Origin: a virus | Strand: one strand, 5' to 3' | DNA length: 64,000 nucleotides | IMG/VR virus record: IMGVR_UViG_3300024239_000016 | Coordinates: 1 to 64,000 of that record | Shown here: in pieces, positions 1 to 64,000 of the stretch | Layout: the number at the start of each line of letters is the position of its first letter | How positions within the stretch are numbered: position 1 is the stretch's first letter | The notes under the pieces: model-generated | What the model was told of the DNA's origin: nothing | The model's database searches: none | The model's input: the letters and a program-made list of their open reading frames with translations, nothing else | Translations under genes and position numbers: made by a program

Positions 1-159
1 ACATCAATTTGCTTTTTTATCCACAACCAACATATGCAACTGGGCTAAGGTGCTCATACCTGGGAGATCTAGATTGACATCGCTTCGATGAATGCGCTCT
101 ATTACAGAAACAAATGTCTCTTGTACTCTTTCGGAATGGAAAAGCAAATTGATGTGCAT

Positions 160-1257
160 TTAGGATTTACCTTTATTCAGTTTGTCACTATATGCATTTG
201 CGATAAACTTACGATGTTCGGCGATATATTCGGGACTATGAGACATGTCATCTGTAGTAAACTGATTACAGAATTCGAAGATCCCCCACTTACCATCTTC
301 GGTGAAGAAAAGATCAACTGAGTTCATCGGTGGTAATTTGGACAAGAATGTCTCAATTTCGTAACGCATCTGGAGGGTATGGTCCGCAGGGAATGTGCGG
401 CCCGATGCTCTGAACTCTAATGAATTTGGTATGTAAAACTCACTACCGAAAATAGTCTCAATTGGCTGGTCGCCGTTATCGTAGAACTGAGGAATATCAA
501 ATTTGGCAGCAGTGGCGGCATCTGTACCAATGCTCATCTTTGGTACATTTTTTCTTACTCTACGGATTTCCGTAAAATAAACTTTTGATCTGTAATCAAG
601 ACAAACGCGCGATTCGCAGATGATGTTATCAATTACCTCAGTGACAACCAGGTCTTGAGTCTTTCTATTCTCTAGCTCTGAAACAATAGTTTCATTATGC
701 GCTACCATTCCAATATTGAAAGAGGCCGCATGAGCAAACTTTTGCAAATCGTCTTGACTACCCTTGGATAGCACTAATAAGAATGCGTGGAGATTTGCTC
801 TGCTGGTATCAAAAATACAATTACCTACTCCTCTTGCGCCATGTGAAAAGCGAATGTACAATTTCTTATCTTTCCATCCAGGCAAGATAGCTCTTCCACG
901 AAGAGGCGACGCTGACGATTTGTTATAACACTTAACTGGACGATAGTATCTCAGCGCTATTGAGCTATCGTTTGTTAGTGATTCAGCAATGTCGCTGAGC
1001 ATCATACTCTGCTCAAACTTGCCGTACCTCGGCAATGCAATATCGATAGGCAACATATTGCCATCGATACACGCGTCACGCCAAGTACCAATGAGAAGAT
1101 CATAATTAGAAATCATCTTTCCTGCCTCATCCTGTTGACAAACAGGTGATGCGTCAGTGATAACAAATCGAGTATCGCCATCAATAAAAGATGGACCAAC
1201 GCATTCAAAGTTGTTCAATAAGTATAGATTATTAATAATGACCACACACGTTTCCAT
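160..1257 (-). CDS. Hypothetical protein, possible ATP-grasp fold
   Basis: 365-aa ORF with SD GGAGGT; E-x-R (ESRV) and C-terminal VDLFFTEDGKWGIFEFCNQ resemble ATP-grasp motifs. Confidence 0.45.
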   Translation of the reverse strand: METCVVIINNLYLLNNFECVGPSFIDGDTRFVITDASPVCQQDEAGKMISNYDLLIGTWRDACIDGNMLPIDIALPRYGKFEQSMMLSDIAESLTNDSSIALRYYRPVKCYNKSSASPLRGRAILPGWKDKKLYIRFSHGARGVGNCIFDTSRANLHAFLLVLSKGSQDDLQKFAHAASFNIGMVAHNETIVSELENRKTQDLVVTEVIDNIICESRVCLDYRSKVYFTEIRRVRKNVPKMSIGTDAATAAKFDIPQFYDNGDQPIETIFGSEFYIPNSLEFRASGRTFPADHTLQMRYEIETFLSKLPPMNSVDLFFTEDGKWGIFEFCNQFTTDDMSHSPEYIAEHRKFIANAYSDKLNKGKS

Positions 1258-1281
1258 GTAACCTCCCTCTAATTAAATTTA

Positions 1282-1305
1282 ACCACAGGGGACATCCCCT
1301 GTGGT
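1282..1305. terminator. Intergenic hairpin
   Basis: ACCACAGGGG-ACAT-CCCCTGTGGT perfect stem just after the sbcC stop. Confidence 0.6.
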
Positions 1306-1307
1306 CT

Positions 1308-3833
1308 TTAGTCTATTTCGACGTGATGATTTACTTTATCGGAGACTGGCACAACTACATTTGTGTCGGATAGAACACAAATATCGGCATCTACTAACGG
1401 AGCATAACCGTCCTCGTAATGCGATACCATAAACAGCTGGCTGAATGTATTGTGATTTAGAAGCGAGTTTACTACGTGCGTCGCTGTCTCTCGGTGGGCT
1501 TTATCAAAGGACGCACCAAACTCGTCCAGGAATAGCGGACAACAACCAAGACCCAAGTGCTGGCTGGCTATCATTCTGAAACTTAGATTAAAGATCTCTT
1601 CCATCCCGCGCGACCCTTCGGCCACATCGCTTCGATAACTGGTGTGGTTAACGTAAAAAGGGAACTTGTAATTCAGCTCTACGCTCTCTTCACCAAGAAA
1701 ATCGTTGAACTTAATTTCTAGTGGATAGCTCCATACATTGCTGATGAATTGGTTCATCTGCCGTACGTAAACGGTCATAAATGAATGCAACGATTCAGCT
1801 ATGATTCCATCAGTTGGTGATAGAGATTCGATAAGAACCGCATAAGCTTTTTCCTGCCGTATGTATTTGGCTATATCTTTTTCCAACTCAAGAATATAGC
1901 CTTCGCGAATATCAATTGCTCGCAGGGTGGTTTCTTGCGACGCTAGAGCTGATTCAAGTTCTACAATCAACCTGGAATAACAATCGTCAATACCAGCAAC
2001 AATCATTTTCTCAAACGCCACATCGGTAGCTTTTTCCAAATCAATAGTAGCTTTACGCAGTGCGTTCATTTCCGCAATGCAATCTAACATGGATGTGTAT
2101 GTCTGAATCTTCCCGTTCAGGCCGGCTGCCTTCAGGCTTAAATCTTTAGTCTGATGATCCAGCTCAGACATCCGATCAATCAGTTGCGTAGCTGACCTAG
2201 ATTCAAATTCATTTTCTGTTCTCGCAAATGCCTGTAAAGCTTCTCGTTGTTTGAGTAAGCTTTGGATTTCATCGAAATGTGTGCAATCTGCTTGTAACTG
2301 ATCGAGAAAGCCGGAGATGCCTGCTGGATTGTTGAACAGAAAGTCACTAGCAATGCGATCTCGAATAGGACGAATATAATCGTAAGCCATGTAGCGAGAA
2401 AAGGCAGCCACTTGTCGACCATATTCTCCGATTTCGGAAATGAGTTTATCGAGTTGTTCGATAGACTTAGTGAGATTATCAATGACATCATTTAGCCTCG
2501 CAGCTTCTAACTCCGCATCAGCTAGAGTCTTCTGACAATAACCTTTGCTAAAGATATGTTTACACTTCGGACACTCTGTTTGAGCATGATCCCTCAAATG
2601 AATGTGCTCTCTGATAACAGCATCGATCTTTTTTAGCTTACTGGAAGCTTCTTCTTTCTGAAGAATTAATGAGCGTCGCTCATTTACAGCGCCTTCTTCA
2701 TTTTTACGTGAAAGATGCCTGTCCGGATTTGGAGGGAGCGTTGCAGCCAGCTCTCTCAAGAATGGACTCACAGATTCGATCGCCGCATCTATATTGCCAG
2801 ATCCATTCAGAGAGGCCATCTCTTCGAAAATGTCCAGATGCTTTAATCTTGATTTAATTAACTCAATATTCGAGTCGACTTTCAGAATCGCTGAAATTAA
2901 ATCGGATTGGTTATCGATACCGATGGATCGCATCGTCGTTAAGTTGTTCTCTACCTTAACGTACTCTTCAGAGAGATGGTGTATCGCATCGTTGGTCGAT
3001 CTCAACTGTGCGTTTAAATCGATGAGTATGGCTTCTGCAGATTCTTGATTCTGACCAAAAACCCAAGTAGCTGCGCGACCAGCATATGCCGTTAGCTTTT
3101 TAGCAGATGAGATAAAAAGGTTTCTTGAGGCTTCGTATTCTGATTTCGAACGACTGTGGTCTAGTCGCTCACTGGACATGTTGCGAATTGCGACCGATAG
3201 CTGTTTGCGGCCATCCGCAATACTTCTTCTTAGCTCCTCGACTTCTTCTGGTCGTAAACGCTTTGCGGTCTCTTCAACAAGCGTAAATTTTGCCATGTTC
3301 AAAGCACCGACTACGTCTCTGTGTTTTTCTTTTAATTTTTTAAACACCGAGAGAGCATAGCTGTAGTCATTGCTGCCCATCTTCGTAAACCACTCACGGC
3401 GCCGAATTGGGCTCATTGACGTAAACCGCTCAGAGCCAATCAACAAGTTGTGTGTTTCCTGATCATAGCCAAAGTGCTCGAGCACTAGCTGCTTTTGAAC
3501 AGATAGCGTTCCACCAGGATTTAGATTGGTAGTCATGTCGTCTTTGAAAAACGAATGCTTTTGACTACCATTTGAGAATTTGGTAATAAGCTTGTAATGG
3601 CTGCCGTTCTTCAACCATTCCGTTGTTTTTGATCCATCTTTGCTGAACTGATTCGACAATGCCGGTAACGGTGACATCTCGTACATGAGACTGCTCTTAC
3701 CAGAGCCATTAGTACCGAGGATTAATTGCAGAGTAGATTTGGGTGTTATCTTAATTCGTCGAATGCCGGTAGGTGCCAATCGGTTATTACCGATCAATTC
3801 CAACGACAGCATTGTCATTGATGCGATTGACAT
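1308..3833 (-). CDS. sbcC: SbcC/Rad50-like SMC ATPase (phiKZ gp165-like)
   Basis: Walker A GTNGSGKS, long coiled coil with central CPKC zinc hook, signature GSRG, Walker B LFLDEFGASFD, MVSH. Confidence 0.92.
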   Translation of the reverse strand: MSIASMTMLSLELIGNNRLAPTGIRRIKITPKSTLQLILGTNGSGKSSLMYEMSPLPALSNQFSKDGSKTTEWLKNGSHYKLITKFSNGSQKHSFFKDDMTTNLNPGGTLSVQKQLVLEHFGYDQETHNLLIGSERFTSMSPIRRREWFTKMGSNDYSYALSVFKKLKEKHRDVVGALNMAKFTLVEETAKRLRPEEVEELRRSIADGRKQLSVAIRNMSSERLDHSRSKSEYEASRNLFISSAKKLTAYAGRAATWVFGQNQESAEAILIDLNAQLRSTNDAIHHLSEEYVKVENNLTTMRSIGIDNQSDLISAILKVDSNIELIKSRLKHLDIFEEMASLNGSGNIDAAIESVSPFLRELAATLPPNPDRHLSRKNEEGAVNERRSLILQKEEASSKLKKIDAVIREHIHLRDHAQTECPKCKHIFSKGYCQKTLADAELEAARLNDVIDNLTKSIEQLDKLISEIGEYGRQVAAFSRYMAYDYIRPIRDRIASDFLFNNPAGISGFLDQLQADCTHFDEIQSLLKQREALQAFARTENEFESRSATQLIDRMSELDHQTKDLSLKAAGLNGKIQTYTSMLDCIAEMNALRKATIDLEKATDVAFEKMIVAGIDDCYSRLIVELESALASQETTLRAIDIREGYILELEKDIAKYIRQEKAYAVLIESLSPTDGIIAESLHSFMTVYVRQMNQFISNVWSYPLEIKFNDFLGEESVELNYKFPFYVNHTSYRSDVAEGSRGMEEIFNLSFRMIASQHLGLGCCPLFLDEFGASFDKAHRETATHVVNSLLNHNTFSQLFMVSHYEDGYAPLVDADICVLSDTNVVVPVSDKVNHHVEID

Positions 3834-3900
3834 GTTTATCTCTCGTATTTGACTGTTTACATTCCATTCGTAGATTATGGAATAAACTACATTTCAAAGA

Positions 3901-3915
3901 TATATTACTAAAATG
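3901..3915 (+). promoter_or_regulatory. Putative early (virion RNAP) promoter
   Basis: TATATTAC-N5-TG; motif recurs 9 times upstream of + strand gene blocks and resembles the phiKZ early TATTAC motif. Confidence 0.7.
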
Positions 3916-3953
3916 TATCTGGCAGCTAATTAACTTTTTATATAGGTATCGAC

Positions 3954-4334
3954 ATGAATACTCATTGTGAATCATCTACCCTGGCTCGCGAAGTTTTTAA
4001 AAAAGAAGCGATTCTATTCATGATTGCAAAAATCGAGCTGTTGTTTAAAGATGAAAGCGGTAACGAGCCTGTACCTGGTCGTGATGTATTTGTAATTGGC
4101 GACGGTAAAAACGTAATCGATGATGTATGCGATAGCTGCAAAAGGCTCGATGTCATGATCAGCAAAAGAGTGGCTGATTGTCTGTTCAAATCCGTAATTG
4201 TCGAAGACTTTAAAATATTCTCCATCGCCACGGTTATAACAACAATGACGGATTTATACGATCGCACTCTTAGAATTATTATCAAAGGCGATGATGCCGA
4301 TCTCTTATTGGCGGAAGAGGTAAAAGTACAGTAA
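3954..4334 (+). CDS. Hypothetical protein (start may be 4020)
   Basis: 126-aa ORF downstream of promoter motif. Confidence 0.65.
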   Translation: MNTHCESSTLAREVFKKEAILFMIAKIELLFKDESGNEPVPGRDVFVIGDGKNVIDDVCDSCKRLDVMISKRVADCLFKSVIVEDFKIFSIATVITTMTDLYDRTLRIIIKGDDADLLLAEEVKVQ

Positions 4335-4421
4335 GCTATTTATCTCAGAGCAAATCTGAATATAAGAAAGGTAGCAAGTTATGATAGTCACATTTAACTT
4401 TCATAAATGAGGAATGGCTAA

Positions 4422-4808
4422 ATGATCAAGACTCTGAATCAATCCGAAATTCGTCAGCTGTATCTTTCGTTGATTGCTGGCTTAGGGACACTACGTGCCA
4501 ATGAAAATGTCGCTGTAATTGACGGGGATGCAGCTATGGTGTTAGCTGGTGAGCAGGAGACAGCACCAATGCTGACGATTTGTCTCAGTCCGCGTGCAAG
4601 CGCTATTTTGTTTCCGAATCAGTGGTTCGATCACATCTCAGGGACACCCATGAAGGCGATGCTCACTACCAAAGATGATGCACGAATTCTGCTGATCGAG
4701 TCTTGGTGTCCCTTGGCTAATCGAGAAGTATGTATCGATGGCGATGGTTGTGTTTTTTACAAGGAACCAAAAAATGTTGTCTGGGGCATTGACACAAATA
4801 ACGGCTGA
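4422..4808 (+). CDS. Hypothetical protein
   Basis: 128-aa ORF, SD GAGGA. Confidence 0.75.
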   Translation: MIKTLNQSEIRQLYLSLIAGLGTLRANENVAVIDGDAAMVLAGEQETAPMLTICLSPRASAILFPNQWFDHISGTPMKAMLTTKDDARILLIESWCPLANREVCIDGDGCVFYKEPKNVVWGIDTNNG

Positions 4809-4818
4809 TAAAGCCAAG

Positions 4819-5076
4819 ATGGTGGAAGTAACTAAAAACACTCTCCACTCTCTCATTGCGACGCTGAAAGAATTAGGCCTCTCTGCTCCGGCTATTGATG
4901 GGTCTTTGGACGATGTCACCAAAGTTGAATTAGTCTGGAGAGCTGATGGTCGCTGTTATATCAAAGTCTCCAGAGGACATATAGTCAGTGCCGTGTACTA
5001 CGAGTGCGTTAAAGCACCGGTGCGCAAATCGCGCGGTGGTTACAAACGCAAAGAAGAAGTATTTGAACAGGAGTGA
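4819..5076 (+). CDS. Hypothetical protein
   Basis: Tandem ORF; start chosen after the upstream stop. Confidence 0.65.
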   Translation: MVEVTKNTLHSLIATLKELGLSAPAIDGSLDDVTKVELVWRADGRCYIKVSRGHIVSAVYYECVKAPVRKSRGGYKRKEEVFEQE

Positions 5077-5079
5077 TTT

Positions 5080-5472
5080 ATGACTGATGATAACAAAATT
5101 TATTCTCTCGTATATACCTTTTGTACAGGAGACCAGCAAAAGCGTGGTTATATTGATTCCTTGATTTCCAGTATCGATACCATTATCCGGTCAGTTCTTC
5201 CTAGAGAACACGATACATGTTGGAAATTGAATCTCGGTCCTACTCATATCTGGTTCAAAGAATCGGATATGCTGTTTTGTACAATCGATACCAATATTGC
5301 CAATATTCGTTTGATTGAAAACATTCGCGGACTAGAGATCTCGATCAAGCATCCTGGATCTAGTGCGTGGAAGAGAATTGCTTTAGCGTCAGACGACGAC
5401 TATGTAGTAGTTCTAAACGAGCTTCAGAAACTGAATGCGACGTATCGTAATACGTATCTGGTGCTTTACTAA
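5080..5472 (+). CDS. Hypothetical protein
   Basis: 130-aa ORF, SD AGGAG, followed by terminator. Confidence 0.75.
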   Translation: MTDDNKIYSLVYTFCTGDQQKRGYIDSLISSIDTIIRSVLPREHDTCWKLNLGPTHIWFKESDMLFCTIDTNIANIRLIENIRGLEISIKHPGSSAWKRIALASDDDYVVVLNELQKLNATYRNTYLVLY

Positions 5473-5482
5473 ACGATCTAAC

Positions 5483-5524
5483 CACACAGCCCCAATTGGG
5501 GCTGTGTGCGTGTATTTTTTTTTT
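5483..5524 (+). terminator. Rho-independent terminator
   Basis: CACACAGCCCCA-AT-TGGGGCTGTGTG plus T tract. Confidence 0.75.
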
Positions 5525-5548
5525 ATGTGATATGGAGTATTTCAGTTA

Positions 5549-5563
5549 CATATAACCTTTGTG
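5549..5563 (+). promoter_or_regulatory. Putative early promoter
   Basis: CATATAAC-N5-TG, preceded by TTTTATGTGATATGGAGTATTTCA also found at about 9517. Confidence 0.65.
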
Positions 5564-5612
5564 ATCTGCTTTAATAATCCCATTAAAGCTAGCCATTTTT
5601 AGGAGAAGAATC

Positions 5613-5924
5613 ATGGCATATTACAAAATTTTTGGTGAGCAAGCCGATCAAGGTAAGATCGATGACATCATGATCGCTGGTGCTCTTGGTGACTTGTGGG
5701 CTCTTGGTCTTGGCATCAAAGAGATCGAAGTCTGCTATGGCGGTATTCGTCTCTTTACCAAGGATGGTAACATCATCAACTACACGGTCGATGGAGGGCT
5801 TGTGACCATTGCTCTGGCAGCCGACAACTTCGAATCTGTCCCGTTCGAAGTTACCCCGGAGCAAATCACAATCTTCAACAAGCTTACCATGTGGCCTCTC
5901 GGGGCTTTTGGTCATAGTCGTTAA
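5613..5924 (+). CDS. Hypothetical early protein
   Basis: 103-aa ORF, SD AGGAG. Confidence 0.8.
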   Translation: MAYYKIFGEQADQGKIDDIMIAGALGDLWALGLGIKEIEVCYGGIRLFTKDGNIINYTVDGGLVTIALAADNFESVPFEVTPEQITIFNKLTMWPLGAFGHSR

Positions 5925-5946
5925 CTCATTTAGCCAGGAGGCTATC

Positions 5947-6228
5947 ATGGAACAACTGAAACTGCAGTACCCCGGTCGTTACCATAATGGCCGGATGTTT
6001 CAATCTGACGTAGCTGAGCCCACTAATGCTCAGCGTGCTGAGAATAAGCGCACTCTCAGTCGCAACATGACCAAGTCTGGAAAGTACATCCTTCCGGCTT
6101 TGGTAGCGATGGGCATTCCTCTCGGGGCTGTGCTCTCTATCGTGGGCACTGAGGCTAAGCGCGATCGCGCTGTCGCTGCCTACAATCGCAACATCATAAC
6201 CGCCCACAACTACATGTCGTGGATGTAA
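5947..6228 (+). CDS. Hypothetical membrane protein
   Basis: SD GGAGG before ATG 5947; hydrophobic segment YILPALVAMGIPLGAVLSIVG. Confidence 0.7.
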   Translation: MEQLKLQYPGRYHNGRMFQSDVAEPTNAQRAENKRTLSRNMTKSGKYILPALVAMGIPLGAVLSIVGTEAKRDRAVAAYNRNIITAHNYMSWM

Positions 6229-6257
6229 TCTTTTACGATCATAGAACGGAGAAAATC

Positions 6258-6560
6258 ATGATCAAGACCAATGAGAAGAATCTCGCTGAAGTGCGAGTTG
6301 CTACCGCCTACATCGATGGCGGTAATGGTATCACGTTTGAGGATCACCTCTACTTGGTGGTTGATGAAAGTGGTGTTATCAAGTTTTGCAGTCGCTCTAT
6401 CATCGAAGCTGATGGTGAGCGTGCTGTAAGTGGTCGTGGCATCCGTGAGATGCTGAACAATAAGGCAGCTGTAGTTGGTGCTGCCTGTCTGAGCGTTGGC
6501 ATGACCTTCAAGGAGGTCATGCAACACTGTCTTATTAACAAGCCGTTCTATCCGGCTTAA
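6258..6560 (+). CDS. Hypothetical protein
   Basis: SD GGAG before ATG 6258. Confidence 0.75.
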   Translation: MIKTNEKNLAEVRVATAYIDGGNGITFEDHLYLVVDESGVIKFCSRSIIEADGERAVSGRGIREMLNNKAAVVGAACLSVGMTFKEVMQHCLINKPFYPA

Positions 6561-6575
6561 CTGGAGGAAGTACAA

Positions 6576-6851
6576 ATGAGTATCAATGTCGTACTGGCTG
6601 ATGTGAAGGACTATCCCGACCTTGACTTCCAGCGTCTTGGTCATTTGTTCGTTGCAGCAAGTGATGAGTTCAAGCTTCCGGTGCAACAGATCATCCGGGG
6701 TGAGGACGATGTCACGATCAGTGATGGTCGGACTATCATCAGTATGTCCGAGATGACCAAGCCCAATGGTAAGGGCATCAAGGCAAAGGCAGCTGTGCTC
6801 TTCCGCCATATTGAAGCAATGCTTCCGGCTGGCACCTACACTCTTCAGTGA
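6576..6851 (+). CDS. Hypothetical protein
   Basis: SD GGAGG, 91 aa, terminator after. Confidence 0.75.
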   Translation: MSINVVLADVKDYPDLDFQRLGHLFVAASDEFKLPVQQIIRGEDDVTISDGRTIISMSEMTKPNGKGIKAKAAVLFRHIEAMLPAGTYTLQ

Positions 6852-6865
6852 GTGTAGAAAAGATT

Positions 6866-6897
6866 GCTAGGGATTTCTCCTAGCTTTCTTTTTTTTT
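6866..6897 (+). terminator. Rho-independent terminator
   Basis: GCTAGG...CCTAGC plus long T tract. Confidence 0.7.
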
Positions 6898-7189
6898 GTT
6901 TTGTTATGTTACTATATTCTATGTACTGAAACTTGTTCCCATAATGTTCAGTGCCTGGGTCACCCCTAATACCTCCATTAGCTATAGTTAAAAATACTCC
7001 TTATATATCTTCTATCCTTACGGATAGGAATGGGTAGGGTTTATTCTCTTAAAATGATAATACCCTATAAATCATGAGGATTTAGTAATAGAGTAATAGA
7101 TTTAGCAGATAGCTAGCATTTAGAGTTATTTAAAGAATCTATTAAAGAGAGATTGAGATAGATTGTAATTGAAAATAGATAAGAATAAA

Positions 7190-7215
7190 TACATAGCCCT
7201 CTAAGGGGCTATGTA
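7190..7215. terminator. Intergenic hairpin
   Basis: TACATAGCCC...GGGCTATGTA. Confidence 0.55.
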
Positions 7216-7246
7216 GGATTTATGCTGTTAAAGTTTTTTGTAAATA

Positions 7247-7261
7247 TATATTACTAAACTG
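7247..7261 (+). promoter_or_regulatory. Putative early promoter
   Basis: TATATTAC-TAAAC-TG. Confidence 0.7.
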
Positions 7262-7297
7262 ACGTAGTTTAACCATTTCAGTTTTAAAGGTACGATC

Positions 7298-8029
7298 ATG
7301 ATTACTCAAGAACCTATTATTGAAGAGAACAAAGTAATCTATCTCAGTATTGGAGATCTTTGGAATCTAGCTGAGAGAAAAGAAAAAGACGGACATCAGT
7401 GTGACGATTCGTATTTTTTGTTTGATAGCTATTTATTTCTGGCTGACTTTCATAAGTTGGCTATTGCATGTAGTGGGATGATTCCAGTAGCTGCTTTTAA
7501 CGAAAATGTACGTCGTATCTTTTTCAGGAAAGATTGGATATTTGGACAGGTAGCAGCGGAGCTCATTGGCGGTCAATCTGTAAGTGGTATTGTTTTGAAG
7601 GATATCTTCGACGACGCTACAGCGGCTGATACAACTGCCGATCTCGGGAAGATTAAAGAGATCATTCGAATTATGCTGATGCAGTACAATGCAGATATTA
7701 CATCTGCCATTTCGGCATACGGTACTCTGGAAAAGAAAGATCTCTCATTTGTTTTTGAGACTGAATTCCAGCTAAAGGTGAATGCTAATTGTGATAAACG
7801 AGTCGATATTGATTTTGTCACAAATATGCTCTATCTTTACAAGAAAATGAATAATTCGATTATTCAGCACCTCGACCAAAAATTCGTAAGCCCCGATTCC
7901 AAATCTTATCGTTTGATGTTTGGACTTATCGCTATGTTAAGACGGCGAGCAGAACAAAAAACGAAAGAACAGATTCATCACTCTCTCAATTATTTAAAAG
8001 AAACCAAATCAGAACCCAAGGGGATTTAA
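7298..8029 (+). CDS. Hypothetical protein
   Basis: 243-aa ORF. Confidence 0.75.
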   Translation: MITQEPIIEENKVIYLSIGDLWNLAERKEKDGHQCDDSYFLFDSYLFLADFHKLAIACSGMIPVAAFNENVRRIFFRKDWIFGQVAAELIGGQSVSGIVLKDIFDDATAADTTADLGKIKEIIRIMLMQYNADITSAISAYGTLEKKDLSFVFETEFQLKVNANCDKRVDIDFVTNMLYLYKKMNNSIIQHLDQKFVSPDSKSYRLMFGLIAMLRRRAEQKTKEQIHHSLNYLKETKSEPKGI

Positions 8030-8031
8030 AA

Positions 8032-8721
8032 ATGTCAACAGACAATGAATATGCTCGTTTTATTTCGAACCTACGCGATATGGGTGTTGCGGTAGTAAGT
8101 TTCGAAGAACTCAATTTGAAAATTAAGGAGTACCTCAGTAACAATCCTAGCTGGCTTAGAAAGGCAGAAGAAGCCAGGATGCTATCGGTCGCTTATTTGT
8201 TGTTCATATTTACTGTTTTTGGTGGTTTGGTTCCGCGTAAAGTAATTGATCTCATGCCTAGCTATGAAGCATCTATGCTCTTGTTGAGTGAGCTGGTAGA
8301 AAAAACAGATAGGCCAGATTGCCGGCTGATTGGATTTGTCGCATCGGAGCTGCTTACAGAGCAGACCTATCTAGACATTGAGGCAGCGTGTCTCTCCGAT
8401 CCCATTGTTTCGATAGGCGACGCTTTAACTGCTTTTAATACACAATTAAACTCGTACGAAATATCACGTCCAAAGCGATATAGGTTGACTTTTGATCACC
8501 TGAATTTTTATTTACAGTTTGCCGATTCGGCCGAAGACATCGAACTCTTCAAGCACGATTCTGGTGTGATTTTTAAAGCTTTACTGAATAGCATCAGTAT
8601 GTTGGACATGGTCAGGCTACTGACTAACGGCAACGAGGAACAACATACTTTAGCTGTTCGGGCTTCAGCCAACATCGCTGCAGAATGCGAGTTGTTAAGA
8701 TTTCATTTTTTCGACAGTTAA
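8032..8721 (+). CDS. Hypothetical protein
   Basis: 229-aa ORF tightly coupled to the upstream gene. Confidence 0.75.
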   Translation: MSTDNEYARFISNLRDMGVAVVSFEELNLKIKEYLSNNPSWLRKAEEARMLSVAYLLFIFTVFGGLVPRKVIDLMPSYEASMLLLSELVEKTDRPDCRLIGFVASELLTEQTYLDIEAACLSDPIVSIGDALTAFNTQLNSYEISRPKRYRLTFDHLNFYLQFADSAEDIELFKHDSGVIFKALLNSISMLDMVRLLTNGNEEQHTLAVRASANIAAECELLRFHFFDS

Positions 8722-8735
8722 AGGGGGAGGTTTAA

Positions 8736-8939
8736 ATGCTAACATTTAGCAAGTCTGAAGTAGCGGCATTTCGGCATCTGAACAAAGGCAAGCGCTGGGG
8801 CCAGGCATTTTACGATCACTTCAAATTAGGGAAAGTAAGTAATCCCCAAGATAAGGAATTCTGCGATCGTCTGTTTAACGAACCCAATGATACCAAGGCA
8901 AAAGCAATGGTACAAGGCCGTACAGATCAGACTCAATAA
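8736..8939 (+). CDS. Small hypothetical phage protein
   Basis: SD GGAGG; 67 aa. Confidence 0.7.
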   Translation: MLTFSKSEVAAFRHLNKGKRWGQAFYDHFKLGKVSNPQDKEFCDRLFNEPNDTKAKAMVQGRTDQTQ

Positions 8940-9171
8940 TCTTTTAGTAGGAGATTCCCATGGTAAAATGTTTTGATTATGATGCGATTGTTGAGTTTTA
9001 TCAAAACCTTATAGCGACTTACAAAACGCTAAACTTACCGTAATCGGCACATGTGTTAAAAATACAATTATTCATTTTTCCAGTAAGCATGGAAAAGAAT
9101 TTTTTAATAAGCTCGCCAAGTGGCCGATTGGGGTGTATTCATCCTTGAAATAAAAACAGAGGACTGAGTCA

Positions 9172-9432
9172 ATGTCTGAATCTGCTCTTTTAGTAGAAAT
9201 GCTCAGGGAAGGATTGCTTAAAATCATAACTGAGCTACCTAAGTATAAAAACAATGTCGAGTTTTTAACCAAAGTTAGGGAAGCCACCAAGTTAGAAGTT
9301 ACTTGGCGTGACTCTCGGCGGTGCAGTGTCAAGCTGACGTATAGGGGCATGGTGCATACTTTATATATCGCCGATGTGGTTCCTAAGACAGGTCGGCGTA
9401 TTCGACATCCGGAAATTGTTCAAAAATATTAA
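9172..9432 (+). CDS. Hypothetical protein
   Basis: 86-aa ORF, SD GAGGA, hairpin after. Confidence 0.6.
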   Translation: MSESALLVEMLREGLLKIITELPKYKNNVEFLTKVREATKLEVTWRDSRRCSVKLTYRGMVHTLYIADVVPKTGRRIRHPEIVQKY

Positions 9433-9435
9433 CAT

Positions 9436-9465
9436 ACACACTAGCCCCACTTGGGGCTAGTGTGT
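9436..9465. terminator. Intergenic hairpin
   Basis: ACACACTAGCCCCA-CT-TGGGGCTAGTGTGT. Confidence 0.7.
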
Positions 9466-9544
9466 TTAACTCAGGAGAAAATATAGCCGATTAAAATAAC
9501 CTCAAGTAGGTTATTTTTTTATGTGATATGGAGTATTTCAAACA

Positions 9545-9559
9545 CATATTTCTTTAATG
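9545..9559 (+). promoter_or_regulatory. Putative early promoter
   Basis: CATATTTC-TTTAA-TG. Confidence 0.6.
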
Positions 9560-9607
9560 AATAGTTCTAACATCTCGTTAGACTTCATCCATGCCAAGGA
9601 GAAAATC

Positions 9608-10231
9608 ATGGAAAACAACAACCTTATCCGCCTCACTCTTCAACGTATAGTGGAGTCTTGCCCTTCGCGCGAATTGGCAAAGTTCCAGGTACAGGTGATG
9701 CTCATGATGGCTGGTATCGGCACGATAAGCTGGACTCCTGAAATCAAGGCCAAGCAAATTGCCATGGGAATTAAGCTCACTCACGATGAAGAAATCATGC
9801 CGTTCGGCACCAAGATAGTGGTGCTGGAGGAGGTCGTTAGCAAACTGAAAGCTTCAGAGCTACAGCTGCTGATCGACCGCCAGGGCGTACTGATTTCTTA
9901 CATCGATGAAAAAAGCATGCAGGAAGCCGCTGATGATCGCACCACCCGGCTTGTCAAGGGCGAGATCACAGCCGGCGAGCTGGCGCAAGAGCTCGAAGAT
10001 AACACCAAGCATGCTGTCCATCTCGAATACGCAGCTGATCGTGCTATGGCCGAGAAGTACTCGCCTCAGCAAATGGCTGATACCCTGCACAGTCAACTGG
10101 CCGCAGTTTGCCAACTGATACATGTACTCAACCAAGCCCAAGGCAACAACATCGGGTACGGCGTAATCATGGCAGATATCATGTCCAACCCTGTCATCGA
10201 CGAGCGCTTCAAGCGGCTCGACTCAATGTAA
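9608..10231 (+). CDS. Hypothetical early protein
   Basis: SD AAGGAG before ATG 9608; leader identical to that of the gene at 45302. Confidence 0.8.
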   Translation: MENNNLIRLTLQRIVESCPSRELAKFQVQVMLMMAGIGTISWTPEIKAKQIAMGIKLTHDEEIMPFGTKIVVLEEVVSKLKASELQLLIDRQGVLISYIDEKSMQEAADDRTTRLVKGEITAGELAQELEDNTKHAVHLEYAADRAMAEKYSPQQMADTLHSQLAAVCQLIHVLNQAQGNNIGYGVIMADIMSNPVIDERFKRLDSM

Positions 10232-10247
10232 TTTAAGGAGATCCAAA

Positions 10248-10568
10248 ATGAAAGGCTTTTTCTTCGCTCTCGTTGTCTTCTGCACCAGCATCAGTTTTGC
10301 TGATGCTGCCGAGTTCTCAGCAAGCTGGTCTCACGATAGTATCTTTCCTGGCAAATTCAAGGTAATAACCTTGGTTGCTCGTGACAACACCACAATCACC
10401 GGTGTGACAGTGAATCGCGGCCACTGCAAACTGGCGCCTGCTGGCTGGACAAAGTTTCCAGTCAAGGTCCAGTTTGGCCAGGCCATCAACCTGAAGACGT
10501 ATTACAACTGCCAGATTATCGAACTGGCCGTTAGTACGCCCGATGGCGTATCATCGATTCAGTGGTGA
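10248..10568 (+). CDS. Small exported protein
   Basis: Sec-type signal peptide MKGFFFALVVFCTSISFADA; two Cys in the mature part. Confidence 0.7.
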   Translation: MKGFFFALVVFCTSISFADAAEFSASWSHDSIFPGKFKVITLVARDNTTITGVTVNRGHCKLAPAGWTKFPVKVQFGQAINLKTYYNCQIIELAVSTPDGVSSIQW

Positions 10569-10569
10569 T

Positions 10570-10604
10570 AAAAATAGCCCCTTTCCCGGGGCTATTTTTT
10601 TTTT
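10570..10604 (+). terminator. Rho-independent terminator
   Basis: AAAAATAGCCCC...GGGGCTATTTTT plus T tract. Confidence 0.75.
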
Positions 10605-10651
10605 CTAATTTAGTTAGCCGAATCCAATGATAAACTTCAAGGCGGTGCCAT

Positions 10652-11584
10652 ATGTCAAATTTTCAATTATCTCAGTTCCACATCTATTCTTACGGTGTGG
10701 TTGCTGAGAACAAATTAACTAGTTCGAAGAAAGTCTATGTACGCCCAGAGGAAACATTTCCCATTACAGATGGCGAATCAACAACTGTAGCAGTTGTAGA
10801 AAAAGGAAAAGGGTTCGATCAATCTGGCGCAGCGTATGAAGAACAAACTGTCAGCACTGAACCTATCGAGTGCGAGTGGCTTCCGTTCGATGGAAGCGGC
10901 AACCGTGTAACCTCTCCAGATGTCCGTCGCGGTGAACGTGTTGTTATTTATCAATTTGGTAATGAGCAAAAATACTACTGGACTACGTTGGGTATTGATT
11001 TAAAACTGAGAAAGTTAGAAACAGTAATTTATGCGTTCTCTGGCACAACCGTCGAAAGTGCAGAAGTGAACGCTGACAATTACTACTATATCGAAATCTC
11101 AACTCATCGAAAATTAGTGCATTTCCATACATCGCAGGCTAACGGCGAACCTTTCGGGTATGACGTGCAATTCGATACAGGAACTGGTATCTTTACTCTA
11201 ACCGATACGGTTGGAAACCATATTGTTTTGAATTCAAAAGAGACAAGACTATTTTTCAGTAACAAAAACAATACATCACTGGAGCTTGTTAAGAATGATC
11301 TCAACGTTAATGTACCTGGTAACACTACCGTCAATACTACTAGTAATACCGTTGTTAATTCTGGCGGTAATACCACCATTGAATCAAAAGGCGTAAACAC
11401 AATCAAGGGAATCAGAAACATAATGATTGGCCCATTGCAGCTGAGCGTTGGTGATTCAGCAGACGGCGAAGGAAACACAATCACTGGCAGTGTCCATATT
11501 GACAAAGCAACAATTGATCTCTTGACTGTTAATTCGGTTATCGAAGCCCCTGGAATAAATGGCTTTGCGAGAAGTATTGGTTAA
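10652..11584 (+). CDS. Baseplate central spike-like virion protein (phiKZ gp164-like)
   Basis: OB-fold-type PDVRRGERVVI motif followed by V/N/T/G-rich beta-helix repeats. Confidence 0.65.
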   Translation: MSNFQLSQFHIYSYGVVAENKLTSSKKVYVRPEETFPITDGESTTVAVVEKGKGFDQSGAAYEEQTVSTEPIECEWLPFDGSGNRVTSPDVRRGERVVIYQFGNEQKYYWTTLGIDLKLRKLETVIYAFSGTTVESAEVNADNYYYIEISTHRKLVHFHTSQANGEPFGYDVQFDTGTGIFTLTDTVGNHIVLNSKETRLFFSNKNNTSLELVKNDLNVNVPGNTTVNTTSNTVVNSGGNTTIESKGVNTIKGIRNIMIGPLQLSVGDSADGEGNTITGSVHIDKATIDLLTVNSVIEAPGINGFARSIG

Positions 11585-11589
11585 GGATA

Positions 11590-11623
11590 TATACATCACG
11601 CCCCAGATGGGGCGTGATGTATA
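11590..11623. terminator. Bidirectional hairpin between convergent genes
   Basis: TATACATCACGCCCCA-GA-TGGGGCGTGATGTATA. Confidence 0.75.
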
Positions 11624-11625
11624 GT

Positions 11626-12240
11626 TTATAGATTTAAAGCAATGTACTGTTCTAGCTCAGCAATTCGATCAAGCGCTACTGCGTAGCTTGATCTTAGGCG
11701 GTTGAGTTCCGCACTTGGTGTATTTGCGAAATCTATTGTTTGTTGTCGGTTTGCGACAATAGCGTTATGCGCTTCAGAGCTGACATAAGTGACGCCACTA
11801 AGAGCAATTGGAGTTATGCCACCGATCGGATCAATGCCGGCGTACGTCTTAACAGCATCTCTCACCGCTGCGATTATGGGCGCCATATCAGTCTGATTAT
11901 ACATCGAACCGATGCTCACTGTGAGTCCCATAACCGCGTACGGATAACCACCGAGAGTCGGAAACTCCTCAATGAACGAAGATGGGATCCGATAGACCTG
12001 ACCAGCTGCATCCGACAAAGTAACAATGGCCTCGCCATTGGCATCGTCAGTCTGATAAACAGCATTGGTTAAGCCACGGGGTGAGTAATATTGAGCAAAT
12101 GGATCAATACCTTGTTTATGCAGATCGTGAAATCGACGAACAGCAATGCAGGTATAAACAACATCACTGCTAACAAGAGTATTGAAAGGGGCCTTTATTT
12201 TAAAATGCCCCATTGCTCCTATTTGTGGGAATAGTGCCAT
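11626..12240 (-). CDS. Probable virion structural protein
   Basis: 204 aa; position in the conserved phiKZ-like structural block. Confidence 0.55.
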   Translation of the reverse strand: MALFPQIGAMGHFKIKAPFNTLVSSDVVYTCIAVRRFHDLHKQGIDPFAQYYSPRGLTNAVYQTDDANGEAIVTLSDAAGQVYRIPSSFIEEFPTLGGYPYAVMGLTVSIGSMYNQTDMAPIIAAVRDAVKTYAGIDPIGGITPIALSGVTYVSSEAHNAIVANRQQTIDFANTPSAELNRLRSSYAVALDRIAELEQYIALNL

Positions 12241-12250
12241 TTATAACCCT

Positions 12251-13573
12251 TTACATTTCCGGTACTTCACCACGCGGTAGGTTTTGACTATAGAGACTCT
12301 GCTTGGTCAGCACCAGATATTGCACGTTGTGAAAATTGAAAGCAATGAAATCACATCCATTGCGCCGCACACGACTCAGATTTGCCGGGATATTGAAATT
12401 GGGGCTATAGTCCTCAGCTGCCTTGATTGCGGCGTTGAGTAGATTTACCCATTGTTGCGTTTTCAGCTGCATGCGATTGAAGTCGGTACTCATGGTACTA
12501 ACCGCAATATAGTCCGGAAAGTGATCGGTGATTTTATTCATCCCGTTCAGATTTTCGGGACTACCGATCACGCTGGTGATCATAGACCGATACGTGAGAG
12601 ACATTACTTGCGTATTCTCATCGACGTAATATTCGGCCGAATCAATCCAGCTAGGATCGATATATTTGCTGATCAGTTTCGCCTCAACGATCGGGGAATA
12701 AATACCGGCCTGGGTCTCCATCTCGTTGATCGCATAGCGATTGGCCATAGGAACAAAGATGAACTCAGTCCTACGAAAAAGATCAGGTAGAATCTCTACC
12801 CACTCCTCTCGTGTGCGGGTACTCTTGGAGAGGATGTCTTTCACCAATGCGTCTTTGATGGCATCCAGGTTATTACCAGCCCAGCCATAGATCACAGCAC
12901 TGAAGTTGACAGGTGTTCGATCCATGCTATCGTTTGGATTGATGTATTCGAACGTGAAAGTACGGATGCTTGTTTGTGGATTGTTGCCGATTGTCTCGTT
13001 GATCTTCTCAATGAGATTGGTTTGAGTGATGTTGGCAATCAACTGCTTAACGGTAGCCGGCTGTTGGAAGAACAAATCGACGTTATCGAACGGCAACACA
13101 GTACGGATTTCAGAGATGTCATATTGAGACCGAAACGCTTCATCCGAAAACCATACACGGAAACTTACCTCGCCGTCGCTAGTGCTCCAGCTAAGCCATT
13201 CGGGCAAATCATAAGCACCGCTGATGATGTTACCGCTAGCTGGCTCTGCAAAAGTAGCAGGGAATTCAGTCATCAAACGCTGCATTAAGTCAGTGGCATC
13301 TGACGTGTTTTCGTCCAGCATCAGCTCATGAATTTTAGCCAGAATAGCCATTCCTTGCTGAATCTGATGATCAGTTGCCTGCGCCGCTTCGGTATTCTCT
13401 TCCTGGATGCTGAAGATACGGAGATTTAAAGCAGGCGCCAAGCTAGATGTGTGAATGCCTATTTCAGTGGAATAGGTCTTGGATACAGCCGAGAGTTCTC
13501 CAAGAGGAGCAACTACGCCTAGAGCGTTGTTAGCAAATGATGGGAACTCCACGAATCCTTTTACAAAAATCAC
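12251..13573 (-). CDS. Probable virion structural protein
   Basis: 440 aa, GTG start with SD AAGGAG; PLGELS and STDFNRM motifs recalled from phiKZ-like virion proteins. Confidence 0.6.
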   Translation of the reverse strand: MIFVKGFVEFPSFANNALGVVAPLGELSAVSKTYSTEIGIHTSSLAPALNLRIFSIQEENTEAAQATDHQIQQGMAILAKIHELMLDENTSDATDLMQRLMTEFPATFAEPASGNIISGAYDLPEWLSWSTSDGEVSFRVWFSDEAFRSQYDISEIRTVLPFDNVDLFFQQPATVKQLIANITQTNLIEKINETIGNNPQTSIRTFTFEYINPNDSMDRTPVNFSAVIYGWAGNNLDAIKDALVKDILSKSTRTREEWVEILPDLFRRTEFIFVPMANRYAINEMETQAGIYSPIVEAKLISKYIDPSWIDSAEYYVDENTQVMSLTYRSMITSVIGSPENLNGMNKITDHFPDYIAVSTMSTDFNRMQLKTQQWVNLLNAAIKAAEDYSPNFNIPANLSRVRRNGCDFIAFNFHNVQYLVLTKQSLYSQNLPRGEVPEM

Positions 13574-13636
13574 AGTAATCTCCTTGGAGTGTTTAAAAAA
13601 TAAATTACCTATAGGCCATAAAATTGCCTATGTTGA

Positions 13637-14038
13637 ATGGGGAGGTATGGTGTGTCGGTCTTTAAACTGTTATTTATTCTAATTAGAGAAATGATTCTTG
13701 GGAAGCTGACCTTTAAACAGGCTTTCCGAGAAAATAAAATCAGATTGTTTTTCTTTCTTCTGGTCATCATTTCTTTTTACGCAAACTATGTGACGTTGCC
13801 GAAGATTTACGCGATTACCGAGCAAAAGGTAATTATGGAGCGTAGCTACAAAGAGCAAATCGAAACGCTACAGTCTCAATTACGCGAGTGTCGTACAGGT
13901 AAACAATCTCTCGCTAGTGGAGATCCCAATACCCCGGATATTCTCAAATGGTGTCTCCAAGAGTTGGTTAACGTGACCGATAAACCCATCGCGCATAAGC
14001 CAACTACTAAAGACAGTAAAATTCATTTAAGTCCATGA
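13637..14038 (+). CDS. Membrane protein with TM segment and coiled coil
   Basis: IRLFFFLLVIISFYANYV hydrophobic segment then coiled coil; start may be GTG 13652. Confidence 0.55.
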   Translation: MGRYGVSVFKLLFILIREMILGKLTFKQAFRENKIRLFFFLLVIISFYANYVTLPKIYAITEQKVIMERSYKEQIETLQSQLRECRTGKQSLASGDPNTPDILKWCLQELVNVTDKPIAHKPTTKDSKIHLSP

Positions 14039-14101
14039 ATTATGTAGGATACAACGTGACATTGAATGTCATGTTTTAATATTTAAGGACTGGAGTTTGG
14101 A

Positions 14102-15643
14102 ATGGACACCAAAGTAAAAGATAGCGAAGATACCACCCAAGGTGCAGATGGTCTGGTCCTCTACACCGACGGTGGTAGTCGAGGCCCATCATCTGGTCCT
14201 GGCTATGGTGGTTCTGGCATGCACGGATACAGCTACTCTCTTGATAGTCCGAAAAAGGGAACTGGTAACACCAGTGTCAAGCTAACTACTGTCGGATACA
14301 TTGTAAACGACGAAGTCAAAACAGAACACCAGCTCGTGACCCCGTTAGGTTACATCGACTCAGTTACTTCTTTTAGTGGCTGGGTGACCAACAACGTAGC
14401 TGAGCTGACAGCCGGTATCATGGCCCTTCAGAAAGCCATCAGCACAAAAGCAGCCAATGTATATATTCTTGCTGACTCCATGTACTTTGTGGATGGCTCG
14501 AATAAATGGTTAAATACCTGGAAGTCAAATGGGTGGAAGAAACGGGATGGTTCGCCAGTCAGTAACATGGACCTCTGGCAGACTATCATGCAGCTCATCG
14601 ATAAGCTAGCTGAAAACAAACAGTCTTTGACCATTGCCCACATTTACGCACACTCTGGTTTCCTTGGAAACGAGATGGCCGACAGATTGGCTACGATCGG
14701 CATTACCCGATCGATGGCTAACATAGTGAATACTCTCGAGAAGAACTACCCGCCGACAAAGTACTGGGACAAAAATTCCTATACTGACGACGCAGGCAAT
14801 CAGATTCGTATCGAAAAGCATCCATTCTTTGGTATGCCTCGCTTTATGTTCTCGACTCACTCTGAGTCGCTGGTACCGGGTCGGTATCTTCTGTCAAGTG
14901 CTATTCGGGATGACGATCTCTCGATGATCGGATCGGTAGATCCCAATCGTTCTTTGGCTGTTGTTTATATGGACGAGCCAGAGCCAGTGATTGAATCGTT
15001 TATCGAATATCAGTGCAAATTCGCTATGGACTTACCGTCCATTATTGTTGGTCGACTCGATTACTTGATGAAGCCAACCAACTACATTGATATCCTGACT
15101 TACGGAACGAATATCTTTCTGAGAAGCAGCCCTCTCAAAATGGATCTTTGCGATGTCAGTGATCAGCCAGTTTCTCGTGAGCTGAAGCCAGCGCGTAAAG
15201 CTCAATGGGAAGTGGACGAATACAACAATCTGAATACGGTTTTGAAGAGTTTCCAAGCCGGTGAAAAGGATATCGTTGTCACGGACATCACCCCTCGAAT
15301 CTACGACGTTGAAGAGAACGAGAAAACCAAAGAGACAAAATACAAACTGAATGACGAGTTTGTAGTTGGCTTAACTCACTTCAATACACCAGTCGCTTTT
15401 GCCAGCGCAGATGGTATAGAGACTACCGATTGCCGTTTTACCCTTGGCATTGATATCGTTGAGCGCAATATCCTTAAACGTCTCGAGGACCGCCGCCCAA
15501 AGGTCTCAGCCATTACTTGGTGCGATCATACGCCTGCAGCCGGCGTTGTAAAATCGTTCCGCGTTGCAACAATCATTGAAGTAACAGGTGGAATTGGAAT
15601 ATGGTCAGGTGTATATTCCAATCTCCGTATTGTTAACATCTAA
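14102..15643 (+). CDS. rnhA: Ribonuclease HI with large C-terminal extension (phiKZ gp155-like)
   Basis: LYTDGGSR, TNNVAEL, ADSMY, WKSNGWKKRDG..V.N.DLW, AHSG..GNEMADRLA. Confidence 0.93.
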   Translation: MDTKVKDSEDTTQGADGLVLYTDGGSRGPSSGPGYGGSGMHGYSYSLDSPKKGTGNTSVKLTTVGYIVNDEVKTEHQLVTPLGYIDSVTSFSGWVTNNVAELTAGIMALQKAISTKAANVYILADSMYFVDGSNKWLNTWKSNGWKKRDGSPVSNMDLWQTIMQLIDKLAENKQSLTIAHIYAHSGFLGNEMADRLATIGITRSMANIVNTLEKNYPPTKYWDKNSYTDDAGNQIRIEKHPFFGMPRFMFSTHSESLVPGRYLLSSAIRDDDLSMIGSVDPNRSLAVVYMDEPEPVIESFIEYQCKFAMDLPSIIVGRLDYLMKPTNYIDILTYGTNIFLRSSPLKMDLCDVSDQPVSRELKPARKAQWEVDEYNNLNTVLKSFQAGEKDIVVTDITPRIYDVEENEKTKETKYKLNDEFVVGLTHFNTPVAFASADGIETTDCRFTLGIDIVERNILKRLEDRRPKVSAITWCDHTPAAGVVKSFRVATIIEVTGGIGIWSGVYSNLRIVNI

Positions 15644-15685
15644 ACGAGGGAGCGGTAACCAACAATTACCGCCACTTAATCGAAA

Positions 15686-16147
15686 ATGCCCACAACACTG
15701 AAACCTGCACATCTCAAGTATTACAAACCTGGATGCGGCGCCAAGCAAAAAATACTGCAATGTTTAACGAAGCTGTTTACTGCCATCTTTCCAAGATCAA
15801 GGCGGCGAATTCTTCTGTTATCATCGCTGATGCCGATTTTGTTTGGCGCAGAGGCCGCTAGTGAGCGACATCGTTCATTGGTGAACACAACGCTATCTGT
15901 AGGACTTACGGACGATGTTCTTGTTCTTCCGATCTATCTGTATCGACTGATTTATTCAGATGATCAAATTAGCGAGATCTCAGATCTGGCTAACTCGAAA
16001 TCTCTGTCAAGCAATCATGAATGTGTGGAAGTGGCATCACAGATCTATAAGCACATACCAAAATGGATTCTGTACGAAGAACCAGCAGACGTGGTTACTG
16101 ATGTGACCACCCTCTTAGCCTTGCGTCGAATTCTCAACGGTCAGTAA
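15686..16147 (+). CDS. Hypothetical protein
   Basis: 153-aa ORF after RNase H. Confidence 0.7.
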   Translation: MPTTLKPAHLKYYKPGCGAKQKILQCLTKLFTAIFPRSRRRILLLSSLMPILFGAEAASERHRSLVNTTLSVGLTDDVLVLPIYLYRLIYSDDQISEISDLANSKSLSSNHECVEVASQIYKHIPKWILYEEPADVVTDVTTLLALRRILNGQ

Positions 16148-16154
16148 TACACAA

Positions 16155-16189
16155 ATACACCACGACGCCCAATGGGCGTCGTGGTGTAT
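16155..16189. terminator. Bidirectional hairpin between convergent genes
   Basis: ATACACCACGACGCCCA-A-TGGGCGTCGTGGTGTAT. Confidence 0.75.
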
Positions 16190-16196
16190 GATGCTT

Positions 16197-17090
16197 TTAG
16201 CTCTCGTTCAGGATTGCCTTAAGTTTGTTTGTCGATTCTTTGAAAGCTTCAGCGAAGCCAAGCGCGTCGTAATAGACAATAGAGTACAACTCAACACTAC
16301 GGGCAGTGGCCTCGATGTACTCTGTGAGACGCAGAAGCATCTCAGGAGAGACATCCGACATGTTACCCTGGTTAGCTGATGCGCGGAGCGTCTTGAGGTA
16401 GTTAACAGCCTTGTTGACCTTGCCTTCCATGGCCTTCGGTGAGATCTTCTTCAGGAGATTGTCGACCTCATTCATCTTGGAGATGATATCGCGCCATTGG
16501 TTGTTTGATTCCACCAGAGTTTCCAACTTTGCAGAGGCCTCATTTCCGCCTGTCACAAAGCAAGATTGTCGAGCTGAATGGATTGTTGACATTTCGGTGT
16601 AACGGCTCTCGGTGATGGCGGATGTACCGGCATACATATCGTTGATGGCGATACGATCTTGGCGATTATTAACAATTCGCCCAATAAAGCCAGTGAAGCC
16701 ATCGATTTGAGCAATTACATCAGAGCAGTAATTCGCGCCAGGAACCAAATATCCTGTCAGTAGTTCCAGGAAGGTAACCTTCAGACCAGCAGGCTTTGGG
16801 ATATGGATCTGTGCGAGATCCGCATAGTTGTGTTTGGCAACGAGCGTAAGCAGATCGCGCTGCGGCCCGCTGAAGTCACGATACAACGAGATGCGTCCTG
16901 ATAAAGCTGACAGAGCATTATCGCTAACATCCGAGAGGCTCGAAATGATAGCATCGACTCGCGATGCCAGTCCCACTGCGTCCCCAGCTTCCAAGCTGAT
17001 AAGGTTACGCATGCGAGCAAGTTTGTTTTCTAGTTCAGTGTTCACTTGACATCCTCGTCTATGAATAGGGTTATAAAGATTCCATAGCAT
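16197..17090 (-). CDS. Probable head/virion protein
   Basis: N-terminal ISLEA matches the S-x-E prohead-protease cleavage motif; true start likely GTG near 17045. Confidence 0.55.
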   Translation of the reverse strand: MLWNLYNPIHRRGCQVNTELENKLARMRNLISLEAGDAVGLASRVDAIISSLSDVSDNALSALSGRISLYRDFSGPQRDLLTLVAKHNYADLAQIHIPKPAGLKVTFLELLTGYLVPGANYCSDVIAQIDGFTGFIGRIVNNRQDRIAINDMYAGTSAITESRYTEMSTIHSARQSCFVTGGNEASAKLETLVESNNQWRDIISKMNEVDNLLKKISPKAMEGKVNKAVNYLKTLRASANQGNMSDVSPEMLLRLTEYIEATARSVELYSIVYYDALGFAEAFKESTNKLKAILNES

Positions 17091-17176
17091 TTAAGGTCCA
17101 CGCTAGCCAAATTAATAAAAATCATCAGACCAAAATATCTTGACTAAAACAACTTTACTAATTGAGGTACTTGCAA

Positions 17177-18619
17177 ATGATGCTAAGACCGAGTTTCGAA
17201 GAAGCTCCTGAAATCAAACCTCTGGTAAACGTAGGTGCTGGACTCGATGTACCTTATGGATATTACCTAAGAGGAGTCCATGGTGAGAACGTTCTAAATG
17301 GCGGTGCTTCGTTCGGCGTAGGTGTCGTCGGTAAGGAGAACATGTTCAAGTCGACTTTCATGGAGTATCTCTTCCTGACCGTTTGCGCACGACTTGGCGT
17401 TTTGTCAATGGATATCTACGATACCGAACTGAACGTTCATCGCCCAGGTATTCGTCGGCTGTATTCCGCTATTCGCGAATTTCGCGGCGAAGATTTGTTC
17501 GAAACCAAACGCCTCCGGGTTACAGATGGTACTCGTTACTTTGGTAACAAGTGGTACGAGGTGTTGAAAGAATACCTCAAAGACAAGATCAAGTATTTCA
17601 AGAATGGAACAAAAGGCGCTTATGTTGAGCTGCCATTCCTCGATGGTACGACCGGTAAGCCATATCGGATTCCTGTTCCATCGGCTAGCGCAATGGATTC
17701 GTTTTCTGAGTTCAAGACAGAAGATATCGTCGGAATTCAGGAAGCCAACGAAATCGGTGACTCGAAACGCCAGACGATCCATATGCGCCAGGGCCTCGCT
17801 AAAGTGGCGCTGATTACCGAAATTCCGTTCTATCTGAATTCGGCTTGCCACTGGCTTTTCATGACAGCCCAGCTCGGCAAAGAGATGATGCAAGATCCAT
17901 ATGCGTCGCCAACAGCCAATGTCAGGCTGCAGCATCTGAGGAATAACGACAAGATCATGGGCGCAACTCGGAAGTTCAACTATCTGACTACCGATTGCTA
18001 CCACATGATCCATGCTAGTGTCTTCCGCAACGATCGTACAAAAGGCGCTCAATATCCTCGTGTTCCTGGCGAAGAAGTGCCAATGGATCCGGACCTGAAC
18101 ATCGTTCAGATTCAAAACCTCCGAGGTAAAGCTGGCATGTCCGGCTATGTGCAAGAAATTGTTGTTTCCCAAAAAGACGGCATCTTGCCGAGCCTATCCG
18201 AGTTTAACTATTTGAAGAAAAATAAATTCGGTTTTGAGGGCAATGATCAGAACTATGCACTTGAGTGTTTGCCGGACTGCTCTTTGTCAAGAACTACAAT
18301 TCGCTCAAAGATAGATACCGATGCGCGTTTGCGCCGTGCTCTCACACTGAGCTGTGAGTTGCTACAGCACGATATGCTCGACAATCTCCGACTCACTGCC
18401 GAAGTTGTGACCCCCGCACAACTGATGCACGACCTGGTTAAGCTCGGTTACAACTGGGAGCAGTTGATGGATACTCGCAGCTGGTGGGCACCTATTGGCG
18501 TGCATGACGAAACCGCGTTTCTCAGTACTCTGGATATGCTGAAGATGCGTACTGGCGAATACATTCCTTACTGGCTACCTGATTCGGAGAAATCCAAAAT
18601 CAAAGCCAATTTCAAATAA
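17177..18619 (+). CDS. uvsX: UvsX/RecA-like recombinase (phiKZ gp152-like)
   Basis: Degenerate Walker A GKENMFKST, YDTE, Walker B MDSFS; SD GAGG before ATG 17177. Confidence 0.8.
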   Translation: MMLRPSFEEAPEIKPLVNVGAGLDVPYGYYLRGVHGENVLNGGASFGVGVVGKENMFKSTFMEYLFLTVCARLGVLSMDIYDTELNVHRPGIRRLYSAIREFRGEDLFETKRLRVTDGTRYFGNKWYEVLKEYLKDKIKYFKNGTKGAYVELPFLDGTTGKPYRIPVPSASAMDSFSEFKTEDIVGIQEANEIGDSKRQTIHMRQGLAKVALITEIPFYLNSACHWLFMTAQLGKEMMQDPYASPTANVRLQHLRNNDKIMGATRKFNYLTTDCYHMIHASVFRNDRTKGAQYPRVPGEEVPMDPDLNIVQIQNLRGKAGMSGYVQEIVVSQKDGILPSLSEFNYLKKNKFGFEGNDQNYALECLPDCSLSRTTIRSKIDTDARLRRALTLSCELLQHDMLDNLRLTAEVVTPAQLMHDLVKLGYNWEQLMDTRSWWAPIGVHDETAFLSTLDMLKMRTGEYIPYWLPDSEKSKIKANFK

Positions 18620-18631
18620 GAGAGAATCACC

Positions 18632-19324
18632 ATGAACGAAAACATTCTTGGAAAAGCAGACTCAGCAGAGCTCCAAGTGGCTGAGGAAGGCATCACAGCC
18701 CCCGGGGTTTACATCGAAGAAAAAGAGACCAACATCATCGCTCCGCCGCCGATCTATGAAGTTGGCCAATTGGAGTTTGGAACAAGCCCAGAGATCTACC
18801 TGGTAATGAAGGTTCTGAATCGCGAAACAGGTGAGGTCAGCACTCAGGAAGTGACCAACGAAGAATACCTCATGCTCCGTGCTCGTGAATTCGATCCCGA
18901 ACACAACATGCCCGCGTTGTTGGGATCACTCATTCGAGTAGTCCTCAGCGATGGGGCGCTCCAGAACATCCCGCAGACCATCCAGGTAATCGTCGACCGC
19001 GTTCACTCTGCCGTCTTCAATCCAGCAACCACAGTGCCGATCCAGATCAATCTCATCAACCGCACTCTCCGCGCATTTCTTGGCGGCATGCCGTTTGAAA
19101 CGATGGCCGCTCGCATCACGCTGCAGGATGTGATTATCGAACCTGGTCAATGGGCACTCATCTTCCGGAAATTCATTGTGCCATGTCTCATTCAGTACGA
19201 GAATTACCTGAATACGCCGCTGGAGCGCCAGACGGATGTAGATCAGGCAGCAAGTGCGGAGTCCGTCTCTACAATCGAGTGCGAAAATATTTCGCCAGCC
19301 GAGGACACGCCGCAAGAATCCTAA
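18632..19324 (+). CDS. Hypothetical acidic protein
   Basis: 230-aa ORF. Confidence 0.7.
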   Translation: MNENILGKADSAELQVAEEGITAPGVYIEEKETNIIAPPPIYEVGQLEFGTSPEIYLVMKVLNRETGEVSTQEVTNEEYLMLRAREFDPEHNMPALLGSLIRVVLSDGALQNIPQTIQVIVDRVHSAVFNPATTVPIQINLINRTLRAFLGGMPFETMAARITLQDVIIEPGQWALIFRKFIVPCLIQYENYLNTPLERQTDVDQAASAESVSTIECENISPAEDTPQES

Positions 19325-19365
19325 CCAAGCGGCGTCCCACTCAACTGCAAATTGATACCGACATT

Positions 19366-20169
19366 GTGGACTACAGTTATTTCGATAACGAGATCTGCAT
19401 TGTCGGGTCCCCTTCTTTTAATGATTTCGATATGTTTAGTGAGATCATTAATAAAAACATAGGTGGTCTTAGCATTCAGAAAACCATCTTTGTGATAGCA
19501 AATACCGATTTTGGTACGTCCGGACTGATGAAGCTCTGGTGTCAGCAACATGACGGCAGGTATAGGGTGGTCGATCCAATGGTGTTTGACGGTAAGCTGA
19601 ATGTTTATCGCCCATCACTACTTCCATTCAAGAGCCAGTCGTCCGGACTTATTTTTCTCGGCGAAGATAAATACTCAAAAGAATACAGAGTTAGCGTCAG
19701 AGATAAGAAAAAGAATTTCTCTCTGCAGATGATCGATCTAGGCAACATAGCCCCAGCGACGAAAACAGAAATAGCGATAATCGATCCGTACCAGATTAAA
19801 GAGTTTATTGCCAAGCAATACGCCATTGTCCATATTGGATTACAACGATATACTTTAGGTAAAGCTCGAACCAATATTCCATTCATCCCTGATTTCCGAT
19901 GGTTGGATGATATATCGGACGATAGAATGGATGTTCAGATTTTCAAAGATCAGTATCGCAACAGAATGCGATCTATGCAGGACCTCTTTCCAAATCACTG
20001 GAGATTGACTTTAGAAAGACCAAGGCTAGCTATTTGTAATTATCGTGATGTGTACGATTATGATTACAGTATGGACTTTGTTCAAGAGTTAGCTATCTTT
20101 CTTGAGAGGCATTGGATGGATGCAAATATCACCAATGCTCAAAATCAAGGAGTACATAATGGCTGGTAA
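19366..20169 (+). CDS. SLOG/YspA-like domain protein (start uncertain)
   Basis: ICIVGSPSFNDF...FGTSGLMKLWC resembles the SLOG GSR.F.D / GAD motifs; GTG 19366 is the first in-frame start after the upstream stop. Confidence 0.45.
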   Translation: MDYSYFDNEICIVGSPSFNDFDMFSEIINKNIGGLSIQKTIFVIANTDFGTSGLMKLWCQQHDGRYRVVDPMVFDGKLNVYRPSLLPFKSQSSGLIFLGEDKYSKEYRVSVRDKKKNFSLQMIDLGNIAPATKTEIAIIDPYQIKEFIAKQYAIVHIGLQRYTLGKARTNIPFIPDFRWLDDISDDRMDVQIFKDQYRNRMRSMQDLFPNHWRLTLERPRLAICNYRDVYDYDYSMDFVQELAIFLERHWMDANITNAQNQGVHNGW

Positions 20170-20836
20170 TCGTAAAAAAGCCCAGGCTGTGTTGTTAGGT
20201 ATGTTTGAGAAGTTAGACGCCGATGGTTTTGACTATGAGCGTCTAAAGGCTACCGTTACGAAAATGTCGGATAAAGAGTTCGATGCATTTATGGTAGCTT
20301 TAGAAAACCAAACCGTTGAACTCAGCATCACTGTACCAATTGGCGACAGTAAGAAGTTTGATATGGATCATATCTTCGCTTGTGCTGATCAGTTTGGACA
20401 TGAATTCTTCGAACACGTATGGATTGACCGTAAAGATGGCTCGCCGCCTTTCAAATCAAACCACCCATATCTGATCATCGATGGTCCTGTTCGCAGACAG
20501 GCGCAGCACTTCTCTAAGAAGGCATCTGTGCCAGTAGATAACTCCACAATCGATCATTTGACCGGACAGGTAACCGGCCCAAGTAAGGGTACCACTGTTT
20601 CAGGCCCAGAAGGCAACGTAGCTGTGGCCCTTGGCATGGTTGAATCGCTCACTGAGTTTTACAAAATCCGCGGTGGCGATAACAAAGCGCTCAACGCCAT
20701 GAATCGCGAAATCGCTCAGCGTGGCGGCGCATCGATGGATGAAATTCTCAAACTCGGTACCAAAGTAAAATCAACTCAAGCGGTGCAAACAATCCTCACA
20801 GGCATGCACCTTAAATCAACCTTAATGGATCCCTGA
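20159..20836 (+). CDS. Virion RNA polymerase beta subunit, C-terminal part (phiKZ gp149-like)
   Basis: RRQAQHFSKK, DHLTGQVTGPSKG, EFYKIRGGD match beta C-terminal motifs; SD AGGAG. Confidence 0.8.
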   Translation: MAGNRKKAQAVLLGMFEKLDADGFDYERLKATVTKMSDKEFDAFMVALENQTVELSITVPIGDSKKFDMDHIFACADQFGHEFFEHVWIDRKDGSPPFKSNHPYLIIDGPVRRQAQHFSKKASVPVDNSTIDHLTGQVTGPSKGTTVSGPEGNVAVALGMVESLTEFYKIRGGDNKALNAMNREIAQRGGASMDEILKLGTKVKSTQAVQTILTGMHLKSTLMDP

Positions 20837-20837
20837 G

Positions 20838-21626
20838 ATGAAAGACGAGTCGCTAGTCAAACGAGTTTTGATAGCTCTCGATTGTTTGTTCGATACCCGC
20901 CTTGCTTGCATAAGTCTGATTTCCGCTGCTCACGCAGCGGAAATTATGACCAAAGGTTATTTCGAACGGCAGTCAGATGAGTTTTGGAGATACTCAGATA
21001 TCGATGAGCAGGCATACCGTGAGCTCTACAAGAACAGAGGAACAAATCCCAAAGTTCTTGAAAACTCAATGATGACCATGTTCGCTGCAATCGCATTACC
21101 ATCGATGGTAAAAGAATTGATAAAGGAAGTTCTGGAGTCCCCATTCTCTTCAGGATTTGAGATTCACATTAACGAGTACCCCCACCTCCTATCGGATGAC
21201 GAACGTTTTCAGATGGCCGAAGTGATTAAAGATTTTGTTGGGGTTGACTTCGAGATCAAGTTTCAGCGGTTGCATCCAAGTCAACTAACCCCCGGCTTTG
21301 TGTCCAATCACTACGCCATGCTGACGATGTACGATTACGAGGAGTTTATTCGAGCCCAAGGTGAGAGTTTGATAAAGTCTCCTCTCACTGAGGTCAAGTT
21401 GTATGGTCCTGCTATTTTTGGACAAAAAGTTCCAAATATGGAAGAGATGCAAGAGATGATGAACGCTCAAGTCGATCCATTCTCAGAGGTGAGGCTCATC
21501 GCCTCACCTATGATTGATTTAGAGCTTTTACCTATTGCAAATTTCTCTGTAATTGACATCAACGCTCATCGCATCAAAGAGAAGAAAACGCACCTCGATG
21601 CCCTGTTTGGTATCTCTAATCCTTGA
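20838..21626 (+). CDS. Conserved jumbo-phage hypothetical protein
   Basis: 262 aa, LDCLFDTR N-terminal motif. Confidence 0.65.
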   Translation: MKDESLVKRVLIALDCLFDTRLACISLISAAHAAEIMTKGYFERQSDEFWRYSDIDEQAYRELYKNRGTNPKVLENSMMTMFAAIALPSMVKELIKEVLESPFSSGFEIHINEYPHLLSDDERFQMAEVIKDFVGVDFEIKFQRLHPSQLTPGFVSNHYAMLTMYDYEEFIRAQGESLIKSPLTEVKLYGPAIFGQKVPNMEEMQEMMNAQVDPFSEVRLIASPMIDLELLPIANFSVIDINAHRIKEKKTHLDALFGISNP

Positions 21627-22152
21627 GATTGTCGGTTCTCTTTTTGAAATCCTCGATTGTCTCCTGGACGTAAGTGCCACTTAGCTCACCTTCGACTAAC
21701 TTGGCCTCTACGAGAGTAACGCATTCCATCGGAATCTCCGGCAAAGTCCGTTCAACGGGAATGCCGGCTGTATAGACATCACGAGCAACTGTGTTGAGAA
21801 GATTGGTGATCGATAGAGTGGCTGCAGCTAGTTCGTTAGCTTGATTGACTTCTGCATCCACTCGTTTCTTGTTGATGACCTGGCGATCTAAACCATCCAA
21901 CACATTGGTAAGAAGGTTGCGATCGCTTTTATCTTCAGGAATCTTTCCATTAGCTAAGAGCTTACTGGCGATTCCGATACGCGCATTTTGTGTAAATGCC
22001 AGGATCTCGTCATCTGACATTTGCTGCGGAGTTGTGGTTACAGACTGCACGACTTGATTAGCGGAGCTTTCGCCAGCTAAAATCACTTCGGTTGGCTCGA
22101 GAGCAGGCAGCTCAGCGAGATCGTCATTGTCACTCGATTCCATGATGGTCAT
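21616..22152 (-). CDS. Hypothetical protein
   Basis: 178-aa ORF convergent with the upstream gene. Confidence 0.7.
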   Translation of the reverse strand: MTIMESSDNDDLAELPALEPTEVILAGESSANQVVQSVTTTPQQMSDDEILAFTQNARIGIASKLLANGKIPEDKSDRNLLTNVLDGLDRQVINKKRVDAEVNQANELAAATLSITNLLNTVARDVYTAGIPVERTLPEIPMECVTLVEAKLVEGELSGTYVQETIEDFKKRTDNLKD

Positions 22153-22187
22153 GATTGTCCCATTTCGATTAAATATTTTTTCAATGA

Positions 22188-22202
22188 CATATTACATATA
22201 TG
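22188..22202 (+). promoter_or_regulatory. Putative early promoter
   Basis: CATATTAC-ATATA-TG in a divergent intergenic gap. Confidence 0.6.
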
Positions 22203-22224
22203 TCTAGTAGCGAGATCTCCACAT

Positions 22225-22731
22225 GTGAAAAACCAAATTCTGAAATGGAACTGGCTCTTATGGAGGCTGTTTCACAGAGGGCTTTTTTCGGATATTAACA
22301 GCTCCGCTAAAATACCCAATGTGCAGCGTCTTCACAAGATATTGACTCGACTAAATGTAGATTTAATTAAATATCTCTACGAACATGGGGGAAAGACCAA
22401 AACATTCTACAGCTTTCATGCTGATATTCTTCAATTGCGTACGGAAATAAGGAGGCGCATAACTGAAATAAAAACCAGAAGTTCATTTGCGAATGAATCA
22501 ATTTCTGAAGGCACGATCTTCGTCAGAGACTTTTATGTAGATAAGGACAGAAGAGAGTACATTCAGTTTTCTAAACATAGTCTCGGATTGGTGAACGATG
22601 CCTTAGATTTACTCCGAGTCCTTGAAGAAGTAACTGAACCAAATGAAACCTTTCTCGATAACCATGCATCGAGAAGAAGTGCAAAAATGCTCTTGAGCGT
22701 TGAGCGCTTCGTATTAGCAATCTGTCAATAG
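22225..22731 (+). CDS. Hypothetical protein
   Basis: 168-aa ORF. Confidence 0.6.
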   Translation: MKNQILKWNWLLWRLFHRGLFSDINSSAKIPNVQRLHKILTRLNVDLIKYLYEHGGKTKTFYSFHADILQLRTEIRRRITEIKTRSSFANESISEGTIFVRDFYVDKDRREYIQFSKHSLGLVNDALDLLRVLEEVTEPNETFLDNHASRRSAKMLLSVERFVLAICQ

Positions 22732-22743
22732 ACAGGAGACTGT

Positions 22744-23211
22744 ATGAACCCGATTGGGACAAAACAGCCGTTCAATGGGAGACCCAAAAATAGCCATCTA
22801 CCAGAAGATCAGTTGTTGGCTTATATGTGGAACCTCATCCGGCGTAATTTGAAAATAACTGACGCTGAATTTGAGCGTTGTCTGAACGATTATCTTGAAG
22901 ACCCTCGGAATGTACCGGAGCCTGAAAAGCTGAGTAGCACTCGCGCTTGCATCAAACGTCAACTGAGTGAACTGCAGATGACAATGAAAACTTTCACGAA
23001 AGGACTGAAAATCATTAAGGTGGCGGAATTTGACCTGATTATGAATACCAGGCGTTCCGGTCGTACCGACATCCATCATCATGCGCTGCATGTCAACCTT
23101 GAAAAACTAATTCCAAAAACGAACCATGACGACAACACCGCAAACACCGCCGCGCCGCAAGAAGAAACCAACACCAGTGATTCTTCCAGCGGAGCTGATC
23201 CAGCAGAATAA
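22744..23211 (+). CDS. Hypothetical protein
   Basis: 155 aa, SD AGGAG. Confidence 0.7.
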   Translation: MNPIGTKQPFNGRPKNSHLPEDQLLAYMWNLIRRNLKITDAEFERCLNDYLEDPRNVPEPEKLSSTRACIKRQLSELQMTMKTFTKGLKIIKVAEFDLIMNTRRSGRTDIHHHALHVNLEKLIPKTNHDDNTANTAAPQEETNTSDSSSGADPAE

Positions 23212-23710
23212 CGATAGTCGTTACAAGCCTGAAATGGATGGCGTCGACCACATCAATGTACATACGTGGTCCAAGACACCTCTCGGTAAGTTGTTAGCTG
23301 CTGAAGCGGATTGTCGTTTCCAGCATCCAGAATTCGGCCCATTCAGATCAATCAATGCTTTCTATTTCTGGGTCACACATGTAAACGTACCCGACGAAAT
23401 CCGAGACGCATACGGCACGAAGATGCAACAGCGCTTCGGTAGGTTCAAGGTTCGTCAGATCGGCAATCTGAACGAGTTAGTGATTGGAGCTCACATTGCA
23501 AAGATTTCTCAAAACGTAGCATTGATTAAAATGCTCAGGGATTGCATCCTGCCGTTCACGTGCTATTACACAAATAAAGCTGGCCTAATAATTGAAGTGC
23601 CGGCCCGTCAGCCACTGTTGCAATTCTTGGAAGAATATCGCGCATATATTCAGCGCGGCTGTAAGCCAAGCGAGTTCAGTTACAAAACTCAGGATACCGA
23701 TCAGTACTGA
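23126..23710 (+). CDS. NADAR-like (T4 gp30.3-type) protein, paralog 1
   Basis: DGVDHINV..SKTPLGKLL...HPEFGPFRSINAFY; visibly paralogous to 24098. Confidence 0.45.
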   Translation: MTTTPQTPPRRKKKPTPVILPAELIQQNNDSRYKPEMDGVDHINVHTWSKTPLGKLLAAEADCRFQHPEFGPFRSINAFYFWVTHVNVPDEIRDAYGTKMQQRFGRFKVRQIGNLNELVIGAHIAKISQNVALIKMLRDCILPFTCYYTNKAGLIIEVPARQPLLQFLEEYRAYIQRGCKPSEFSYKTQDTDQY

Positions 23711-23721
23711 TCTGACAAAAA

Positions 23722-23754
23722 CCGGAGGGGGATCCCCTCCGGCTTATCTTTTTT
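23722..23754 (+). terminator. Rho-independent terminator
   Basis: CCGGAGGGG-GAT-CCCCTCCGG plus T-rich tail. Confidence 0.7.
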
Positions 23755-23779
23755 ATATAAGAATAATCAAAGGTATAAA

Positions 23780-24094
23780 ATGTTTCCTAAACATATGCCC
23801 GATGAAGTAAAGAAGTTAAGACCAAAACCAGTTGGCTGTAGGGTCAGCTCGTCTATTGGGTACAATGCCAATACTAGCTTTGACTACATTTTGTCAAAGA
23901 CAGACTTTAATGAACGAGTTATTAAACAGAACGGATTCGTTCTGAACGATCTACTATCTAACGGCGTTCGTAAAGAATATAGCTTAACGACGCCTGGGAA
24001 GCAAGAGATCAACATTATCCTGATCGAGGATATCCATATCACGACAGGGGTTCTTAACGCACCAATAAAAAGATTTGTCCAATGGGATAATTAA
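23780..24094 (+). CDS. Hypothetical protein
   Basis: 104-aa ORF. Confidence 0.6.
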   Translation: MFPKHMPDEVKKLRPKPVGCRVSSSIGYNANTSFDYILSKTDFNERVIKQNGFVLNDLLSNGVRKEYSLTTPGKQEINIILIEDIHITTGVLNAPIKRFVQWDN

Positions 24095-24097
24095 TCG

Positions 24098-24652
24098 ATG
24101 GATTCAGAAAAGCCAATTCCAATCTTCTCGTTCAAACCAGAAGAGGACGGAATAAGTCACATCAACATCTACTCGAACGGTAAAACACCATTGGGTAGAT
24201 TCCTCACTCACTTCGCCCCAGTTGCAGTTTTGCACCCAAAGCTAGGTAGTTTTTCTACAATGGAAAACTTTTACCATTATGTAAGAACGGGATGTAAGGA
24301 AGAGGCTTTTCGAACAATGTCCCCGTTATTGGTAAAGGTAAAATCAAGGCAGTACTTAGATACGCGCCCAAGTGACTTTGATGACATGATACGCGATATG
24401 AACAGATCCAAGGTCCTGAGTAATCAAAAGGCTTACTTGGCATTCATTCGCTCAATGTTACCATTTGATCATTACTACATGATGACAGACAAAAAGACAG
24501 GTTTAGCTTTCAAGGTTAGGCCAAGAGAAGCTGATAAATTTGTCATCATGTTTGAATGCATGAGAATTGACTTGAGGAAGAATTATGACGACGCCCAGGC
24601 TAGCATTGCCAACCTTTGTAACGGGACCTCTGGACTCACTAAAAGCAATTGA
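24098..24652 (+). CDS. NADAR-like (T4 gp30.3-type) protein, paralog 2
   Basis: DGISHINIYSNGKTPLGRFLTHF...GSFSTMENFY. Confidence 0.5.
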   Translation: MDSEKPIPIFSFKPEEDGISHINIYSNGKTPLGRFLTHFAPVAVLHPKLGSFSTMENFYHYVRTGCKEEAFRTMSPLLVKVKSRQYLDTRPSDFDDMIRDMNRSKVLSNQKAYLAFIRSMLPFDHYYMMTDKKTGLAFKVRPREADKFVIMFECMRIDLRKNYDDAQASIANLCNGTSGLTKSN

Positions 24653-25661
24653 TATCTACGACGTGGCATCGACTGCTCCGTTAAACGATATTACATCTGT
24701 CCTCGATAAACTCGACTCGAGTATTATTGATGGCATGCTCCCCAAATTCAACACGGGTGCTTTACAGGGCATTTTAAAAGATGCCAATGCAGCAGTCAAT
24801 CAGGCTACGTCTGTAATTGCTGAGGTAGAGGCAAAAGCTAAACAGTTAACTCCTGAGAAGCTTCTCCAACAAGGCAGAGCATTGGTCCCAGACCTAGCGA
24901 GTGCCCTTGATGGCGCTGGATCGAGTATTAAAGCCAGCGTCTTAGATTCGATAAAACAATTCGAAATCTCCCCGGTTATAACGTCCAATTTAGAGAATGT
25001 ATTTGGCTCTACATCGATGGACAAGCTCCTGCAGCAGAGCGGAGTAAAGAGTTTTGTTGATACGGTGAAGAATCTCGCTCTCTCCGGTAATTTGGATTTA
25101 GGTAATAAGAAGCAGACGTCACTTTTACTTAGTGGCGTTATTCATCAAGGTATCAAATCTGGTTTAGGTGGATTTGTTAAGGATATTCTTGAAGCAGTCG
25201 TAGATCCGCAAACTGCGAATCTGATATCCGGATTAGTGCTTACATCAGTTACAAGAGCCGGCTGGCTCAGTGATCTTTTCAGTATCAGTGAAAAAACATC
25301 GTATGGTTACGTCAGAGCTATTGCCCCTACAACAATTCCTAACTTTGTAAGAAGCTACCGTGCTTATTACGACACATATGGAAACAGAAACCTAGAGCAA
25401 GAACTGATTACCATCGAGACGACCTTCAACCGAATTGATCCATACTGGCATAGCCAGCGCCTCAATAATGGTCAGTTGATTCAGTCTTTCGAGCAACTGA
25501 TGGGAGCTAGTCGAGAATTTTTGGATGTGGCGAAATACGCTTCACACAGATATCCGGCTATACCGGTGCGTAGAAATCTAGCACATCTTGCCAATGTACA
25601 GCAATTGTCAGTTTCGTCAACTCTCACAAAAGAATTCCCAACTTTAGTATTTAAACGATAG
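24585..25661 (+). CDS. Probable virion structural protein
   Basis: 358 aa, next to the tail module. Confidence 0.5.
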   Translation: MTTPRLALPTFVTGPLDSLKAIDIYDVASTAPLNDITSVLDKLDSSIIDGMLPKFNTGALQGILKDANAAVNQATSVIAEVEAKAKQLTPEKLLQQGRALVPDLASALDGAGSSIKASVLDSIKQFEISPVITSNLENVFGSTSMDKLLQQSGVKSFVDTVKNLALSGNLDLGNKKQTSLLLSGVIHQGIKSGLGGFVKDILEAVVDPQTANLISGLVLTSVTRAGWLSDLFSISEKTSYGYVRAIAPTTIPNFVRSYRAYYDTYGNRNLEQELITIETTFNRIDPYWHSQRLNNGQLIQSFEQLMGASREFLDVAKYASHRYPAIPVRRNLAHLANVQQLSVSSTLTKEFPTLVFKR

Positions 25662-25663
25662 AC

Positions 25664-25704
25664 ATACACCACGCCCCAGATGGGGCGTGGTGTATATTTT
25701 TTTT
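25664..25704. terminator. Bidirectional hairpin between convergent genes
   Basis: ATACACCACGCCCCA-GA-TGGGGCGTGGTGTAT plus T tract. Confidence 0.75.
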
Positions 25705-27855
25705 TTAGTTTCTGATAGTACCGTTGAAACCGAAGGTACCAGTACCGCGCATGATTTGTCCCGCTAAGCGAACCGGCATGATGTCGCTAGCAAACGATGC
25801 AAAGTGTGCTGCGGAGAAGAACGTATCGAAGTTCTGTAATGCTCGGCTGATATTCAGTTTCCATTTGTTGTACGCGTATATCTGATCTTGCATGCCCATG
25901 CCAGACAGTACGTTGAGATAGTCAGTAAACGCACTATCTTCGCTAAACATAATCTTGGTAGGATTGAATGTCAGCCCTGTGGTGATTGGCATAGCTACGA
26001 TTGTATCTAGAGGCATAATCGTCAGATTAACTTCAACAGCAAGAGCTCTCCAGTTATCCGTAAATCCGAGATTACCAACGCCTCGGTTAAAGCTGAGCGC
26101 ACTGACGCAAGCTAGTCTGGATTGCGACCTACCTCGATCGTAGTACTCGAGAAAGAACGGAGAAGTGTAAGACTGAGGACCAGTTGCCCTTGGTAATCCC
26201 ATTGCCAAAAAGCAAGCTAGAGGGATATCGATGTCGATCAGTTGCGATATTGGATTGCCGTAAGGACCACCTAAACGAATTGTGTAATTTGCAGTCGGGA
26301 GATTTGCCGTAGCTGATTCCCAAACCATCGGGATATCAGTAAACGCATTACCGGCTAGTACATGAAGTCCCTGAACGCTAAATTGTTCAAGAGTGCCGCC
26401 AATAAAGCCCTTAACGGCATCAAGTACTTCGTTCATTAGTCCGCCCGCAAGATTACCATCCGCAAAGTTGAATCGAGCATTGCGAGCTTTGCTAGACAGG
26501 CTATTCATGGTACTTTGAATCTCAGACTGACCAAAGGAATTTGAAAACGATTCCTGGACAGGGCCAGCGTAATCTGGTCTGAAAGAGAAGAAAGCACCGC
26601 CGTGATCTAGTTCCGAAGTAAAGAACTCTCCGAATCTTTCAAACGCATTTGTGCGATTTGCAATAGATTCACTGGTCTCGGTTCCAGATTCATCCATGAC
26701 CGGCTCAAGGATGACCTCATACTCACCTGAATTAGATCTACCAGTACCATCCTGCGCTGGAATCTTAGACGTAGGGTCGGTACTCTGCGTCTGTTGAGTC
26801 GGTGTAGTTGCTTCTTTGGGTTTTTCTTGAGCCTCATCGATAGCAGCTCCAAGAGTAGTTGGCACTTTACCAACCTCACCTTTATTTCCTCCAGCTATGG
26901 AAGGATCATTGGCATTGCCGCCACCCTTCTCGAAATACATCTGCATATACGAAGGAGACTCATCGCCTTCTCGTGAAAGGAGATTTGGTGGTTTTTGATC
27001 AACGTATCTTTGACCGTAGATAGCATTTATAGCCTCTAGGAGCGATCCATGAGTTCTCATGGCGTTCTCCATATTCAAATAGACTTTGCGTGCAATACGT
27101 TGGGCTCTATTAGCTACAGCGTAGACGTTAATTGATCCATCTTTTTCGAAGATATCAGGAAGGATTTTACTGAACTCTTCCATCTCGCTTGCTGAATAGC
27201 CGTAGTTACGTTCACCGGTCTGACTCTGTTCGCGATCGTCCATGAATCTCGGAACAATACCTTTATTAACAGTTAGCTGATTGACAATATAAGTTGCAGC
27301 ATTCCAGAAAATCGGCATTGTTGGTTTCAGATAGTAGAACTTGGTAGTAGGATGTCCTAACAACATCCGTATACCAGCAGCAGCTAGCTGAATTGCCATA
27401 ATCGGCCAAAAGATAATAGAGACGACAAAACCAGCAGCCCGACCCAGCAGGAAGAACGGATCAAAGGTCCGACCAGTTCTAGCTAGACGCCCGGCGTCTG
27501 TATCGTACAGATTACCAAAGAAGCGAGTCAGCGAGTTATGTTTCGCTACTCCCATGCGACAATGTACTTGCTGCATATTGTCGTCAATGGCCTCACTGTA
27601 ATAGGGACCTTGACCATGCATTACTGGGTCGCCAGAAACCTCGCCTCGAAAAATACCAGGTAGAGGAATGTCGGCAGACTCTGTAAATTGATACGGGGGG
27701 TTAATTACCGTATTACCACCTACCGATGAATCGGTAAATTTAATCGACGCTGTTGAAAAGAAGCGGCGACTTTTGTATTCGTTTTCGCCAGATGAATCAG
27801 GCATGATAAAAGCCCGCTTAATCCACTGGGTGTCTCTTGCATAGACGTTAGCCAT
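25705..27855 (-). CDS. Tail/baseplate structural protein (phiKZ gp182-like)
   Basis: 716 aa directly after the tape measure; KFTDSSVGGN, SFSNS, YGN, YTSPF motifs. Confidence 0.65.
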   Translation of the reverse strand: MANVYARDTQWIKRAFIMPDSSGENEYKSRRFFSTASIKFTDSSVGGNTVINPPYQFTESADIPLPGIFRGEVSGDPVMHGQGPYYSEAIDDNMQQVHCRMGVAKHNSLTRFFGNLYDTDAGRLARTGRTFDPFFLLGRAAGFVVSIIFWPIMAIQLAAAGIRMLLGHPTTKFYYLKPTMPIFWNAATYIVNQLTVNKGIVPRFMDDREQSQTGERNYGYSASEMEEFSKILPDIFEKDGSINVYAVANRAQRIARKVYLNMENAMRTHGSLLEAINAIYGQRYVDQKPPNLLSREGDESPSYMQMYFEKGGGNANDPSIAGGNKGEVGKVPTTLGAAIDEAQEKPKEATTPTQQTQSTDPTSKIPAQDGTGRSNSGEYEVILEPVMDESGTETSESIANRTNAFERFGEFFTSELDHGGAFFSFRPDYAGPVQESFSNSFGQSEIQSTMNSLSSKARNARFNFADGNLAGGLMNEVLDAVKGFIGGTLEQFSVQGLHVLAGNAFTDIPMVWESATANLPTANYTIRLGGPYGNPISQLIDIDIPLACFLAMGLPRATGPQSYTSPFFLEYYDRGRSQSRLACVSALSFNRGVGNLGFTDNWRALAVEVNLTIMPLDTIVAMPITTGLTFNPTKIMFSEDSAFTDYLNVLSGMGMQDQIYAYNKWKLNISRALQNFDTFFSAAHFASFASDIMPVRLAGQIMRGTGTFGFNGTIRN

Positions 27856-27886
27856 TGCTTTTCCTTGCCGGTTAAAACAAAATAGA

Positions 27887-27918
27887 GAGGATAGGGAATC
27901 AGAAGATTCCCTATCCTC
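27887..27918. terminator. Intergenic hairpin
   Basis: GAGGATAGGGAATC-AGAA-GATTCCCTATCCTC. Confidence 0.65.
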
Positions 27919-27926
27919 ATTACTGC

Positions 27927-30900
27927 TTATGCAGACCGTCGTAAACTGACGGCCTCAGTTGGCATCGGTCTCCCAGAAACTTGTTTAGCCCCACTTCGAG
28001 GATCAGGAGTCGCAGCATTTGGTATCGCCGACGCTCCATTTTTCAGAGTGTTGGAGATTTCTCTCAGTAGCAACTCAGAACGCATCTGCGTAGCAAGAGA
28101 CTCTTTGAGAATTGCTGTGACTTCAGCTGAGCTAACTGTTTGTTTCTGATTGACTTCTTCTTGCCGCGCCTTTTGAGTTGCAGCGGCATCGCCTGACGAC
28201 GGCATCACTGGGCTAGGAGCAGGTGCTCCAACTGGCAACATACCATCGGCAGTACCGCCCTTAGATACATCGCTGCCAGCAGTTACGGTTGGCGTGTTTG
28301 CTGGTGAGCCGCCCATTCCAGCAGGTGTAGGAGCTGCAGCAGATTGTCCGTCTGGACCTATTCCACCACCAGCGTTAGCCGCAGCACCACTGCCGTTATT
28401 GGCATCCGCAATAGCTCCTTCCTTATCGGCCGGAGTCTGCAGATCGGTATCGCTCAGCTTAATGCCCCAGCGCTCGGCTTGTTTCTTAAACTTCGTTGCG
28501 AAGTCAGAGAGTATCTCGCCGAGAGATTTGGCGCGACCACTCTTATCAAGAAACACCCACGGATTAGCCTTTACAGCATCCGGCATTAGCGGAGCCAGGA
28601 TTGTTTCCGGACTATGCTTTAGTACGCGAGACGCGCCAGGAGCACCTAGGAAGTGAGCCATGTAGGCCTCAACAAACGTAACGGGACGACCAAGAGCCTT
28701 TTTCAGATGCTCAATATTCGTCTTCAGAAACTGAGCGCCCATGAGCGCAGCGGCTCGCGGATCAGTCGGCGAAGCGAACATACTGATACCGAACATCTTG
28801 CCAAACTTTGCCAGCATGCTTTGCCAGGTACTCTTGATAAATTGGAACAGTCCGGCTGCCGATGATAGAGCTTTTCCGTTCTTATCGATTGGCCTAGCTG
28901 ATGGATTGAAACTGGATTCGATAGCACAGATGATCGCAAGTAGAGTCGGATTCACACCCACCATTTTAGCCGCTGCATCTAGTAGCTCTTTAAATGCCTG
29001 ATAGCCACTTCCAGGCTTTGGCATTGGCAGCTGATCGATCTTACCACCAGTACCATCAGAGACGTCAGCTGTACTACCGGCCAGTCCCAAAGACTGAGCA
29101 ATGTACCTACCAGCGCCGGCTACACCAGAAGCCGTAGCCATAGCAGCTCTACCAACAGCCGATGCCATGCTAGATGCTGTATTGGAAATCCAATTAGCAG
29201 CGCGTGAGAACATCCCTGGCTGTGAACCAGAGCCACTACTGATATTGGATTTTGCAGCCTCTGCAGTTTTCACAGAGTCATTTGTGCTCATGTGGCGGTT
29301 CGCTTCTTCTTTTAGCGTAGCGCCTTCTTTTGCCTTGTTGGCAATTACATCGATGAACGCAGATACCGATTCGGGACTTGTCGTGAGAGTATAATCCCTG
29401 AACGGAGAATCGGTAAATGACCAAACCGGATTCCCTTGGTAAGTAGCCCCGCTCATCGCGTTAGCTAGATTTACCATCTGGATCGGATTGAGTTTACCCT
29501 GATCACCATCCTTATTAAACGATCCAACTACCTTAAAGATATTGGTCAGATACGCTAGGTACGTCGGTAAGAATCTACGGACGAACCAACGCTGCCACAT
29601 CTCTCCATGGTCGCTATTTAGAGTGGAGAATTGGAATAAACCAGATACGCGATTAGCGATAGCGAAGACATCGCCCTTCCAGACAACTACATCGCCTTGA
29701 GTTGCGGTATTTGGTAGAACTAATGCCTCTAGTCTTAGGATCGCACTTACTTTCAAGCTATCCGAGCTAGTTAGTCCATATACCCGCATCCGAATCGATT
29801 CGATCGGAGTCAGCTCGCGAACGTTCATCTGAACAACATTGGCAGAAGAGTCAGGACTAAATACAGTCGCCCTACCGACCATAGTCGATGCCGCGGCAGC
29901 TGCAGCAGAGCCCGGCTGTCCGATCATGCTAGTGACGGCAGCATTTTTAGAGCCGCCTTCATTTTGCTTATCGGCTACCTTTGATAGCTGAGTGGCCGCG
30001 ATAGCTGTACCAGCCGTAGCTGCTTGAGTTTCCGTAATCTGAGATTTAGTCGTCTCAGTCTGCGCTGATTTCTCCAATGTAGCAGTCAGTACCTTTACAG
30101 CATTAGCTACAGTCGAAGAGCTAGATGGAAGCGACTTCAAATCCTTAAACGGAGAAGTATTGTACCCATAAGGACCATCGGGGAAAGCCACGAGCTTCAG
30201 AAGCGCTAACTTATCTTGAGCGGATAAGCTATCAGCAGCACTGATCTTCTTACCGCCGGTATTCTTCATGGCAGTTAGCCATGTCAGATACACTGGTTTG
30301 AAGCGTTCTTGGTACCAACTAATGAAGCGATTGACATCGGTCCTGCTTTCCGGATTTAAGCCAAAGTCCTTAACGATCTCGGCGGTTTCGATACCACTGT
30401 CATCGATCGTTAGAGAACCACCTTCCCCGGTTTTAACAAATTTCTCGATCTTTAATTCAAGATCCATTACCTGTTGGAAATGACCTTGGTCATCCGCAGC
30501 AAAACCATATTGCTGATAACGAATGCTCGACATGTCACCAAAGCGATGGGCAGTTAAGGCTTTATATCCTCTGTAAGCTAGATAACCAGCGCCAGCGATA
30601 GCAGCCGCGATAAGGAGAGGCTTAATGCCAACGGTCATTACTACAGCCTTAGCGAGAGGCCATGCAACGCGAGTGGCTGCATTCTTAGCCAACCACCAGC
30701 CAGCTTTACCAAGAGTAGCCAGGCCAGCCAGCCCTGTCTTTAAAGGACTCTTCAGGAGATTGCGACCAAACTGTTTGGTCTTACTCCAGAGACCTGGCTT
30801 ACCTTTAGGACTCTTGCTCTTTCCTTTACCCTTGCCTTTCTTTTCATCATCGCCGTCGCCGCCGATATCTAAAGAACCGCCAGCGACAATTGTGTCACCG

Positions 30901-33900
30901 TCATCTTCCTCATCTTCTTCTTTAGCATCGTCTTTCTTACCTTTGCCTGAGAACAACCCAGCCAGGCCGGCTAATATTCCGCCGTTCTTACTCTCAGCGC
31001 CGGTACCAGCGGCAGCTTTCTCTTTATTCTCCGCATACTCATCAGCGTATTGGTCTTGCCACGTTCCTTCAGCGTAACCATTGCCATCCTTATCGCCAGC
31101 GCGATTAGGTAGACGAGCATCTAGTAGCTTATAGATAGCGGATAAAATATCCACAGTCTTCTGCGTATTGCGTCCGAGGACACCGCCACCTAGTAGGCGC
31201 TGAGTTAGACTCTTAGCAGCATCGATGCCGCTTCCAGCTAACCATCCTAATCCGCTACCAAGCTTACCGAACGCTCGGCCGATGCCACCCGATTCCGATT
31301 GACTAGATCCATCTCCGGACATTCCTCTACGGAATGCTCCAAATTTATCACCTATCCAATCGCCAGCCCTGGACAAGCGACCACCAGTTTTACCAGCCTG
31401 GTCCATAGTCCACTTACCGGCGTTAGTTCCCCATTCTGTCATAGTGGGGAGTGCGGTATCTCGGCCGAACTCATAGGCGGCCTCTGCGCCGGCCTTGGTT
31501 TTATCCCAAGCGTACTTGCCAGCGTTTATCGCCTTGTCTTTTGTCCAGCCGTATGCCGAGGTTCCGAGTCTCTTACCGAAGTTAAGAGCAGCGCCGCCCC
31601 ACTTCTTACCAAAATCCCAAATGGATTTAGCGCGATCTCTAGTAGAGGTGAGGAATTTACGAGTACCTTCAAACTTCTCAGACCACTTACCGAGCTTGCC
31701 CTTAAACCACTGCTGTACCTTACTGCCGTACCCAGCCATTTTATCAAACATGCCTGGCCGATTACCACCAAACTCTTTTTCGAGCATGATGAGCTCAATG
31801 CGCTGTAGAGTTTCAGATTGCTGAGTGGCAATAGATCGGATGTTTGCGTCACGGATCGCATCGACCAAACGGTCGATATCCGCGCCACCACCTGAACCAA
31901 CTCCGGTATGCATGTAGTTACTTGCGTTGATGTCGTCCGCAACACCAGTGGCTGCTCTGTTCAGGTCCTTAGTACCCCATGACCTAACAGCATGGCCAGC
32001 CTTACGGCGGTTAGTTCTGCGGAAACCAAAGCCTTCGTAATCCGGACTATTTTCAATTCCAGAAGAGTCAAAGTTAGCACCAGACATGTAATCGTACAAC
32101 TGCTGCTTATTGAGGTTGCCTTCAGAATCAAGAAGGCCAGTAGCCTTTAGTTCGTCAGCATAACCAGCGTTGATTAGCGTCTGCAAGACCATCTGCTGGT
32201 GATCCATTTGACCGGAGCTGTTCCTGTAGAGCTCTTGGAATTTGGATCGCTTATCCGAAAATCCATTAGTCTGCAGCGCTTTCCCGCTTTCATCGTAACC
32301 AAATTTATTACGGAAAATAGCAGTTAGCTTATCAGCGTCATCGCCAGTAATGCCAGCGCGCAAATATGCATCGGTGTCGGTGTAACGGCGAGCATCGCTA
32401 TTCTTCCCATGAATAGAGTCCTCCATTAACAAGTTGAAGAATTTATCACGAGCTTCTCTGGATACATTCGAGTTTTCATCGAATAGATAGTTCTCCAAAG
32501 CTTCCTTGTTGTTCGCGATATTGGCACGAGTGCTCTGATTGATTACCTTACTAAAGACGGTGTCCGTCATTTGTTTCTTAGAGACGAACTCATCTTTGAA
32601 ATGATCGTAAGTAATCATCTCAACGTTGGTGTTCCCAGTACGCAGCATTGTGAGCTCACGTAACTGACGAGCTAGCAATTCCGGGATTACTTTATTGATT
32701 GTCTTGTCGGTCTTAGCCGTATAGATCGCATTCCCTTGTAGGTCACCCACGCCTAGTTTACTAAGCGCTACATCGGGAGACATATTTGGGAAGAGATCTT
32801 TGAGCGCTCGTACAAATGGCAACGAATCACCAGCTGTGCTTTCCCTGAAGGCATCAGCGGCCCCAGGAATATCGCCAGCATACCGCAGACCTTCTTTAGT
32901 AAAGTAGTGAAACTTCTGTGCGTATTTATTATTACGCAAGAAGTTTCCAACAGGGCTTTTACGTGAACGCTTTCCGAGCTCCATCATGAATTTCTCCATG
33001 ATGCCCTGCCCAGCTTGTTCAGAGAGCATATCGGTCATGCTCATTCCGTCGCCCATACCGGCCATGCTATCCATCATCTCAGCCTGATCGCCAAGAGCAT
33101 CCATCGCCATTGTGCCGGTTTCAAATGCCTCGCGCAACCGATCCATCTTCTCGCTCATGGCGCTCTTGAGATTAGCTCCAAACTTCTCCATGAATTCACG
33201 AGAACGATTACCGACATTATCGAGAGACTTCCCAATAAAGCGATTTCTGACAGCTTCACCGAAACGCTCGCTTGCTCGCAATTTAGCGTACTCAGGCAAA
33301 GCGGTATTCCGCATGATGCCATCAAGGCGCTGCATAGTCTCAGCAGCAAATCTACGTCCGTCATTTAGCGACTCAGCCTGCAAACTCAACATTCGCAAAT
33401 TGATCTCTAAACTCTTACGCTGATAATTGACAGTAACCGAGGTATTGTAGTTATCGATATTCTGCGAGGAGATACGGATGGCATTCAGGTACTTGACAGC
33501 TTCATTGTGCTGAAGCCCAAGCATCTTGTTACCGATTGCTGTCTGAACCAATTGCTGTTGCGCTAATGCAGTTTGAGCTTGACCTTGCCCCATTGCCATG
33601 GCGACTTGATTCTGGAGAGCAAGCTCGCGCAACTCGTCGGGAGACGGCCCACGACTACCATTATCACCTGACGGTAGTTTGGCAGCAAAGGCATCTATCT
33701 TAATGCCAATACCACCAGGTAGTTCCTTACCAATCGCAGGCAGAGCACGCTTAGCGCTCTTCGAAAGATCCCTAAATGCAGGATCTAATTCTTTAAGACT
33801 TTTATCGTATAGATCCCTGGCGACCGAGACGCCTTGGCTGAAAGCACGATCGACTTCCCCGAACTCTCTTGGAAGAGCTTTCAGGATAACTTTCTTGATA

Positions 33901-34079
33901 GTTCCGAAACCAGTGAGTGCATTAAAAGCACCACGGAACACACCACGACCTACTTTCGTAATAGCTGAGCGTTCGTCTGCTTTAGGCTCTTGGTACAGTG
34001 AGTCGTAACTTTCGAACTTGAAATCCAAGTCCATGTCGACATCAAAGTTATCCATCGCCATTCGTTCTTTTCTTGCCAT
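27927..34079 (-). CDS. Tape-measure / virion lytic transglycosylase (phiKZ gp181-like)
   Basis: 2050 aa, helical with periodic W/F repeats and a hydrophobic segment; SLT motifs IESSFNP, AAGLFQF, AHFLG. Confidence 0.88.
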   Translation of the reverse strand: MARKERMAMDNFDVDMDLDFKFESYDSLYQEPKADERSAITKVGRGVFRGAFNALTGFGTIKKVILKALPREFGEVDRAFSQGVSVARDLYDKSLKELDPAFRDLSKSAKRALPAIGKELPGGIGIKIDAFAAKLPSGDNGSRGPSPDELRELALQNQVAMAMGQGQAQTALAQQQLVQTAIGNKMLGLQHNEAVKYLNAIRISSQNIDNYNTSVTVNYQRKSLEINLRMLSLQAESLNDGRRFAAETMQRLDGIMRNTALPEYAKLRASERFGEAVRNRFIGKSLDNVGNRSREFMEKFGANLKSAMSEKMDRLREAFETGTMAMDALGDQAEMMDSMAGMGDGMSMTDMLSEQAGQGIMEKFMMELGKRSRKSPVGNFLRNNKYAQKFHYFTKEGLRYAGDIPGAADAFRESTAGDSLPFVRALKDLFPNMSPDVALSKLGVGDLQGNAIYTAKTDKTINKVIPELLARQLRELTMLRTGNTNVEMITYDHFKDEFVSKKQMTDTVFSKVINQSTRANIANNKEALENYLFDENSNVSREARDKFFNLLMEDSIHGKNSDARRYTDTDAYLRAGITGDDADKLTAIFRNKFGYDESGKALQTNGFSDKRSKFQELYRNSSGQMDHQQMVLQTLINAGYADELKATGLLDSEGNLNKQQLYDYMSGANFDSSGIENSPDYEGFGFRRTNRRKAGHAVRSWGTKDLNRAATGVADDINASNYMHTGVGSGGGADIDRLVDAIRDANIRSIATQQSETLQRIELIMLEKEFGGNRPGMFDKMAGYGSKVQQWFKGKLGKWSEKFEGTRKFLTSTRDRAKSIWDFGKKWGGAALNFGKRLGTSAYGWTKDKAINAGKYAWDKTKAGAEAAYEFGRDTALPTMTEWGTNAGKWTMDQAGKTGGRLSRAGDWIGDKFGAFRRGMSGDGSSQSESGGIGRAFGKLGSGLGWLAGSGIDAAKSLTQRLLGGGVLGRNTQKTVDILSAIYKLLDARLPNRAGDKDGNGYAEGTWQDQYADEYAENKEKAAAGTGAESKNGGILAGLAGLFSGKGKKDDAKEEDEEDDGDTIVAGGSLDIGGDGDDEKKGKGKGKSKSPKGKPGLWSKTKQFGRNLLKSPLKTGLAGLATLGKAGWWLAKNAATRVAWPLAKAVVMTVGIKPLLIAAAIAGAGYLAYRGYKALTAHRFGDMSSIRYQQYGFAADDQGHFQQVMDLELKIEKFVKTGEGGSLTIDDSGIETAEIVKDFGLNPESRTDVNRFISWYQERFKPVYLTWLTAMKNTGGKKISAADSLSAQDKLALLKLVAFPDGPYGYNTSPFKDLKSLPSSSSTVANAVKVLTATLEKSAQTETTKSQITETQAATAGTAIAATQLSKVADKQNEGGSKNAAVTSMIGQPGSAAAAAASTMVGRATVFSPDSSANVVQMNVRELTPIESIRMRVYGLTSSDSLKVSAILRLEALVLPNTATQGDVVVWKGDVFAIANRVSGLFQFSTLNSDHGEMWQRWFVRRFLPTYLAYLTNIFKVVGSFNKDGDQGKLNPIQMVNLANAMSGATYQGNPVWSFTDSPFRDYTLTTSPESVSAFIDVIANKAKEGATLKEEANRHMSTNDSVKTAEAAKSNISSGSGSQPGMFSRAANWISNTASSMASAVGRAAMATASGVAGAGRYIAQSLGLAGSTADVSDGTGGKIDQLPMPKPGSGYQAFKELLDAAAKMVGVNPTLLAIICAIESSFNPSARPIDKNGKALSSAAGLFQFIKSTWQSMLAKFGKMFGISMFASPTDPRAAALMGAQFLKTNIEHLKKALGRPVTFVEAYMAHFLGAPGASRVLKHSPETILAPLMPDAVKANPWVFLDKSGRAKSLGEILSDFATKFKKQAERWGIKLSDTDLQTPADKEGAIADANNGSGAAANAGGGIGPDGQSAAAPTPAGMGGSPANTPTVTAGSDVSKGGTADGMLPVGAPAPSPVMPSSGDAAATQKARQEEVNQKQTVSSAEVTAILKESLATQMRSELLLREISNTLKNGASAIPNAATPDPRSGAKQVSGRPMPTEAVSLRRSA

Positions 34080-34106
34080 AACGAAATCCTCTTTAGGTTA
34101 AGCCCA

Positions 34107-35735
34107 ATGAAAAAGATCCTTACTCCGTTTAACCTGTTTCTGATGTTCCCTACCGAAGATGACCTGGAGGGAATTCGTCCAGTTACAGTCCTCGATACGT
34201 TCGCAGCTAACAAAGTTGACTTCCATGCAGACGGTCTTTTTTCGACCGAAATTTTTGGAAGAATCGGCGATGAGATTCGCGACTACCGCTACTCTTTCAT
34301 TGATATCCGGGCTCATATCTTCCATCCCATTATTTACGATAGCCTAATCCGATATAAATCGTTGTACGGCGGGATTATGTCTGGTAAGGAATTTGCTGTC
34401 TGGAATCCTGAAACCAATGACTTCGATCGGTCAAACGCTATCGATGGTAAAACAGGCTATCATTTCTTCATGAAGCACTGGATCGATATAAAGTTCAACG
34501 ATAGCTCATCGCGATATCGTAAAGAGATCACTGATACCCTTAACAAATATCAGCAGAATCCAACGTCCGATAAAGTCATCGTGATTCCAGCTGGCATTCG
34601 TGATGTTGAAATGGAAGCCGATGGTCGTGTAACAAAGAGTGAAGTCAATGAGTTTTATCAGCGGCTCATCTCTATCTCAAATGTGATCGATCGCCAAGCG
34701 CTCAAAAATAACCCAGAGTTCCTCGATAACTCGCGGTACTCACTGCAGATTACTTTCAATAACCTCTTTGATTATTTCCTGGACCTGATTGATGGCAAGA
34801 AGAAATTAGTTCCCGGAAAGTTTATGTCGCGTCGAGTTGCCTATGGTAATCGTAACGTCATTACGGCTATGGGTCCGACTATCAAAGAGGTTGGCGCGGC
34901 CGGTAACGTGACCATCAATCATACGCAGATTGGTATGTTCCATACTCTTAAGGGACTAGCTCCTATCGCTAAGTTCGCTATGCGGGAGAAGTTCCTTAAT
35001 AAGGTCTTTTATCGCCCCGATCAAATTGTTGAGCTGATTGATCCAAAGACCCTACAGCTGACGGAAGTAAAGCTTTCGCGGAAGCTCTACGACAATTGGT
35101 CCTCAGATGAAGGCGTTGAAAAACTGATTGAAAAGTTCCGGCCGGATGTCGGTCGACACGATCCAGTTAAAATCAACGGTCATTACCTGGCGTTAGTTTA
35201 TAAAGGCGATGACAATACCTTTAAAATCTTCCGTGATATTCGCGAACTCCCTGGTAACCTGAATACAGCAAATGTCAGTCCCATTACCTGGGCCGAGTTC
35301 TTATATCTTTCGGTTTACGAACGAGCCAATAAATACCCATTATGGATCTGTCGCTACCCTGTAGCGGGGAATGGATCGAACTATCCGTCCTTTACCTACA
35401 TCCGTACTACGGTGAAGACTCGCCAGATGCGAGAGCTGGACGATGCCTGGAATGTCGATTTGCAAAACACTGACAGGATAGCATGGCAGTTCCCGATTAC
35501 CGGTGAAGCTTTTGTCAATTCCACAATTCCTCATGGGTGTCAGATAGCTGGACTATCAGCTGACTTTGATGGCGATATGGTTTCGTCTAATTTTACCATG
35601 ACAGATGAGGCGATGAGAGAAACCCATGAGTATTTTGCCTCAAGACGCGCATATATTGGCACAGACGGCAAATTATCACGGAGTGTTTTCTCTATGTCTA
35701 TAAACCTGGTTAAACACAATCTTTTACGGAGTTAA
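34107..35735 (+). CDS. rpoC: Virion RNA polymerase beta' subunit, N-terminal/catalytic part (phiKZ gp180-like)
   Basis: DGLFSTEIFG, VIPAGIRD, R.P, catalytic ADFDGD. Confidence 0.92.
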   Translation: MKKILTPFNLFLMFPTEDDLEGIRPVTVLDTFAANKVDFHADGLFSTEIFGRIGDEIRDYRYSFIDIRAHIFHPIIYDSLIRYKSLYGGIMSGKEFAVWNPETNDFDRSNAIDGKTGYHFFMKHWIDIKFNDSSSRYRKEITDTLNKYQQNPTSDKVIVIPAGIRDVEMEADGRVTKSEVNEFYQRLISISNVIDRQALKNNPEFLDNSRYSLQITFNNLFDYFLDLIDGKKKLVPGKFMSRRVAYGNRNVITAMGPTIKEVGAAGNVTINHTQIGMFHTLKGLAPIAKFAMREKFLNKVFYRPDQIVELIDPKTLQLTEVKLSRKLYDNWSSDEGVEKLIEKFRPDVGRHDPVKINGHYLALVYKGDDNTFKIFRDIRELPGNLNTANVSPITWAEFLYLSVYERANKYPLWICRYPVAGNGSNYPSFTYIRTTVKTRQMRELDDAWNVDLQNTDRIAWQFPITGEAFVNSTIPHGCQIAGLSADFDGDMVSSNFTMTDEAMRETHEYFASRRAYIGTDGKLSRSVFSMSINLVKHNLLRS

Positions 35736-35741
35736 GCGCTC

Positions 35742-38700
35742 ATGCGTGATTATTATCAGTTTTTCTTCCGTAGCGTGGGTGCATGGAAGAGCGAATTAAT
35801 TACGAATCCGCAACTGCATCCGTTCGAAGGATTGCAGCTGCCTCGTAATTCAGCGTACCACATCTTGCCGGATGGTAGTGACTCTCCAACACCAAATCCC
35901 AATGATCCAATTCTGAAGGGATGGAGCAAGCCCATAAGCTTGCTCAACGTCCATCAGCTGGCTGTACTGGATGGAGAGCCACGTAAACTGGCTTACGATG
36001 TTGTTAGTGAATTCAATAAGTTCCTGACAGCAAACAACATGCAATTCCGTCGGATGAAATCCCTAGAACAGGTCGTCCCTGATGATCAAGCTCTGGTGGC
36101 AATTTCGTACATGGCTATCCCAAGGGCGTACTATTACGCCCAGACGAACTACTCAGAATGGCACTCGTATTACAACTTGATGAAAACTGTTTTTCAAAAA
36201 GTTGAGGAATTGGCGAACAACAGTAGCCGCCATCAGTTCCTGGTTTTCGATGCACCGGAGTTGGTGCCATCTCTAGAGTTGTTAAAATACGCCGAGCGCT
36301 CAGCAGAACTTGAGCGAAAGATTGTTAAGGACTTCAACACTCCAGGACGCCGCCTTGTTCTTGAGCTATTCAAATGGCTGGGAGCTGGCTATAACCAAAA
36401 CTCTCTTTTCTCACTGATCTCGCTGGCAAATCTAAGTAAGGTGAATTTGATTCTTCGCCACAAAGGAAATTTCATCCTGATCAATCTGGGCCTTTTGTTC
36501 TCTTGGAGATCTGCTCCAAAGACTGAAAAAGAAGTCTGGGAATTCTTCGGTAAAGAAGCAGGCCGCGGACAGATGCCGCTCCAGTACCAGCGCTGGTTGA
36601 TTCGGTTCTTTGCTGTTATTTCGAAGCTGGAAACGCCGAGTGTCGACGTTGAAAAATTGGACGCTGAGCTAAAGGCAGCCGGCGAAGAAATCATCGACGA
36701 TGCTTCCTCAGTTCCGTCCATCGCTAATAAAGCTGGCGCCGTGACTCAGGTAAACGATGACATGGATGAGGAAATGGATGATGGTCTGTTAGATGACAGG
36801 CCTTCTACCCCAGCAGAAAAAATTGATTTCGCTATCACGGAAGAGTTGGAAAAAGAGCTCGAGCGTGAGTTGGCCGTTCTCTCCAGAAAGAATGACAAGT
36901 ATGGTGAGGATGAGGAAGATATTCCTGTCACCGAAGTAGCGGAGATCTCCGATATCGATGCTCCGACCATCTACAATGCAGTTACTCGGAAATGCGATTA
37001 CCTGGCTGATCAGGGAGTTCTTAGCGCCGCAGAGTACAAGCGACATATTCGGCTATCTGAGAGCTTCAAGAAAATTAAGATCGACGGTAAGCCAGTCGAA
37101 GACTTAATTAAGAGAGATCCGATTAGCGTTGCTCTAGCTGAGCCGAAGTTGATACCGGATGCCGCAGGCGTTAAAGATAAGCGCATGCTTAAGTCATCTA
37201 TTTCGGAGCTGAACGAAGAGTATCAGAAACGCGGAATGTTGGCGGATACAGTAAGTTGCATCATGGCTATTCAGAAAGCCGCTATCTCGGTCACAGAGAT
37301 AGAAAAAGATCGCATCGATACCATCATGGGCAGCAGTGACGTTTATTCTGTTCGTTTGGTACCCGTTGAGGGCGAGCCCAGCACAATCAAAATTCGTGTA
37401 TCGGCTTGCAATGACGACGGTAGTTTTGTAGCCAATGGCACCAAGTATCGTCTTCGCCGCCAGAAGGCAGATGTGCCTATTCGCAAAATCAGCCCAAATG
37501 AGGTTGTGCTTTCCAGCTATTACGGCCCAAAGCAATTCATCACGCGAGGAGCTCGTAAGAACAACAGCTACGAAATCTGGTTAGCAGCTCAGATTCGTGC
37601 TATCGGTTTGGATGAAAATAACCAAACGATCACGGATTTGCATGTTGGAAATGATTTCGACCACGATTTCCGCTGCAACTATACGTACTCGGTTCTCGCT
37701 AGGAACTTCGCAGGATTCAATCTGAAAGGATTTGAATGCTCTTTCAACCATAAATTGCGAGAAGAGAGATTCGGCGCCGAGGCTATCAAGTTGTACGAGG
37801 GCGATAAAAAGCATGGTCGATTGATTTTTGGGAAATCGAAAGATGACCAATATCTGATCTTTGGCACCGATGGTCTAGTTTATATTGGCGCTGATAAAAC
37901 ATCGCGGTTGGTTGGCTCTTTTGAAGATTACGTTGGAATCGAAGAGTTCTCACCTGTTGAGCGGGCAGACATGCGCATCATCGACAAGAATATTCCGCTT
38001 GGAGTTATTCTGTCTTACGAGATGGGTCTGGAGACCATGCTCAAAGCGCTGCGTGTTAAATATGACAAGTTCGAGGGCAATATTCGGATGATGTCAAAAA
38101 GTAATACGCACTATGTCTTGCGATTCAAGGATTGTTGTTTAGTGATTTATCGCGATCGTGGCCGCTTGGATATGATCATCGGTGGTCTGATGGAGTACGA
38201 TGACTTCCTAAAGACTCGCACTCTGCGTGAGTTTAATAAGAAGGACATCTATCTACCGCTCTTAGAGAGCCGCAAGCTGACGCTGCGCTACTTGACAGAA
38301 ATCGACAACCTGTACGATCTGTTTATTGACCCAATCACTGAGTTGAACCTCAAGCGAATGAATGAGCCAACGACGTTCCGTGGGCTACTGTTGAGAGCCG
38401 TTGAGTTATTATTGATCGACTGGCATCCAACAGAAATGGATACAGAATACCAACAGCTCAAAGGTAACGAACGTATGGCCGGAGCTATTTACCGCGAACT
38501 GGTACGTAGCGTACGGAGACATCGTTCAAGATCCGATCGCGCTAGAGCTCCAATTGAGCTGAAGCCGCACGCTGTATGGAAAGCAATTGCTGATGACTCA
38601 GCTAAATTGCTAATGGATGAAATCAATCCAATTGCCCATCTGAAAGAAATCGAAGCCGTAACTTTCTCAGGAACTGGTGGTCGTACAGCTGAGACTATGA

Positions 38701-40037
38701 TGGCTAAATCGCGGATTTATACCAAGAAAGATATGGGTATTATTTCCGAAGCTAACGTTGACTCAGGCGATGTGGGCGTTAACATCTGGACATCGGCTAA
38801 CCCAAACCTTACCACTATTTACGGTAACACAAAACAGCTGGATGGAGATTACGACCCCACTAAGTTGTTTAGCACAACTACTCTGCTAGCTCCATTCGCT
38901 GAGAATGAAGATATGAAGCGAGCAGTTTTTACGGGAATTCAAAACCAGCACACCGTAGCATGTCACGGGTATAAACCACCACAGGTTCGTACCGGCTATG
39001 AATATGTGATTCCTCATCGAGTCGGTGATCTTTTCTGTACTACAGCTAAACAAGCCGGTGTCGTTGAGTCAGTAACAGATGACGGGATTGTTGTTAAATA
39101 CGCAGACGGTACGGTAAAGGGAGTTCAGCTAGGTCGTGTTTACGGCATTAGTTGCGGTAGTGTCGTGTCTCATTCACTGGTTTCAGAAATGAAACCAGGT
39201 CAGAAGTTCAAAGAAGGGGACGTCATCGCTTACAATAGCAATTTCTTTGCCAAGGATTATTTCGATCCGACAAAAGTGATGTTGAAGTTTAACACCACTG
39301 CAAAGATTGCTCTGTATGAGGCAGCGCTGACAAATGACGATTCCTCAATGATCTCCGTTGAGCTATCTGAGCGTCTGCGTTGCGATACGCCGCACGATCG
39401 CATGGTTGTTGTTAGTTTCCAGGATCATCTATCGAAAGTAGTTGGTGTCGGTACTGAAGTTGAGCCCGATGACATTCTCTGTTACATTAGTCCGAGCGTA
39501 GCCAGCTCAGCGACTGGTATTACAGATCAAGTGGCACTGGATGCCCTTACTGAGTGGAGTAATCAAACACCAACCGCTAAGTACAAAGGACGTATTGAGT
39601 ACATCGAGTGTTTCTATCATGGCGACCTCGAAAACATGTCTGAAACTGTGCGGAAGTTAGCTGAAGCATCTGACCGTCAGCGTAAACAGAAGCAAAAGGC
39701 AGCCGCTATGCCTATCTACTCCAGTATGGTCGATGATTCGTTCCGCAAAGATGGCGAGGCTATCCCCGTGGATAGTATGGTCATCAAGTTTTATATCGCA
39801 AGTAGCGAGCCAGCGGCTGTAGCCGATAAAGTGGTGTATGGTAATCAGTTAAAATCAGTCATTGGTGAAGTGATCAGTGGTGAGATTGTAACTGAGTCTG
39901 GTGTGCAGATTGAGGCTGTCTTCGGCCAGGCATCTATTGATAATCGAATTATTGATAGCTTTCCGCGTATCGGTGCCCTTACTACGCTTCTGAAGCTTAT
40001 CGCTACAAAAACAGTTTCAGCTTACCGTAATCAATAA
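35742..40037 (+). CDS. rpoB: Virion RNA polymerase beta subunit, N-terminal part (phiKZ gp178-like)
   Basis: 1431 aa; INP...E..TFSGTGGR, DSGDVG, DMKR...Q, NDDS, ADK...NQLKSVI. Confidence 0.9.
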   Translation: MRDYYQFFFRSVGAWKSELITNPQLHPFEGLQLPRNSAYHILPDGSDSPTPNPNDPILKGWSKPISLLNVHQLAVLDGEPRKLAYDVVSEFNKFLTANNMQFRRMKSLEQVVPDDQALVAISYMAIPRAYYYAQTNYSEWHSYYNLMKTVFQKVEELANNSSRHQFLVFDAPELVPSLELLKYAERSAELERKIVKDFNTPGRRLVLELFKWLGAGYNQNSLFSLISLANLSKVNLILRHKGNFILINLGLLFSWRSAPKTEKEVWEFFGKEAGRGQMPLQYQRWLIRFFAVISKLETPSVDVEKLDAELKAAGEEIIDDASSVPSIANKAGAVTQVNDDMDEEMDDGLLDDRPSTPAEKIDFAITEELEKELERELAVLSRKNDKYGEDEEDIPVTEVAEISDIDAPTIYNAVTRKCDYLADQGVLSAAEYKRHIRLSESFKKIKIDGKPVEDLIKRDPISVALAEPKLIPDAAGVKDKRMLKSSISELNEEYQKRGMLADTVSCIMAIQKAAISVTEIEKDRIDTIMGSSDVYSVRLVPVEGEPSTIKIRVSACNDDGSFVANGTKYRLRRQKADVPIRKISPNEVVLSSYYGPKQFITRGARKNNSYEIWLAAQIRAIGLDENNQTITDLHVGNDFDHDFRCNYTYSVLARNFAGFNLKGFECSFNHKLREERFGAEAIKLYEGDKKHGRLIFGKSKDDQYLIFGTDGLVYIGADKTSRLVGSFEDYVGIEEFSPVERADMRIIDKNIPLGVILSYEMGLETMLKALRVKYDKFEGNIRMMSKSNTHYVLRFKDCCLVIYRDRGRLDMIIGGLMEYDDFLKTRTLREFNKKDIYLPLLESRKLTLRYLTEIDNLYDLFIDPITELNLKRMNEPTTFRGLLLRAVELLLIDWHPTEMDTEYQQLKGNERMAGAIYRELVRSVRRHRSRSDRARAPIELKPHAVWKAIADDSAKLLMDEINPIAHLKEIEAVTFSGTGGRTAETMMAKSRIYTKKDMGIISEANVDSGDVGVNIWTSANPNLTTIYGNTKQLDGDYDPTKLFSTTTLLAPFAENEDMKRAVFTGIQNQHTVACHGYKPPQVRTGYEYVIPHRVGDLFCTTAKQAGVVESVTDDGIVVKYADGTVKGVQLGRVYGISCGSVVSHSLVSEMKPGQKFKEGDVIAYNSNFFAKDYFDPTKVMLKFNTTAKIALYEAALTNDDSSMISVELSERLRCDTPHDRMVVVSFQDHLSKVVGVGTEVEPDDILCYISPSVASSATGITDQVALDALTEWSNQTPTAKYKGRIEYIECFYHGDLENMSETVRKLAEASDRQRKQKQKAAAMPIYSSMVDDSFRKDGEAIPVDSMVIKFYIASSEPAAVADKVVYGNQLKSVIGEVISGEIVTESGVQIEAVFGQASIDNRIIDSFPRIGALTTLLKLIATKTVSAYRNQ

Positions 40038-40084
40038 TTCAAGAAAGGATGGGGCGGGCAAATAACCCGCTCCTTTTTCTAAAT

Positions 40085-40288
40085 ATGAACATGCAAGTAG
40101 GACAATCACATCAAGTGCGCACAGCTGTGGCTGTGGGTAATCTGATCGATTTGACGTTCGCAATCGTGAACTCGATCGCTGGTAACGATATCTCGGACCA
40201 ACTGAATGGTGCTCCCATGACTCGCGAGGGTGTCGGTCAGTTGGTTATCGCCGATATCAACTCTTCAACCAAATACGCTCAGGGGTAA
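40085..40288 (+). CDS. Small hypothetical protein
   Basis: ORF filling the gap between the RNAP gene and 40292. Confidence 0.55.
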   Translation: MNMQVGQSHQVRTAVAVGNLIDLTFAIVNSIAGNDISDQLNGAPMTREGVGQLVIADINSSTKYAQG

Positions 40289-40291
40289 GTC

Positions 40292-41809
40292 ATGCTGTCA
40301 AGAACATCTGTTGAGCAAGGCTTGCTTCTGGCGACTGCTCTTGATCAAGCTTTCAATGGCAAGCCAATGAGCTTGGTGCCAGTGGAAGGATCGCCACTGG
40401 CTGCGCTGGTCCGCATAACTGGCGCTACCGATCCTGGCGATGACTATGCGAAGTATCTGACTCGCATGGTGGCTGAGGCCGTAACTACCGATGACAAGAT
40501 CGATTCGACTCGCACTCTCATCGACGGCATTCTGTATCACACAAACAGCGAAGATCCAGTGACCAAACTGGTTCCTCACGACACAGTCCAGGAAGAGTTA
40601 GTCGAACTCCATGCTCCGGTTGTTGCTCAGCAGCTGGCGCACGCTCGCAATGTCGTCAAGCCCATGATTGAGCGCTTGATGACTATGGTCACGACTGAAC
40701 TGAATGGTCGCGTCAACAGCGCACTACTGGCTGCTAATGTGATCGAAGTTCGTACCCCTGTTGTCTTTAATGACCCAGGTATGATTCGGGCTCTTGAAAA
40801 GTACACGACTCTCAATTACAATCCAGACATGGTTTGTAGTTTTGCTCTTCCAGTTATGTCAGATGAAGCGCTTCGCGATCTGATCAAGACAGGTAGCCCA
40901 GAAACTGATGCGGCTATCGATGCTTGGTTGAGCACCGAAGGTGAAGGCTGGTTGACCCGTCTTTATACGGATTTCTTCACAGCCGCTACGTCAATTCGCG
41001 ATACGCAGAACCTGCATGGCTTCCTTCGCTATACTGCAAAAAATGTGGTATATGCACGCAATCTGCCCAATGTTGACATCTGTCGTGTCATCGGCCTTTT
41101 CATCCTGGCTGATGCGCTCTATGACAATCCGATTGAAGGCACTGCTGTTAAGCTGGAAGACTACAATCGGTACATGTCTGATCTCCGTGATTCACTCGGC
41201 GCTCTGTTGGTCAATGAGCGCGCAGAGTACTACCGGATGATCAATGATGAGCGACAGCTTGTCATTCGCGTTGAGGACAACACGACGCTGGTACGTGAGG
41301 AGCTCTATGAGCAATTCCTTGCGGAAGGAGGCGATGTCGAGATGCTGTATGGCAACGGTCTTCGTACCAAGCCCTACAGCTCTATCGATGAGCTACGTGC
41401 CCACTCCGATGAACTCCGTAGCGAGTGGCACCGTCATGTAGCCATTGCTCGTCAGGTAGAAGAGCGCAATATCGAGACCATCACGCGGAATATTTTCCGC
41501 CGTGCGGTGATCGACGTTATCGCGAGCCTCGATGAAGATCTGAAGAAGCACACCGAGCACATCTCTCGTATCTGGGAGCAGACGCTGGAAAACACAAGCA
41601 ACAAAGACCTACGAGACATATGCATGGTATCGACGCGTCTCATTTGTCGTGCAGTGTTCCCGCACACCGATGCCGAAATCATTATCGGTCTGACCAATGA
41701 AGTTGCTTCCAAGAATCCGGACATGAGCATTCGCGATGTGGTACTCGTTGCCACCATCAACTATGTTTGTGCTTGGGGTCGCAAACAACTGAAGCTGGTG
41801 CAGCAATAA
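40292..41809 (+). CDS. Conserved virion-associated protein (phiKZ gp177-like by synteny)
   Basis: 505 aa between the RNAP beta gene and the protease. Confidence 0.55.
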   Translation: MLSRTSVEQGLLLATALDQAFNGKPMSLVPVEGSPLAALVRITGATDPGDDYAKYLTRMVAEAVTTDDKIDSTRTLIDGILYHTNSEDPVTKLVPHDTVQEELVELHAPVVAQQLAHARNVVKPMIERLMTMVTTELNGRVNSALLAANVIEVRTPVVFNDPGMIRALEKYTTLNYNPDMVCSFALPVMSDEALRDLIKTGSPETDAAIDAWLSTEGEGWLTRLYTDFFTAATSIRDTQNLHGFLRYTAKNVVYARNLPNVDICRVIGLFILADALYDNPIEGTAVKLEDYNRYMSDLRDSLGALLVNERAEYYRMINDERQLVIRVEDNTTLVREELYEQFLAEGGDVEMLYGNGLRTKPYSSIDELRAHSDELRSEWHRHVAIARQVEERNIETITRNIFRRAVIDVIASLDEDLKKHTEHISRIWEQTLENTSNKDLRDICMVSTRLICRAVFPHTDAEIIIGLTNEVASKNPDMSIRDVVLVATINYVCAWGRKQLKLVQQ

Positions 41810-41814
41810 ATAGG

Positions 41815-41845
41815 ACTAGCCTGGCCTTACGGCCGGGCTAGTTTT
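41815..41845 (+). terminator. Terminator hairpin
   Basis: ACTAGCCTGGCC-TTAC-GGCCGGGCTAGT-TTT. Confidence 0.65.
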
Positions 41846-41860
41846 AATGAGGATCTGAAA

Positions 41861-42580
41861 ATGGATTTTAAAAAGCTTAAAAGGGATCCTAAGTATGTTT
41901 TAGGATTTCTTAAAACAGTCGGGAAACAAAGAGTCGCCACAAAAGAAATGCGCGTTCTCTTTCCATCCAGATTTACTGAACGAGGTCTTGCATCTCTTGG
42001 CCATGACAATTATGTCATTGGGTACGTGGCAATTGTTGTGGATGATAAGTTTACCACAATGAATGTACCGGCGATGGTCTTGTTTACTCCGTCTCTAATC
42101 AATGAGACTGAAGTGGGTGGAGTTGATTATCACGAATTTGTTTTCAATGCTGGCGATGTAGTTATTGGAAATACCGATATCGTTCAGCGAGATACCCTGA
42201 TTTACTATATCCTGGCAGAGTTCTTTTCAAAAGGGAATTTGCCGGCGTATATTGGGTTCTACGAATTCTCAGCAATTTTCGATAACGCAGACCGTTTTGC
42301 TGGAACTAAAGTGGTTTCGCAGCGGAAAGTTATTGAACTTTGGATCTCCCTCTTAGCGCGAAATCCAAAGAAACCGACTCAGTATTACGCTGAGACCATC
42401 GAATCCGAGAATGATATTGTGACGAGACCGCCTGAGATTGTGGGAATGCGTAATGTATCACTGATTGCATCAGGTACGCTAAACCGTTTCGGTGGTAGCT
42501 ATATGTACGATGGCATCATTAGCTCCCTTCTGAATCCTTCTACAGAGGTAGGGCTACTGGAGTCTGTTTACAGACAATAA
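41861..42580 (+). CDS. Conserved virion-associated protein (phiKZ gp176-like by synteny)
   Basis: 239 aa immediately before the prohead protease. Confidence 0.55.
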   Translation: MDFKKLKRDPKYVLGFLKTVGKQRVATKEMRVLFPSRFTERGLASLGHDNYVIGYVAIVVDDKFTTMNVPAMVLFTPSLINETEVGGVDYHEFVFNAGDVVIGNTDIVQRDTLIYYILAEFFSKGNLPAYIGFYEFSAIFDNADRFAGTKVVSQRKVIELWISLLARNPKKPTQYYAETIESENDIVTRPPEIVGMRNVSLIASGTLNRFGGSYMYDGIISSLLNPSTEVGLLESVYRQ

Positions 42581-42603
42581 TCATTTTTCGGAAAGTAAAG
42601 AAA

Positions 42604-43350
42604 ATGGCAAACCAAAATGCAATTCATTATGTCAGTACTGCGTTAGTTGATGCAAACAAATGTGGTAAGTTGAAGCGCGATAAGGAAGGCTACTACGAGA
42701 TCGTGCTCGGTGGCCTGAACGTCATTAACTCCACAGGCGCGGTATACACGATGGAAGGTGCCAGTGCACTGATGGATAAATCCAACTTGCTGAACCGCCG
42801 CTTGATGGCTCAGCGTTTGAATTCCGAACTAGGTCATCCGAAGCGTCTTCCTGGCCAGTCTGATGACGAATATTTTGCTCGCATTCTTTCGATCGAAGAG
42901 ACAAACGTTTGCAGCCACATTCGTGAGTTCCGTCTGGAGCCGCGCCAAGGTAGCGAAGAAGTGATGATCATCGGCTGGGTTAAGCCGAGTGGTCCGCATG
43001 GCGCGCATCTCGAGGCATCGTTCAACAATCCGAATGAAAATGTTTGTTATTCCATTCGTTCGTTTACTGATGACTTCCGTCACGGCTATACCCGTAAGAA
43101 AGTTCTGAAGACAGTGGTTACTTGGGATAAGGTAAATGACCCAGGTATTCATTTCGCAAACAAGCTGGACACACCCTCGCTTGAAGAACTCGATCACAGC
43201 ATCTTCACGCGCTCTCAGCTGGAGCGCATGATAAAGGATGCCAACGATGGTGGTCCCAGCATGGAGAGCATGCTGCTGTCGGCTCGCGATTTGCTATCAG
43301 CGCTGGGGCAGCCGATCGCGTCATCGACATCAGCGTTTATGCGCTGGTAA
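42604..43350 (+). CDS. Prohead protease (phiKZ gp175 / T4 gp21-like)
   Basis: ELGHP (H78), YSIRS (S150), TWD (D175); C-terminal SLE/SME self-cleavage motifs. Confidence 0.88.
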   Translation: MANQNAIHYVSTALVDANKCGKLKRDKEGYYEIVLGGLNVINSTGAVYTMEGASALMDKSNLLNRRLMAQRLNSELGHPKRLPGQSDDEYFARILSIEETNVCSHIREFRLEPRQGSEEVMIIGWVKPSGPHGAHLEASFNNPNENVCYSIRSFTDDFRHGYTRKKVLKTVVTWDKVNDPGIHFANKLDTPSLEELDHSIFTRSQLERMIKDANDGGPSMESMLLSARDLLSALGQPIASSTSAFMRW

Positions 43351-43416
43351 TTATGTCCGCCCGTGCCGACTTCAATGCGGTCTTAGAGATTGCTTCGGAT
43401 AAGGTCAGGAAAGATA

Positions 43417-43457
43417 CACAAGTGGTAGAGGCTGTTTAGAGACCTCTACCACTTGTG
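43417..43457. terminator. Intergenic hairpin
   Basis: CACAAGTGGTAGAGG...CCTCTACCACTTGTG. Confidence 0.6.
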
Positions 43458-43621
43458 ATCCATATCACACCTAATCACTCAAGTCACAAAGCTGGAATTT
43501 CAAAATAAGAAATTATTAGAAGTTTCAACTGAGGCTAAAAAAAAACGGCATTTATGACATGGTGACATTTTTCCAGAGGGGACACCCCTCTGGAAAGTGC
43601 TTAGATTAACAAGGAAAGAAA

Positions 43622-44803
43622 ATGAAACGAAATGCTCCATCTGGTCTATTTACTCCTGATCCACGTACATATGCCTTCTCTCTTGAAGAGGCTCTTCTTG
43701 ATCTTGGTGCTGATTCTCTGGACGGCATTCAAGAGGTAATTGCTGAAATGGACGATGGTCCTGAGCTCACTCCAGAGACCGTTATCTCAGAAGAAGGAAT
43801 CGGAACAGATATCCGTAATGGTTTCGATGATCTCTTCCAGTACCAAGTTCTGCACTGGAAACATTTCCGCGATGTTCAGAATGATTTCTTCTCGGAGACC
43901 AATCCGAAGATAGCCCGCTACAACCAGAAGCTGAATGAAACGTGGCGTGAGTTTCAGGAAAAGAAGCACAAGTTCCGCGATGGAGAGCACCATCTATCAC
44001 TGATGGAGCTGTGGTACTTCTTCTCCAACAAGCAAGGTGCCTCGCGTAATGTGATTCGTGATCTACAGCAAGATACGGAATTCTCCAAGTTTGTCTTGGT
44101 AACCTATCGCAAGGCTGTCATCGATCAACTCTCCGCGCTGGCATCTATCGTTCAAGGAGCACGGCTGCATAGCTTGGCAGATTGCCATAAAGTTATCGAA
44201 GCCATTCAACGCTTGAAAACTATCGATGAGCTTTTCGATGACAAGTGGCTTGGCGAGGGACGTTACTTCAACGTCACTTCAGTTATCAAATCGGCAGGCA
44301 GTGTTGGTAAGGATTTTGAATTCGATGGTAAGTCATACTCGCGCGCCACTGAGCTGAGCTCCGGTGCGCGAGTTGTCGAGAAGAAATCAAAGGGCCATAC
44401 AGCCATGAAAGTTGTTGCTAATGTAACCAACATTGGCGCAGCTATCAAGGGATCATCGATCGCCCCAATGGAAATCTCTACCAATGAAATTGGCGAGATC
44501 ATCATGTTCGGTAAAGATTACGTTGCCAATCTCGATACTGGTCTGGAGCTCAGCAACAGCGCTGAGCGAGCAACCAATGCGCTCATGCGTGGCGTCGAAG
44601 CAATGCGTGGGAGCTCTCACATTCCTGCTGACGATATTCCCGAACTGCGTAAGTTTGTGAAATTCGTTGGTCAGGTTGCGGATAGTTATATTGCCGCGCT
44701 GAAGCAACCATTTGGTGCAGAAGTCATTCGCTCTATCAAAGGAGCCAAGTACTGCTACTACATTGGTCTGCGTTGCATATACAACGCCTCCAAATACATC
44801 TGA
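43622..44803 (+). CDS. Probable internal head protein processed by the prohead protease
   Basis: Acidic N-terminal propeptide with SLEE and ISEEG (S-x-E) sites. Confidence 0.6.
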   Translation: MKRNAPSGLFTPDPRTYAFSLEEALLDLGADSLDGIQEVIAEMDDGPELTPETVISEEGIGTDIRNGFDDLFQYQVLHWKHFRDVQNDFFSETNPKIARYNQKLNETWREFQEKKHKFRDGEHHLSLMELWYFFSNKQGASRNVIRDLQQDTEFSKFVLVTYRKAVIDQLSALASIVQGARLHSLADCHKVIEAIQRLKTIDELFDDKWLGEGRYFNVTSVIKSAGSVGKDFEFDGKSYSRATELSSGARVVEKKSKGHTAMKVVANVTNIGAAIKGSSIAPMEISTNEIGEIIMFGKDYVANLDTGLELSNSAERATNALMRGVEAMRGSSHIPADDIPELRKFVKFVGQVADSYIAALKQPFGAEVIRSIKGAKYCYYIGLRCIYNASKYI

Positions 44804-45183
44804 TGCAAAAGTCGATCATTCTTATTGATTTCGATGGCACCTGTTGTAAATCTAAGTATCCTGAAATCGGTGAGGATATTGGAGCAGAGCCGGTGCTAAA
44901 GAAATTAGTGGCTAAAGGCCATAAGCTGATCCTGTACACTATGCGATCAGGTAAGCAGCTAGATGATGCGGTCAGGTGGTTTGCTACACGTCAGATTCCG
45001 CTTTATGCGGTTGGTAAAGATCCTAACCAGCACAAATGGACATCCTCTAACAAATGCGCTGGCGATTTGGTTATTGATGATATCGGCCTTGGTATTCCTT
45101 TAATTCAGCCGTTAATTGGCGAACAGGCATACGTGGATTGGAAGGCAGTCGAAAGACTGCTGATAGATAGAGGGTATCTTTAA
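44803..45183 (+). CDS. Capless HAD-superfamily hydrolase
   Basis: IDFDGT, LYTMR, K, IDD; TGATG overlap with the upstream gene. Confidence 0.85.
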   Translation: MQKSIILIDFDGTCCKSKYPEIGEDIGAEPVLKKLVAKGHKLILYTMRSGKQLDDAVRWFATRQIPLYAVGKDPNQHKWTSSNKCAGDLVIDDIGLGIPLIQPLIGEQAYVDWKAVERLLIDRGYL

Positions 45184-45191
45184 TTAATCTC

Positions 45192-45222
45192 ATACCACAC
45201 GCCCCAGTGGGGCGTGTGGTAT
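45192..45222. terminator. Intergenic hairpin
   Basis: ATACCACACGCCCCA-G-TGGGGCGTGTGGTAT. Confidence 0.7.
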
Positions 45223-45237
45223 AGAGTATTTCATTTA

Positions 45238-45252
45238 CATATAACCTTACTG
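45238..45252 (+). promoter_or_regulatory. Putative early promoter
   Basis: CATATAAC-CTTAC-TG. Confidence 0.65.
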
Positions 45253-45301
45253 AATAGCTTTAACAATTCCGTTAAAGCGCATCCATGCCAAGGAGAAAAT
45301 C

Positions 45302-45703
45302 ATGGAAAACTTTGAAATGCTTCAGAATGAATTCCGCAACAAGCGAATCGGCAATGAGCAGTTCCAAATCATGTTGGCGATGATCCAGGAGATCGCCAAT
45401 TGCTCTGATGAAGAGCACACGAAGTTCTATCAAATGGCAACTGCCAATGAAGGCTGCGAGACAGTGAAAGCTGTGCTGGCAGACGCATCGAAGATGCGGA
45501 TTGCATTTGGTGCGATCGCTGGTGCGATGCAGCGCACCGGCGCATGTCCTGAAACTAAGGACAAGGTCAAGTTCGACGAATTCATCAACGCATTCATCGA
45601 TGAGCTGATCTTCATTGACCGGCTCAACCAGGGCGAAATCGAAGCCCTTGTGGCATCTATGACCAGAGACTGGATGGAACAAAATGCAGCCAATCCGTAC
45701 TGA
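45302..45703 (+). CDS. Hypothetical early protein
   Basis: SD AAGGAG; own promoter and terminator. Confidence 0.8.
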   Translation: MENFEMLQNEFRNKRIGNEQFQIMLAMIQEIANCSDEEHTKFYQMATANEGCETVKAVLADASKMRIAFGAIAGAMQRTGACPETKDKVKFDEFINAFIDELIFIDRLNQGEIEALVASMTRDWMEQNAANPY

Positions 45704-45798
45704 AAAGCGCAGTCTTGACAAAAACCAGCCTACTTGGTTGGTTCGTAGTATCATGTTGATGATTATTGCCGGCGCTCTGTTAGCGTTGGCGATTTAAC

Positions 45799-45829
45799 AA
45801 AACAGCCCCAAAAGGGCTGTTTTTTTTTT
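45799..45829 (+). terminator. Rho-independent terminator
   Basis: AAAACAGCCC...GGGCTGTTTT plus T tract. Confidence 0.7.
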
Positions 45830-45887
45830 GTTCAAAACCAAAGATATTGTGCTTAGCTCGTATTAATAAATCCACCGAGGACTCATC

Positions 45888-47228
45888 GTGAAACAACATC
45901 TTGAACTGGCTAAAGACATCATCGAAAATGGCAGCTATCGGCCTGGTCGCGGCAATCAACCGACGCGTGCATTATTCGGCAAGCAGATGACTTTCGATCT
46001 GATGGACGGATTACCAATCTCTACTACGCAATACATCGATTTTCGTTCGTTGCTGGCTGAACTTTTCTGGTTTCTTTCTGGCAGTACCAACAACGATGAG
46101 CTAATTCATCTTGGCGCAAAATTCTGGACTCCCTGGGCGCTCGAGGAAAATGTTCTCAAGAACACTCCCGTCGATGGTTATACTCGTGCTTGCTCGCTGG
46201 CTATCAAAATGAACCAGAGCGTTTCGGAAATGATCAAGCATCTGAATGGGCTATCTATGGGAGATGCTGAAGCTCTGATGCAAGAGTACGGCATTAAAGA
46301 CCACGAGTCAGTCGTCGCTATCAAAAAAGGATCGCTTGGCCCGATCTACGGGGAGATGTGGCGGAATTTCAATGGTGCGGATCAGATCGCTCAGCTGGTG
46401 AAAAATTTACTCAGCAATCCATATTCGCGGCGCCATGTTGTTAGTAGCTGGAATCCCAGCCTACTCCCAGATGAGGCTCTGTCCCATAGTCAGAATGTAA
46501 TGGCTGGTAAACAGGTTCTGCCTCCATGCCATCCGCTGTGGCAGGTATTTGTTGCTCCCGTCACACCTAAGCAGCTGGTCAAATATCTTCAACATAATCG
46601 GTTCGTTCTGCCATATATGATCAACTGCCAGGAGATGATCAACGAGATAATCTCAGAGCTGCAAAAACTATCTACCGATGGCTCGCGTTTATCAGCCAAT
46701 GAGAGAGATGAGCGGCTGAAAGAGATCGTTTCGATGTACCAATTCGAAAACACGTGTGAGCTAGTCGGGTATAGCGATAGTTTTAAACGTGAGAAGATCT
46801 CTCTTCCGATCAACCGCCTATCATTGCAGCTGTATGCTCGCTCGCAGGATTTCATGGTTGGTACAGTTGTGAATGTTCCGTCGTATGCAGTACTGACGCA
46901 TATTCTGGCCGCAGTGATCAATGCTGTTCCTGGCGATTACATCCACACCATGGGCGATTGCCACATCTACGAGAACCAGATCGATCAAGCACAATTGCAG
47001 CTGGATCGCAGACCTATGCCTCTACCAGCATTAGCTCTACCGGATCATTTTTACTCATACAACTGGGAGAAATATGTTCACTCCCGGCCGCAATACATGA
47101 TGAATATCTTTACTGATAGATCATTAGATCCTTACGGTCTTGCCGATGGCCATCCATTCTCACTTGATGATTTTAAACTATTGGGTTACGATCATCACGA
47201 GAAGATCAAGTACAAAGTTTTGGTGTGA
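45888..47228 (+). CDS. thyA: Thymidylate synthase with two large insertions
   Basis: ELFWFLSG, LGPIYG, SRRH..SSWNP, LPPCH, YARSQD...N, GDCHIY. Confidence 0.92.
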   Translation: MKQHLELAKDIIENGSYRPGRGNQPTRALFGKQMTFDLMDGLPISTTQYIDFRSLLAELFWFLSGSTNNDELIHLGAKFWTPWALEENVLKNTPVDGYTRACSLAIKMNQSVSEMIKHLNGLSMGDAEALMQEYGIKDHESVVAIKKGSLGPIYGEMWRNFNGADQIAQLVKNLLSNPYSRRHVVSSWNPSLLPDEALSHSQNVMAGKQVLPPCHPLWQVFVAPVTPKQLVKYLQHNRFVLPYMINCQEMINEIISELQKLSTDGSRLSANERDERLKEIVSMYQFENTCELVGYSDSFKREKISLPINRLSLQLYARSQDFMVGTVVNVPSYAVLTHILAAVINAVPGDYIHTMGDCHIYENQIDQAQLQLDRRPMPLPALALPDHFYSYNWEKYVHSRPQYMMNIFTDRSLDPYGLADGHPFSLDDFKLLGYDHHEKIKYKVLV

Positions 47229-47246
47229 TCCAAGTTTTTTCAAGTA

Positions 47247-47261
47247 TATATTTCATATATG
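47247..47261 (+). promoter_or_regulatory. Putative early promoter
   Basis: TATATTTC-ATATA-TG. Confidence 0.6.
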
Positions 47262-47334
47262 AGTCGTAGCCTGATTTGTACTTCAAGTTACGGTTCGCAG
47301 ATATCTTAAGCCCATTCAAGTCAAGGAGTCTCGC

Positions 47335-48708
47335 ATGACCATCAATCGCAACATCGGCTCAGCCGAAGTCGTTACCGATATTCTGACCGAAGATCAGGTT
47401 ACCAGCAATGTCAGTCAGCCGTGCACCGCTGGCGACCCCCCGCCATCGTCTTTGGCTGCCGCACTCACGGCAGCGCTTGTGAATGTCCAGGTTAGCACCA
47501 AGTCGGAAAATCCCACCGATCTGAAGAACCTGGCAGACTATCATGCAGCTCGGCAAGCAGCAATGTGCTCCGGCTCTGGCGTCGAAGTTGATACGGAGGA
47601 ATTCGACAAGCCAATCAACCACTGCTATTCGACGACCGTTCCCAGCGGCGAATCGAATCAGGGCGCGCTGGCCGAAGCAACCGAAGATACCCTCCGGGGT
47701 ATGACCCCGCCGACATGTACCTACCACGATCTGCCGGAAGTCGTAGCAAGTCCTATTTCTTTGCCGGTAGAAGAATTATCGCCGGTCGATGATATTGCGT
47801 CGGATAATGCTTTGGCCGATGACTCCACTGTGCCTCTTCAGCAGAATACAGCGACGTCGCACATCTATAGCGAACTGCTCGAAGCAGATCTCACTGAGCG
47901 TGTCATTGGTGGGGCCCCGGGCCAAAAAGCACCGACCATTCAGTCTGCTGAAGACCTGGGCGATGCGACGGCAGCGGCTGCGTCTCAGAACAAACCGACC
48001 ATCAAGCCGAAAAAGAAGCCGAAACCGGCCAAGGTAGCAAAACCGGCACCGGTCGCTCAGCCAGCTCCGCGGCCTTATCAGGAAAAGATCTATAATCCTG
48101 ATGGCGTCACACAGGTCGCCAGCAATGTGCTGAATGTCGAACTGGCATTTGCGCTCAGGACCCACAAGGGCTATGAGTTCAATCCCGATTTCGGGAAAGA
48201 ACCCATGGAGACAACCGCAGTCGACTTTCGTCGGGTCATCCAGAAGCTGATCGACAGCGACAAGCTGTTGCCGCAGTCGGCTGACAGCCATTACCAATTC
48301 ATCGGTCGGTTTGTGCAGCTGTTTGGTTTGGTGCGCGCTGCTGTTATTCGCTCACCTGCTTGCTACAACACTTTCCGTGAAATGTACAATCAGGCTGTGC
48401 TGAATGACGCTCGTCCCAAGATCGAAGCCGAGATCATGCAGAAGATCGAGGAAGAATCGAAATTCAACTTCGCCACCACTGGCGATGCTGAGTACGATGA
48501 ATTCCTCGTGGATGTTGTGAAGTTCAACTGGGAGTTCGAGAAGACCGACTCCCGGATGGAATACGCTTTGTGCATTCAGCGGCTCAATTCGCTCGCACGG
48601 CGTGCTTACGAGAAAGCCGATCAGGGTAACCACATGTATCGGGTTACTCTGTATCATTACGCGACTGCCAGTGGCGTCAATCTGACGACACTGCTGGCCG
48701 GCTTGTAA
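47335..48708 (+). CDS. Hypothetical early protein: low-complexity N-terminal half, helical C-terminal domain
   Basis: 457 aa, SD AAGGAG, K/P/A-rich linker. Confidence 0.8.
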   Translation: MTINRNIGSAEVVTDILTEDQVTSNVSQPCTAGDPPPSSLAAALTAALVNVQVSTKSENPTDLKNLADYHAARQAAMCSGSGVEVDTEEFDKPINHCYSTTVPSGESNQGALAEATEDTLRGMTPPTCTYHDLPEVVASPISLPVEELSPVDDIASDNALADDSTVPLQQNTATSHIYSELLEADLTERVIGGAPGQKAPTIQSAEDLGDATAAAASQNKPTIKPKKKPKPAKVAKPAPVAQPAPRPYQEKIYNPDGVTQVASNVLNVELAFALRTHKGYEFNPDFGKEPMETTAVDFRRVIQKLIDSDKLLPQSADSHYQFIGRFVQLFGLVRAAVIRSPACYNTFREMYNQAVLNDARPKIEAEIMQKIEEESKFNFATTGDAEYDEFLVDVVKFNWEFEKTDSRMEYALCIQRLNSLARRAYEKADQGNHMYRVTLYHYATASGVNLTTLLAGL

Positions 48709-48725
48709 TCTGCAGTACGCATTAA

Positions 48726-48768
48726 ACAATAGAGGAGCCGTTAGGCTCCTCTATTGTATTTTTTTTTT
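48726..48768 (+). terminator. Rho-independent terminator
   Basis: ACAATAGAGGAGCC-GTTA-GGCTCCTCTATTGT plus T tract. Confidence 0.8.
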
Positions 48769-48785
48769 ACGCTATAGGACACAAA

Positions 48786-49052
48786 ATGATCATTGCACAA
48801 ACGAAACCTAAACCGGCCGGTATTAAGCTATCGGCAGTTCAGTTCAATGGCGACCCATCTGTTCATCCGAACATTTTTCATAGCACCGACCCAAAGCCGC
48901 ACTGGCGATTTGGTGGCGAAGACCACGGTGGTCCATATGACAGCGGCAGTTCTTACTTAGAGGAAGGGACATGGATTATTGGAACCGGAGTAAATTCTTT
49001 CCTAGTCGATAGCAAGACGTTTGAGAGAGACTGGCAGATAGTTTCTTTTTAA
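48786..49052 (+). CDS. Small hypothetical phage protein
   Basis: AVQFNG...G.WII...F.RDW pattern, SD AGGA. Confidence 0.7.
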   Translation: MIIAQTKPKPAGIKLSAVQFNGDPSVHPNIFHSTDPKPHWRFGGEDHGGPYDSGSSYLEEGTWIIGTGVNSFLVDSKTFERDWQIVSF

Positions 49053-49157
49053 CGGAATGTGTTAGAAAAAAATATAAGTATATATTCCATACACGTATGT
49101 GTTGTTCTTATGAGAACTTTTTCTTTTTTTTTCTAACAATGTAAAAAATCACAACCA

Positions 49158-49172
49158 TATATTACAGCTATG
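49158..49172 (+). promoter_or_regulatory. Putative early promoter
   Basis: TATATTAC-AGCTA-TG. Confidence 0.7.
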
Positions 49173-49207
49173 ACGGTAGTTAAATAATCTCAACGAAAGG
49201 AAAGCAA

Positions 49208-49762
49208 ATGAGTTATCCTGGGTTTCCAAATAGGGCTGGAATGCCTGTAATTGAAAACAACGCTATTCTGGATGCTGAACTTCAAGCAGCTGGAATCATT
49301 CCCATTTATGAGCAAGTGAGCAGAGAGCTAACCTCCGTGAAAAACGGACAGAGAGATAAGTTCACTCTTGAATCATGGGCAAAGAGCACTCTAGCAAATT
49401 TTGTCATTGAAGGATCTGGAGAAGTAAAAACGCACATTATCGGTTTCCTTCATGGCTGGGAATTCAAGCGCAATTGGTATTACTGGGTAGCGAAAGGACC
49501 TGGCATACCTCCTGAATATGCGTCGCAGCTACATCAGCTCCATGGGGCTTACGTCCGCGTCGATGGCCATGCATCTGGACCAGATCCGATCGAGTACTGT
49601 AAAGGATTTGCGGTCGGTAGCTACCATATCGACAAACCTGTCGGATTGCATGCTTTTGCGACAATGTTGAATCAGATCGTTGAGGATAATTTGAAATTCA
49701 GGGAAGCCAGAGCTTTTAAAAGACAGATTGCAAATCTTCGACCGAGACAAACTGGGAGGTAA
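49208..49762 (+). CDS. Hypothetical protein
   Basis: 184 aa, SD AAGGA. Confidence 0.75.
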   Translation: MSYPGFPNRAGMPVIENNAILDAELQAAGIIPIYEQVSRELTSVKNGQRDKFTLESWAKSTLANFVIEGSGEVKTHIIGFLHGWEFKRNWYYWVAKGPGIPPEYASQLHQLHGAYVRVDGHASGPDPIEYCKGFAVGSYHIDKPVGLHAFATMLNQIVEDNLKFREARAFKRQIANLRPRQTGR

Positions 49763-49766
49763 GAGT

Positions 49767-50387
49767 ATGTTGAACTATAGCGACTTCGATCCGGTCTACT
49801 ATATACGGGCCATCAAAGAGGCCTATAGAGAACGCTGGGTTTTAAACGACCCTGCCCACAGAGAAGATCACTTCGACAATGTCTATGCAACGGCACTGAA
49901 GATCAATGATGATCTGCAGCTTGGGTATGATGAGAAGAGGATTGCAATTTTCGCCTATTTCCACGATTTGTTTGCATGGTCTCGTATCAACCACCATCAG
50001 CTCAGCTGTGCGTTCGTCCTAACTACAGACGACAAATTGATCTCAGACGTCGTTGGTCCACCAGACGTTCCGTTACTTGACAGATCGATTATTGCCTACG
50101 GATGTCTGGAGCACCGAGCCACGTTTAAGGGTAAATATTCTCATCATTTTTCCGAGCTGTGCTCAGCAGCCGATCGGGGCCTACCAACGGATGTACAGAC
50201 CTTAGTAGATCGAGCGATCAAATATAGAGCGCGCGATGGGGAGGTCACCAGCAGCATCGTGAGCGATGCGATCGCTCATGTGAAAGAGAAATTTGGCCGC
50301 CACGGCTATGCCAGGTACCCAAAACTGTACCATGATGCATTTGGCGACACTATCGAGAAACGCTATCAGGATATTGACAATCTTTGA
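49767..50387 (+). CDS. HD-domain phosphohydrolase
   Basis: AH..DH, FHD, HH, EH, AAD motifs; SD GGAGG. Confidence 0.8.
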   Translation: MLNYSDFDPVYYIRAIKEAYRERWVLNDPAHREDHFDNVYATALKINDDLQLGYDEKRIAIFAYFHDLFAWSRINHHQLSCAFVLTTDDKLISDVVGPPDVPLLDRSIIAYGCLEHRATFKGKYSHHFSELCSAADRGLPTDVQTLVDRAIKYRARDGEVTSSIVSDAIAHVKEKFGRHGYARYPKLYHDAFGDTIEKRYQDIDNL

Positions 50388-50388
50388 T

Positions 50389-50895
50389 ATGCCGGAAGTT
50401 CAAATGAAAAAATTACTGGCTCTTAACAAAGGTAGCAAGATGCGAGAAAGCATGCTCGCTTCTGTAATTCGCTCAGCGGTTGCTCTATCTATGAGTTCCG
50501 TAAAAAAGAAATTTTTTCTGTCGCTTAAGTACGGGGAAGAGTTACGTTGGTCAAATGACCTAGCACTGAATATCCGAGCGGAAATCGTCTTTAATCCATT
50601 AGAAAAATCAATTCAGATACATTCCCCATCGATAGATGGGGAATGTATCCCTGTTAAACTTGACATCGGTATCAATACCAGGGGCTTAAATCCATCGTCG
50701 ATCAAAGACGCTCTCTTTGCCGAGTGTATAAATCACGTCATTAAGGTGATTTTTCCAAAAGCCGAAATAAATCTAACCAAAGATAATCTAACTGATTTTC
50801 TTATTCAGCAAATAGAGCACACCTCCCCAGCGAAAATGAGAGAGGATCTTTACATTCGTTTAAGATGGATCAGTAGTAACTGTACATTTTTCTAA
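50389..50895 (+). CDS. Hypothetical protein (start uncertain)
   Basis: Open frame between flanking genes. Confidence 0.55.
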   Translation: MPEVQMKKLLALNKGSKMRESMLASVIRSAVALSMSSVKKKFFLSLKYGEELRWSNDLALNIRAEIVFNPLEKSIQIHSPSIDGECIPVKLDIGINTRGLNPSSIKDALFAECINHVIKVIFPKAEINLTKDNLTDFLIQQIEHTSPAKMREDLYIRLRWISSNCTFF

Positions 50896-50917
50896 ATACC
50901 CAACCTGGAGTAAAGAT

Positions 50918-51307
50918 ATGTCTGATTCCTTGAAAATCTCGATTGTAAGGCTTCTGGTTTTGAGACCAGATTTGCACATCGAAGACATAAAAGTAACTCG
51001 TAACAATCTGGATAACGGCATTGAAGTGTGCGTGAATCAATCAGTACAAGTTGTTATACTGCCTGATGATGGAGTATGCTTGGCGCAAGTAAACAAAACC
51101 ACCTACTGCGGAAACATTGTCAATCCGATTGACCAAACAGTTGAGTATTATATCACAGCAACTGTAGATATCTCGACTGGAGCGATATCTACCGTCAGCA
51201 ATACCAGAATAAACGGATCTATCCAAGAGATCAATCACGTGATTGATGTTTATTTTGACATTTCCGCTACTCGCTCTAATAAGAGAAGCAAAAGGAGGAC
51301 CCAATGA
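50918..51307 (+). CDS. Hypothetical protein
   Basis: 129 aa, SD GGAG. Confidence 0.7.
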   Translation: MSDSLKISIVRLLVLRPDLHIEDIKVTRNNLDNGIEVCVNQSVQVVILPDDGVCLAQVNKTTYCGNIVNPIDQTVEYYITATVDISTGAISTVSNTRINGSIQEINHVIDVYFDISATRSNKRSKRRTQ

Positions 51308-51699
51308 ACATTGGCTTTAATATCAATACAACCCAAACAACGGAAGAGATTAAAGAGCTCCTCCGTAAGCGCATGCTGGACTTTGCGAAAAAGGAAATTG
51401 ATAACATGCTTATCACTCCTACTCAGATTGCAAATATGTCATCCAGGGAACTAAAAGAGCTGAACAATCAGACTGGAATGCTGCACGCTCTCATCAGCGA
51501 TAAGTTGAATAACTTTGCGCTAGAATACGCGGCTTCCGGTAAAATTGAAGCTTACATCGAGCGTAACGTTGATCACGCCATGGAGGTCGCAGTCAATAAA
51601 GCACTCGAACATAAAGCCAATGCGCTTGCTTTCAAAGCCATAAAGGATAGGAAATTCCCGATACCACTGGGCATCCCTGATATCCCTTTGATGGGTTAG
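51304..51699 (+). CDS. Hypothetical protein
   Basis: 131 aa, SD GGAGG, ATGA overlap. Confidence 0.75.
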   Translation: MNIGFNINTTQTTEEIKELLRKRMLDFAKKEIDNMLITPTQIANMSSRELKELNNQTGMLHALISDKLNNFALEYAASGKIEAYIERNVDHAMEVAVNKALEHKANALAFKAIKDRKFPIPLGIPDIPLMG

Positions 51700-51773
51700 C
51701 TGCATCTATAGGTAGGCTAGCATAGTTTGTTAGCCTACCAGTATATAGTGGCTTAATTAATTGGTAAAACGTC

Positions 51774-52100
51774 ATGAGCTCAAAGATCACGTATCAAAAA
51801 AGAAATGAACTTCTGCATGAGAAAATAAAAGATATCTGGAAGGATTGGTTGGGCTCTGAAGCAAAGCTTTTCAATGCGGTAATATCCGCCAACAAACAGT
51901 TGCTCAAGCCAATTCCAGGATCAAATGGATTATCGGTTTTAGTCATCGCGCACCCACGGGCCGATCAAGTATCGCTAATTGAAGACGTAACCGATGCTGA
52001 TTGGTGTTACGACCACGATGATCGGCTGCAAAATTTCCAGCTATCATTTTTTGGCAGGCTCTCGCGATCAGTGGTCAAAGAAAACACTCTTTCTATATAA
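51774..52100 (+). CDS. Hypothetical protein, possibly extended to 52342 by a -1 frameshift
   Basis: 108-aa ORF; the -1 frame stays open to TAG 52340-52342. Confidence 0.55.
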   Translation: MSSKITYQKRNELLHEKIKDIWKDWLGSEAKLFNAVISANKQLLKPIPGSNGLSVLVIAHPRADQVSLIEDVTDADWCYDHDDRLQNFQLSFFGRLSRSVVKENTLSI

Positions 52101-52351
52101 AGAAATCAATCGATGTATGTTCCAACTATGTACATCTGGAAGACTGCTTAGCGTTTAAGGTCTATATTCGCTGTATGCTAATGGCGCTCTACATCCATGA
52201 TGTTAGCGAACAAGATGGCTGGAGTGTCTGGTTTAGCTTCAATAAGAAAAGAATTAAGAATTTTCCAGAGCACGACAAAATAAAAGAATTTCGTCGCTTC
52301 CTGAATCAGCAGTCGATCGCCAAGATAATTGAATTAAAATAGGGGAAGGCA

Positions 52352-52591
52352 ATGAGATTTTTCAAATGGTTAGAAGATCTGTTCTGCTCAATGTTTGAAA
52401 CTGACCTCGATTACGAACCAATCAGCACCCGTGAATCTCAAAACGAGGCAAAAGAGCCCCTGGAATTCACCAATGTCGAAGATCTCAGTCCCCAAGTAAA
52501 ACACGAATTGGCTACAGAACTAATTAGCCGGACCAAATCGGAATTTACCTGGCGCAAAGCCAACCCATTACAAAATAAAACTGGAGAGTGA
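52352..52591 (+). CDS. Hypothetical protein
   Basis: 79 aa, purine-rich SD. Confidence 0.6.
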   Translation: MRFFKWLEDLFCSMFETDLDYEPISTRESQNEAKEPLEFTNVEDLSPQVKHELATELISRTKSEFTWRKANPLQNKTGE

Positions 52592-52592
52592 T

Positions 52593-53303
52593 ATGTCAGA
52601 TAGCGATAAGGTTAACATTGAGGATTTTTTCTTCGATGGAAAAATAGCCATTATGGCAGCTGAGTGGAACGTCAGTGAATGCGATTCGTTTATTTACTCG
52701 CATGGCCTAACAACCGCTGTTGTTAGCGATTCTTCTTCAGCGATACAGGCCGCGGTTGAAAAGCTCACCAAAGAAACTGGATTCAAGCACGACTTCAGCA
52801 TGTCAGCTGGCCGAGCTATTATCAAGCGTGCCCCAGTTAAGATCGGTACCGTAGTTTGGTTCAACAAAGCAAACTGGTTCCCAATTTCAGATCTGAAGCA
52901 TCTTGAAGAAATGCAAGCTAAGTTTGTGCTTGAAATTTCCAAGTTGAAAAAGAATCTGCGTGAGTCAGAGCTGGCAGAAGTAATACTCAACTGCCAAGAT
53001 ATCGATTGCATCGATATTGATCGTAAATACAGCTTTACGGCAATCAATCCGTGTAGCGGCAATGTGCATTCAGAAAGAGACGCGGTTTTGTTCCTAGCAA
53101 AGGACAAAGCGTTTCTAGAGGGAGCGCTGCCAGGATATCGTGCTAAGTGTATCGAACTTGGTGCCAATCCCGCACATATTGAATCGATAGATTTGCTGAT
53201 TGCGCGTGTCGCCGATTATCAGAAGAAGATTGAGTCCAAAATCCCAGATACGGACCTACCATGTGAGATTCGTCGATGCGTGGATGGTGAAGGAGTCCAA
53301 TGA
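52593..53303 (+). CDS. Hypothetical protein
   Basis: 236 aa, SD GGAG. Confidence 0.75.
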   Translation: MSDSDKVNIEDFFFDGKIAIMAAEWNVSECDSFIYSHGLTTAVVSDSSSAIQAAVEKLTKETGFKHDFSMSAGRAIIKRAPVKIGTVVWFNKANWFPISDLKHLEEMQAKFVLEISKLKKNLRESELAEVILNCQDIDCIDIDRKYSFTAINPCSGNVHSERDAVLFLAKDKAFLEGALPGYRAKCIELGANPAHIESIDLLIARVADYQKKIESKIPDTDLPCEIRRCVDGEGVQ

Positions 53304-54718
53304 ACTCGGATAAAGTAATGTGGCTGCTTGAAAAAATAGCAGCCACTGAATCGACCAGACAAAAAGAATCGATGCTGTCAAAATACGCAGAGCATCTTGA
53401 GCTACGCAGAGTGCTGGATTATGCATATAACCCGTACAAGCACTATGGCATCATCGATTTTGATTCTTTGGTTAGCGCGATAGAATCTGGTACATCGATT
53501 GGCTTCAAGCCATTCACTCCGCTAACTTGGTCGGTTCTGAATAAGATCATCGGTAAAAATGTACGTGGTATAACCGTGGATCAGTTATTACTACGGACTA
53601 TCGAGAGCATGACAAAAGAATCCGCATTGTTGTTAGTGCGAATCCTTAAAAAGAATCTACAAGCCGGCATCTCAGCGGCCGTTATTAATAAAGCAATACC
53701 AGAACTGATTCCTATTTTCCCGTATATGCGTTGTTCTGTTGCCAGCAGCAATTTATTGGATAGATACGACTTTGCAAATGGGGTGTTTGTTCAAAATCAA
53801 ATTGATGGCATGTATGTGGCGGTCTCTAAGCACTCGCACGATGACTGGTGTGTCACTACCAAAAATGGCGATGTAATTCCTAACGTCGTGATGAAGCCTA
53901 TTTTTACGTCGCTGAACAAGATGCCAGTTGGTTATCAGTTACATGGGGCTATAACTGTCAGTCAGGATGGAAAGCAGTTAGGTCGTGTAGCTGCTGAAAG
54001 TATTTTGAACGATCTAATGAGTACGTATAGCGATACCAGCTCAATCATTGACCTTGATGATCATGTAGAGCTAGTGTTTCATATATGGGACGTTATCAAT
54101 CACAGCGATTTAACCGCTGGTCGATGTGACCTCATGTACGGGATCCGTTACAAAATGCTTAGCGATTGCATCTCTAAGCGACCCAGGTATGTTAAGTTAG
54201 TAAAGTCAGAGATCTGCCACTCCCTCGATGAAGTATTAAAAGTGACTGGTAGAAATGTTAAAAATGGTTTTGAAGGGACTATAATCAAAAATTGGTTTGG
54301 TCCATGGACAGATGGCATCAGTCCAGATCAGGCGAAGATAAAACCAACATTCGAAACTAATCTTAAAATCGTAGGCATTCTTCACGGCTTACCTGGTACG
54401 AGGTTAGAGAATAAACCGGCGTCATGTATTTGCGAAACTGAGGACGGCTCGTTAACATCTGTAATCCCCATTGAAGAAATAGGAATGCAAAAATCCATCC
54501 AGCGCAATCAGGATCGTTGGTTAGGTCGAGTAATTAAGGTAGCTGCAAGTAACGTAACTACCAATTCGCTCGACGGTATGAAATCGCACTCACTCTTACA
54601 CGCTTACTTTAGCGCACCTCATTTTCGAACGGATTCAGATGTAGCGGATTCGATCGAACAAGTGTTTGCTCAATGTAAAGTCATGCTCAAAGGTAACATA
54701 GAACTAAAACCAGAATAG
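53300..54718 (+). CDS. ATP-dependent DNA ligase homolog (T4-like), probably catalytically inactive
   Basis: T4-like N-terminal DNA-binding domain, FHIWD, EGTIIK, QAKIK and OB fold, but motif I reads QNQIDG and motif III LHGAI. Confidence 0.75.
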   Translation: MNSDKVMWLLEKIAATESTRQKESMLSKYAEHLELRRVLDYAYNPYKHYGIIDFDSLVSAIESGTSIGFKPFTPLTWSVLNKIIGKNVRGITVDQLLLRTIESMTKESALLLVRILKKNLQAGISAAVINKAIPELIPIFPYMRCSVASSNLLDRYDFANGVFVQNQIDGMYVAVSKHSHDDWCVTTKNGDVIPNVVMKPIFTSLNKMPVGYQLHGAITVSQDGKQLGRVAAESILNDLMSTYSDTSSIIDLDDHVELVFHIWDVINHSDLTAGRCDLMYGIRYKMLSDCISKRPRYVKLVKSEICHSLDEVLKVTGRNVKNGFEGTIIKNWFGPWTDGISPDQAKIKPTFETNLKIVGILHGLPGTRLENKPASCICETEDGSLTSVIPIEEIGMQKSIQRNQDRWLGRVIKVAASNVTTNSLDGMKSHSLLHAYFSAPHFRTDSDVADSIEQVFAQCKVMLKGNIELKPE

Positions 54719-54737
54719 GCCCCTCGGGGCCTATTCT
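54711..54737. terminator. Intergenic hairpin
   Basis: AGAATAGGCCCC-TC-GGGGCCTATTCT. Confidence 0.6.
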
Positions 54738-54787
54738 GTCCTCATTATTTATGGTGGCGATAACAGTTTAACTTTAGGATCCAACAA

Positions 54788-55477
54788 ATGACAACATTAA
54801 TTTCAAACGGTAATGTTTTCCTTGCTGATAAACGCACTAGCAGAAGCTCTGGCGATCAAAATAAACGCATGATTTGCCATAACTGCGGCGAATCAAAAGG
54901 AGCGTTCACTGACAATAAATCAAAAATTATTATACCGTCAGATGATGAACCTATGTATATCAATGGTGAGCGAGTTTTGGTAATCGGTTTTACCGGCTCA
55001 GTCATACCTTGTCTAGAGCTTCAGCTATTTATGTTAAAAGACAATGATATTGGTCTTTTCATGAAATCTTCGATAGCTGTACCAAATGCGATATCTAACC
55101 CATGGCCACTGAAGCAATTTAAGGGCACCGGATTTTTAGCAATCACAACAGATAATACTGGTAAGCGACAAACGCATAAGGTTAGTATTACTGACAGTCT
55201 CTTTTCCACCAGCCACTACGTCACCAAGAGCGGGATTGTTATTGGTCATGGGAGTGGGAATAAGTACGCACAAGCTATTTCAACGCTAGCCGGCGGAGAC
55301 ATAGGTGATCCAATTGCACACATGCGAATTGCCGCGTTCTTTGATAAAAGCACATCGGATAATTCATTTGATATCGCCACCATAAATAACGACAATAGTG
55401 TTAGTGTCCAAAAAAATTGTCACTATAAATCAACAAGCAGCGATTTAAAAGAATTTATAATGAGCAAACTTTTCTGA
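54788..55477 (+). CDS. Ntn-hydrolase (HslV/proteasome beta-like) peptidase
   Basis: N-terminal MTT, ADKR, K, GFTG, GSG..YA, D..T; CxxC insertion. Confidence 0.65.
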   Translation: MTTLISNGNVFLADKRTSRSSGDQNKRMICHNCGESKGAFTDNKSKIIIPSDDEPMYINGERVLVIGFTGSVIPCLELQLFMLKDNDIGLFMKSSIAVPNAISNPWPLKQFKGTGFLAITTDNTGKRQTHKVSITDSLFSTSHYVTKSGIVIGHGSGNKYAQAISTLAGGDIGDPIAHMRIAAFFDKSTSDNSFDIATINNDNSVSVQKNCHYKSTSSDLKEFIMSKLF

Positions 55478-55531
55478 TCGCATTAAGTAAACTAAGTAGC
55501 TATTTATTTAATTTTAAGGAAAATAACCACA

Positions 55532-56449
55532 ATGTTTTCATTTGAAAAATGGCATACCTCAAAAGAGGTAAATGAGCGTAGCGCAACACAAGTGGTCGGA
55601 GTATCCTCGATAGTTTTTCGCAACTGCAAGAAGCACATCACTTTTTCGCAACAGCTGAACAGCAGTCATTTTGTGCTCCCATTTGTGGATGAAATACCAA
55701 ATGACCTACCGCTAATTAGCGAGCGGATCATCAATGTTTCGATTCCAATGGAAACTGGGGTTTTTAAAAGAACCAGGATTAGTGAGATTGGTATCCAGAT
55801 GAGAGGTTGTATCCTTCGTGAGACAGGGAAATTTTACATCGAAAAACCAAAGCTGTCTTTCATTGATGTTGATTTATCTGGGCATCAGTTAGTTGAGTTC
55901 CTGGAAGCGATGACTGGTTACCTCAAGCCAATGGAATTCACGTTGCGTTGTATTGTCGCGGCTGCGTCAAGTGGCTTGGAGCTATCTGTAGATGAAGCTT
56001 TGCAAAATACCGATCCACTGATAACAGCTGTCATCTGGGATCCTAAGCGCGCTGATCAGGATCCCGGCCTCTATTTGTTTGGCAATGAGCACAACGAGCA
56101 GGTTGAACTGGCTATGGCCCGTTTTATTAAGCGTAATAATGGAAGATGCCCGGTCATGATTGGTTCGCCTAATATGGGCTCGTTAGAAAAGTTTACCTCG
56201 ATTAACGATGAAAAAGTAATAGGACATTTTACAGATGTGCGCAAAGAAGGAAATGTATTCCTTGGTGAGTTAGTAAAATCAAAGGGCACACTAGCGGCGG
56301 CATTACTCGATAAACCACTGCAATCGGAATTTGGTCTACGCACACTATGCAGGCATGTGCTTAACACCAATACAGGTGAAATGGAAAAGCAATTAGTCGA
56401 GATTTTATCAATTGGACTAATTGCCCCACCGAATGAAAAAGGGAATTAA
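55532..56449 (+). CDS. Protein with a C-terminal degenerate prohead-protease-like domain
   Basis: C-terminal ~130 aa align by eye with the 42604 protease, but the catalytic H/S/D are replaced. Confidence 0.5.
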   Translation: MFSFEKWHTSKEVNERSATQVVGVSSIVFRNCKKHITFSQQLNSSHFVLPFVDEIPNDLPLISERIINVSIPMETGVFKRTRISEIGIQMRGCILRETGKFYIEKPKLSFIDVDLSGHQLVEFLEAMTGYLKPMEFTLRCIVAAASSGLELSVDEALQNTDPLITAVIWDPKRADQDPGLYLFGNEHNEQVELAMARFIKRNNGRCPVMIGSPNMGSLEKFTSINDEKVIGHFTDVRKEGNVFLGELVKSKGTLAAALLDKPLQSEFGLRTLCRHVLNTNTGEMEKQLVEILSIGLIAPPNEKGN

Positions 56450-56508
56450 AGTACGTTCCATCAAAGCAGCAATCGACGATCTACAATCTACCATGAGGAG
56501 ATGTTATC

Positions 56509-57078
56509 ATGAAAGCACAACAAGATTTAATCCGTATCCGTCCGCAAGATCCAGAAAAGCAATATCTAGAGATAGACGAAATGCGCTCTCTGATCAGCAC
56601 CAGTATAATCTCCAAAGACGAAAATTCGTCAGATAGCGACAATATCGCCGATTATCCTCGTGTATTTATCGACGAGTTGTTTTTCATGATCGGTAGCAGT
56701 GTGGTTTGTATGGACGCCGAGATAGAGCTGCCATTGCTATCTGAGCCAACTAATCCACCCGGATTAATGATACCCGTGGCGCACGAGCCATTGGTTGTCT
56801 GTAATCTTACAACAGACGAAGGGTATTCATTTAAAGTGACGTTACAATTCCATTTGTACGTAAATATACCGAAGTGGTTTGGTGGTAAACAGAAACACAA
56901 TGATTGTGATAATTTCTTTGGTATTTCCAGCTCTCCGGTTTGGATTCATCGAGTAGAAGTGATTGGTCCTGTTTTGGAAACAGCGGCGATTGATCTCAGC
57001 TGTCAAATTCTTGGCTATAATCTAGCAGTATTGCGAACACCCAAGAAATCCAATACTGCGCTCATCGCCGACGAGTAG
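56509..57078 (+). CDS. Hypothetical protein
   Basis: 189 aa, SD GAGGAG. Confidence 0.7.
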   Translation: MKAQQDLIRIRPQDPEKQYLEIDEMRSLISTSIISKDENSSDSDNIADYPRVFIDELFFMIGSSVVCMDAEIELPLLSEPTNPPGLMIPVAHEPLVVCNLTTDEGYSFKVTLQFHLYVNIPKWFGGKQKHNDCDNFFGISSSPVWIHRVEVIGPVLETAAIDLSCQILGYNLAVLRTPKKSNTALIADE

Positions 57079-57082
57079 TGAG

Positions 57083-57646
57083 ATGAAACTATCATTTGCG
57101 ATCGTTCCAGCAACAGGAGCTCCATTCGAGTTTACCGAGGATTCCATCTCTTGGCTGATTGGTGTTATACCAGACCAAGGGGGTATGCGAGCAAATCAGC
57201 TTTCGTGCCATGCTGAGGAATTTACTCTTTCTTTAGATTCCGCTGGTCTAGATACCAACGCCATCAAAGTTTTTGTACTGGATTTTGGGGATGTAGAGAT
57301 TCAGGAGATGAGCGAGAGCTCATTATACCTTTTCATTGAGCTCAATAATAAACGCTGGATGGATCCAGAATTGTTAAGAGCCGATACCGTTGGTTCTGAC
57401 GCTAGATTTTCGAAGTTTTACGAAGAGCATCAACCGTTGTTAAAAGCTATTCTCAAATCTATCAAAGATGGATTTTTGAATTGTTCCATCGATGGGATTG
57501 AAGATCCTTTCATCCCTCTGATGAGCGGCGATATGATCATTGAGTTACCGCAGACCCAAAACAAATCCGTTGCCGATCTGATATCTTCGAGATTGGAAGA
57601 TAAACCATTACTTGAACTGGAAATACCATCAAGAACGATGCACTAA
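57083..57646 (+). CDS. Hypothetical protein
   Basis: 187-aa ORF followed by a hairpin. Confidence 0.7.
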   Translation: MKLSFAIVPATGAPFEFTEDSISWLIGVIPDQGGMRANQLSCHAEEFTLSLDSAGLDTNAIKVFVLDFGDVEIQEMSESSLYLFIELNNKRWMDPELLRADTVGSDARFSKFYEEHQPLLKAILKSIKDGFLNCSIDGIEDPFIPLMSGDMIIELPQTQNKSVADLISSRLEDKPLLELEIPSRTMH

Positions 57647-57651
57647 ACTAG

Positions 57652-57681
57652 ATACCGATCCGGCTTAAGCCGGATCGGTAT
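57652..57681. terminator. Perfect 30-bp palindrome/hairpin
   Basis: ATACCGATCCGGCTTAAGCCGGATCGGTAT. Confidence 0.65.
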
Positions 57682-57737
57682 TAGATGATAGCAGCAGGGG
57701 ATTTTTTCTTTTTATAAATTGCGCAAAGGAAAGCAAA

Positions 57738-59240
57738 ATGCTTCAACAGAATTTACAGGTCCTGGCAAGTGCTCTTGGTCTTGATATTCATTATCTTCGT
57801 GAAAACGGCGGCGATCTCTCACAGCTGAGTGATGGTGACAAGACAAGCCTAGTAGCAGCACTGAACTCATTAAAAGAATACGCAAATTCTTACTTGGATG
57901 GCGTCATTCATGACGCATCTCAGTCGTCAGATCACGCGTACTCATCCAACAAGATTGAAGCCACTATTCAGTCAGCGATTGACCTGATCAAGGTAGGCGC
58001 TCCCGAGGCATACGACACGCTGAAGGAAATCGCTGACTACATCGCTCAAGATCAGACACAGATGTCAGGTATTTTGACATCGATGGAAAAGCTTGTGCGC
58101 TACGATCAGACCATGTCTTTGACTGAGCCGGAAAAGGCAAACCTTCACAACACTCTTGCCCTGGCCATCAGTCAGATTGGCATCGAGAGCATCTACGCCG
58201 GCTTCCAGCCCAAGCAATTCAAAGATGTGGAATTCTACGTTCCTCACTCTCTAGGCGGACGTATCTTCCAGATCATTGGCGATGATGTCTCGCAGGTAGC
58301 TATCGCCAACACATCGACACGTGCCCCGTATCCACCGAATCAGTTCATCAGCACTGAGTTCAGTAGCGATGGCGAGTTCTTCCTCTCGCATGAAGGTTAC
58401 CTGTCCGGTTATCCGAAGGTTCGTGTTGTGGCCCACAAGCGCAATGCCAATGGCACATTTGCAGAAACTGGCTATTACGATAACGTCCTTGCTCAATCCA
58501 TGCTGGCAAGTAAGCAGTATCCAAAGGTCGTCTACAAGCAGACTGCAAATCAAACTCAAAACTGGGCTCAGATCCTCGGCGTTAATGCGATTGATCGCAG
58601 CGATCCAGTTCAGCCTGTTGCAGCCGCCATCCATGGCAAAATGGCAGAAACTCGCGATGGTAGTAAACTAGCTGTCGCTATGGCTAATGGCAGTCTGCAT
58701 ATCCTCAGTGTTACGGATGGCAATCCGATGTCTTTTGCTCAGGCTGGTTCTGTGCCGGCTTCGCAATTCACAAATGCGATTTGCAATAACAGTATGGCAT
58801 TTAGCCCGGATGGCAAGATCCTAGCAGGCGCTTCGCGATACAATGCAACGAAGCAACTGGCTATTGTGGCTACTAGCGGTGGCGATTTTACTCAGCGCGT
58901 TTTACATGCGTTTGATACCGAGCAGGCGCTCCAGCCACGACTCTTCTGGGTTGACTCCAACACCATCGTTGTACAACAGAATACCAACTTGCAATTCTAC
59001 CGTATTCTGTTCGATGGAGTGAATGTCAGCGTGAGTCTCGTCAAGACGCTACCAGTGCCAGTCGGTATGATCATCGACGGCGTGACCGATGACGGCCGGC
59101 ATATCTTCATGCGTACTTTGGCAGGAGGAATGCGAATTCTTCGCCATGTCAGTGATTACCAGTACGATGTTCTTGCCAATATCACCACTGGTCCGACCAC
59201 ACTGGAATTGTCGCACACAAACTCTCGCCTTCTCGATTAA
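57738..59240 (+). CDS. Fibre/receptor-binding-like protein with C-terminal beta-propeller
   Basis: GDLSQL..DKTSLVAALN, YSSNKI, GAPEAYDTLKEIAD fibre motifs; FSSDG, FSPDGK, TDDGRH propeller blades. Confidence 0.65.
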   Translation: MLQQNLQVLASALGLDIHYLRENGGDLSQLSDGDKTSLVAALNSLKEYANSYLDGVIHDASQSSDHAYSSNKIEATIQSAIDLIKVGAPEAYDTLKEIADYIAQDQTQMSGILTSMEKLVRYDQTMSLTEPEKANLHNTLALAISQIGIESIYAGFQPKQFKDVEFYVPHSLGGRIFQIIGDDVSQVAIANTSTRAPYPPNQFISTEFSSDGEFFLSHEGYLSGYPKVRVVAHKRNANGTFAETGYYDNVLAQSMLASKQYPKVVYKQTANQTQNWAQILGVNAIDRSDPVQPVAAAIHGKMAETRDGSKLAVAMANGSLHILSVTDGNPMSFAQAGSVPASQFTNAICNNSMAFSPDGKILAGASRYNATKQLAIVATSGGDFTQRVLHAFDTEQALQPRLFWVDSNTIVVQQNTNLQFYRILFDGVNVSVSLVKTLPVPVGMIIDGVTDDGRHIFMRTLAGGMRILRHVSDYQYDVLANITTGPTTLELSHTNSRLLD

Positions 59241-59251
59241 GTCGATATTCT

Positions 59252-59294
59252 ATACATCACTACCGGGCAATGCCCGGTAGTGATGTATTTTTTT
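59252..59294 (+). terminator. Rho-independent terminator
   Basis: ATACATCACTACCGGGCA-A-TGCCCGGTAGTGATGTAT plus T tract. Confidence 0.8.
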
Positions 59295-59301
59295 ATAAAA
59301 A

Positions 59302-59316
59302 CATATTACTTTACTG
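59302..59316 (+). promoter_or_regulatory. Putative early promoter upstream of the tRNA/ncRNA island
   Basis: CATATTAC-TTTAC-TG. Confidence 0.65.
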
Positions 59317-59352
59317 ATTTCCTACCATTGTTAATTTGGGAGAAGCAAATAC

Positions 59353-59733
59353 ATGAACAACCGACGCATTCGTCTCAAATCAATTCGCGCGAAGCTTTAT
59401 AAAGAGAACTGTATTATTCCGACCATAATCAGGAATGGTAAAGTCCTACGCAGAGCTCAACTGCGTTACGCCTACATCGAAAGCCGCCCACGTAAAAACA
59501 ATAAATCAAAACACAAATACGATACCTTTGCACATATCACATGCCCAAGTTGCGATGGCTTTGCTAGTCAGTACCGCTATGCCGAAACCGAAGAAGAACA
59601 AGCATATGAAGAAAAACAAATGTTGAAGCGCGGAGGCATTTTTCCGTATGCTGACATGTACGCATGTCGTGCAAAAATCGGCAATGGTGTATGTAGTAGC
59701 GGTTATAGCAACAAGCGCTATCGGTTTTCTTAG
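59353..59733 (+). CDS. Basic hypothetical protein with a possible Zn site
   Basis: 126 aa, CPSC and C..C, R/K-rich N-terminus. Confidence 0.65.
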   Translation: MNNRRIRLKSIRAKLYKENCIIPTIIRNGKVLRRAQLRYAYIESRPRKNNKSKHKYDTFAHITCPSCDGFASQYRYAETEEEQAYEEKQMLKRGGIFPYADMYACRAKIGNGVCSSGYSNKRYRFS

Positions 59734-59790
59734 TGATTTAATTCGCAGCACATTTATGTGATGTAAAGTAACAAACAAAGGGCACCTGCT

Positions 59791-60361
59791 AATAAACTAT
59801 CGGTAGTCAACGTGGCTGGCTATTAGAAATAATACCACGCTGCGATGGCGTAACGATAGAGTCGAAAGAAGCATAAAACATCTATTCATTTTGGCACGCG
59901 TAAAACCTTAAAAAGATAGATGGGTGAATCTGTTCAAAGTCGGCGAATGCTGCGTCCGTTAGGACACGCTAACGCCGAGCCAAAACAAGTTGTCCTATTC
60001 AGCCTAACCTACCTTTAGTCGGATGTACTTGACCGGTAGTATGGCGGGGATGTAAATGCTAGTTCAGGTAAAACACTACGGTGTAACTAGAATCTCGGGA
60101 GAGATCTAAAGACAGGCATTCTTGTGAGGTGTAGAGAGATGATGGACAGGACCTAAGTCTGCTGGCGATGATGTTTGTCGTTAAAACGAAGTTAACTCGA
60201 TAGTGATATGGATAAATTGCCTATCATGATGACCGTGTTAGCGTAAGGAAGCAGATATGGTAAAGGCGATCTCCGGACTACAACAATAGATGGACATGAC
60301 GCGTGCGTTGCGAGACAGCACAAATCACATACATCTCTGATCGTCGTAAGACGATGTAGTG
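59791..60361 (+). ncRNA. Group I intron ribozyme (IC3-like core), no ORF
   Basis: P1 CTGCT 59786-90/GGTAG 59802-06 with U.G; P2 CATCTAT/ATAGATG; P3 CTGTTC 59930/GGACAG 60144; P4 TCGGCG/CGCCGA; P6 GCC/GGT; P7 G(A)GAGAT 60134/ATCTCC 60269; P9 ACTACA/TGTAGT then terminal G 60361; P10 AAACT/AGTTT. Confidence 0.82.
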
Positions 60362-60498
60362 AGTTTCCTTAAACTAAAAGTGCATCCCAGTGCTGGCCTT
60401 ATTAGCATTGCGTAGCCTGACAGCGTAACAGGTTAATTCTAGTTAAAGAAGAAAGTGCTCATGGATTAATACTAGGTAATCGCATCCATGACAGATGT

Positions 60499-60583
60499 GC
60501 CCAGGTGGCGAAATTGGTAGACGCACCAGATTTAGGTTCTGGCGCCTTCGGGTGTAGGGGTTCGATTCCCCTCTTGGGCACCA
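60499..60583 (+). tRNA. tRNA-Leu(TAG)
   Basis: Cloverleaf, CCAGA-TT-TAG-GT-TCTGG, long variable arm, encoded CCA. Confidence 0.95.
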
Positions 60584-60585
60584 AA

Positions 60586-60673
60586 GGAGATATGGCTGAG
60601 TGACTTAAGGTACTCCCCTGCTAAGGGAGCGTACAGAAATGTATCGTTGGCTCGAATCCAACTATCTCCGCCA
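60586..60673 (+). tRNA. tRNA-Ser(GCT)
   Basis: Cloverleaf, CTCCC-CT-GCT-AA-GGGAG, long variable arm, G73, CCA; T-loop CTCGAAT. Confidence 0.92.
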
Positions 60674-60708
60674 AGAATTCAATAGTTGTTTTCATTGTGA
60701 GGGATCGA

Positions 60709-61221
60709 ATGAAAAATCGTGTCAGTAAATACTTGACTAAGAAGTGCGCTCTGGAACTGCGTATCGTAATTGAGAATTTCAATTACGATAAAATCACCGA
60801 TGTTCAGCACATGACCGGTGTGACCGGTAGGCTTTGGCAAGCAGTTGGCTCGGAATTTGATGCACTCCAGTTAATTTTAATTGATTTTGAGCTGCTCCCA
60901 GATAACAAAACCGAAGCTACCTGCTATATTTTCGTGAGTATCGGCTACAATCCATCTGATGCTCTGCCCGCGTTACATCAGCTCCAGTTGTTTATTGACA
61001 AATACTCAGCGCGACTTGCCGATACAGACGTAACTCCCGCTAAGCTTCGTATGGATGGGGTATCAAAAGCATTTCGCTTACAAGCATCAAAGCGCGCCGA
61101 ATTTTTAGGTGATAAACTTGACGCCTCTATTTTCTTCAATCCTTTGCGTAAGAAAGTGTTGCGTGTCATTGCGGATGTGCACGAAAACTGCACAGGAACT
61201 CTGTGCATTGAGCTAAAGTAA
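60709..61221 (+). CDS. Hypothetical protein within the tRNA cluster
   Basis: ~170-aa ORF, SD GAGGG. Confidence 0.65.
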   Translation: MKNRVSKYLTKKCALELRIVIENFNYDKITDVQHMTGVTGRLWQAVGSEFDALQLILIDFELLPDNKTEATCYIFVSIGYNPSDALPALHQLQLFIDKYSARLADTDVTPAKLRMDGVSKAFRLQASKRAEFLGDKLDASIFFNPLRKKVLRVIADVHENCTGTLCIELK

Positions 61222-61226
61222 AGACC

Positions 61227-61300
61227 GCCCCCGTAGCATGAAGGTCGTGCAGTTGATTTGTAATCATCAGGTGACAGTTCGATTCTGTCCGGGAGCACCA
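61227..61300 (+). tRNA. tRNA-Thr(TGT)
   Basis: Cloverleaf GCCCCCG...CGGGAGC-A-CCA, loop TT-TGT-AA; one mismatch each in acceptor and anticodon stems. Confidence 0.85.
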
Positions 61301-61328
61301 ATTTAAAATTTCAATCAGGAGAATTACC

Positions 61329-61517
61329 ATGTGGCCAGATCCAGCATGGTACTTCGATGATTTAAGTATTTTCAAATACTGGGTAGATCAATTCTATTCG
61401 ATGGCTTGCAAACTCCGCTCCATCTTTAGCTGGCAGGCTGAAGAGGACCCATCCGTTACTGCCATGACGGAAGACGGTAGCAAGCTCGATTGGAAATTAC
61501 CGCCCCTTCGGGGGTAA
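61329..61517 (+). CDS. Small hypothetical protein
   Basis: 62 aa, SD AGGAG. Confidence 0.5.
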   Translation: MWPDPAWYFDDLSIFKYWVDQFYSMACKLRSIFSWQAEEDPSVTAMTEDGSKLDWKLPPLRG

Positions 61518-61790
61518 TCATCAGAGTACCACACAAACCGGAACCAGTTCCTGTACCGGTAGCTTTAAGCTCAATAGCCTCGTAGGAGGGTGAGGGATAG
61601 TTAATGGGCGCTATATCGACTTTGTCGTGATACCCATGAAATCGGTTAGCAGAGCCGATGGGCGACTTCTGTTAGTATCAAGCGTTGAGGCTATGTTCAG
61701 GATTGTATTTGGGCATTCGACCATCTGTTTTAGATGTCTGGTTCGACTCCAGTAATGATACGATCTAGGGATCCCTTGGGTCCCTATTCT
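61518..61790 (+). ncRNA. Candidate structured RNA with a T-arm-like 3' element
   Basis: No ORF of 60 aa or more; stems ACCGG/CCGGT, ATAGCCTC/GAGGCTAT, ATGGG/CCCAT, ATCGG/CCGAT, CATCT/AGATG, CTGG-TTCGACT-CCAG. Confidence 0.4.
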
Positions 61791-61834
61791 AAAGTGATTT
61801 ATTTTACAATTATTTTAGAATAGTAAACTTTAAT

Positions 61835-61919
61835 CCGCGGGTGGCGAAATTGGTAGACGCATGAGACTTAAAATCTCACACCGAAAGGTATATGGGTTCG
61901 ACTCCCATACCGCGGACCA
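61835..61919 (+). tRNA. tRNA-Leu(TAA)
   Basis: Cloverleaf, TGAGA-CT-TAA-AA-TCTCA, ACC-GAAA-GGT variable arm, CCA. Confidence 0.92.
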
Positions 61920-61950
61920 TATCTTCTTAATCAACGAAAGAAAGAAAATT

Positions 61951-62298
61951 ATGTCACGTAAAGAACATAAAGGTCAAAAATTCGATCTTGCTTACGGCGT
62001 AGATCGCTATAGTGGGGCTTTCGTTCAGCTCTTCCAATCTCCGATGGACGATCAAGATGGCGCTTTCCTCAACGTGGATTCCCACGGAGTGCGTCTCGAT
62101 GAAGATCATCCCGAACTGCCCACTGAGCTCACCAAAGTGATCTCGGGGCTGAAATTGGCTTTCTGCCGTTATAAGGAAGCTCACAACGATAATCCGAATC
62201 TCTCGGTCGATCATGTGCTGCATGTTGCCCGCGCAGCTGATCAATTCGATACCTTCTCGGAAAAAGAAGTGTATCAGGTCTTTGGCGATAACGCTTGA
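61951..62298 (+). CDS. Hypothetical protein
   Basis: ATG 61951 after the tRNA; 115 aa. Confidence 0.7.
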   Translation: MSRKEHKGQKFDLAYGVDRYSGAFVQLFQSPMDDQDGAFLNVDSHGVRLDEDHPELPTELTKVISGLKLAFCRYKEAHNDNPNLSVDHVLHVARAADQFDTFSEKEVYQVFGDNA

Positions 62299-62309
62299 AA
62301 AAAAAAAAG

Positions 62310-62877
62310 CATGTGCTCGCTATTGTCTGAATAGTAAAGAAAGCACGGACTTACTGAGTCCGATAGTGAGGCAGTCCTGCATTGTCGTCAGATCAAGGCC
62401 TATTCATGATAGGTACAGTTTGACATCAGACTCTGGCAGTTAGGCTGATCAGAAGTGGAGCCGTGATAGTTCCGGATTTCGCAAAACCCTCAGATTACTT
62501 CTGTGGTCAGATGCGAGAGATGATGGAGTACCAGTGTCGAAGAGTGTGCGAGGGTGAACCTAGCGCTCTTAAACGGTCGACTAAATCAGAACTGATATTT
62601 GGCTATCGGCGATGAGGATTGGTTTAGAATCATGCCAATGTTCGAAATCCAAGTTCAAGGAGTTTATTGGGTAGTGATGAGAGAACTATCCTAGATACGT
62701 TTTCTCATCACTAGAACAGACGACATCCAGGCGAAACTGGGTTAAGTGAACTAGACCCACCAATCCATAGCACATAGGTGAATACGCACTCCCTTAGGTC
62801 TAGAGTGTCAGTAGTTCGCGCGGACTACCTCGACAGCATCGCCCTTGCAAAGCGGTGCTGTCCTGGAAGTGCGCATG
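62310..62877 (+). ncRNA. Candidate large (~570 nt) structured ncRNA
   Basis: Ends pair (CATGTGC/GCGCATG); more than 12 helices, some with crossing long-range pairings; ends 7 nt before tRNA-Pro. Confidence 0.65.
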
Positions 62878-62884
62878 AAATTGT

Positions 62885-62961
62885 CCGTTCGTAGCGCAGC
62901 CTGGTAGCGCATCTGTTTTGGGAACAGAGGGTCGCAAGTTCGAATTTTGCCGGGCGGACCA
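62885..62961 (+). tRNA. tRNA-Pro(TGG)
   Basis: Cloverleaf, TCTGT-TT-TGG-GA-ACAGA, CCA. Confidence 0.93.
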
Positions 62962-62985
62962 TTCTTATTTTACCAAGAGGTAATC

Positions 62986-63228
62986 ATGCAATCAAACCAT
63001 AAAAAAGATGGCGTTGAAGCAATAAAAGAGCTGATCAAAGAAGTATGGAATACGCTCAAACGGCTTATCGAAGACTGTTTCATTAAACTGATGCAAAAGC
63101 ACATCAGGTGCTCTAGCAAAAAGAATTGGGTAGCGCGCAGCTCAAGTATTTTTTCTTTGGGCGACCGCAAATTACTTGGCATCAGGCGACATACCCCTGA
63201 TCGTTGGCTAGGTTATATTCGGAATTAG
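62986..63228 (+). CDS. Small hypothetical protein
   Basis: SD GAGGT before ATG 62986. Confidence 0.55.
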   Translation: MQSNHKKDGVEAIKELIKEVWNTLKRLIEDCFIKLMQKHIRCSSKKNWVARSSSIFSLGDRKLLGIRRHTPDRWLGYIRN

Positions 63229-63249
63229 TAACATTGGGAGCGGTGTAAC

Positions 63250-63675
63250 ATGAATCTTCATTTCACATCCCCTAGCGTTGGGAGCGATGTATGGATTGTC
63301 AAGGAGGATAAAATCCTTGGCACTGGCGCTGTAGTGGGATTTGATGGACAAGATCGACTGAGTGTGATGTTAAAAGACGCTGCAGCGAACGATCTACTTC
63401 CTCTGACTACCGATGACTTAAAAAGCATTGGTTATGGTTATTTATTTATCGGCTATGATGCGAATACGTGCGATTTACATCGTAATCAGGCAATAGTCGA
63501 TCTTATCAAAGATGACAGCCCTCTAATTGGCACTTCCATTGTTGATAAATTTAAACTCCGCTATGGTCTTGTTAACGACCGTTTCAAAAATGTCCCTGGT
63601 TATCGCGAAGCGTGCATCATGGAAGTCGGCCAGTCATTGACTGAACTACCCCAGAGGTCCTGTGATGGTGCGTAG
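63250..63675 (+). CDS. Hypothetical protein
   Basis: 141 aa, SD GGAG. Confidence 0.7.
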   Translation: MNLHFTSPSVGSDVWIVKEDKILGTGAVVGFDGQDRLSVMLKDAAANDLLPLTTDDLKSIGYGYLFIGYDANTCDLHRNQAIVDLIKDDSPLIGTSIVDKFKLRYGLVNDRFKNVPGYREACIMEVGQSLTELPQRSCDGA

Positions 63676-64000
63676 AATATTTCAGAGCAGGGATTTACCG
63701 TGGCGTCAGCGTGTTACAATTGTTGTTGTCAACGATAACGGGAATGTCCTCATCGCTAATCAGCCCCCGTTACCGCCTTATAACGAAAAAATGCTGACCC
63801 TACCTGGAGGCGGCATTGAGCCAGGACAGACTCCAGAAGAGGCAGTAGCAGCTGAGCTTCTTGAAGAGGTTGGCGTCAAAGTAAGCGGCATTCAGGTACT
63901 TGACTGTCATACATTCGAAGAGCCGTTTACCGTGCTAAAGCCAGGAGAAGGTACCCCAGTTCAAATCGAGCGTCGCAAGTTGTTTAAAGGCGTACAATCT
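63665..64000 (+). CDS. Nudix hydrolase (truncated by the window end; not in the ORF track)
   Basis: MVRRIFQSRDLPWRQRVTIVVVND...LPGGGIEPGQTPEEAVAAELLEEVG, a variant Nudix box. Confidence 0.8.
   Translation, partial: MVRRIFQSRDLPWRQRVTIVVVNDNGNVLIANQPPLPPYNEKMLTLPGGGIEPGQTPEEAVAAELLEEVGVKVSGIQVLDCHTFEEPFTVLKPGEGTPVQIERRKLFKGVQS

Follow-up and report, generated by a model that had tools for sequence, protein, structure and literature searches.

Nucleotides 59778-60375 of the window (by which we mean the whole 64-kb stretch of DNA analysed here) are best read as a domesticated, non-splicing group I ribozyme with a P1 helix that was moved to a position 3' of the catalytic core. The element has a group I fold and is homologous to tRNA introns of the IC3 type, it lacks a host gene, its guide strand is complementary to a triplet downstream of the core, and the same arrangement recurs in other phage elements. 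The probability that it is a complete IC3 ribozyme, derived from the introns of phage tRNA genes, which forms P1 with the 3' triplet and cleaves itself after U60369, is in our estimate about 0.45; both the pairing of the guide with the downstream triplet to give P1 and the cleavage at this site are inferred from the comparisons described below.

Genomic setting and absence of a host gene

The window spans positions 1-64,000 of an IMG/VR phage record of 194 kb, which is ~73% complete and encodes split RNA polymerase subunits of the phiKZ type. The element lies at the start of a tRNA island, between an orphan ORF of 126 aa (59353-59733) and the gene for tRNA-Leu(TAG) at 60499. The flanking features are:

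59252..59288, + strand: strong hairpin resembling an intrinsic terminator, closing the preceding unit
60499..60583, + strand: intact tRNA-Leu(TAG), followed by tRNA-Ser(GCT)

Scanning from the hairpin at 59252-59288 onward, we found no terminator ahead of the tRNAs. The ORF directly upstream of the ribozyme codes for a basic, Cys-rich protein; a search of 5.8 billion proteins returned no homologue for it, Pfam and PHROG gave no match, and the small flanking ORFs likewise matched no family in either collection. Related loci sought through the flanking proteins were not found, so that orthologous synteny could not be used. The element itself was unmatched in a BLAST search against a phage database. 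Between 59734 and 60498 there is no ORF longer than 43 aa on either strand, and this region folds better than shuffled sequences (z = -2.2).

An earlier note on this DNA had described an intact group I intron that lacks a homing-endonuclease ORF and whose host is neither an mRNA nor a tRNA. On the last two points we agree. No homing-endonuclease ORF is present inside the element; ARAGORN, allowing for introns of up to 1500 nt, detected no split tRNA around either this copy (copy 1) or its paralogue (copy 2, see below); no ORF and no known RNA is interrupted; and no Rfam family extends across the flanks. In the positive control, ARAGORN found the host tRNA of every control intron, including introns of 527-740 nt.

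In a metatranscriptome from compost, contigs map to the non-coding elements of the island (59932-60157, 62350-62767 and two parts of copy 2) and, at low depth, to none of the ORFs in between, a weak hint that RNA of the element accumulates. The sequencing-run contigs show no joints, starts or ends at the element, the RNA run consisting of contigs only, and the DNA contigs that carry the element are partial. The region at 62310-62877 of the window is a structured, ORF-free stretch of ~570 nt that ends at tRNA-Pro and has no match in Rfam; a metatranscriptome contig of 418 nt covers its positions 62350-62767 with 5 differences, and the stretch may represent another large phage RNA.

Detection and structure of the group I core

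The Rfam group I model RF00028, recommended in the earlier note as a check by Infernal, did not match the element at the gathering score or at E <= 10 on 1 kb, and found nothing across the whole genome. We did not take this as absence of a group I core because RF00028 also misses the true tRNA introns L025, L101, L039 and L064. Its failure is due to large inserts and an altered P7; ornate group I RNAs of phages escape the standard Rfam model and are probably under-counted.

Short blocks common to both copies were recognised as what we take to be an IC3 core of the Azoarcus type. As an independent test, a 14-nt block comprising P4'/P6 was scanned in viral contigs, and the loci that also showed the J6/7-P7 block were then checked: eight of the loci selected in this way sit inside tRNA genes according to ARAGORN in intron mode, and six are passed by RF00028 at exactly that place. 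The P4 block scanned alone recovered only L039, and a pattern scan of genome contigs gave chance matches only. A pattern for a P7 variant found nothing in viral contigs and 83 contigs in metagenomes, 68 of which represent tRNA-Leu(UAA); the 83 compact tRNA-Leu introns served as an outgroup and not as orthologues. Loci L236-L318 constitute a homogeneous family of compact IC3 introns in tRNA-Leu(UAA), mostly from JGI (Ga-numbered) metagenome contigs, whose P7 reads GAGUG/CACUC and not the usual GACUA/UAGUC; the sequence of P7 is therefore free to vary in true introns.

From 21 compact tRNA-hosted introns (viral loci and metagenome contigs, the elements of the window being excluded) we constructed an alignment in which RNAalifold recovers P2-P9 with 28 compensatory pairs, and from this a covariance model, R1, which thus represents only tRNA-hosted IC3 introns placed by ARAGORN. 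With filters off, R1 matches 59927-60149 with 46.1 bits (E = 5.7e-13), covering P3, P4, P5, P6, J6/7, the 5' strand of P7 and P3', with an insert of 128 nt in P6. It matches copy 2 with E = 3.4e-12; the next best match in 76 kb has E = 0.4, and the two copies are the only matches in the 194-kb genome. The earlier claim of a full group I core of the IC3 kind found in tRNA-Leu is thus confirmed. P7 was checked by pairing since a covariance model cannot nest it: it consists of five standard pairs (60136-40/60269-73), the first of which, G60136-C60273, is the guanosine-site pair, and P7 covaries in hosted introns. When the elements that lack a host (orphans, see below) were aligned with hosted introns under guidance of the model, 96% of the cells were paired, compared with 76% for shuffled and 27-43% for slid sequences; 32 of the 47 pairs, including all six pairs of P3, showed compensatory changes. 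The orphans reach the same core scores as hosted introns. The IC3-type group I core of the element is real, and its helices P3-P9 pair and covary with those of true introns. The parts of copy 1, together with the predicted cleavage site, are:

59778..59782, + strand: guide (IGS-position) strand; GGG 59780-82 adjoins P2, as in hosted relatives
59783..59926, + strand: ornate P2 domain; P2 is 59783-86/59923-26; the apical part carries conserved GUAGUC and GUAA motifs
59787-90/59870-73, + strand: P2a, covarying in ten relatives
59797-802/59854-59, + strand: P2b, covarying in ten relatives
59879-59921, + strand: hairpin P2.1, inside the P2 domain
59930..59935, + strand: 5' strand of P3, with its partner at 60144-60149
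59936..59978, + strand: J3/4, P4 (59940-45/59973-78), J4/5, P5 hairpin and J5/4
59979..60130, + strand: P6 (59979-81/60128-30) with the 128-nt peripheral insertion
60131..60149, + strand: J6/7, 5' strand of P7 (60136-40), J7/3 and 3' strand of P3 (60144-49)
60150..60261, + strand: P8 (60151-53/60259-61) with a large peripheral extension
60262..60273, + strand: J8/7 and 3' strand of P7 (60269-73); G60136-C60273 is the conserved first guanosine-site pair
60277..60360, + strand: P9 (60277-81/60356-60), enclosing two peripheral hairpins
60361..60366, + strand: linker of six nt after P9; G60363 is at the omega-G position of hosted introns
60362..60375, + strand: 3' hairpin with a 5-bp stem and a 4-nt loop that holds the triplet; alternative to guide pairing
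60367..60369, + strand: CCU, the complement of guide bases 59780-82, in which U60369 faces G59780; cleavage is predicted after 60369
60376..60498, + strand: rest of the leader up to the tRNA, not conserved in other members

Hosted relatives and the P2 domain

The closest relatives of the element are ornate introns in phage tRNA genes, namely in tRNA-Leu(UAA) at L039, L320, L064 and L086 and, as judged from a reading of its exons, in tRNA-Arg(UCU) at L322. These hosted introns and both copies share a P2 domain of fixed architecture, in which the guide is followed by a P2 of 4 bp, a P2a of 4 bp, an A-rich joiner, a P2b of 4-6 bp and the motifs GUAGUC, GUAA and GAAAG. For P2a, seven members have ACCG/CGGU, copy 1 has UGCU/AGCA, L086 has AGCG/CGUU and L064 has ACG/CGU, and for P2b seven different sequence pairs occur among ten members. 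In the peripheral loops of two of the hosted introns, in P2 of L086 (minus strand, about 2410-2310) and in P5 of L322 (6925-6990), putative tRNA-like inserts with D-loop and T-loop motifs were noted by eye. Permuted tmRNA genes are located in the tRNA islands of two large phage contigs, at L039:12137-12508 and L057:983-1442, both of which also bear ornate tRNA introns.

The P2 domain bears directly on the proposal of the earlier note that a self-splicing intron, 59791-60361, is removed from a small ncRNA by means of a P1 with U59790 opposite G59802 and a P10 between 59794-98 and 60362-66. This P1 can form 5 bp (-4.1 kcal/mol) and G60361 does follow P9, but both of its strands belong to P2a and P2b, the helices for which ten relatives show covariation: in P2a, U59790 is the last base and pairs with A59870, and G59802 closes P2b by pairing with C59854. 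We therefore reject this P1; the GGUAG contained in it is a conserved motif of hosted introns, where it does not act as the guide. The suggested P10 has no counterpart in relatives and shows no covariation, and the terminal G, placed at 60361, is set at 60363 by homology and by the R1 alignment. A closure of the exon element by GGGCAC/GTGCTC is absent in the other members, L321 having only 14 nt before its tRNA, and the hairpin thought to arise by exon ligation is really an uninterrupted hairpin 3' of the ribozyme, which is present in all six orphans. What stands of the intact intron is a genuine IC3 ribozyme; its supposed 5' splice site falls into helices of the P2 domain, and no credible guide partner is found upstream. 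Excision of such an intron is contradicted by the comparative structure and appears very improbable. A further alternative in the same note, a ribozyme kept for processing the tRNA transcript, comes close to our best reading.

Orphan elements in other phages

Four further elements, on other phage contigs, resemble copy 1 and copy 2 in their ornate core and have no host tRNA. The resulting set of six orphans is:

Copy 1: followed after 135 nt by tRNA-Leu(TAG)
Copy 2: paralogue 4.5 kb downstream; followed after 125 nt by tRNA-Ser(TGA)
L321: followed after 14 nt by tRNA-Arg(UCU)
L323: followed after 23 nt by tRNA-Met
L333 (complete 47-kb phage): followed after about 75 nt by an ORF
L349: preceded by a terminator hairpin and followed after about 30 nt by the RBS of a receiver-domain gene

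Each of the six heads a transcription unit; a tRNA comes next in four cases and an ORF in two. Copy 2 (L002:5245-6125, genome about 64245-65125) is located beyond the window and has a 5' domain of ~370 nt. A BLAST comparison of the two copies yields a match of 15 nt only; P3, P7, P2b and P9 of copy 2 are unlike those of copy 1 in sequence and retain their pairing, P2, P3, P7 and P9 being kept by compensatory changes, and the joining regions are intact in both copies. Judged from the sequences, this compensation between paralogues speaks for selection that acted on the fold once the elements had become orphans.

It is conceivable that the orphans are neutral or decaying relics, tRNA-type introns which lost their exon context by rearrangement in a fast-changing tRNA island and have no catalytic use. 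Several observations are in line with this view. L326 (5797-5945) and L335 retain only the first 30 nt of an orphan, identical to L321, between two intact tRNAs, tRNA-Ser(TGA) and an intron-less tRNA-Leu(TAA); these are deletion relics, and orphan elements can therefore also be lost. In a poorly resolved tree of the core blocks the orphans do not group together (AU p = 0.011 against a single clade, for a short alignment with long branches), and the core blocks of L321, L323 and L333 are nearly identical to those of hosted introns, so part of the class may be young. In addition, the omega position is occupied by G in all 21 hosted introns and is not conserved among the six orphans, where both copies have a G, L349 and L333 have an A or C instead, and the position is shifted in L321 and L323. 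However, a decaying relic does not account for two paralogues which share no more than a 15-nt BLAST match and still keep every core helix, through compensation, and all joining regions, nor for orphan core scores as high as those of hosted introns; RNA contigs covering the element likewise speak against it, as does the arrangement of guide and triplet described in the following section. We therefore regard decay as unlikely.

The guide and its downstream complement

In five hosted ornate introns the three bases 5' of P2 are GAG or GGU. Taken as the guide, they predict the triplet with which the 5' exon of the tRNA ends, 6-13 nt upstream and with a U.G pair marking the splice site; this agreement in the five hosted introns validates the assignment of the guide. 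The guide of the orphans is GGG in copy 1, copy 2, L321 and L349 and GCC in L323 and L333. In all six, the triplet predicted by it (with G.U at position -1) is found 7-9 nt after the P9 strand, whereas none of the five hosted introns has its triplet starting at position 7 after P9. The guide/triplet combinations are GGG/CCU in four cases and GCC/GGU in two, the wobble being kept and the other two pairs exchanged; the complementarity thus comes in two independent sequence states, and the six elements are related by descent. The triplet is located in a hairpin loop in every orphan, with five different stems among the six.

Upstream of the core the situation differs between orphans. The 40 nt upstream of 59780 in copy 1 contain no credible partner for the guide, only UUU at 24 nt, and for L321 no upstream partner is conceivable. 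The other four do have a possible upstream exon triplet, CUU for copy 2 and L349 and GGU for L323 and L333; some of these four may therefore still splice. Neither of the features that define an intron, pairing with a 5' exon and a host gene, was found when copy 1 was tested for them. A constrained fold of copy 1 spontaneously forms a helix between 59778-82 and 60366-70, which stacks on P2 in the usual place of P1. The guide of copy 1 can pair either in this way, with 5 bp, or shifted by one, in which case it meets CCU 60367-69 with G59780 opposite U60369. The latter P1 is only 3-4 bp long and has as competitors the 3' hairpin and the register shifted by one, which offers 5 bp and places C-G, not U.G, at the site.

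A model for one-step self-cleavage

According to the reading that we prefer, the ribozyme sits outside any gene, in the 5' leader of a transcript that carries tRNA-Leu(TAG) and tRNA-Ser(GCT). The guide (59780-82) would pair with CCU 60367-69 in the hairpin loop, which places the substrate strand of P1 3' of the core, and self-cleavage would occur in one step after U60369. The simplest chemistry would be that of the first splicing step on its own, with guanosine or GTP in the intact P7 site as the attacker; the alternative attacker would be water. The reaction would sever the ribozyme from the downstream pre-tRNA, and attack by GTP would add an extra G to the new 5' end. An element working in this manner would have lost the need for omega-G and would have retained the catalytic core and the guanosine site. 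It is possible, if doubtful, that the orphans represent a class of one-step leader ribozymes characterized by a P1 relocated to the 3' side, a downstream 5' end tagged with G (triphosphorylated in the case of GTP) and accessory modules such as a mimic of the ribosomal L1 stalk.

Cleavage at omega, after G60363, would also release the downstream RNA, either by 3' splice-site hydrolysis not followed by ligation or by branching as in lariat capping, with the 2'-OH a few nucleotides downstream as the attacker. Both copies have a G at the canonical omega position, and the succession of omega-G, a few nucleotides and a strand that pairs with the 5' end of the ribozyme resembles the layout of the lariat-capping ribozyme (PMC8637638). 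However, the core is that of an ordinary IC3 ribozyme, the Rfam model of the lariat-capping ribozyme (GIR1) is not matched, and the A, C or shifted residue in L349, L333, L321 and L323 means that cleavage at omega cannot be the mechanism common to the set. We consider it highly unlikely.

The 5' peripheral domain of copy 2 contains a 72-nt module (L002:5510-5581, genome 64510-64581) that resembles the L1 stalk, matching positions 2135-2206 (helices 76-78) of bacterial 23S rRNA with 50.4 bits (E = 6.5e-13); it retains the conserved loops and carries compensatory changes in its helices. In the ribosome, the L1 stalk binds protein uL1 and the tRNA elbow, and the module may be a mimic of this binding site. 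Such a module would suit a fold that is reused without self-cleavage, as a protective 5' domain or as a trans-acting or binding RNA for a tRNA or a ribosomal protein, and the terminal helix linking the 5' and 3' ends and the apparent accumulation of the RNA would be in keeping with this role. A mere scaffold, however, would need neither the catalytic joining regions nor the guanosine-site pair, which are kept exactly, and the L1-stalk module is absent from copy 1. Reuse as a scaffold is thus quite unlikely. If a ribozyme class of the preferred kind exists, its L1-stalk mimic could dock the tRNA elbow or protein uL1.

Comparison with known ribozymes

With the IC3 introns in the anticodon loops of tRNAs (cyanobacterial and plastid tRNA-Leu(UAA), Azoarcus tRNA-Ile and phage tRNAs) the element shares the core blocks, helices P2-P9 with the guanosine-site helix, a guide located directly 5' of P2 and the lack of an ORF, and the phage representatives (L039, L320, L322, L064, L086) have the same ornate P2 domain. 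In contrast to these introns, it has no tRNA exons and no upstream guide partner, it is located in a leader, the complement of its guide follows 7-9 nt after P9, omega-G is not conserved throughout the class, and RF00028 does not detect it.

In its mode of action the element would be nearest, by analogy, to the lariat-capping ribozyme, which is described in PMC8637638 as a group I descendant that caps a downstream mRNA, and whose 5' end, according to the same source (citing Nielsen 2005 and Meyer 2014), pairs just after the reaction site. Both are located upstream of the RNA to be released, and the one-step reaction that replaces splicing in GIR1 is predicted for the element. However, GIR1 of twin-ribozyme introns has undergone remodelling of its core and depends on omega-G and a 3-nt lariat fold, whereas the core of the element is ordinary IC3 (the Rfam GIR1 model gave no match on it at E <= 10), and the host of GIR1 is eukaryotic rDNA whereas that of the element is a bacterial virus. 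The bacterium Clostridioides difficile has a group I ribozyme that was domesticated in a 5' leader and interrupts no coding or RNA gene; as outlined in PMC3984707 (section 10) and PMC9481103, a 5' UTR there combines a c-di-GMP-II aptamer with a group I ribozyme and the site of guanosine attack decides the fate of the downstream RNA. That ribozyme still splices under control of the aptamer, whereas copy 1 has no upstream 5' splice site and no riboswitch family was matched in 59600-60600.

A non-canonical order of the reactive elements along the RNA is also seen in naturally permuted self-splicing RNAs, among them the ND5-717 group I intron of coral mitochondria, which undergoes back-splicing, and circularly permuted group II introns, according to PMC6545197 and PMC8637638. 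These RNAs produce circles or reorder exons in two steps, whereas back-splicing of the element to a circle is not feasible because only 6 nt separate omega and the P1 site. Back-splicing to a circle via GTGCT at 60446-50 was considered and rejected, the pairing being absent in the other members. Like ROOL and GOLLD, the element is a large, ornate, ORF-free RNA adjoining phage tRNA genes, but its fold is that of a group I ribozyme; neither ROOL (RF03087) nor GOLLD (RF01998) matched in the window, and the control, a ROOL RNA at L032, scored 322 bits. This ROOL RNA (L032:2870-3473) lies ~1.3 kb 3' of a tRNA-Leu(UAA) gene with a 740-nt group I intron, which contains an ORF with an HNH-like Cys motif.

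Full-text searches of the literature returned no account of group I ribozymes that stand as orphans next to phage tRNAs. To our knowledge, nearly all known group I ribozymes are selfish introns, and we know of no domesticated exceptions other than the lariat-capping ribozyme and the single allosteric ribozyme of C. difficile. If our reading is correct, the recurring phage class would represent a third route of domestication, in which an ordinary IC3 core is kept, free of a host gene, in front of tRNA or mRNA transcripts and the guide is matched by a downstream triplet, and it would offer a simple system for studying how a splicing ribozyme turns into a processing ribozyme.

What the first reader, a model, noticed from the sequence alone, without database searches (positions are those of the whole stretch)
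62310..62877. ~570-nt ornate non-coding RNA candidate ending at tRNA-Pro
Seen: no credible ORF; terminal helix CATGTGC/GCGCATG; hairpins CGGACT/AGTCCG, CTGATCAGAAGT/ACTTCTGTGGTCAG, AAGAGTG/CGCTCTT, a 15-bp stem at 62672/62699, GTAGTTC/GGACTAC and GACAGCATCGC/GCGGTGCTGTC. Crossing long-range pairs GGATTTCG 62474/CGAAATCC 62643, GGATTGG 62616/CCAATCC 62760, CTAGACC 62751/GGTCTAG 62797 and TCCAGG 62726/CCTGGA 62862 imply pseudoknots or alternative folds. Established: ROOL and GOLLD are large structured RNAs found beside phage tRNAs, and the size fits ROOL. Inference: a divergent member of those classes or a new large ncRNA class. I cannot assign a family by eye.
Basis: partly seen in the sequence, partly recalled or inferred. 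Interest (0 to 1): 0.85.

Follow-up and report, generated by a model that had tools for sequence, protein, structure and literature searches.

The report
Conserved folded RNA beside phage tRNA-Pro
A 570-base gene-free stretch next to a tRNA gene in an uncultured giant (phiKZ-like) phage is very probably a gene for a large folded non-coding RNA of no catalogued family, kept almost letter-perfect in phage relatives from several habitats, but its exact fold and its job remain unproven.

Summary
The stretch 62310-62877 (+) is real non-coding sequence in the tRNA island of a 194-kb phiKZ-like jumbo phage. All six frames score like off-frame sequence. The + strand folds far better than shuffles (z -5.6) and lies in the top 0.7% of the genome once GC is allowed for; the - strand is average. 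It matches no Rfam family even at E<=10. ROOL and GOLLD models give nothing, so membership of those classes fails.

The new result comes from other datasets. Contigs from four other studies, one of them a metatranscriptome, cover 62337-62840 at 98.8-100% identity. In the same run the ORF 70 nt upstream has changed at 21% of its third codon positions (Fisher p 8e-9).

Only six variants are known. Two keep a hairpin through G-C/G.U swaps, so there is no true covariation test. Six local hairpins are robust.

No homologue was found in 50,697 phage records, 27 related jumbo-phage genomes, IMG/VR, JGI metagenomes or GTDB genomes.

Best reading (about 0.6): a stable structured ncRNA cut from the island transcript, with RNase P at tRNA-Pro making its 3' end. 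The same stretch was flagged twice before in overlapping windows, and similar RNA islands were noted in other jumbo phages.

The parts
62310..62877 (+). Body of the candidate large non-coding RNA. True ends are unknown; conservation in other datasets was seen for 62337-62840 and on into the tRNA.
   Evidence: Non-coding in six frames; z -5.64 on +, -3.40 on -; genome-background residual -30.8 against +0.4 kcal/mol; no Rfam family; 98.8-100% identical contigs in four other studies.
62299..62309 (+). A11 run between the stop codon of the upstream ORF and the first helix.
   Evidence: Read directly; no contig of another run covers it, so its conservation is unknown.
62346..62362 (+). 6-bp hairpin CGGACU/AGUCCG.
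   Evidence: Pair probability 0.85.
62387..62424 (+). Two-tier hairpin (GUCAGAU/GUUUGAC enclosing GCCUAUU/GAUAGGU).
   Evidence: p 0.81 and 0.94. Natural variants 62389 C>U and 62393 U>C keep their pairs with G62422 and G62418 (C-G to U.G; U.G to C-G), and only on the + strand.
62540..62570 (+). 8-bp hairpin AAGAGUGU/GCGCUCUU with an inner 3-bp tip.
   Evidence: p 0.92.
62672..62713 (+). Long hairpin, 15 + 4 bp with one G.U.
   Evidence: p 0.99; inverted repeat I2.
62786..62808 (+). 6-bp hairpin GCACUC/GAGUGU with an 11-nt loop.
   Evidence: p 0.83.
62832..62862 (+). 11-bp hairpin whose 9-nt loop CCUUGCAAA carries the palindrome UUGCAA.
   Evidence: p 1.0; the palindrome is read directly. A kissing-loop role is speculation.
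62878..62884 (+). 7-nt spacer AAAUUGU before the tRNA; inferred RNase P cut after 62884.
   Evidence: Coordinates. The cleavage is inferred from the general role of RNase P, not shown.
62885..62961 (+). tRNA-Pro (UGG).
   Evidence: ARAGORN; Rfam tRNA 56.8 bits. One X2 contig spans 62855-62940 with one difference, linking the RNA's 3' end to the tRNA in a relative.
61951..62298 (+). Upstream 115-aa orphan ORF; a real gene that serves as the divergence yardstick.
   Evidence: Codon log-odds +0.24. In run X2 12 codons changed synonymously and 4 non-synonymously, and 15 of 72 third positions changed. No homologue in 5.8 billion proteins.
59252..59309 (+). Strong terminator (59252-59288) followed by an ACATATTAC promoter-like motif (59303-59309) at the head of the tRNA/RNA island.
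   Evidence: 17-bp stem plus T-run. TATATTAC occurs 13 times on + and 0 on -; the next copy on + is at 75236. Promoter function is inferred.

Best explanation
62310-62877 is the gene for a roughly 0.55-kb, strongly folded non-coding RNA of an uncatalogued family. It is carried on the + strand of a phiKZ-like jumbo phage, inside its tRNA island.

Shown:
- It is non-coding.
- It is strand-specifically and exceptionally structured for this genome.
- It is held almost invariant in relatives whose neighbouring gene has drifted.
- It was assembled from a metatranscriptome library.

Inferred:
- It has no promoter of its own and is made as part of one long island transcript starting at the TATATTAC-type motif at 59303.
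- Its 3' end is made when host RNase P cuts at the 5' end of tRNA-Pro, 7 nt after the last helix.
- The compact multi-hairpin body then survives as a stable RNA, like the stable RNAs of the T4 tRNA cluster.

Guess (weak): it acts in trans as a scaffold or decoy that binds a host or phage factor, or self-associates as ROOL, GOLLD and OLE do. The palindromic UUGCAA loop on the 11-bp stem is one handle to test that.
For: Non-coding: all six frames are off-frame-like.

Structure:
- z -5.64 with 0 of 100 shuffles as stable.
- GC-adjusted residual -30.8 kcal/mol, top 0.7% of the genome, against +0.4 for the opposite strand.
- 31 of 187 predicted pairs are G.U, which fits an RNA read from the + strand rather than a DNA element.
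- 150-nt windows are below z -2 only between 62300 and 62900.

Conservation:
- X2: 2 differences in 494 nt. X4: 5 in 418. X6: 0 in 257. X7: 5 in 296.
- The ORF 70 nt upstream shows 19 in 214 (X2) and 11 in 72 (X7); Fisher p 8e-9 and 2e-5.
- The X2 ORF changes are 12 synonymous to 4 non-synonymous, so they measure near-neutral drift (21% of third positions).
- Two of the six RNA variants are pair-preserving transitions in one predicted hairpin.

Expression hint: X4 is a metatranscriptomic library and holds a 418-nt contig of the RNA.

Context: five tRNAs lie on the same strand. There is a terminator then a promoter-like motif at the island head, and no strong + strand terminator before the RNA.
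Against: - No diverged homologue exists, so there is no covariation test; six variants are too few, and two of them (62382, 62616) break the predicted long-range helix.
- Long-range pairings are uncertain (p 0.1-0.6) and at chance level, so the global fold is not known.
- The runs were found through 31-mers of 62200-63000, so near-identity of the RNA in them is partly ascertainment.
- The RNA and ORF contigs of one run may come from different genomes.
- A contig in an RNA library does not prove transcription, because DNA carry-over is possible.
- Neither end is mapped.
- Sub-domain covariance models find nothing in 27 related jumbo phages, so the RNA may be confined to one narrow lineage.
Confidence: 0.6

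Rival explanations
1. Cis-acting precursor element: the stretch is not a free RNA but a long structured 3' UTR of the upstream ORF and/or 5' leader of tRNA-Pro. It would set transcript stability or the order of processing, and be degraded after RNase P cleavage.
For: It sits between an ORF and a tRNA on the same strand, 7 nt from the tRNA. No promoter-like motif of the TATATTAC class lies in front of it. One X2 contig joins its 3' end to the tRNA.
Against: 570 nt with about 187 predicted pairs is far more than leaders need. The other tRNAs of the island and those of related phages are packed with short spacers. Near-invariance over about 500 nt is unusual for a leader.
Confidence: 0.15
2. Recently exchanged cassette: the block 62337-62940 (RNA plus tRNA-Pro) is nearly identical across datasets because it moved or recombined recently between phage strains, as a mobile or mosaic module. 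The identity then says little about selection on the RNA.
For: Identity of 99-100% stands next to a neighbour that differs by 9-15%. Such a sharp step is typical of mosaic phage genomes. The runs were selected by matching this very stretch.
Against: - Only a 7-bp imperfect terminal inverted repeat (CATGTGC/GCGCATG) and no target-site duplication stand out by eye; the repeat finder reports no further terminal repeat.
- No second copy in the genome.
- No copy in any other phage, plasmid-free prokaryote genome set or metagenome collection searched.
- It does not explain the exceptional strand-specific folding.
- It is also compatible with the RNA being functional.
Confidence: 0.1
3. Divergent member of ROOL or GOLLD.
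For: Size (568 nt against the 574-position ROOL model) and position beside phage tRNAs, as described for both classes (PMC12286853).
Against: No ROOL or GOLLD match at the locus even at E<=10; the only ROOL match in the genome is a 12.9-bit chance hit at 179500.
Confidence: 0.03
4. Unrecognised ribozyme or intron-like element (group I or II, RNase P-like). Other first-stage notes claim group I cores elsewhere in this island.
For: Large structured RNAs in phage tRNA regions include introns. Rfam's group I model is known (my own knowledge) to miss some subgroups.
Against: No group I, group II, RNase P, tmRNA or small-ribozyme match in 59250-65300 at E<=10. No interrupted host gene: the flanks are a complete ORF with its stop codon and a complete tRNA.
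Confidence: 0.05
5. No function: spacer DNA, a decayed gene or a DNA-level element (origin, packaging site) that happens to fold well.
For: A single lineage, no covariation evidence, function unknown.
Against: A neutral spacer or pseudogene should diverge at least as fast as the neighbouring third codon positions (21%) but shows 0.4%. There are no iterons or direct repeats. Folding is strand-specific with 17% G.U pairs, which a duplex DNA element would not need.
Confidence: 0.07

Closest known systems
ROOL RNA (Rfam RF03087)
   Same: About 570-580 nt, ORF-free, multi-stem, carried by phages and prophages and often near tRNA islands (PMC12286853). Function unknown.
   Different: No match to the ROOL covariance model. 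ROOL is known mainly from prophages and phages of other bacterial groups, whereas this is a phiKZ-like jumbo phage whose nearest cultured kin infect Burkholderia and Ralstonia. No multimer evidence here.
GOLLD RNA (Rfam RF02032)
   Same: A large phage or prophage RNA next to, or even containing, tRNAs. GOLLD expression rises during phage lysis (PMC12286853).
   Different: No match to the model. GOLLD members often exceed 800 nt and share a conserved 3' half that was not detected here.
Stable RNAs of the phage T4 tRNA cluster (species 1 and 2, rnaC/rnaD). From my own knowledge; no paper retrieved.
   Same: Non-tRNA stable RNAs encoded among phage tRNA genes on the same strand, made from the same precursors by host tRNA-processing enzymes. 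Function still unknown.
   Different: The T4 RNAs are about 120-140 nt, whereas this one is four times larger. Processing and stability are not shown here.
RNA islands of nucleus-forming jumbo phages, and the multi-copy large RNA of RaK2-like phages, as noted earlier in this scan (e1-5336319, e1-5368591, e1-222323; unchecked AI notes).
   Same: Jumbo phage, ORF-free blocks of folded RNA next to tRNA genes, including RNAs of about 600 nt and a copied rRNA hairpin. This island also has an LSU rRNA-like hairpin at 64510-64581.
   Different: No shared sequence words with any other scanned genome. No hammerhead here. Single copy, not 3-5 copies.

Membership tests
ROOL (RF03087) | Score at or above the family's gathering cut-off (99.1 bits) against the covariance model. 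| tested here: not met
   No ROOL match in 62200-63000 at E<=10. The whole-genome search gives only 12.9 bits at 179500.
ROOL (RF03087) | About 580 nt, in a phage or prophage, near tRNA genes. | tested here: met
   568 nt, ending 7 nt before tRNA-Pro, in a phage tRNA island.
GOLLD (RF02032) | Score at or above the gathering cut-off (150 bits); conserved 3' domain. | tested here: not met
   No match anywhere in the 194-kb record at E<=10 or in the stretch.
Group I intron (Rfam Intron_gpI) | Match to the catalytic-core model, and an interrupted host gene whose exons join. | tested here: not met
   No match at E<=10. The flanks are a complete ORF and a complete tRNA.
RNase P RNA, tmRNA, group II intron | Match to the Rfam models; for tmRNA, ARAGORN detection. 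| tested here: not met
   cmscan at the gathering cut-off and at E<=10. ARAGORN finds only tRNAs.
Phage tRNA-cluster stable RNAs (T4 species 1 and 2 type) | Encoded among tRNA genes on the same strand, without an ORF. | tested here: met
Phage tRNA-cluster stable RNAs (T4 species 1 and 2 type) | Co-transcribed with tRNAs, released by tRNA-processing nucleases, and accumulating as a discrete stable RNA. | tested here: inconclusive
   A 418-nt contig of the stretch exists in a metatranscriptome library. Contigs cannot show ends, strand or level, and DNA carry-over is possible.
Multi-copy large RNA of RaK2-like jumbo phages (earlier notes of this scan) | Three to five diverged copies per genome; detectable similarity to RaK2-like phage records. 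| tested here: not met
   No paralogue by blastn (word 7) or nhmmer. No blastn match in 50,697 phage records.

The most novel reading that the evidence does not exclude
This is the founding member of a new class of large phage RNAs in which nearly every nucleotide is constrained, as in rRNA or a ribozyme core. It would form a defined three-dimensional particle, possibly an RNA-only multimer nucleated by the palindromic UUGCAA loop. During infection by a nucleus-forming-type jumbo phage it would act on the host translation or RNA-processing machinery, as one component of an island that also carries an rRNA-hairpin copy.
Probability: 0.12. Interest if true: 0.8.

Novelty: new variant of a known kind. 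Interest (0 to 1): 0.55.

Why it matters
Large ornate phage RNAs such as ROOL and GOLLD have been known for over a decade, and now have cryo-EM structures, but still have no function. Each independent class found in a different phage lineage narrows what they could be doing.

This one sits in a phiKZ-like jumbo phage, a group under intense study for its nucleus-like compartment and host takeover. It is the clearest element of a 10-kb island that mixes tRNAs, folded RNAs and an rRNA-like hairpin. The sharp contrast between an almost invariant RNA and a drifting neighbour gene gives a concrete, testable claim of function.

If it holds up, the RNA is a compact target for in vitro folding, cryo-EM and pull-downs. 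If not, it is a case study in how mosaic exchange can mimic selection.

Tried and rejected
Homologue searches that found nothing:
- blastn (word 11) against 50,697 phage records.
- Exact 21-mers from two invariant parts of the RNA, in IMG/VR (first 21-mer only), JGI metagenome contigs and GTDB genomes.
- A 17-mer in IMG/VR gave two chance hits in GC-rich coding DNA.
- The acceptor/D-arm of this tRNA-Pro in IMG/VR.
- Both flanking ORFs and the 500-aa gene upstream of the island have no close relative among 5.8 billion proteins, nor by peptide patterns in IMG/VR.
- An alignment-based search found 27 IMG/VR relatives, all 46% identical or less in RNAP beta. BLAST of the RNA against 22 of them gave only chance matches.
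- Three sub-domain covariance models (R1-R3) hit only the phage itself among 28 records.
- Spurious ORFs inside the RNA are not on record on any other contig.
- The scan's own index holds no look-alike in other genomes.

Other negatives:
- No paralogue within the genome.
- Cultured relatives FLC9, RP12 and FLC1-1B have tight tRNA clusters without large gaps.
- No rRNA-like piece in the stretch.
- The proteins of the island gave no RNA-linked clue: orphans, one NUDIX, one GNAT.

Not used as evidence:
- Lack of contig cover of the flanks in runs X4 and X6, and the places where contigs stop inside the RNA. Low-depth contigs leave holes that prove nothing.
- Runs with small shares (X7 at 0.17, X8 at 0.11) are not used for any habitat claim.

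Literature: searches for phiKZ-type or jumbo-phage large ncRNAs near tRNAs found only general statements.

Full report
**Where it lies.** The window is the first 64 kb of a 194-kb IMG/VR virus record, estimated 73% complete. PHROG matches include RNA polymerase beta subunit phrog_2986 and virion proteins. The best tblastn hits are Burkholderia phage FLC9 and Ralstonia phages RP12 and RSL2 at 41-45% identity, with local gene order around the RNAP beta gene partly conserved (best in RSL2 and FLC9). These make it a phiKZ-like jumbo phage with no close sequenced relative.

The target lies in a tRNA island that opens with a strong terminator (59252-59288) and an ACATATTAC motif at 59303. TATATTAC occurs 13 times on the + strand of the record and never on the - strand, and the next + copy after 59303 is at 75236. 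Five tRNAs of the window, and a sixth just past its end, all lie on the + strand.

The order around the finding is:
- tRNA-Leu(UAA), 61835-61919
- a 115-aa ORF, 61951-62298
- an A11 run
- the 568-nt stretch
- a 7-nt spacer
- tRNA-Pro(UGG), 62885-62961
- an 80-aa ORF with a good ribosome-binding site at 62986

The stretch is non-coding. A codon log-odds score trained on the phage's 72 long ORFs gives -0.51 to -0.76 in all six frames. That is the off-frame range (-0.75 +/- 0.25), against +0.26 +/- 0.09 for genes and +0.12 to +0.24 for three of the four small neighbouring ORFs scored (the 80-aa ORF at 62986 scores -0.06).

The + strand folds to -202.6 kcal/mol, against -165.4 +/- 6.6 for dinucleotide shuffles (z -5.64). 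The - strand gives z -3.40.

As a control that shuffles cannot give, I folded 485 windows of the same length across the genome on both strands and regressed MFE on GC. The target's + strand is 30.8 kcal/mol more stable than expected, in the top 0.7% of 970 window-strands. Its - strand is average at +0.4. The asymmetry fits the 31 G.U pairs among 187 predicted pairs and argues for an RNA read from the + strand rather than a DNA-level element. In 150-nt windows, z on the + strand is below -2 in six of the twelve windows between 62300 and 62900 (weakest -0.16) and in none outside, and is mostly within about 1 of zero (down to -1.8) in the flanking ORFs.

Not all of the anatomy holds. Six local hairpins are robust in the Boltzmann ensemble, with p 0.81-1.0:
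- 62346-62362
- 62387-62424
- 62540-62570
- 62672-62713
- 62786-62808
- 62832-62862

Two of the listed hairpins have p about 0, and the four 'crossing' long-range pairs have p 0-0.15. Perfect complements more than 100 nt apart are no more frequent than in shuffles: 10 seven-mers against 6.9 +/- 3.3, and 3 eight-mers against 1.65 +/- 1.6. Pseudoknots are therefore not shown.

**What it is not.** cmscan against all 4227 Rfam 15 families finds only tRNAs in the window at the gathering cut-offs. On 62200-63000 at E<=10 it finds only the tRNA and two chance snoRNA matches.
- ROOL (RF03087) and GOLLD (RF02032), searched over the whole record at E<=10, give nothing at the locus.
- There is no group I or II intron, RNase P, tmRNA or small ribozyme anywhere in 59250-65300, and no rRNA-like piece in the stretch.
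- There are no iterons or direct repeats and no paralogue in the genome.

**Evidence from other datasets.** A 31-mer index of public runs lists eight runs from six studies that hold part of 62200-63000, besides the likely source sample. I laid the contigs of four runs from four studies on 61700-63400.

| Run | Type | Region covered | Differences |
|---|---|---|---|
| X2 | DNA | 62337-62830 | 2 in 494 |
| X4 | metatranscriptome, compost | 62350-62767 | 5 in 418 |
| X6 | DNA, wastewater | 62584-62840 | 0 in 257 |
| X7 | probably DNA | 62374-62523 and 62547-62692 | 5 in 296 |

A further X2 contig runs from 62855 into the tRNA (to 62940) with one difference, so the RNA-tRNA-Pro linkage is kept.

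The upstream ORF is covered only by diverged contigs: 19 differences in 214 nt in X2 and 11 in 72 nt in X7. The contrast is significant (Fisher p 8e-9 and 2e-5). In X2 the ORF changes fall on 15 of 72 third codon positions, giving 12 synonymous and 4 non-synonymous codons. This shows the ORF is a real gene. It also puts near-neutral divergence between the two phages at about 0.2 per site, some fifty times the 0.4% seen in the RNA.

Of the six RNA variants:
- 62389 C>U and 62393 U>C lie in the hairpin 62387-62424 and keep their pairs (C-G to U.G; U.G to C-G). These changes are tolerated only on the + strand.
- 62519 and 62534 are unpaired in the MFE fold.
- 62382 and 62616 break the uncertain long-range helix.

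**Caveats on that evidence.**
- The runs were selected because they share 31-mers with this stretch, so the RNA's identity in them is partly ascertainment.
- The RNA and ORF contigs of a run could come from different strains.
- Contigs in an RNA library do not prove transcription and cannot show ends or strand.
- Such complete invariance is more than secondary structure alone would demand. It needs either constraint on nearly every base or a recent exchange of the RNA/tRNA-Pro block between strains.

**Search for diverged homologues.** All searches were negative, so there is no covariation test.
- Phage GenBank records by blastn.
- Exact 21-mers from two invariant segments in JGI metagenomes and GTDB genomes, the first of them also in IMG/VR.
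- A 17-mer and the tRNA-Pro 5' part in IMG/VR.
- The flanking proteins, which are orphans.
- 27 IMG/VR relatives, none above 46% identity in RNAP beta. Neither BLAST nor three sub-domain covariance models found the RNA in them or in five cultured relatives.
- The cultured relatives that have tRNAs pack them tightly, without large gaps.

As far as these collections show, the RNA belongs to one narrow, uncultured lineage.

**How it most likely works.**

Shown: a non-coding, + strand-specific, unusually stable fold of about 570 nt. It is kept nearly invariant next to a drifting gene, is physically linked to tRNA-Pro in a relative, and is present in a metatranscriptome assembly.

Inferred: transcription from the promoter-like motif at 59303 as part of the island transcript, since no TATATTAC-type motif and no strong + strand terminator lie between it and the RNA. 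RNase P cleavage at 62884/62885 would define the 3' end, and the compact RNA would persist as a stable species.

Guess: a trans-acting scaffold or decoy, or a self-assembling particle like ROOL, GOLLD and OLE (PMC12286853). The 9-nt loop CCUUGCAAA on the most certain stem carries a 6-nt palindrome that could form a symmetric kissing loop. By chance a loop of that size would hold such a palindrome about 6% of the time, so this is a lead, not evidence.

I put 0.6 on 'functional stable structured ncRNA'. The rivals are:
- a cis-acting leader or UTR element, 0.15
- a recently exchanged cassette whose identity is not selection, 0.10
- no function, 0.07
- an unrecognised ribozyme or intron, 0.05
- a divergent ROOL or GOLLD, 0.03

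**Comparison and novelty.** It works like, or at least sits like, ROOL and GOLLD, and like the stable RNAs of the T4 tRNA cluster. It fails the membership tests for ROOL, GOLLD, introns, RNase P and tmRNA.

Earlier notes of this scan flagged this same stretch twice in overlapping windows (e1-5692856, e1-5692847). They also describe the surrounding 10-kb 'RNA island' (e1-5692837, e1-5692852). Follow-ups on other genomes report comparable islands in nucleus-forming jumbo phages, and a multi-copy large RNA in RaK2-like phages (e1-5336319, e1-222323). None shares sequence with this one, and this one is single-copy.

I class it as a new variant of a known kind: a new, so far lineage-restricted, large phage ncRNA candidate beside tRNAs. 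Interest is moderate (0.55). The conservation contrast is striking and the host phage group is topical, but the fold, the ends, the expression level and the function are all still open.

Noticed in passing
L003:6510-6581 (record 64510-64581, 510 nt beyond the window end), + strand: A 72-nt segment matches the bacterial LSU rRNA model RF02541, positions 2135-2206, at 50.4 bits (E 1e-12 to 3e-15). It lies inside a 1-kb ORF-free gap before tRNA-Ser(UGA). It looks like a copied rRNA hairpin, probably the L1-stalk region by my memory of 23S numbering. The match was not re-reported when only 1 kb was scanned.
   Followed up: partly
window 59303-59309 and the whole record: TATATTAC occurs 13 times on the + strand and 0 times on the - strand; ATATTAC occurs 22 against 4. 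This is a phiKZ-type early-promoter-like motif. One copy follows the 17-bp terminator at 59252-59288, and the next + copy is at 75236, so the tRNA/RNA island may be one transcription unit.
   Followed up: partly
window 59734-60498 and L003:6220-7237: Other first-stage notes call these gaps group I ribozymes. Rfam finds no group I intron there even at E<=10. The gaps are ORF-free and may still be structured RNAs of another kind.
   Followed up: partly
L003:10801-11770 (record 68801-69770), + strand: These are two of the three most over-stable + strand windows of the genome (GC-adjusted residuals -35.7 and -43.4 kcal/mol; the - strand is +10 and -12). Only short ORFs of 88-89 aa overlap them. 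They may be further large structured RNAs of the island.
   Followed up: no
window 61951-62298: The 115-aa orphan ORF upstream is a real gene: a relative in run X2 differs by 12 synonymous and 4 non-synonymous codons. It has no homologue in 5.8 billion proteins and no Pfam or PHROG family.
   Followed up: yes
window 63662-64000 running on to record 64219; L003:8912-9757: The island also encodes a NUDIX hydrolase (PF00293, 4e-17) and a GNAT acetyltransferase (PF00583, 4e-15) among orphan mini-genes.
   Followed up: partly
window 62843-62851: The 9-nt loop CCUUGCAAA of the most certain hairpin (11 bp, p 1.0) contains the 6-nt palindrome UUGCAA, the layout of a dimerisation kissing loop. It could easily be chance.
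   Followed up: no
window 43201-43768 and 5201-7368, + strand: Other windows with unusually stable folds (residuals -36 and -27 to -34 kcal/mol) overlap ORFs. They were not examined further.
   Followed up: no
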